From positions 1-13,687 of the forward strand of contig JBAXKK010000070.1 in assembly GCA_037137395.1 (NCBI GenBank): DNA of 13,687 bases, given 5' to 3'. Shown here piece by piece: positions 1-13,687 of this stretch (the first letter of the stretch is position 1; every line of letters starts with the position of its first letter). The notes beneath the pieces are model-generated. The model ran no database searches. It saw only the letters and a program-made list of their open reading frames with translations, and was not told where the DNA came from. Source of the stretch: Elusimicrobiota bacterium. Lineage in GTDB: Bacteria; Elusimicrobiota; Elusimicrobia; Elusimicrobiales; UBA9959. Made by a program: the position numbers and the translations under genes.

Positions 1-89
1 GGGTGGCTGGGTAGACCAGGTTAGAACCTGTTTTATGCAGGTTTAATGTTCCCCCACTTTGACCGTGTATGACAGTTTATGATGGACCG
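1..89 (+). repeat. Left copy of 89-bp direct repeat (att-like)
   Basis: Positions 1-89 match 13599-13687 except T34 vs G13632. Contains the dyad CAGGTT-AG-AACCTG (17-30), a third CAGGTT (38-43) and a 10-bp tandem TGACCGTGTA/TGACAGTTTA (60-79). The true repeat may extend beyond the window edges. Confidence 0.97.
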
Positions 90-91
90 GG

Positions 92-556
92 TTGCCCGTG
101 TGCACCATAAGTTGTGGGGTCAAATCGGGGCGTGCAAAAAAGTGGTTGTCTTTACCCGGAGATTCCCCTCGTATTCGAGATAAAAGGCAAAAACCGCTGG
201 CCTTTCGGCTACGATATACTTCGCAAGCTATCTTACCCGGATTACTACCCCGTTCCGCCGAGTCAACCGCCCGCATCTCCCGGCTGGGGCGGCGCCCGAT
301 ACTGATTAGGGTGGAGGCAACGCTTACTGCCCTGGCCCTGGAACTTGGGATGACCCATTTTGAGGTAATCAGCCGGCTGAACCTGCTCCGGCTCGCGCCT
401 GAACTTCATGAGCGTATTATGGCCTTGCCTCCGACCTCACACAGGTGTCCGATCAACAAGCGAACGCTACGATATATCACTGTAATCCCTGATTTTGAGT
501 GCCAGCAAATGGAGTTTAATAATCTAATCTCCCATCCAATTGTAGGAGCTTCCTGA
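92..556 (+). CDS. HTH protein (ParB/Spo0J-like HTH) of the type found next to large serine recombinases; N-terminus uncertain, possibly degenerate
   Basis: C-terminal half TLTALALELGMTHFEVISRLNLLRLAPELHERIMALP...INKRTLRYIT..PDFECQQMEF resembles the 'LAxxLGxSxxRVxQxLNLLxLAPEIQ...ERxLRxI..xDxxxQ' pattern of small recombinase-locus proteins. TTG start has no clear RBS. Confidence 0.55.
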   Translation: MPVCTISCGVKSGRAKKWLSLPGDSPRIRDKRQKPLAFRLRYTSQAILPGLLPRSAESTARISRLGRRPILIRVEATLTALALELGMTHFEVISRLNLLRLAPELHERIMALPPTSHRCPINKRTLRYITVIPDFECQQMEFNNLISHPIVGAS

Positions 557-560
557 ATTT

Positions 561-1712
561 TTAGGCGCTTTCTTCTTCTCTGGCTGACAACTCATCCATC
601 TCTGCTTTGGACAGCTTCGGCGAGAACCACCGTTGAGCTATAAATGTCGGCACGACTGTGCCTATAACCACTGCGACGAGTACTGAGAACTGCCCTTTGT
701 CGATGTACCCTGCTTGGAGCCCATAGAGAGATGAGATAGTGCCGAATGTAAGTCCCGTGCTCATCAGCAGGGTCGTATATTCGGCGTGCTCGGCAACATA
801 CCGTTTAGCCACGGGCCAGACACCGATGAATTTAGCCGCGATTTTTATCCCGAACAGGGCCAGGAACAGGGGCCATTGGGCCGCAATTGCCTGCAATGAA
901 ACACTCATGCCGCCCTTAATGAAAAAAAACGGGGTTATCATGGCGAAGGCAACGACGCGGAGCTTCTTCTGGAGATCCTTATGCTCACGGAACATTTTAC
1001 CCAAGTACAGGCCAAGAATGAAAACGGGCAGCACTGCGTGCCCCTTTCCTAATTGGGCTAAGGACATGAAAGAAAAGAGCAGGAAGAAAAGCAATTTAAT
1101 CTCCGGCTCGATAACACGCTTGCCGTAGCGTAAAAATATACCGGGCAGCCAGCGCGCCGCCGCCGCTATGATCGCAATAGAACCCAGAATAAACCACAGT
1201 GTGTAAATGTTATATTCCGCAAAGGATAACGACAATGCCGCGGCGACCCCGAAATCCGTGACAAATGTCGCGGCCATGATTGTTTTTCCTATTTCCGTAT
1301 TGGTTAGTCCGGTTTCAACCAGAACCGCATACACCACAGCCAACGAAGTGGTGGAAAGGGCGCATCCTGCTATGAGCGAGGCGTTCCAGGTCCAACCCGC
1401 GCCCCAGTAGCAATAGGCAATGGCGGCGATGTAGGGAATCACGAATGACAGTCCGCCGATAAGCAGACTCTCCTTTAACTTGTTTCGCAATATCCTGCTA
1501 TCCACCTCCGCCCCGGCCAGAAAAGTCAGGAGGACGCCGCCGAATCCCGCGAGAAAATCCATCCAAGGCGCTGATTCCAGGCCGAGAAAGTTTCCAGCTA
1601 TGACGCCAGCCGCTATTTCAATGATGGCGGCCGAAAGCGCAAGTTCAACGGAAAAAACACTGGCAATAAAAATCAGAAGCATTATACAGGTTGCGGCGTA
1701 AGTCATATCCAT
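561..1712 (-). CDS. Cation:proton antiporter (CPA2 / Na+/H+ exchanger family)
   Basis: 383 aa, highly hydrophobic, with motifs LTFLAGAEVD, ALSTTSLAVV, AATFVTD and PFFFIKGG. Lies directly downstream of a fluoride riboswitch. Confidence 0.92.
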   Translation of the reverse strand: MDMTYAATCIMLLIFIASVFSVELALSAAIIEIAAGVIAGNFLGLESAPWMDFLAGFGGVLLTFLAGAEVDSRILRNKLKESLLIGGLSFVIPYIAAIAYCYWGAGWTWNASLIAGCALSTTSLAVVYAVLVETGLTNTEIGKTIMAATFVTDFGVAAALSLSFAEYNIYTLWFILGSIAIIAAAARWLPGIFLRYGKRVIEPEIKLLFFLLFSFMSLAQLGKGHAVLPVFILGLYLGKMFREHKDLQKKLRVVAFAMITPFFFIKGGMSVSLQAIAAQWPLFLALFGIKIAAKFIGVWPVAKRYVAEHAEYTTLLMSTGLTFGTISSLYGLQAGYIDKGQFSVLVAVVIGTVVPTFIAQRWFSPKLSKAEMDELSAREEESA

Positions 1713-1723
1713 ATTTATATCCT

Positions 1724-1756
1724 AAAAAAAAGACCCCTACCTTCATGGTAGGAGTC
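1724..1756 (-). terminator. Intrinsic terminator forming the riboswitch expression platform
   Basis: Minus strand GACTCCTACC-ATGAA-GGTAGGGGTC followed by T8. The 5' arm is the 3' end of the aptamer. Confidence 0.9.
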
Positions 1757-1799
1757 ATCAGCCCCGTTGCGGGAGCAGTTCAGGCGAACTCCATCGCCT
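1748..1799 (-). ncRNA. Fluoride riboswitch (crcB motif)
   Basis: Minus strand AGGCGATGGAGTTCGCC-TGAACTGC-TCCCGCAACGGG-GCTGATGACTCCTAC matches the crcB consensus GGCGAUGGxGUUCGCC...AAxxGC...GCUGAUGACxCCUAC, including the GGAGU/ACUCC pseudoknot pairing. Confidence 0.96.
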
Positions 1800-1805
1800 A
1801 GCTTT

Positions 1806-1835
1806 ATTTTAGCAGGTTGTTTAAGGCGGGTTCAA
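1806..1835 (-). promoter_or_regulatory. Sigma70-like promoter for the riboswitch-antiporter transcript
   Basis: TTGAAC-N18-TAAAAT with an extended -10 TGn. Predicted start at about 1799 coincides with the aptamer 5' end. Confidence 0.7.
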
Positions 1836-1960
1836 TGCTTATAACAAAAAATACCGTATATATGCCGTAATTCCCGATTTTGAACGTCAGAAAGAATAAT
1901 TCTGTAGGCTTGGCGGAGTTGCTCTGAATGCAGGTAAGGATTTAAGTAGTCCGCCTAGAG

Positions 1961-2293
1961 TTAATGCGTCCAATCCAGCACCTTTACATCCGCCCCAAGC
2001 TTTTTAGTTACCGCCTCGATCATTTTGGCAGAATGTGGGCATGGAAACCCTATGGGATTCCCGTTTTTGATGCATGAGGCAAATACTATCATCTGCGCGC
2101 CGCGATCCACCATCATTTTAGCCCGCGTAACCGCTTTCTTGCCCGGGCATCCTCCGCAGGAAACAAAGCCTACAATCTCAACCGGTCCGGTTTGTTCAAA
2201 AGCGCACTTCCCCTCTTGGGCGACTTTGAAGTCGGTGTTTCCTGGGCACATGTCCTCCGTTTGCTGGCATCGAATGATTCCTGCTTTCATCAT
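1961..2293 (-). CDS. CGGC-domain protein (Cys-rich, putative metal/Fe-S binding)
   Basis: GIIRC...CPG...F...CGGCPG...ASC...PCPH...DWTH pattern, with a GGAG RBS upstream. Confidence 0.9.
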   Translation of the reverse strand: MMKAGIIRCQQTEDMCPGNTDFKVAQEGKCAFEQTGPVEIVGFVSCGGCPGKKAVTRAKMMVDRGAQMIVFASCIKNGNPIGFPCPHSAKMIEAVTKKLGADVKVLDWTH

Positions 2294-2378
2294 TTTTGTT
2301 TTCTCCGTCTGTGACCTGATGCGTGTTTATCTATGCTACAAAATTTCCAAATCCTCATGGCTATATTTGCGTTAGGTT

Positions 2379-2570
2379 TTAATTAATTTTAATCGCTTTC
2401 ACCGGACAGGTCCAGACACACCCGCGCAATCGGTCGCATTTAGTTTCATCCGTTACCTTGCACTTCCCAGTTCCCTTGTCTAAATACAATATCTGTTTCG
2501 GGCACATGTTTACACACTTCCCGCAGCCCGTGCACAAATTCTCGTCAATGAGAACTATTTCATTCGTCAT
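2379..2570 (-). CDS. Small dicluster-type ferredoxin
   Basis: CTGCGKCVNMCP and CDRLRGCVWTCP motifs in 63 aa. Confidence 0.9.
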   Translation of the reverse strand: MTNEIVLIDENLCTGCGKCVNMCPKQILYLDKGTGKCKVTDETKCDRLRGCVWTCPVKAIKIN

Positions 2571-2959
2571 TGTTCCTCCTGAGCGGTAATCTCAAACGCG
2601 GGAGGGTTCGTGAGGTGCCGCTTTACCGTGCAAAGCTCGGTGGCTTTTATCAGCGCGGCTTCATACTGCTTCGGAAAGCCTTTCGGAAGTGTTATCCGCA
2701 TACCGACTTTTTTGACCAGGTGCGAGGTTTCATCCCAGTCAAAGGAAAGGTCGATCTTGAAACCTTCCGTGGAAAGATTGCGGCTCTGCAGGAATCCCAC
2801 AGCAAATATACCGGCGCATGTCCCTAATGACGCCAGAAATAGGTCAAAGGGTGTAGGGGCAGAGCCATCCCCGCCAGCGCTTTCGGGCTGGTCGGTCTTT
2901 ATTTCAAAGCCGTGAAAGGACGCGTTGATCTTCTTATTTCCGCCAAAAGTTATTTCCAT
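2567..2959 (-). CDS. OsmC/Ohr-family protein
   Basis: TDQP...GGDGSAPTPFDLFLASLGTC and CTVKRHL, the two conserved cysteines of the family. Confidence 0.9.
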   Translation of the reverse strand: MEITFGGNKKINASFHGFEIKTDQPESAGGDGSAPTPFDLFLASLGTCAGIFAVGFLQSRNLSTEGFKIDLSFDWDETSHLVKKVGMRITLPKGFPKQYEAALIKATELCTVKRHLTNPPAFEITAQEEQ

Positions 2960-2973
2960 GTTTAATATCTCCT

Positions 2974-3327
2974 CTATTTTACATTCAGCACTTCAGCGAT
3001 AGCTTTTTCCAGGCTTTCCTTCGGCAGAACGCCGCTTACCATCTGCGGTTTGCCGGTTTGCGGGATTAAAAGCATTGTCGGGATGCTCTGTATGCCGAAC
3101 AGAGATGAAAGATGCTGCTCCTCATCGGTGTTCACCTTGTAAATATCAAGTTTTCCGGCATATTTCTCCGCCAGCTCAGCCAGCACGGGAGAAAGCATTT
3201 TGCACGGCCCGCACCAGTCCGCGTAGAAATCCACTATGCAGGGCTTATCCCCGGTGAATTTCCAGTCTTTGTTTTGTTCAAAGTCAAAGACCTTTGTTTT
3301 GAACGTGTCATTCGTAAGATTCTGCAT
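2974..3327 (-). CDS. trxA: Thioredoxin
   Basis: VDFYADWCGPCKM active site, SIPT cis-Pro motif and GGAGG RBS. Confidence 0.95.
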   Translation of the reverse strand: MQNLTNDTFKTKVFDFEQNKDWKFTGDKPCIVDFYADWCGPCKMLSPVLAELAEKYAGKLDIYKVNTDEEQHLSSLFGIQSIPTMLLIPQTGKPQMVSGVLPKESLEKAIAEVLNVK

Positions 3328-3339
3328 AATCCCTCCTGT

Positions 3340-3507
3340 CTACCTGTTCATCGTGAATAACAGCCCTAAGAGGGCTCCCCATATAGTGCTTAAATACGGG
3401 TTCTTCACTATAGGGCACATGCCGGAGGCGCACCCAACGATCCTGTGCCAGAGATATCCCAGTATTCCCCCGCCAGCCACTCCCACGATAATTTTAAGAT
3501 CAGACAT
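3340..3507 (-). CDS. Small membrane protein, DUF6132-like (not in the supplied ORF track)
   Basis: Manual translation gives MSDLKIIVGVAGGGILGYLWHRIVGCASGMCPIVKNPYLSTIWGALLGLLFTMNR* (55 aa). Two TM segments flank GCxSGxCPIxxNP. GAGGAG RBS present. Confidence 0.88.
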   Translation of the reverse strand: MSDLKIIVGVAGGGILGYLWHRIVGCASGMCPIVKNPYLSTIWGALLGLLFTMNR

Positions 3508-3539
3508 TTCGGCTCCTCTGCATCTTTACCCTTCATGTA

Positions 3540-3567
3540 TTAGACGCGCAAAGGGCAAAAAGGATGC
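3540..3567 (-). promoter_or_regulatory. Putative ECF-sigma-type promoter for the redox cluster
   Basis: Minus strand GCATCC-N15-CGTCTAA about 30 nt upstream of the DUF6132-like start. A CGTC-type -10 is typical of ECF promoters. An 8-bp inverted repeat GCAAAAAG-N8-CTTTTTGC (3555-3578) overlaps the -35. Confidence 0.5.
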
Positions 3568-3619
3568 GCACTTTTTGCTGGCCAATGATGAAACGAGGAT
3601 GTCGAGGATGGGTAACGAC

Positions 3620-4172
3620 TCAGCGGAAATCTTTGAGTTGTTTTTTTAGGAGAAGTCTTGCGCGATGTAGTTTCGCTTTTAACGCCGGTAGAGATATTTT
3701 TAGCCTGCCGGCCGCTTCCGAATTGGATAAGCCCTCTATGTCGCACAAGGTTATGGCTATTCTATAGTCCAGCGGAAGCGCCACCAAAGCGTTGCTTACC
3801 GCGCGGCTGAGCTCGTTTTTGATGGCGTTTTCGCTGGCTGAAGGCGTTGACGGATGACCTGGGCTTTTGTCTCCAGTCTCCGGGAATCTCTGAGGTGGCC
3901 GAGGTTTTGGCCTTGCGGAACCTTTGCCAGCAGTTATTGGCCGCGATGCGGTAAAGCCATGTGCCAAAAGCGGCATTTGCCTTGAAAGAGTTTATGTGTT
4001 TCAGCGCTGAGATAAATGTTTCCTGTGCCACGTCTGGGGCTTCTGACGGCATTCTGGCGCAGACGCTGGAAGCGATGCCGTAAAGCCGGTCCTTATACTT
4101 CAGGACCAAGGTTTCAAAGGCTTTATCATCACCATTGCGGGCGCGTGTTATAATTTCGCTTTCTTTTATCAT
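3620..4172 (-). pseudogene. ECF sigma-70 factor split by a +1 frameshift near 3870-3885
   Basis: ORF 3762..4172 carries region 2 (GDDKAFETLV..., DVAQETF..., FGTWLYRIAANNC). ORF 3620..3976 carries region 4 (LPLDYRIAITLCDIEGLSNSEAA...KAKLHRARLLL). Joined, they give about 181-183 aa. Confidence 0.88.
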
Positions 4173-4197
4173 GCAAAAGTTGAAGAGTAGTAGGGCC

Positions 4198-4524
4198 TTA
4201 CGACTCAGCCTTCCCCGCTTCCGTTTTTTGAACTTGCTGCGACTTGTTCCGGATCAGGCGAATAGCCCTGTCCATCTTTCGGTATCTAAATATTCCGACC
4301 GTGATGGCGGCTATTCCTGCCGGGATACAGACGATCCCTGCGGCTAGGAACCAGCTGTCATGAGAAAAATGCACTATCGAAACTCCGGCGATCAGCAGCG
4401 TCACACCGGAACGCAGGTATGCAAGCAGGGTCCGTTCATTCGCCAGAAGAGTTCTGTCAATCGCAAGCTCGTCCCGCAGGATAAGATCGCTGCCATCGAA
4501 GCGTAAATAGTGGGAGTCTTTCAT
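4198..4524 (-). CDS. DUF202 (YidH-like) small membrane protein
   Basis: LRDELAIDRTLLANERTLLAYLRSG motif followed by two TM segments. Confidence 0.9.
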   Translation of the reverse strand: MKDSHYLRFDGSDLILRDELAIDRTLLANERTLLAYLRSGVTLLIAGVSIVHFSHDSWFLAAGIVCIPAGIAAITVGIFRYRKMDRAIRLIRNKSQQVQKTEAGKAES

Positions 4525-4545
4525 AATATGCCTTCCTTCCCTTGA

Positions 4546-5247
4546 TTACAATCCCATAAAGGTAACGGCTATTCCGCAGGTAAAGACCGCGAAGCCAGCG
4601 AGAGCATGCGAGTATCGCTCAATCTTCTGAACCGGTAGCAGTTCAATTCCGCGTAACGCCGCTAAAACCATAACCATCATCGTGGAAATAGTGCATAGGG
4701 AGAATACCGCTGTTACGGCGATTACCCCGCTCATGCTGCTCTTGGCCGCCGGATATATAAGCAACGGGATAAGTGGCTCACATGGGCCGAAAACAAAGAT
4801 CGTGAACAATATCCAAGGAGTGATGTTTGCTTTTCCTGCCTCATGGACGTGAGCGTGTTCTTCTGCGTGAGAATGATTGTGAACATGTTGGAATCCGCCG
4901 TGCTCATGCGAGTGCTCGTGTTCCCGGCCTGAATATGCCTTCTTAAGTCCCCAGATAAAATATAGCAGACCGAATATTACCAGCAGCCAGCCCGCAAGGC
5001 CGCCACGGAAGGCTTCTATTTTTTCAAGGCTGGTCACTTTCGCGCCGATATAAACACCGGCAAATCCCAGTATTACAGAACTCCCGACATGGCCCAGGCC
5101 GCAGACGAAAGTGATAACGCCGGTTTTCCAATAGGACCAGCCCCTGGCTTTGGCCATTGCTATAAATGGCACATAATGGTCAGGACCAAGCAATGTGTGA
5201 AAAAAACCGATAGAAGCTGCCGTAAGCGCCAGAACTTTAATATCCAT
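4546..5247 (-). CDS. His-rich Ni/Co transporter-like membrane protein (NiCoT/UreH/RcnA-related)
   Basis: FFHTLLGPDHY (HxxxxxDH-type) motif in TM1, GLGHV, central His-rich loop HEHSHEHGGFQHVHNHSHAEEHAHVH, and GPCE. Confidence 0.8.
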   Translation of the reverse strand: MDIKVLALTAASIGFFHTLLGPDHYVPFIAMAKARGWSYWKTGVITFVCGLGHVGSSVILGFAGVYIGAKVTSLEKIEAFRGGLAGWLLVIFGLLYFIWGLKKAYSGREHEHSHEHGGFQHVHNHSHAEEHAHVHEAGKANITPWILFTIFVFGPCEPLIPLLIYPAAKSSMSGVIAVTAVFSLCTISTMMVMVLAALRGIELLPVQKIERYSHALAGFAVFTCGIAVTFMGL

Positions 5248-5273
5248 TGACTCCTCCGAAGTGAATTATATTT

Positions 5274-6101
5274 CTATGTTAGCATTTTCTTTGTCGCCCA
5301 GGTCCCGGTGAGCAAGATGAGGAATACCGCCACTATCGTTGGGCCGGACGACAAATCCAGCCGCATGGATAGTTCAAGCCCGGCGAAACAGCCGGTCACG
5401 CCGAACAGCCAGCCGAATATTATGCGCCGGGATATGCCCGTCACCGCTATCATGGCCGCGACAGCGGGAATTATCAGGAAAGCAAAGACCAATAAAACAC
5501 CTGCCACTTTAACCGAAGACGTTACTATCATGCCGAAAGTGGCGTAAAACACGAAATCCCACCACCAGATCTTCATGCCCTTGCTGCGTGCCGCCTCGGG
5601 ATCTTCCGTAACCAGCAGCAACTTCTTCCGCGAGAACCAATGGATAAGCCCCATAACCGCACACAGCGCCGCTATGAATCCCAATTCTTTCGGCGAGACC
5701 GTAAGCAGTGAGCCGGTGAGCATCTCTTTTATCTCCTCAGTGCCTGTCGCAGAACGCTCCAGGACAATGAGCGACATTGCTATTGCTCCGGCATAGGTAA
5801 TGCCAATAAGGGCTTCTATCGGGACTTTCTGGCGCTTGCTTCGGAACACCACGAACAGCAAGGCCCCCAAGAGCGTAAAAGACAGGGACATTAGATAATT
5901 CTGCACCGGGAACTGTTCCCCCCATCCCAACAGAACGCCCACGCTTGAACCAAGCGCCGCTACCTGCGCAAGTGATAGGTCCACAAAGATAACGCCTCTT
6001 CGGACCACATGATACCCAAAGTATGTATATGTCCCGGTAAGCACAAGGCAGACCAGAAGCGTAATAATCGCAAAGTGATATTGAAATATCATCATAAACA
6101 T
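5274..6101 (-). CDS. Metal ABC transporter permease (ZnuB/ABC-3 family)
   Basis: RRGVIFVDLSLAQVAALG, GVLLVFAFLIIPA and DLSSGPTIV motifs in a polytopic membrane protein. Confidence 0.9.
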   Translation of the reverse strand: MFMMIFQYHFAIITLLVCLVLTGTYTYFGYHVVRRGVIFVDLSLAQVAALGSSVGVLLGWGEQFPVQNYLMSLSFTLLGALLFVVFRSKRQKVPIEALIGITYAGAIAMSLIVLERSATGTEEIKEMLTGSLLTVSPKELGFIAALCAVMGLIHWFSRKKLLLVTEDPEAARSKGMKIWWWDFVFYATFGMIVTSSVKVAGVLLVFAFLIIPAVAAMIAVTGISRRIIFGWLFGVTGCFAGLELSMRLDLSSGPTIVAVFLILLTGTWATKKMLT

Positions 6102-6979
6102 TACCTCCCTTCTATCTGAGCGACAATTTCTTCAAAATGCTTGAAATATGAATCAGGTTTGACATCGGAGCAAGAGGGCGAGAACTTGAATATCTTTATT
6201 CCGGTCTGACGCGCTAGGAATTTCGGCGAGCCGTCCGGAAAATAAGACTCCTGCAGTAGAATGGATATTCCATCCCGTTTGATTATCTCAACCAGCTCCG
6301 CGAGATGCTTCGCTGTGGGAGGAATGCCCGGCAAAGGCTCCACAGTCCCAGCGATGGTCAGGTTAAACGCCGTAGTGAAATATATCCAGGAAGAATGATA
6401 GGTGATGACTTTTTGCCCGGAAACTTTTGCCAGCCGGGATTTCCAGTCGGCAAGGTTCTTCCCGGCCTCTTCCTTGAAGCGTTCGTAATTCTTGTCGTAA
6501 TACTGACTGTTTGAAGGGTCCGCTTTCTTTAATGCGGTAACCACATTGCTCGCAATGATTAGTCCGTTCGCCGGGTTCAGCCAGTAATGCGGGTTGCCTT
6601 CTGGATGGATATCCCCCATAGAGGCATCCACTTTGCCGGTCGGCTTCTGAAGAGCCGCTATCCCGTTGGAGCAGTCAACCGTGAGCAACTTGCTGTTGCG
6701 GGAGCCATCTATTATGGCGTCCGACCATTGATCTAGTGCCAGGCCGACTTTCAGATAGAGCGCAGCCCGCGAAACCTTTATCATGTACGAAGGCAGGACC
6801 TCTACAGCATGCGGGTTGGAATTACTCTTCCCAATAGAGAATACCTCCACCTTATCGCCACCTATATAGGAGGCTATTGCGCCTATATCCGGCAAGGCTG
6901 CCGCGATTTTAACAGGACCGGCGGATACCGGGATAGCGCCTGTAAGAATAACTGCTACCGATAAAAGCAGATGTTTCAT
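6101..6979 (-). CDS. Metal ABC transporter substrate-binding protein (ZnuA/TroA cluster A-I)
   Basis: Signal peptide plus NPHAVE, GDIHPEGNPHYWL, TYHSSW and EPLPGIPPTAKHL motifs. Confidence 0.93.
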   Translation of the reverse strand: MKHLLLSVAVILTGAIPVSAGPVKIAAALPDIGAIASYIGGDKVEVFSIGKSNSNPHAVEVLPSYMIKVSRAALYLKVGLALDQWSDAIIDGSRNSKLLTVDCSNGIAALQKPTGKVDASMGDIHPEGNPHYWLNPANGLIIASNVVTALKKADPSNSQYYDKNYERFKEEAGKNLADWKSRLAKVSGQKVITYHSSWIYFTTAFNLTIAGTVEPLPGIPPTAKHLAELVEIIKRDGISILLQESYFPDGSPKFLARQTGIKIFKFSPSCSDVKPDSYFKHFEEIVAQIEGR

Positions 6980-7004
6980 AATGTTATTACCTCCAAAAAA
7001 TCAC

Positions 7005-8060
7005 TTAGAACTTATGCGCCTTATGCGGTCCCATGCTGAACAGCACCTGGAACATCGCGGTGTGAACAGCAGGGGAATTTTCCGGTTTGAAATGCTCATA
7101 ACTGAGCCTAAGCAGAGTCGTCTCTTCCAGCAGCGAGAATCCGACAAAACCTTTTAGCGCTCGGTTGGTCAGGCTTTTATTTTCAATCGGCTGATATTGA
7201 TCGTAAATAATACCCGCGTTCCATCTCTGCTTGAACTTCAGATCCGCAAAGACATAAACCCCCTGCCTTCTGATCCTGCTGGAATCGCCAGTGGTTGTGT
7301 CAACGACAACTTCGCTGTTATTATAGAGGTACTCACCCTGCAATGTCAGGTTGGTCAGGCTAGAGAAGGATATTTTAGTCTTAATATCCGCCCCGTAAAC
7401 TCCTGTTTTTGCTTTCCAGTGGACATTATTGACGCCTTGGGTGGCAGAAACACCTATATCCAGCGGCACCGTGTCATTCAGAAGCACTGAATTCCCCCAT
7501 CGGCTTATCCAGCCAGCCCTGGACTCTGGCTCGTCCGGGTGGAAGGATGCTCCTTTGAGAAAATCCACCGAGATATCGGACGCCCAGCTTCCGAAAGTCG
7601 GCAAGAGGTACGAAGCATGCGCCCCGACATCATTGAATCCATCGTCACCTGGAAGCATCGCAGACATGACTCTTGGGGCTTCAATGAACGGATAAGCATG
7701 CGGATGCACTGGGTTTAGCTTACCGAAACCTAGGCGGTATTTTCCCCCACGGAGCGCAAGTCCAGCTGGAAGTCCCTTGAGGACATCGATATATGCTTCC
7801 TCAGTCTGCAATCCTTCATCCCCTGCTGTGAACACGAAAAAACCCTTAGCATAGGGATTCAGATAGGAATCAAACACCAATTCCGTCTCGCCCAGGTCAA
7901 GCGTTGGCCTATGGGCATCCTGCACGGTTTTATCATCGTGGTATTTAAAAACAATCTGTCCAATAACCGAAATGTCCGGATTAGTCACTCCGGCGTATAC
8001 AACGCCGGGAATAATCAAACCACTTAAAAATACAAGGCAAATTACACTTACTCTAAACAT
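7005..8060 (-). CDS. Outer-membrane beta-barrel/porin associated with metal uptake
   Basis: Signal peptide, NPDISVIG, FGKLNPVHPH, alternating beta-strand pattern and C-terminal GPHKAHKF. First gene of the binding-protein/permease operon. Confidence 0.78.
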   Translation of the reverse strand: MFRVSVICLVFLSGLIIPGVVYAGVTNPDISVIGQIVFKYHDDKTVQDAHRPTLDLGETELVFDSYLNPYAKGFFVFTAGDEGLQTEEAYIDVLKGLPAGLALRGGKYRLGFGKLNPVHPHAYPFIEAPRVMSAMLPGDDGFNDVGAHASYLLPTFGSWASDISVDFLKGASFHPDEPESRAGWISRWGNSVLLNDTVPLDIGVSATQGVNNVHWKAKTGVYGADIKTKISFSSLTNLTLQGEYLYNNSEVVVDTTTGDSSRIRRQGVYVFADLKFKQRWNAGIIYDQYQPIENKSLTNRALKGFVGFSLLEETTLLRLSYEHFKPENSPAVHTAMFQVLFSMGPHKAHKF

Positions 8061-8154
8061 AATCGCTCCTTAAAAGAATTGATGTGTCACAAGAGTTTAT
8101 TCCGATACGACACGGCTAGGAATATCGTGTGACGGGAAGTCAATGTTTAGAGTA
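8049..8154 (-). promoter_or_regulatory. Long mRNA hairpin sequestering the porin start codon (translational attenuator)
   Basis: Perfect 12-bp inverted repeat between 8143-8154 (mRNA UACUCUAAACAU) and 8049-8060 (mRNA AUGUUUAGAGUA). Nested stems at 8128-8133/8086-8091 and 8119-8124/8098-8103. Confidence 0.75.
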
Positions 8155-8416
8155 TGGGAGGACCGCGTGAAAGGACGGTATTGTAGAATGTGCTTTTGAC
8201 AAGAACATCCGTAACAGGAACGACATTAAATAATATCGTAGGGTCAGCAGACTGAACTGTTACGCTATTTACCGGTATGACTGAAGAAGCAGCAATACAT
8301 AAGACGCAGCTATCTGTGCGGTGGGTCGAAAGATCATGTGAGGCAGCATGGATGCCTATACCTATTACGGCAAAAATAGCCCATATCGCCACTAGCTTTT
8401 TTATACCGCTTAGCAT
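8147..8416 (-). CDS. DUF2946-like His/CxxC leader peptide with C-terminal RGPP ribosome-arrest motif
   Basis: 89 aa: N-terminal hydrophobic segment, HAASHDLSTHRTDSCVLC, spacer, then SRGPPIL*. Confidence 0.82.
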   Translation of the reverse strand: MLSGIKKLVAIWAIFAVIGIGIHAASHDLSTHRTDSCVLCIAASSVIPVNSVTVQSADPTILFNVVPVTDVLVKSTFYNTVLSRGPPIL

Positions 8417-8422
8417 ATAAAG

Positions 8423-8452
8423 ATTCTACTCATTTTCCCCTGAGTATGTGAA
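8423..8452 (-). promoter_or_regulatory. Sigma70-like promoter giving a probably leaderless mRNA for the leader peptide, with an internal operator-like inverted repeat
   Basis: TTCACA-N18-TAGAAT with 6 nt between the -10 and the ATG and no SD. TACTCA-N8-TGAGTA (8427-8446) lies across the spacer. Confidence 0.55.
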
Positions 8453-8480
8453 GCTGTTTTAGTCTAGTTGTTTTCGGCGC

Positions 8481-8855
8481 TCAATGACATCCAGGGCCAC
8501 CGTGATGCCCACAGGCGTGCATGGGGTCGGCTTCCTTAAGTTTGCCGGACTTTACAGCCTTTGCGGCTTCTTCAACCGTAGATGCCGGACTGAGATAAAC
8601 TTTTATCCCTGCGGCTCTCAGACCGTTTATGGCGCCAGCTCCCATGCCACCGGCCACCACGGCATCGGGCTTGGCATTGCCCACAGCTTTGAGCGGGTTA
8701 CACATGCCGTGCTCGTGTTCAAGATTCCCGTTATCTATGATTTCGCATTTAAGCGTTTCGGTGTCGCAAACAGTGAAATACGGAGCGCTGCCGAAATGCC
8801 CGTAAACTTTCGCCTTCAACCCGTCTTTTGTTTCTGTAGGTATGCAGACTTTCAT
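8481..8855 (-). CDS. NifB/NifX-family (FeMo-cofactor-binding-like) protein
   Basis: MKVCIP...HFGSAPYF...GGMGAGA...AGIKVY motifs with His/Cys-rich segments HEHGMC and HACGHHGGPGCH. Confidence 0.9.
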   Translation of the reverse strand: MKVCIPTETKDGLKAKVYGHFGSAPYFTVCDTETLKCEIIDNGNLEHEHGMCNPLKAVGNAKPDAVVAGGMGAGAINGLRAAGIKVYLSPASTVEEAAKAVKSGKLKEADPMHACGHHGGPGCH

Positions 8856-8882
8856 TTTGAGTCCTCCTGATGCTTTTGATTT

Positions 8883-10196
8883 TTAAAAATAATACCTGGC
8901 CCGCAGCTCATATCTGGCGTTGCCCGCTTTCTCGCCGAATTCCGTTTCGGGGGCACCGGCCAGGAACATGGCTTTAAGTCTAAGTTCAAAATTCGTGATG
9001 CGCGTCCACATTATTTCCGGCGAGAGTGAGAAACTTTTATCGTCTGCGTTTACTATCGTGGTCAGTGCCGGCGTAAAATAAAGGATATTGAACGGGTCCT
9101 GTTGTGTAGCACGCAGGTATACATAGTTGCGCATTGGGTTTACCACGCTGTAGCCGGAATTACCTATGTTTATTGCGTTTTGCATCTGCGCGGCGCTGCC
9201 CGTTCCTGCATAAGAGGCATAAGCGGTGTTTACGAAAGAAAAATAATCCATCATCGCCTCGTCCGAGAAGCCACCGCCGTTGTGATAATACTCGGCGATA
9301 TAGGTGGCGTCCTTTTCGGTCTGATAGCGTAAGCCGAGCAGCCAGCTTTTCGCGTCAAAGACTTTTGGGGCGGTTTTTCCGTTCTTGTCGGTTATGGTCT
9401 GGGGATTATCCGCTATTAAAGTCGCTTCACCGTGCACCTCGAAATTAGTGGAGATATTCCGCGAGAAATCGGCCCCGTAAGCCGCGGGTTTGCTTCCTTT
9501 AGCGCGATAGAGCAGATCGATGTCCGTATCGTAAAACAGGAAATACGCCTTAGCGGCCAGGTCCAGGTGGTTTAAACTGCCGAAGGTGTTGTTGAGATTA
9601 TCATAAACCGGCAACAATACCGGCGTGATGGACGCTGTTTTCAACCGCCCGTCAAAGCTTTTGGTATAATCGGCGGCCAGCACCGTGTAACCTTCAAGGG
9701 GCAGTTCGGGGTCGTCTGGGTTCTTCGGGCGGTCTACGAACGCCGCCGGGTTCCAGGCGTAGCCTTTGCCCCAGCGCATTACCTTTTTTCCGGTTATTAT
9801 ATCCGTTGACTGCGAGGGTTTTACGGATAGGTAGCCCTCATATATTTGCAGGTCGTTGTTCCAGCCCTGATAGGTATTGTTTAAATCGGCGTTGGCGCGA
9901 AGGTACAGCTTTGAGATCCCGCGCTGATAGCTCCCTTCAAGCTGGAGTTTGGAATTATATTCCGCTGTCGTCCAGGTTTTAGCGCGGTTATAAAATTTAA
10001 GCTTGTAAAACGCCGCGTTCCTGTCCTGGTCTATCAGCACCGGTCTGAATTCAGCGTAGCCGCCCAGGCTGTAGGGTTTTGTTTCAGTCTCGGAAACATC
10101 GAAAGAATAATCTTCCGCTGCACCCGGTGTTACAAGGCCGGGAGAGGCGGGAAGGCAGAGTAAAAAACCCAGGAAGAAATGCCGGCGGAGGCTCAT
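8883..10196 (-). CDS. Outer-membrane protein associated with the ABC/LolA-like module
   Basis: Signal-like N-terminus, GKKVMRWGKGYAWNP motif and C-terminal aromatic beta-signal ARYYF. ATGA overlap with the upstream gene. Confidence 0.72.
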   Translation of the reverse strand: MSLRRHFFLGFLLCLPASPGLVTPGAAEDYSFDVSETETKPYSLGGYAEFRPVLIDQDRNAAFYKLKFYNRAKTWTTAEYNSKLQLEGSYQRGISKLYLRANADLNNTYQGWNNDLQIYEGYLSVKPSQSTDIITGKKVMRWGKGYAWNPAAFVDRPKNPDDPELPLEGYTVLAADYTKSFDGRLKTASITPVLLPVYDNLNNTFGSLNHLDLAAKAYFLFYDTDIDLLYRAKGSKPAAYGADFSRNISTNFEVHGEATLIADNPQTITDKNGKTAPKVFDAKSWLLGLRYQTEKDATYIAEYYHNGGGFSDEAMMDYFSFVNTAYASYAGTGSAAQMQNAINIGNSGYSVVNPMRNYVYLRATQQDPFNILYFTPALTTIVNADDKSFSLSPEIMWTRITNFELRLKAMFLAGAPETEFGEKAGNARYELRARYYF

Positions 10197-10927
10197 CGCA
10201 GGGTGTCCACCTTCGGCATAAAGGTCAGCGTGAAGACCTCGTCTTTCAGTTCCCGCTTTTTTATCTTTGAGAAGATCATCACGGATTTATAGCCTTTATA
10301 AAGCGGGCTGTCGGTCTCTATCACGGAAGGCCGTACTATCCCGTCGCCGAAATCTTTAATTTCCTTATAATACAGTGTTTTAATGAGCATTCCTTTTTCC
10401 GTAAGACATTCCAGCTTTACGGGCAGTTTCTTCTTCTTGTCCACCCAGATGTTAAGCCTGTCATAGGCCACCGTTTTGCTCCTGGCCTTTACATGGAGAA
10501 GGTACTCTTCTCCCTTCTCTTCCATTTTCTCCACTGCGTATTCCGCGCCGAAGTCTATCTTGAGTATATCCGCGTTGTTGAATACGCCGCCGGTGGCGGA
10601 TTGCAGGCTGGTGATACGTATGGGTTTGCCCACGTTGGGGATGTAGAGCCACATATTATCGCCCAGCCTTAACATCCCTCGGCCTTTATCGCTGGCCGGG
10701 GAAAGGAATACTCCGGCGACCTTTTCATTGCCCTTGCGTACCATGTAAAGGACAAACTCCTTTTTACGGCCATCCGGTTCGATGTTAATGAGTTTTCGGT
10801 ACATCTCGTATGAGGGCGGCTCCAGGTTCCTGTCCACTTCCTGGAGCAGCGCGTTTCCGTCTTCTACGGCGTGCGCGACGGCGGCCATGAAAGCGAGCAG
10901 TGAAAAGATAAATAGTTTCTTCAGCAT
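10193..10927 (-). CDS. Outer-membrane lipoprotein-sorting protein (LolA-like fold)
   Basis: Signal peptide, FLSPASDKGRGMLRLGDNMWLYIP...PIRI, and context next to FtsX/LolD-like genes. Confidence 0.85.
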   Translation of the reverse strand: MLKKLFIFSLLAFMAAVAHAVEDGNALLQEVDRNLEPPSYEMYRKLINIEPDGRKKEFVLYMVRKGNEKVAGVFLSPASDKGRGMLRLGDNMWLYIPNVGKPIRITSLQSATGGVFNNADILKIDFGAEYAVEKMEEKGEEYLLHVKARSKTVAYDRLNIWVDKKKKLPVKLECLTEKGMLIKTLYYKEIKDFGDGIVRPSVIETDSPLYKGYKSVMIFSKIKKRELKDEVFTLTFMPKVDTLR

Positions 10928-10936
10928 CGGGCTCTC

Positions 10937-12175
10937 CTATATGCTCTTTAGCGCTTTGACAGGCTCTAGCCTGGACGCTTTCCAGGCGGGCTGGAGGCTG
11001 CCGAACACTGCCACGGCAAGCACAATAGCCGAAATCAACGAGAAGTCCACGGGGTTTACTGATGGTGTTAAGACAAAACCCTCGCGCATACCGAAAGAGA
11101 ACGTGATGTGCAGGAGCCTGACCCCGTATATCACCACGACGCTTATGATGTTGCCAGTGATAACCCCGGCCGCACCCAGGCACAACCCCTCCGCCATGAA
11201 CATGGCAAGGATGGTGTTCGGCTGTGTACCTATGGCGGCGATGGTCCCTATTTCCCTTGTCCGCTCGTAGACCGACATGATCATCACGTTCATAATGCCG
11301 ATGAGCACTATTGCCACGAGCATTATCTTAACTAGGAGTGTCATCATGTCTATCATCTTGGCAATGCTGGCGAACGGGGAAAGTTTTTCCCAGGTGTGTA
11401 TTTCAAAAACCGGCTTGCCGTCTTTGGTCTTTTCCTGCGCGAAGGCTTTTGCCAGGGTGTTGAAAGCCGTGTCGAGCTTGCCGAAGTCCTTTAAGTGCAC
11501 GGCTATCTCGCTGATTTCCGGCGGGTCCATGCGCAGCAGCTCCATGGCGTCGGCCAGCAGAATATAGCCGTCTCGCCCGCCGGGGCCGGGCGCGGTTTCT
11601 ATAATGCCGCCCACGGTGAACTGCTTGCCGTTCACTGAGCCGTCCTTGTTGGTGGCCACCAGCACCACGGTATCGCCGGTCTTGAGCTTCATGCCTTTCG
11701 CCAGAAGTTCCGGCACCAATACCTCGCCCGGCTTCAGATTACTGTTGCCCTCTAAAACCCTGGAGGGAAGCAGCGGCGCGGTTTTGAATTCCTTTTCCGG
11801 ATCTATGGCCGCAATGCGGATGTTGGTGGTCTCGGCAAAATTACTTATCATGCCGCCCAGCTTGATGCGGGTGGAATAAGACTCGACAAAGGGGCTGGCT
11901 TTAAGGATGGCTTCAGCCCGCGTCATTTGGTCAACAGTCAGGTTCATGTTCAGGGGCACATTCTCGACCGATACCAGATAGCCTTTCTTGTGTACCTGGA
12001 TATGCCCGAGCATGGAATCAGTGATCTGCGATATGATCAAGGTTTTATAGGAGTTTGTCGCCGCCATATATACCTGGACGAACACCACGCCCACGGCGAT
12101 AAGCGAGACTATCAGTAAAGACCGCCTTGCGTACCTGTGCGTATTGCGGACCGCCATTTTAAATATCTTAAGCAT
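10937..12175 (-). CDS. ABC transporter permease (MacB/LolE/FtsX type)
   Basis: N-terminal TM, large periplasmic domain, MSVYERTREIGTIAAIG and PAWKASRLEPVKALK. Confidence 0.93.
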   Translation of the reverse strand: MLKIFKMAVRNTHRYARRSLLIVSLIAVGVVFVQVYMAATNSYKTLIISQITDSMLGHIQVHKKGYLVSVENVPLNMNLTVDQMTRAEAILKASPFVESYSTRIKLGGMISNFAETTNIRIAAIDPEKEFKTAPLLPSRVLEGNSNLKPGEVLVPELLAKGMKLKTGDTVVLVATNKDGSVNGKQFTVGGIIETAPGPGGRDGYILLADAMELLRMDPPEISEIAVHLKDFGKLDTAFNTLAKAFAQEKTKDGKPVFEIHTWEKLSPFASIAKMIDMMTLLVKIMLVAIVLIGIMNVMIMSVYERTREIGTIAAIGTQPNTILAMFMAEGLCLGAAGVITGNIISVVVIYGVRLLHITFSFGMREGFVLTPSVNPVDFSLISAIVLAVAVFGSLQPAWKASRLEPVKALKSI

Positions 12176-12869
12176 TGTTGCCTCCGGTGCGGGACGTGCC
12201 AGTGAGTTCGCCGTCCTCCAGCGTGAAGATGCGTTCGGCCTCGCCGATGATCTTCTGGTCGTGCGTTGAGAAGATAAAGGTCGTGCCGGTCTCGGCGCGC
12301 ATCTTCTTCATCAGTTCAAGTATCAGGTAAGCCGTCTTATGGTCCAGGTTCGCGGTGGGTTCGTCGGCCAGCACTATCTTGGGGCGGGTTACTAGCGCCC
12401 TGGCTACGGCCACGCGCTGTTTCTGCCCGCCCGAGAGTTGGTCGGGATATTTATTGAGCTGGTCCGTCATGCCGACTTCTTCAAGCAGGGCCCTTATCCG
12501 CTTTTTGCGTTCATCTTCCGGCAGAGGGTTCACTATCATCAGCGGGTATTCGATGTTCTCATAGACGGTTAACACTGGGATAAGATTGAAGTCTTGGAAG
12601 ACAAAACCTATATGCTCACCCCGGAACCGCGCCCCGGCCTTGCGGTCCAGTTTGCCAACGTCCATGCCGCACACTTCCAGCAGGCCGCCGCTGGGTTTGT
12701 CCAGGCAGCCGATAAGGCTTAAAAGCGTTGTCTTACCGCTGCCTGACGGCCCGACGAAAGCGGCGAAGTCTCCAGCTTCCAGCTCAAAGTTTAATCCTTT
12801 GAGTGCCTCAACCTTGGTCTCGCCTGCGATATAATCCTTGTGCAGATTCTTTCCTGATATGATAACCAT
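12168..12869 (-). CDS. ABC transporter ATP-binding protein (LolD/MacB-like)
   Basis: Walker [15 protein letters not shown]-loop, LSGGQKQRV signature, [10 protein letters not shown] and STHD. Confidence 0.96.
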
Positions 12870-12902
12870 GCAATCTCCTTATAAAACCACTGCGCCGCGC
12901 TG

Positions 12903-13319
12903 TCATTTTCCAGGTTTAATGCGTTTGGCCGATTTTTTGTTTCCGGCAAGGCGGGTTGTCTTTTTTGCGCTCTCGCAGCATCTCCGGCCGCCTTGGCCGT
13001 CATGCTTTCCGCAACCGCAACCGCCGGAGTGAAGTTTAACCGTGCCGCCAGTTATCCGTATTGATTTGCCGCATACCAGCGCATCGGCGATCTTCTGCCG
13101 GGCGGAGTTTATTATATTGCCGAAAGTCTGGCGGGAGACGCCCATTATCTTAGCGGCGTCCTCTTGATACATCCCCCGGGAGTCGGCAAGGCGAAGTGCC
13201 TCGAACTCGTCAAGTTGAAGACGTATCTCTCCGCCGTCCCGTGAGGCTTTGCCGTTCGGACCGAAACAGGAGCAGGAGGGCTCGGCATGCACTTTCCTGC
13301 ATTTTCTGGACTCGCACAT
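12903..13319 (-). CDS. DUF134-family putative DNA-binding regulator with Cys-rich tail
   Basis: RKCRKV...LQLDEFEALRLADSRGMYQEDAAKIMGVSRQTFGNIINSARQKIADALVCGKSIRITGG. Start moved to the ATG at 13319 because GGAGGA lies at 13324-13329. Confidence 0.9.
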   Translation of the reverse strand: MCESRKCRKVHAEPSCSCFGPNGKASRDGGEIRLQLDEFEALRLADSRGMYQEDAAKIMGVSRQTFGNIINSARQKIADALVCGKSIRITGGTVKLHSGGCGCGKHDGQGGRRCCESAKKTTRLAGNKKSAKRIKPGK

Positions 13320-13337
13320 ATATTCCTCCACTGAAAG

Positions 13338-13357
13338 CTATTGGCATATGCCAATAG
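13338..13357. promoter_or_regulatory. Perfect 20-bp palindrome, probable operator
   Basis: CTATTGGCATATGCCAATAG is its own reverse complement and lies between the -10 and the RBS of DUF134. Confidence 0.8.
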
Positions 13358-13359
13358 GA

Positions 13360-13389
13360 ATTATAGGTATTGCGTCTCCTGTGAGTCAA
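13360..13389 (-). promoter_or_regulatory. Sigma70-like promoter of the DUF134-ABC-NifX operon
   Basis: TTGACT-N18-TATAAT on the minus strand. Confidence 0.75.
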
Positions 13390-13558
13390 GCATTCGATAA
13401 CACGTTGCTTACTGCACTGGGAAAAAAGGTTTCAATAGGTAATGGAAATGCCGGTAAGGGCTTCGGTGCGGTCCGGGAAAACGTTTCCGTAGTTTGAGAA
13501 TGAGTGCGACTGTTTTTCGGTTTCTCGACGAAAAACGGGCGTGCTTGTTCGGTGTTAT

Positions 13559-13589
13559 AAAAAAAGTGCTTACAAAATAAGCACTTTTT
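13559..13589. terminator. 12-bp inverted repeat or bidirectional terminator adjacent to the right repeat
   Basis: AAAAAGTGCTTA-CAAAA-TAAGCACTTTTT (13561-13589) with T tracts on both strands, 9 bp before the repeat. Confidence 0.6.
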
Positions 13590-13598
13590 AAAAAGTCT

Positions 13599-13687
13599 GG
13601 GTGGCTGGGTAGACCAGGTTAGAACCTGTTTGATGCAGGTTTAATGTTCCCCCACTTTGACCGTGTATGACAGTTTATGATGGACCG
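13599..13687 (+). repeat. Right copy of 89-bp direct repeat (att-like)
   Basis: 88/89 identical to positions 1-89 and in the same orientation. Confidence 0.97.

What the first reader, a model, noticed from the sequence alone, without database searches (positions are those of the whole stretch)
1..13687. 13.6-kb cargo cassette bounded by 89-bp direct repeats but carrying no recombinase
Seen: near-identical direct repeats at both ends (one mismatch) enclose co-oriented accessory genes, with no integrase or transposase inside. Inference: this is one unit excised and integrated by a site-specific recombinase acting in trans. It may be one member of a tandem, integron-like array in which each unit starts with the repeat plus an HTH gene. 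The mismatch argues against a pure assembly overlap.
Basis: partly seen in the sequence, partly recalled or inferred. Interest (0 to 1): 0.8.

Follow-up and report, generated by a model that had tools for sequence, protein, structure and literature searches.

The report
Integrase-less cargo unit in tRNA-His array
This 13.6-kb stretch is one gene-cargo unit in a row of such units whose joints match the end of a tRNA-His gene and look like serine-recombinase docking sites; it is likely a leftover of phage-type elements that would move only as a passenger of a neighbouring integrase.

Summary
The 89-bp repeat is real (one mismatch, 34 vs 13632), and no intact integrase or transposase lies inside. 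The window is a whole contig, but other assembly records bridge both ends. It is an internal unit of a linear array (1.2 kb | 13.6 kb | 5.4 kb | 18.3 kb | 2.1 kb), not a circle. The first ~45 bp are the element-side arm of a large-serine-recombinase (LSR) attachment site: it shares a 9-bp core with the tRNA-His 3' end and carries the tRNA-arm motif shifted by 5 bp. Of 61 mapped units, 60 lack an LSR; the exception is a tRNA-His prophage. The window's 'HTH gene' is the severed C-terminal ParB-HTH piece of that LSR type. The unit is a fused mosaic of decayed element ends and was not found whole in 45 relatives. Best reading: a CIME-like unit, left behind and likely ferried in cis by LSR elements. 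Solo integron-like excision is unproven. The scan noted similar arrays before in other bacteria; the closest published case is the Dehalococcoides ssrA island arrays.

The parts
1..45 (+). Left att arm (element-side P' half of an LSR attachment site); first 9 nt shared with the tRNA-His 3' end; crossover predicted at nt 3-4
51..131 (.). Separate hairpin-forming repeat that lengthens the visible direct repeat; a copy occurs in G016 with no att arm detected beside it
   Evidence: fold z -2.5
187..225 (+). Degenerate internal junction of a second arm family (type 3)
   Evidence: aligns with the junction in G038 C118
326..556 (+). Remnant of the ParB-HTH C-terminal domain of an LSR, severed from its catalytic part
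   Evidence: 41% to P0002 C-terminus, E 6e-15
561..1712 (-). CPA2-type cation/proton antiporter, likely a fluoride-related exporter
   Evidence: PF00999, TIGR00932 below cut-off
1742..1807 (-). Fluoride riboswitch upstream of the antiporter
   Evidence: RF01734 57.1 bits
1866..1985 (+). 3' tail of a second LSR-HTH copy, marking an inferred internal deletion joint at about 1840-1865
   Evidence: aligns with the HTH-CGGC junction of the G016 prophage
1961..4524 (-). Redox/stress block: CGGC, ferredoxin, OsmC, thioredoxin, DUF6132, frameshifted ECF sigma (3620-4172), DUF202
4546..8416 (-). Metal-uptake block: His-rich Ni/Co transporter-like protein, ZnuB-like permease, ZnuA-like binding protein, two unassigned ORFs
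8481..13331 (-). NifB/NifX-family protein, unassigned 437-aa ORF, LolA-like protein, FtsX/MacB permease, ABC ATPase, DUF134 regulator
   Evidence: 80% homologous block in a 6.2-kb unit of G003
13338..13389 (-). Sigma70-like promoter (11/12) and adjacent perfect 20-bp palindrome, likely the DUF134 operator
13412..13598 (+). Right-end module with a 12-bp-stem hairpin (13561-13589); its homologue directly abuts tRNA-His in G002
   Evidence: 85% over 197 bp; fold z -5.4
13599..13687 (+). Right att arm (13599-13643) plus start of the hairpin repeat; this is the beginning of the next unit (C115)

Best explanation
The window is one integrase-less cargo unit inside a linear tandem array whose joints are large-serine-recombinase-type attachment arms matching the tRNA-His 3' end, and it is likely a fused leftover of earlier LSR elements that would move as a passenger in cis. 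Shown: array order, shared 9-bp core, 5-bp-shifted arm motif, LSR genes ending in tRNA-His in this genome and in relatives, complete LSR prophages at tRNA-His in two relatives, and the window's HTH being an LSR tail. Inferred: LSR elements integrate at tRNA-His (attP x attB), which cuts the integrase gene. Later deletion of the integrase, or excision from an inner attL, leaves att-bounded cargo and regenerates attB beside the tRNA. A new element integrates there. Excision from an outer attL would carry one or more such units to a new host (accretion-mobilisation). Only canonical attP x attB and attL x attR reactions are needed.
For: L119 bridges the left repeat; L131/L132/L121 bridge the right one into C115 and C44. 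G000 C26 and G004 LSRs stop in the tRNA-His core. The best offset between tRNA arm and repeat arm is 5 nt, 10/14 matches vs 2-6 at other offsets, as in PMC3783163. Dyad symmetry of two natural LSR-tail/type-3 junctions peaks only with the centre after core nt 3 (12/18, 16/18); the window's junctions give 3/18 and 5/18, so they are hybrids. 60 of 61 units lack an LSR. G004 and G016 elements have terminase, portal and capsid genes. The G016 prophage begins HTH-CGGC-Ni/Co-ZnuAB in the window's order. In G038 the HTH-antiporter-riboswitch block precedes an LSR 5' stub. 16 of 29 family tRNA-His loci have an adjacent LSR and 11 have none.
Against: No bridge links the array to tRNA-His in G000; the link rests on a 55-nt arm shared by C44 and the end of C26 and on relatives. 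Only 6 of 89 left arms read as LSR tails, while 51 of 89 belong to reused, mostly non-LSR families; simple CIME decay predicts LSR tails, so the origin of these arms is unexplained. The LSR cognate to the window's arm family was not found. Most units are small (median 2.1 kb) with up to 7 joints per locus, which is more integron-like than decay would suggest. No circle or transfer was observed.
Confidence: 0.6

Rival explanations
1. Integron-like system: a relaxed LSR acting in trans excises, reinserts and reorders single units by recombining the hybrid joints with each other or with attB.
For: 43 of 61 units are 3 kb or less. Lineage-specific arm families recur both beside the tRNA and at internal joints. 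Two unit pairs are homologous from near their left boundary over most of their length with different neighbours (G004/L136, G004/G000 C44). The arm is conserved in records titled for several phyla.
Against: PMC3783163 (passage) reports antiparallel preference for attL x attL, which disfavours excision between direct repeats. The window is a 20-gene mosaic with its own promoter and riboswitch. No whole-unit homologue in 45 relatives. Contig depth equals chromosome depth.
Confidence: 0.22
2. Fossil scars: the joints are inactive remnants, and the unit is gained or lost only by RecA recombination between the 100-130-bp near-identical repeats.
For: Identity between neighbouring joints runs well beyond the ~30-bp arm. 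Internal degenerate junctions and a frameshifted sigma gene are present. No cognate LSR found.
Against: Arm positions stay highly conserved across 86 distinct joints, including positions 29-33 outside the search pattern. LSR genes abut tRNA-His in 16 of 29 family loci.
Confidence: 0.15
3. Assembly artefact or free circular element.
For: The window is a whole contig broken in a repeat. X1 shows a joint 102 to 13599 with only 30 nt on one side.
Against: Other assembly records run linearly through both ends into different neighbours. No replication gene. Depth 12.4-12.6 vs 8.7-13.6 on C26 pieces.
Confidence: 0.03

Closest known systems
Dehalococcoides ssrA genomic-island arrays with DsiB (PMC3146451; passages and section 11 read)
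   Same: Tandem islands at the 3' end of a structural RNA gene; an LSR whose 3' end overlaps the att site; a short element-side motif beside the direct repeat; 15 islands without an integration module, read there as possible cis-mobilisable elements.
   Different: Target is tRNA-His, not ssrA. No six-gene dsi module seen. The autonomous elements found here are prophages. Nearly all mapped units (60 of 61) lack the integrase and are small. At least three arm families share one core.
CIMEs and accretion-mobilisation in Streptococcus (PMC7563491, PMC5704250; passages read)
   Same: Integrase-less att-flanked cargo elements of 1.2-13 kb in tandem with an autonomous element; decayed elements lie farthest from the target gene.
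   Different: Parents here are LSR prophages or minimal LSR elements, not ICEs/IMEs. Arrays are longer (up to 7 joints per locus vs 2-3 elements). Most right-hand arms are reused non-integrase sequences.
SCC/ECC composite cassette chromosomes (PMC6222049; passages read; pseudo-SCC from search listing and recall)
   Same: LSR-mobilised variable cargo with ~50-bp direct repeats and several att sites per island.
   Different: Target is rlmH and the enzymes are CcrAB; neither is seen here.
Phage large serine integrases, A118/LI type (PMC3783163; passages read)
   Same: Motif shifted 5 bp between host-side and element-side arms; dyad attP.
   Different: Here att lies inside the integrase gene, and one subfamily loses a ParB-HTH domain on integration.
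Integrons / CALINs (recalled) and tycheposons (10.1101/2020.12.28.424599; passages read)
   Same: Rows of small, mostly co-oriented accessory units at one locus; tRNA-anchored islands.
   Different: No IntI or attC seen, and the window has its own promoter. Tycheposons encode their own, mostly tyrosine, integrase.

Membership tests
LSR attachment site | Element-side motif shifted 5 bp relative to the host arm | tested here: met
   offset 5 gives 10/14, other offsets 2-6
LSR attachment site | Dyad symmetry of attP around a central dinucleotide | tested here: met
   12/18 and 16/18 in 2 of 3 LSR-tail/type-3 junctions; absent from 2 tail/type-1 junctions, 1 tail/type-2 junction and the window's own joints
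LSR attachment site | Cognate integrase for the window's arm family | tested here: inconclusive
   none of 49 homologue tails; only the query's own fragment in 1.84 billion proteins
CIME | Flanked by att sites, no integrase or transfer genes | tested here: met
CIME | Derived by decay from an autonomous element | tested here: met
   two HTH remnants and cargo order shared with the G016 prophage and a G038 element
CIME | Parent is an ICE or IME (conjugative transfer) | tested here: not met
   the two complete LSR elements found are prophages; the nature of the G000 C26 element is unresolved
CIME | In tandem with an autonomous element at the target gene | tested here: inconclusive
   true in G004 and G016; unbridged in G000
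CIME | Cis-mobilisation demonstrated | not testable with these tools
   only contig-level runs were available
Integron | IntI tyrosine recombinase beside the array | tested here: not met
   6 tyrosine-recombinase matches in G000, none on array contigs; none in 45 units
Integron | attC sites | not tested
   no attC model was run; the joints are explained as tRNA core plus LSR arm
Integron | Promoterless, mostly single-gene cassettes | tested here: not met
   window has about 20 genes, a promoter and a riboswitch; many other units are single-gene
Dehalococcoides ssrA-GI | Integration at ssrA | tested here: not met
   core matches tRNA-His
Dehalococcoides ssrA-GI | LSR 3' end overlapping att | tested here: met
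SCC / pseudo-SCC | rlmH target | tested here: not met
   target is tRNA-His
SCC / pseudo-SCC | CcrAB/CcrC enzymes | not tested
   LSRs were not compared with Ccr proteins

The most novel reading that the evidence does not exclude
A serine-recombinase analogue of the integron: a conserved tRNA-His att arm and reusable terminator-like unit ends let visiting prophage integrases capture, drop and reorder single cargo units across several uncultured phyla, with integration itself switching the integrase by cutting off a ParB-HTH domain.
Probability: 0.22. Interest if true: 0.75.

Novelty: new variant of a known kind. Interest (0 to 1): 0.47.

Why it matters
It explains how uncultured Elusimicrobiales and other groundwater/lake lineages may collect accessory genes (metal uptake, fluoride and redox stress, defence) at one tRNA without an integron. 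It also gives testable parts: natural LSRs, three arm families sharing one core, and an integrase whose C-terminal ParB-HTH domain is joined only when the att site inside the gene is intact. If single units prove mobile, this would be a second route to cassette arrays. If not, it is a clear phage-driven case of tandem accretion.

Tried and rejected
Circular contig or overlap artefact: rejected by bridging records. tRNA inside the window: none. Rfam match for the repeat: none, only the fluoride riboswitch. The arm in viral contigs: 0 matches in three pattern scans. Cognate LSR for the window's arm: not found; the only hits were the query's own fragment and an unrelated repeat protein. Native empty-site flank: not identified; LSR-less tRNA flanks differ among genomes. 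A mirrored motif in left arms as a class: no signal. The X1 joint 102 to 13599 (30 nt on one side) cannot be read as a circle or empty site, because any neighbouring joint fits equally. Runs X2-X4 cover the window only in short pieces; one extra left arm appears in X2. One hit of a broad pattern on C64 was set aside as chance (the reversed-genome control of a related peptide pattern gave 1). Depth from contig runs is not a copy number and is used only as weak support. PADLOC gave nothing for three window ORFs. C142 and C102 may belong to a co-binned relative (7.7% contamination), so they are not placed in the array.
Full report
Observation. The direct repeat is real: 1-89 and 13599-13687, one mismatch at 34/13632. 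Cargo ORFs recognised by Pfam or NCBIfam are all on the minus strand. They encode a CPA2 antiporter under a fluoride riboswitch, redox and stress proteins, a frameshifted ECF sigma factor, metal-uptake proteins, an ABC exporter set and a DUF134 regulator. None of 23 ORFs scanned is an integrase or transposase. The window is the whole of contig C70 of a 174-contig genome whose contigs often overlap by 55 nt, so an assembly artefact had to be excluded.

Not an artefact. The arm has 10 copies on 6 contigs of G000. Records from the metagenome scan bridge both ends. L119 matches window 1-3437 at 100% and continues leftwards into a 1,209-bp unit. L131/L132 match 13452-13687 at 100%, then C115 (5,376 bp), then C44; L121 carries C44 on to a further joint. 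The order is 1.2 | 13.6 | 5.4 | 18.3 | 2.1 kb. These records may come from the same DNA, so they test the assembly, not the biology. In run X1 the long pieces have depth 12.4-12.6 on the window and 8.7-13.6 on chromosomal C26; the repeat reaches 65-73. The tool warns that this is no copy number, so it is weak support only.

What the repeat is. It has two parts. Positions 51-131 are a separate hairpin-forming repeat, also seen in G016 without a detected arm. Positions 1-45 are an att arm. Their first 9 nt equal the antisense 3' end of tRNA-His, where a 496-aa LSR on G000 C26 and a 542-aa LSR in G004 both stop. In G002 the homologue of window 13412-13607 (85%) directly abuts tRNA-His. The arm consensus matches the tRNA arm best at an offset of 5 nt (10 of 14; 2-6 at other offsets). 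This is the attP/attB signature in PMC3783163 (passages). In 2 of 3 natural joints between an LSR tail and a type-3 arm, dyad symmetry peaks only with the centre after core nt 3 (12/18 and 16/18). The window's joints give 3/18 and 5/18, so they are attL-like hybrids.

Distribution. An exact pattern found 17 stretches in GTDB contigs, whose titles name Elusimicrobia, Omnitrophota, Auribacterota, Patescibacteria and a deltaproteobacterium. It found 76 stretches in metagenomes and none in viral contigs. In the host's phylum it matched 10 of 401 genomes, including all 5 congeners scored, with 0 control matches. LSR homologues are named Elusimicrobiales by their sources, so the host is likely of that order. 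After de-duplication by flanks I mapped 61 units: median 2,091 bp, 43 of them 3 kb or less, up to 7 joints per locus. Short contigs and the search pattern bias this set. An LSR profile hit 1 of 61; tyrosine integrases hit 0 of 45.

The autonomous elements. The one unit with an LSR (G004 C10, 57.5 kb) and a 64-kb element in G016 C25 end at tRNA-His and encode terminase, portal, protease, capsid, tail and primase. They begin with a type-3 arm that reads in frame into a ParB-HTH domain (PF17762 E 4e-4, below cut-off). Two database proteins of 714 and 709 aa carry resolvase, recombinase, zinc-ribbon and ParB-HTH domains in one chain. Integration therefore likely cuts the domain off. C26-type LSRs pair with a second arm family (tails of P0028 and P0042). 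The LSR for the window's own arm family was not found. In the family, 16 of 29 readable tRNA-His loci have an adjacent LSR, 11 have none and 2 are too short (30 fetched, one not read).

Ancestry of this unit. The window's 'HTH gene' is that severed domain (41% over 85 aa), preceded by a degenerate type-3 joint at about 187-225. In G038 the HTH-antiporter-riboswitch block (86-94% identical, on two contigs) is followed by the 5' stub of an LSR. A second HTH tail at about 1866-1985 runs into CGGC exactly as at the left end of the G016 prophage, which continues with the same Ni/Co and Znu genes. Window 8473-13389 lies in a 6.2-kb unit of G003. No relative holds the whole unit: 16 of 45 have some match, the longest pieces being 4.3 and 4.9 kb. 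The window is thus likely a fusion of at least two decayed element ends.

Mechanism. Best reading: repeated LSR integration at tRNA-His, then decay or excision from an inner attL, leaves att-bounded cargo and regenerates attB. Excision from an outer attL would carry units along. This is accretion-mobilisation as described for CIMEs (PMC7563491, PMC5704250; passages). Solo excision needs attL x attL between direct repeats, which PMC3783163 reports as preferring antiparallel alignment. Against my reading: only 6 of 89 left arms score as LSR tails, whereas 51 of 89 have a close relative among other left arms (shuffled control 0). The same arm families sit beside the tRNA in 4 of 8 flanks without an LSR. 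37 of 91 left arms fold as hairpins at z below -2, vs 6 of 43 controls. Two unit pairs recur with different neighbours. These points keep an integron-like reading alive. The link from the array to tRNA-His in G000 is unbridged and rests on a 55-nt type-2 arm shared by C44 and the end of C26.

Known or new. The closest published case is the Dehalococcoides ssrA arrays: LSR overlapping att, and 15 islands without an integration module (PMC3146451; passages and section 11). ECC/SCC (PMC6222049, passages) and tycheposons (bioRxiv 2020.12.28.424599, passages) are more distant. Searches found no paper on tRNA-His LSR arrays in these phyla, or on an LSR losing a ParB-HTH domain on integration. The library lacks most subscription papers, and I read no supplements. 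The scan has noted similar arrays in CPR and Omnitrophota genomes and the C26 integrase layout; those are AI notes, not support.

Verdict. A real unit of a real array, and a new variant of tandem att accretion. The added value is the link to prophages and to a split LSR-HTH integrase. Independent mobility of the unit is unproven. Interest 0.47.

Noticed in passing
window 561-1807: Fluoride riboswitch (RF01734) controlling a CPA2-type antiporter; the block is 94% identical in G038, a genome of another family, which suggests recent transfer.
   Followed up: partly
window 3620-4172: ECF sigma factor split by a frameshift; one X2 contig lacks 7 nt at 3869, so another strain may differ here.
   Followed up: no
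window 13338-13357: Perfect 20-bp palindrome just downstream of a strong sigma70-like promoter in front of DUF134; likely an operator.
   Followed up: no
window 51-131; L055 about 13305-13368: Small hairpin repeat attached to four neighbouring att arms in G000 and present in G016 without a detected arm.
   Followed up: partly
G000 C26 28514-28695 (L104): Inverted copy of the LSR's last ~135 bp joined to a type-2 arm, upstream of the LSR's own start; reported earlier by the scan.
   Followed up: partly
L051:6020-6577, P0002, P0003: LSR subfamily with a C-terminal ParB-HTH domain; att lies between the catalytic part and this domain.
   Followed up: partly
L208-L211 (G016 C25 65.6-129.5 kb); L051, L095-L097 (G004 C10 6.1-63.6 kb): Two related Elusimicrobiales prophages at tRNA-His with Mom-like or DNA-methyltransferase genes and different cargo, including defence-like genes.
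   Followed up: partly
L149 112-12974: Seven joints 1.5-3.6 kb apart, six with one family of left arm; the most integron-like array in the set, host unknown.
   Followed up: no
L107 2367-2452: An 85-bp gene-less unit directly beside tRNA-His (microCIME-like).
   Followed up: no
L002 (G000 C115) and L003 (G000 C44): Neighbouring units carry a TOTE-type primase-helicase with an AlbA/RecG-like protein, and a radical-SAM/SPASM, MFS, GNAT and sigma54 cluster.
   Followed up: no
L007, L062 (G000 C65, G001 C30): Another LSR whose 3' end overlaps the start of a following MiaB-like gene (label recalled from the sequence, not scanned).
   Followed up: no

Follow-up and report, generated by a model that had tools for sequence, protein, structure and literature searches.

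The 13,687-nucleotide stretch of DNA analyzed here (the window; contig JBAXKK010000070.1 of an Elusimicrobiota bacterium of the order Elusimicrobiales) carries on its minus strand a short leader open reading frame (ORF) followed by genes encoding a porin, a ZnuA-type binding protein, and an ABC-3 permease. The features concerned are as follows.

8423–8452, minus strand: candidate sigma-70 promoter (TTCACA, 18 nt, TAGAAT)
8147–8416, minus strand: leader ORF of 89 aa, a CruR/DUF2946-like candidate arrest peptide
8351–8395, minus strand: hydrophobic signal/anchor segment (leader residues 8–22)
8297–8350, minus strand: candidate metal site (H23, H27, H32, C37-x-x-C40)
8156–8167, minus strand: codons of the RGPP arrest motif, the predicted P-site codon being that of the first Pro (8161–8159)
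8143–8154, minus strand: 5' arm of the putative repressor stem (end of the Ile codon, Leu codon, stop, and four further bases)
8086–8133, minus strand: inner hairpin joining both arms, from RNA folding
8066–8071, minus strand: porin Shine-Dalgarno (SD) sequence AAGGAG, within the loop and weakly paired here
8049–8060, minus strand: 3' arm of the stem (porin AUG and the next three codons)
7005–8060, minus strand: porin gene (351 aa, 16-strand outer-membrane barrel; conserved H119, E87/E88, and a C-terminal His pair)
6101–6979, minus strand: ZnuA/TroA-family binding protein (PF01297, E 2e-48; three-His, zinc-type site)
5274–6101, minus strand: ABC-3 (ZnuB-type) permease (PF00950, E 4e-33)
4546–5247, minus strand: His-rich membrane protein (DsbD_2, E 1e-6; PRK10019, E 2e-4; weak nickel/cobalt transporter match)

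The porin-ABC operon proposed in a sequence-only reading of this DNA was borne out, as the gene after the leader encodes a true 16-strand porin and is followed by those for the ZnuA-type protein and the permease. The AlphaFold model of the porin (pLDDT 94.6) has OprP as its closest fold (PDB 2o4v; Z 28.1, rmsd 3.8 over 308 residues). The two proteins have the 16-strand barrel in common, but their identity is 13% and the porin has conserved His and Glu residues, whereas OprP has an arginine ladder (according to the PDB entry title). Indeed, His and Glu residues are the most conserved positions among 106 porin sequences. A TonB-dependent receptor was ruled out by the 16 strands, the absence of a plug, and the length of 351 residues. 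Pfam and NCBIfam searches gave no family above cut-off, matches to LbtU were weak and confined to 15 of the 106 members, and no source names the porin in the ten clusters where a name was sought. The family is large (1,986 cluster representatives at E values up to 0.001), has its nearest members in Elusimicrobia genomes, and is likely a channel for zinc or divalent metals.

Among solved structures the binding protein is best matched by the zinc-uptake binding protein 2ov1 (E 3e-22), with which its three His residues align. The protein has His at the position where the Mn-binding protein has Glu, a difference that we take to separate zinc-type from manganese-type sites in this family. The gene of the His-rich membrane protein is probably the fourth of the operon, although it is found only in some relatives (next to the permease gene in L131 and L132). 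Neither the ORF list nor a profile search gave an ATPase gene in the operon (4546–8060), and most of 20 regions from relatives (L123–L142) likewise carry the porin, ZnuA, and permease genes without one, the ATPase being present in L126 and L127. A second and complete znuABC, with its ATPase and with too little space for a leader, lies on contig C62 of the genome (G000), and the ATPase-less operon may borrow its ZnuC. Neighboring genes in relatives encode FeoB, ZIP, NifB/X-like, and CbiM proteins, which indicates several metals.

Elsewhere in the window, NifB/NifX-like (PF02579) and DUF134 genes (8481–8855 and 12903–13331) are of a kind that recurs beside the operon in L123, L125, L128, and L129, often with Fur, FeoB, ZIP, and ParA-ferredoxin genes, as a metal-handling island. 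Between them lies a four-gene block (8883–12869, minus strand) encoding an ABC ATPase, a MacB/FtsX permease, a LolA-like protein, and a family-less protein of 437 aa that is probably an outer-membrane barrel. At 13561–13589 a perfect 12-bp hairpin, which closes a 5-nt loop and is flanked by A/T tails, is probably a terminator. An ECF sigma factor is split over overlapping frames (3620–4172, minus strand; region 2 in 3762–4172 and region 4 in 3620–3976), the frameshift reflecting a disrupted gene or else a mistake in the assembly.

Translation of 8416–8147 (minus strand) gave the 89-residue protein that had been read from the sequence, with its hydrophobic segment, His/Cys motif, and terminal RGPPIL*. 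An N-terminal hydrophobic helix is followed by a His cluster and CxxC (H23-x3-H27-x4-H32-x4-C37-x2-C40), a 43-residue spacer, and the terminal motif. The AlphaFold model is of low confidence (pTM 0.35) and has a helix at residues 2–25 with neither a compact fold nor metal-site geometry. The −10 hexamer of the candidate promoter ends 6 nt upstream of the leader ATG and the leader has no SD sequence, two features which suggest that it is probably translated from a leaderless mRNA. The promoter search itself is weak alone (one site versus 1.9 expected by chance), and the same promoter and leader-start layout is seen in L001, L004, and L005. Among 30 lower-GC loci, 19 have a TAnnnT hexamer 4–10 nt upstream of a candidate leader ATG, a count inflated by permitting several candidate ATGs per locus, compared with 12% of all ATGs and none of 30 porin starts; an SD sequence was present in one of the 30. 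We found no literature on leaderless translation in the phylum Elusimicrobiota in a search that most subscription papers lay outside.

Of 401 genomes from the phylum, 130 have matches to the porin. Among the best 30 loci of these 130 genomes, 29 have upstream DNA and 28 of the 29 have a leader ending in R-x-P-P or a close variant. In a metagenome set that overlaps the genome set (80 loci of 105, 76 of them testable) the leader precedes the porin at 75 of 76 loci, two being seen as tails only. A non-redundant set of 76 loci was obtained by dropping 26 of 102 complete loci at 85% identity. Left out were a weak partial match (L006), duplicates (L008–L011), and incomplete loci (L025, L056, L070, L115, and L116), and L067 and L114 were counted for leader presence only. 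The porins of L032 and L097 have no leader, that of L032 lying directly after a ribosomal-protein-S1-like gene.

In an alignment of 29 leaders the only invariant residues are the initial Met, C37, C40, R84, and P86, with H27 conserved in at least 90%. CxxC is present in 72 of 76 leaders, 71 of which have two to five His among the preceding 22 residues; the exact His spacing varies, with relatives retaining an Hx(H) cluster ahead of CxxC. The four leaders lacking CxxC (L085, L107, L111, and L100; three with a single Cys and one with CxC) keep the His cluster and RAPP and may sense a different metal. The C-terminal motif is R-[AGS]-P-P in 74 of 76 (the others have RPPP and RSPT) and lies one to eight residues from the stop. 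The distance from the second Cys to the Arg is 43–48 (42–47 intervening residues) in 71 of the 72 CxxC leaders, the exception having two CxxC motifs, and the window leader, with 43 residues between CxxC and RGPP, falls within this range. Thus the spacer is free to vary in sequence and fixed in length, which is the strongest sign in these alignments of a putative nascent-chain sensor. A 12-residue hydropathy of at least 2.0 is found at the N terminus of 74 of 76 leaders, and dN/dS values of 0.21–0.33 against six close orthologues indicate purifying selection. A spurious ORF is ruled out by the conserved motifs, the conserved position, and dN/dS. No paralogous leader was found elsewhere in the genome, where one weak match has an internal stop.

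The 12-nt complementarity claimed between the end of the leader and the porin start is present, in that 8143–8154 and 8049–8060 form an inverted repeat, 100% complementary over 12 nt and 82 nt apart, enclosing a hairpin that folds. Perfect 12-mers are rare: of the 18 inverted repeats listed for the window at a spacing of up to 200 nt, only two are of this kind. As stated earlier, one base (8155) separates the RGPP codons (8167–8156) from the stem. The description of the 5' arm as the last codons plus stop needs amending, since it holds the Leu codon and the stop but only the last two bases of the Ile codon, and extends four bases past the stop. The intergenic gap between leader and porin is 86 nt in the window and 30–263 nt in relatives. 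For a 106-nt segment whose ends were set at the stem, a choice that favors the fold, the folding energy is −26.9 kcal/mol (z −3.3), a value matched by 1 of 200 shuffles; wider ends gave z −2.2 and 7 of 200. The 12 stem pairs have pair probabilities of 0.74–1.0 in three context lengths, and the inner hairpin (8133–8086) is retained with changes in four close orthologues. No intrinsic terminator was found in the spacer and no Rfam match in leader or spacer. The sole Rfam element of the window is a fluoride riboswitch (RF01734, 57 bits, 1742–1807, minus strand) directly upstream of a Na+/H+ exchanger-family gene (561–1712), an ordinary fluoride-export arrangement.

If the footprint of a ribosome stalled with Pro86 in the P-site is taken to reach +15, 8 of 12 stem bases on the 5' side would be covered, and in silico the opening cost of the porin start, 15.9 kcal/mol without the ribosome, falls to 7.5, which agrees with the earlier proposal that a stalled ribosome melts the stem. 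The gain of 8.4 kcal/mol falls to 6.0 with a footprint to +11 and to only 2.4 with one to +9. Among 230 ordinary gene pairs from this genome (230 of 343, from crude gene calls), the largest gain is 6.2 kcal/mol and none reaches 8.4. Over the 76 loci the median gain is 2.1 kcal/mol versus 0.04 in ordinary gene pairs; it exceeds 4 kcal/mol at 31 loci and is below 0.5 at 25, which have no predicted switch. About a third of loci would thus need another output, perhaps Rho.

The 24-base stall zone pairs with its own porin start at −13.3 kcal/mol versus −11.6 with GC-matched swapped starts (0 of 10000 permutations, z −6.6; 76 non-redundant loci), and the zone adjacent downstream also prefers its own start (z −4.1). 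Four zones farther upstream in the leader gave null results for specific pairing to the porin start, as did three zones lying within the porin and the beginning of the gene that follows it. The first Pro codon of the motif is CCU, as in the anti-SD sequence CCUCC, at 49 of 76 loci, whereas 11.2 are expected from porin codon use. Pairing of this codon with the SD sequence is predicted at 16 of the 49 CCU loci versus 1 of the 27 others. In the window this codon is CCU yet unpaired in the model, and hence SD pairing explains only part of the codon bias.

Two designs are seen. In the subclade of the window the last codons and stop pair over the AUG, and in many other relatives the Pro-Pro codons pair with the SD sequence. 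At least five pairs are expected between the footprint and the initiation region at 41 of 76 loci, and among 38 close loci 18 show eight or more consecutive pairs over the AUG. In 19 hand-picked close loci both-sided changes were found at 5 of 14 pairs, altering amino acids of both proteins, and 81% of cells pair versus 29–48% when the alignment is slid. The sequence-only reading had called for stem conservation and covariation; the compensatory changes are there, whereas the AUG-covering stem is limited to a subclade (10 of 76 loci). Of four covariation measures two beat shuffles and two did not (49 and 255 of 500). The sixth Pro-Pro base and the base before GGAGG (26 loci) are C-G in 10 of 14, U-A in 3 of 5, and G-C in 0 of 6, counts confounded by GC content and kinship, and this base-by-base covariation was dropped as evidence. 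Note that because the loci are related the complementarity, codon, and covariation statistics are overstated. A chance stem is ruled out by the rarity of the inverted repeat, the position-specific complementarity, the footprint effect, and the compensatory changes.

Several known systems resemble this locus. CruR (Bp2923) is the prototype of DUF2946/PF11162 and, in the available text of its report (PMC9426467), has 45 residues between CxxC and RAPP, a distance kept within one or two residues across the family, such that addition of five abolishes regulation. The same text gives the signal sequence as dispensable, proposes that sensing is cytoplasmic, and has metal relieving the stall. Like CruR the leader is the first gene of an uptake operon and has an export signal, CxxC, about 45 residues, and a C-terminal RxPP, and in both a stall is expected to mean ON. 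The differences are that CruR has 145 residues versus 89 and precedes a TonB-dependent copper transporter rather than porin, ZnuA, and ZnuB genes; that the leader has RGPP and a His cluster; and that the output of CruR is shown to be Rho termination, whereas here a start-codon stem is predicted, in an Elusimicrobiota host. The DUF2946 likeness suggested earlier is good in the CxxC-to-RxPP spacing of 43 but poor in profile score, the leader scoring 14 bits (E 0.09) against a gathering cut-off of 23.7 in Pfam. With an E-value limit of 1 the DUF2946 profile picks up 9 of the 29 aligned leaders (best E 0.0014), and in language-model features a DUF2946-rich cluster ranked 18th (0.93). The leader has CxxC, a C-terminal RAPP-like motif, the spacing, and a hydrophobic N terminus (by hydropathy only), and it stands first in a metal-homeostasis operon in which the intergenic region is long, as is usual of the family. 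The copper-related downstream genes of the family are absent, the cargo being porin, ZnuA, and ABC-3 proteins. Owing to the Pfam score and this cargo the leader is classed as a CruR-like variant, not as CruR.

CutF of Rhodobacter capsulatus is likewise an exported Cys leader, on which the stalled ribosome opens a stem that shields the initiation site of the following gene, a trait seen at our locus in silico only. CutF has CxxxC and PPP and depends on EF-P, whereas the leader has CxxC and RGPP, and here the 5' arm overlaps the last codons of the leader itself. In the CutF case copper induces the stall and turns on a detoxifying multicopper oxidase, a cargo different from porin-ZnuA, and the accessible portions of the CutF papers (PMC9973294; bioRxiv 10.1101/2025.02.05.636593) thus give a polarity opposite to that of CruR. 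With SecM, ApdA, ApdP, and the RQH family the leader shares an RxPP-type motif with the third residue in the P-site and a stem over a downstream start; these peptides monitor Sec or YidC, head sec or yidC genes, and are described without a metal site in the available sections of PMC10987492 and PMC12992588. No secA, secDF, or yidC lies downstream of the leader at the loci examined.

Among the matches listed in the source data of PMC12992588, insofar as these were available, are His/CxxC RAPP leaders of 95–132 aa before 'zinc-regulated' outer-membrane genes of 400–500 aa. These are probably the same system, judging from length and context for membership in the porin family. The earlier suggestion that the mechanism extends beyond copper gains from the zinc-type importer cargo and loses in novelty, since such leaders had been listed and Ni/Co-linked CutF-like proteins had been proposed (PMC9973294, as available). 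The only tested metal-sensing arrest leaders in the literature found are CruR and CutF, both for copper and with opposite signs. That literature, which covered supplements in part and left most subscription papers outside, held no paper describing or testing a porin-ZnuA leader, nor a tested zinc arrest leader, and there was nothing on this mechanism in the accessible parts of PMC545781 and PMC4176598. How such leaders choose metal, direction, and compartment is treated as an open question in the available text of PMC12992588 and the CutF papers.

We favor, with moderate confidence, a metal-sensing ribosome-arrest attenuator that controls the porin-ZnuA-permease operon; from sequence the leader is very probably a regulatory arrest peptide coupled to a stem that hides the start codon. 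Transcription from the promoter just upstream would give a leaderless mRNA, on which the leader would be translated before the porin. The ribosome would stall at RGPP with Pro86 in the P-site, and its downstream edge would reach over some 8 bases of the 12-base 5' arm. The stem would then open, freeing the porin start, and the porin, ZnuA, and permease would be made as the default ON state. Plentiful metal would bind the His/CxxC segment, which, at 46–63 residues from the active site, would by then have just emerged from the ribosome or entered the Sec channel, and folding of this segment would pull the chain. The ribosome would finish and leave and the stem refold over the AUG, turning translation OFF, possibly followed by Rho termination. 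In the available text of PMC12992588 no arrest is more stable than that at RGPP and no 4-mer is more strongly avoided in proteomes, although an arrest motif alone is insufficient and upstream context matters; the P-site assignment to the third residue of RxPP-class motifs comes from toeprinting (PMC10987492, as available). The metal-OFF sign follows from the importer cargo and the likeness to CruR, from which the importer is probably made only while metal is scarce.

The same metal-relieved arrest could instead act mainly through Rho-dependent termination, as in CruR (PMC9426467, in the text available), the stem being secondary in some lineages. The genome encodes Rho, the last 34 leader codons of the window are C-rich (29 C versus 17 G), the median C/G ratio at leader ends is 1.58 over 76 loci versus 0.99 in porin genes, and the 25 of 76 loci without a predicted stem switch would be accommodated. 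However, the C excess comes partly from Pro-rich coding, and Rho control has no need of position-specific complementarity, compensatory changes, or a CCU bias. We consider it unlikely that Rho is the main output, although the two explanations are compatible and not exclusive. A somewhat smaller chance is given to the CutF polarity, in which copper, nickel, or cobalt would induce or prolong the stall and so switch the operon ON, for example to load metal-requiring enzymes. Copper-induced stalling of CutF opens an SD-shielding stem (PMC9973294; bioRxiv 2025.02.05.636593; both as available), CxxC is the copper motif in both tested leaders, the operon has a His-rich gene resembling Ni/Co transporters, and NikR is present. 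However, metal-ON is the wrong sign for importer cargo, the binding protein is zinc-type, and RGPP with the CruR spacing departs from the CxxxC, PPP, and EF-P dependence of CutF.

The remaining alternatives dispense with metal sensing or with arrest. It is improbable that the leader is a secretion or redox monitor like SecM or ApdA, in which Sec pulling or a CxxC disulfide would free the stall and adjust the synthesis of three proteins destined for export or the membrane to the capacity for export. A hydrophobic N terminus is present in 74 of 76 leaders, thioredoxin and DsbA genes are preceded by RAPP-like leaders with Cys pairs in the accessible part of PMC12992588, and disulfides belong to the CutF model as far as its available text goes; nevertheless, a His cluster stands beside CxxC in 71 of 72 leaders and the cargo is constantly metal uptake, with no sec genes. 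We give least credence, as very improbable, to a small exported metal-binding protein without regulated arrest, whose passing ribosomes open the stem by translational coupling. Any ribosome that translates the leader would pass over the 5' arm, and purifying selection acts on the leader, but what is conserved is CxxC, RxPP, and the distance between them, not the spacer, and the motif lies one to eight residues from the stop in a protein modeled without a compact fold (pTM 0.35).

Within the preferred metal-relieved attenuator, zinc seems slightly the likelier metal since the binding protein is zinc-type, with nickel, cobalt, manganese, or copper sharing the rest; the FeoB, ZIP, NifB/X-like, and CbiM neighbors leave room for these other metals. 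No Fur/Zur gene was found in G000 (98.9% complete), which has DtxR, NikR, and Rho genes, nor were Fur-family genes found in the close relatives G210, G339, G086, and G360. Fur-family genes are present in 278 of 401 genomes, including the close carriers G309, G122, and G362, which rules out that the leader replaces Zur everywhere. Several genomes have a Fur gene in the vicinity of the porin, although 7 of the 20 regions examined were picked on that ground. A broader proposal, which we regard as tentative and rather doubtful, is that the leader reads zinc through its His/CxxC site, that the stall codons CCUCC or the codons right after them hide the zinc-porin start in a widespread manner, and that the leader stands in for Zur where Fur/Zur was not found.

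The start-codon-stem leader is a variant of a switch type tested so far only for copper. If true, the proposal would give bacteria a post-transcriptional zinc switch; the CruR paper (PMC9426467), in its available text, states that no zinc riboswitch has been described in bacteria. The locus contributes RNA-level evidence for such a switch, its importer cargo predicts the sign of control, and with its leader of 89 residues and a 12-bp stem with natural compensatory variants it offers a compact low-GC test case.
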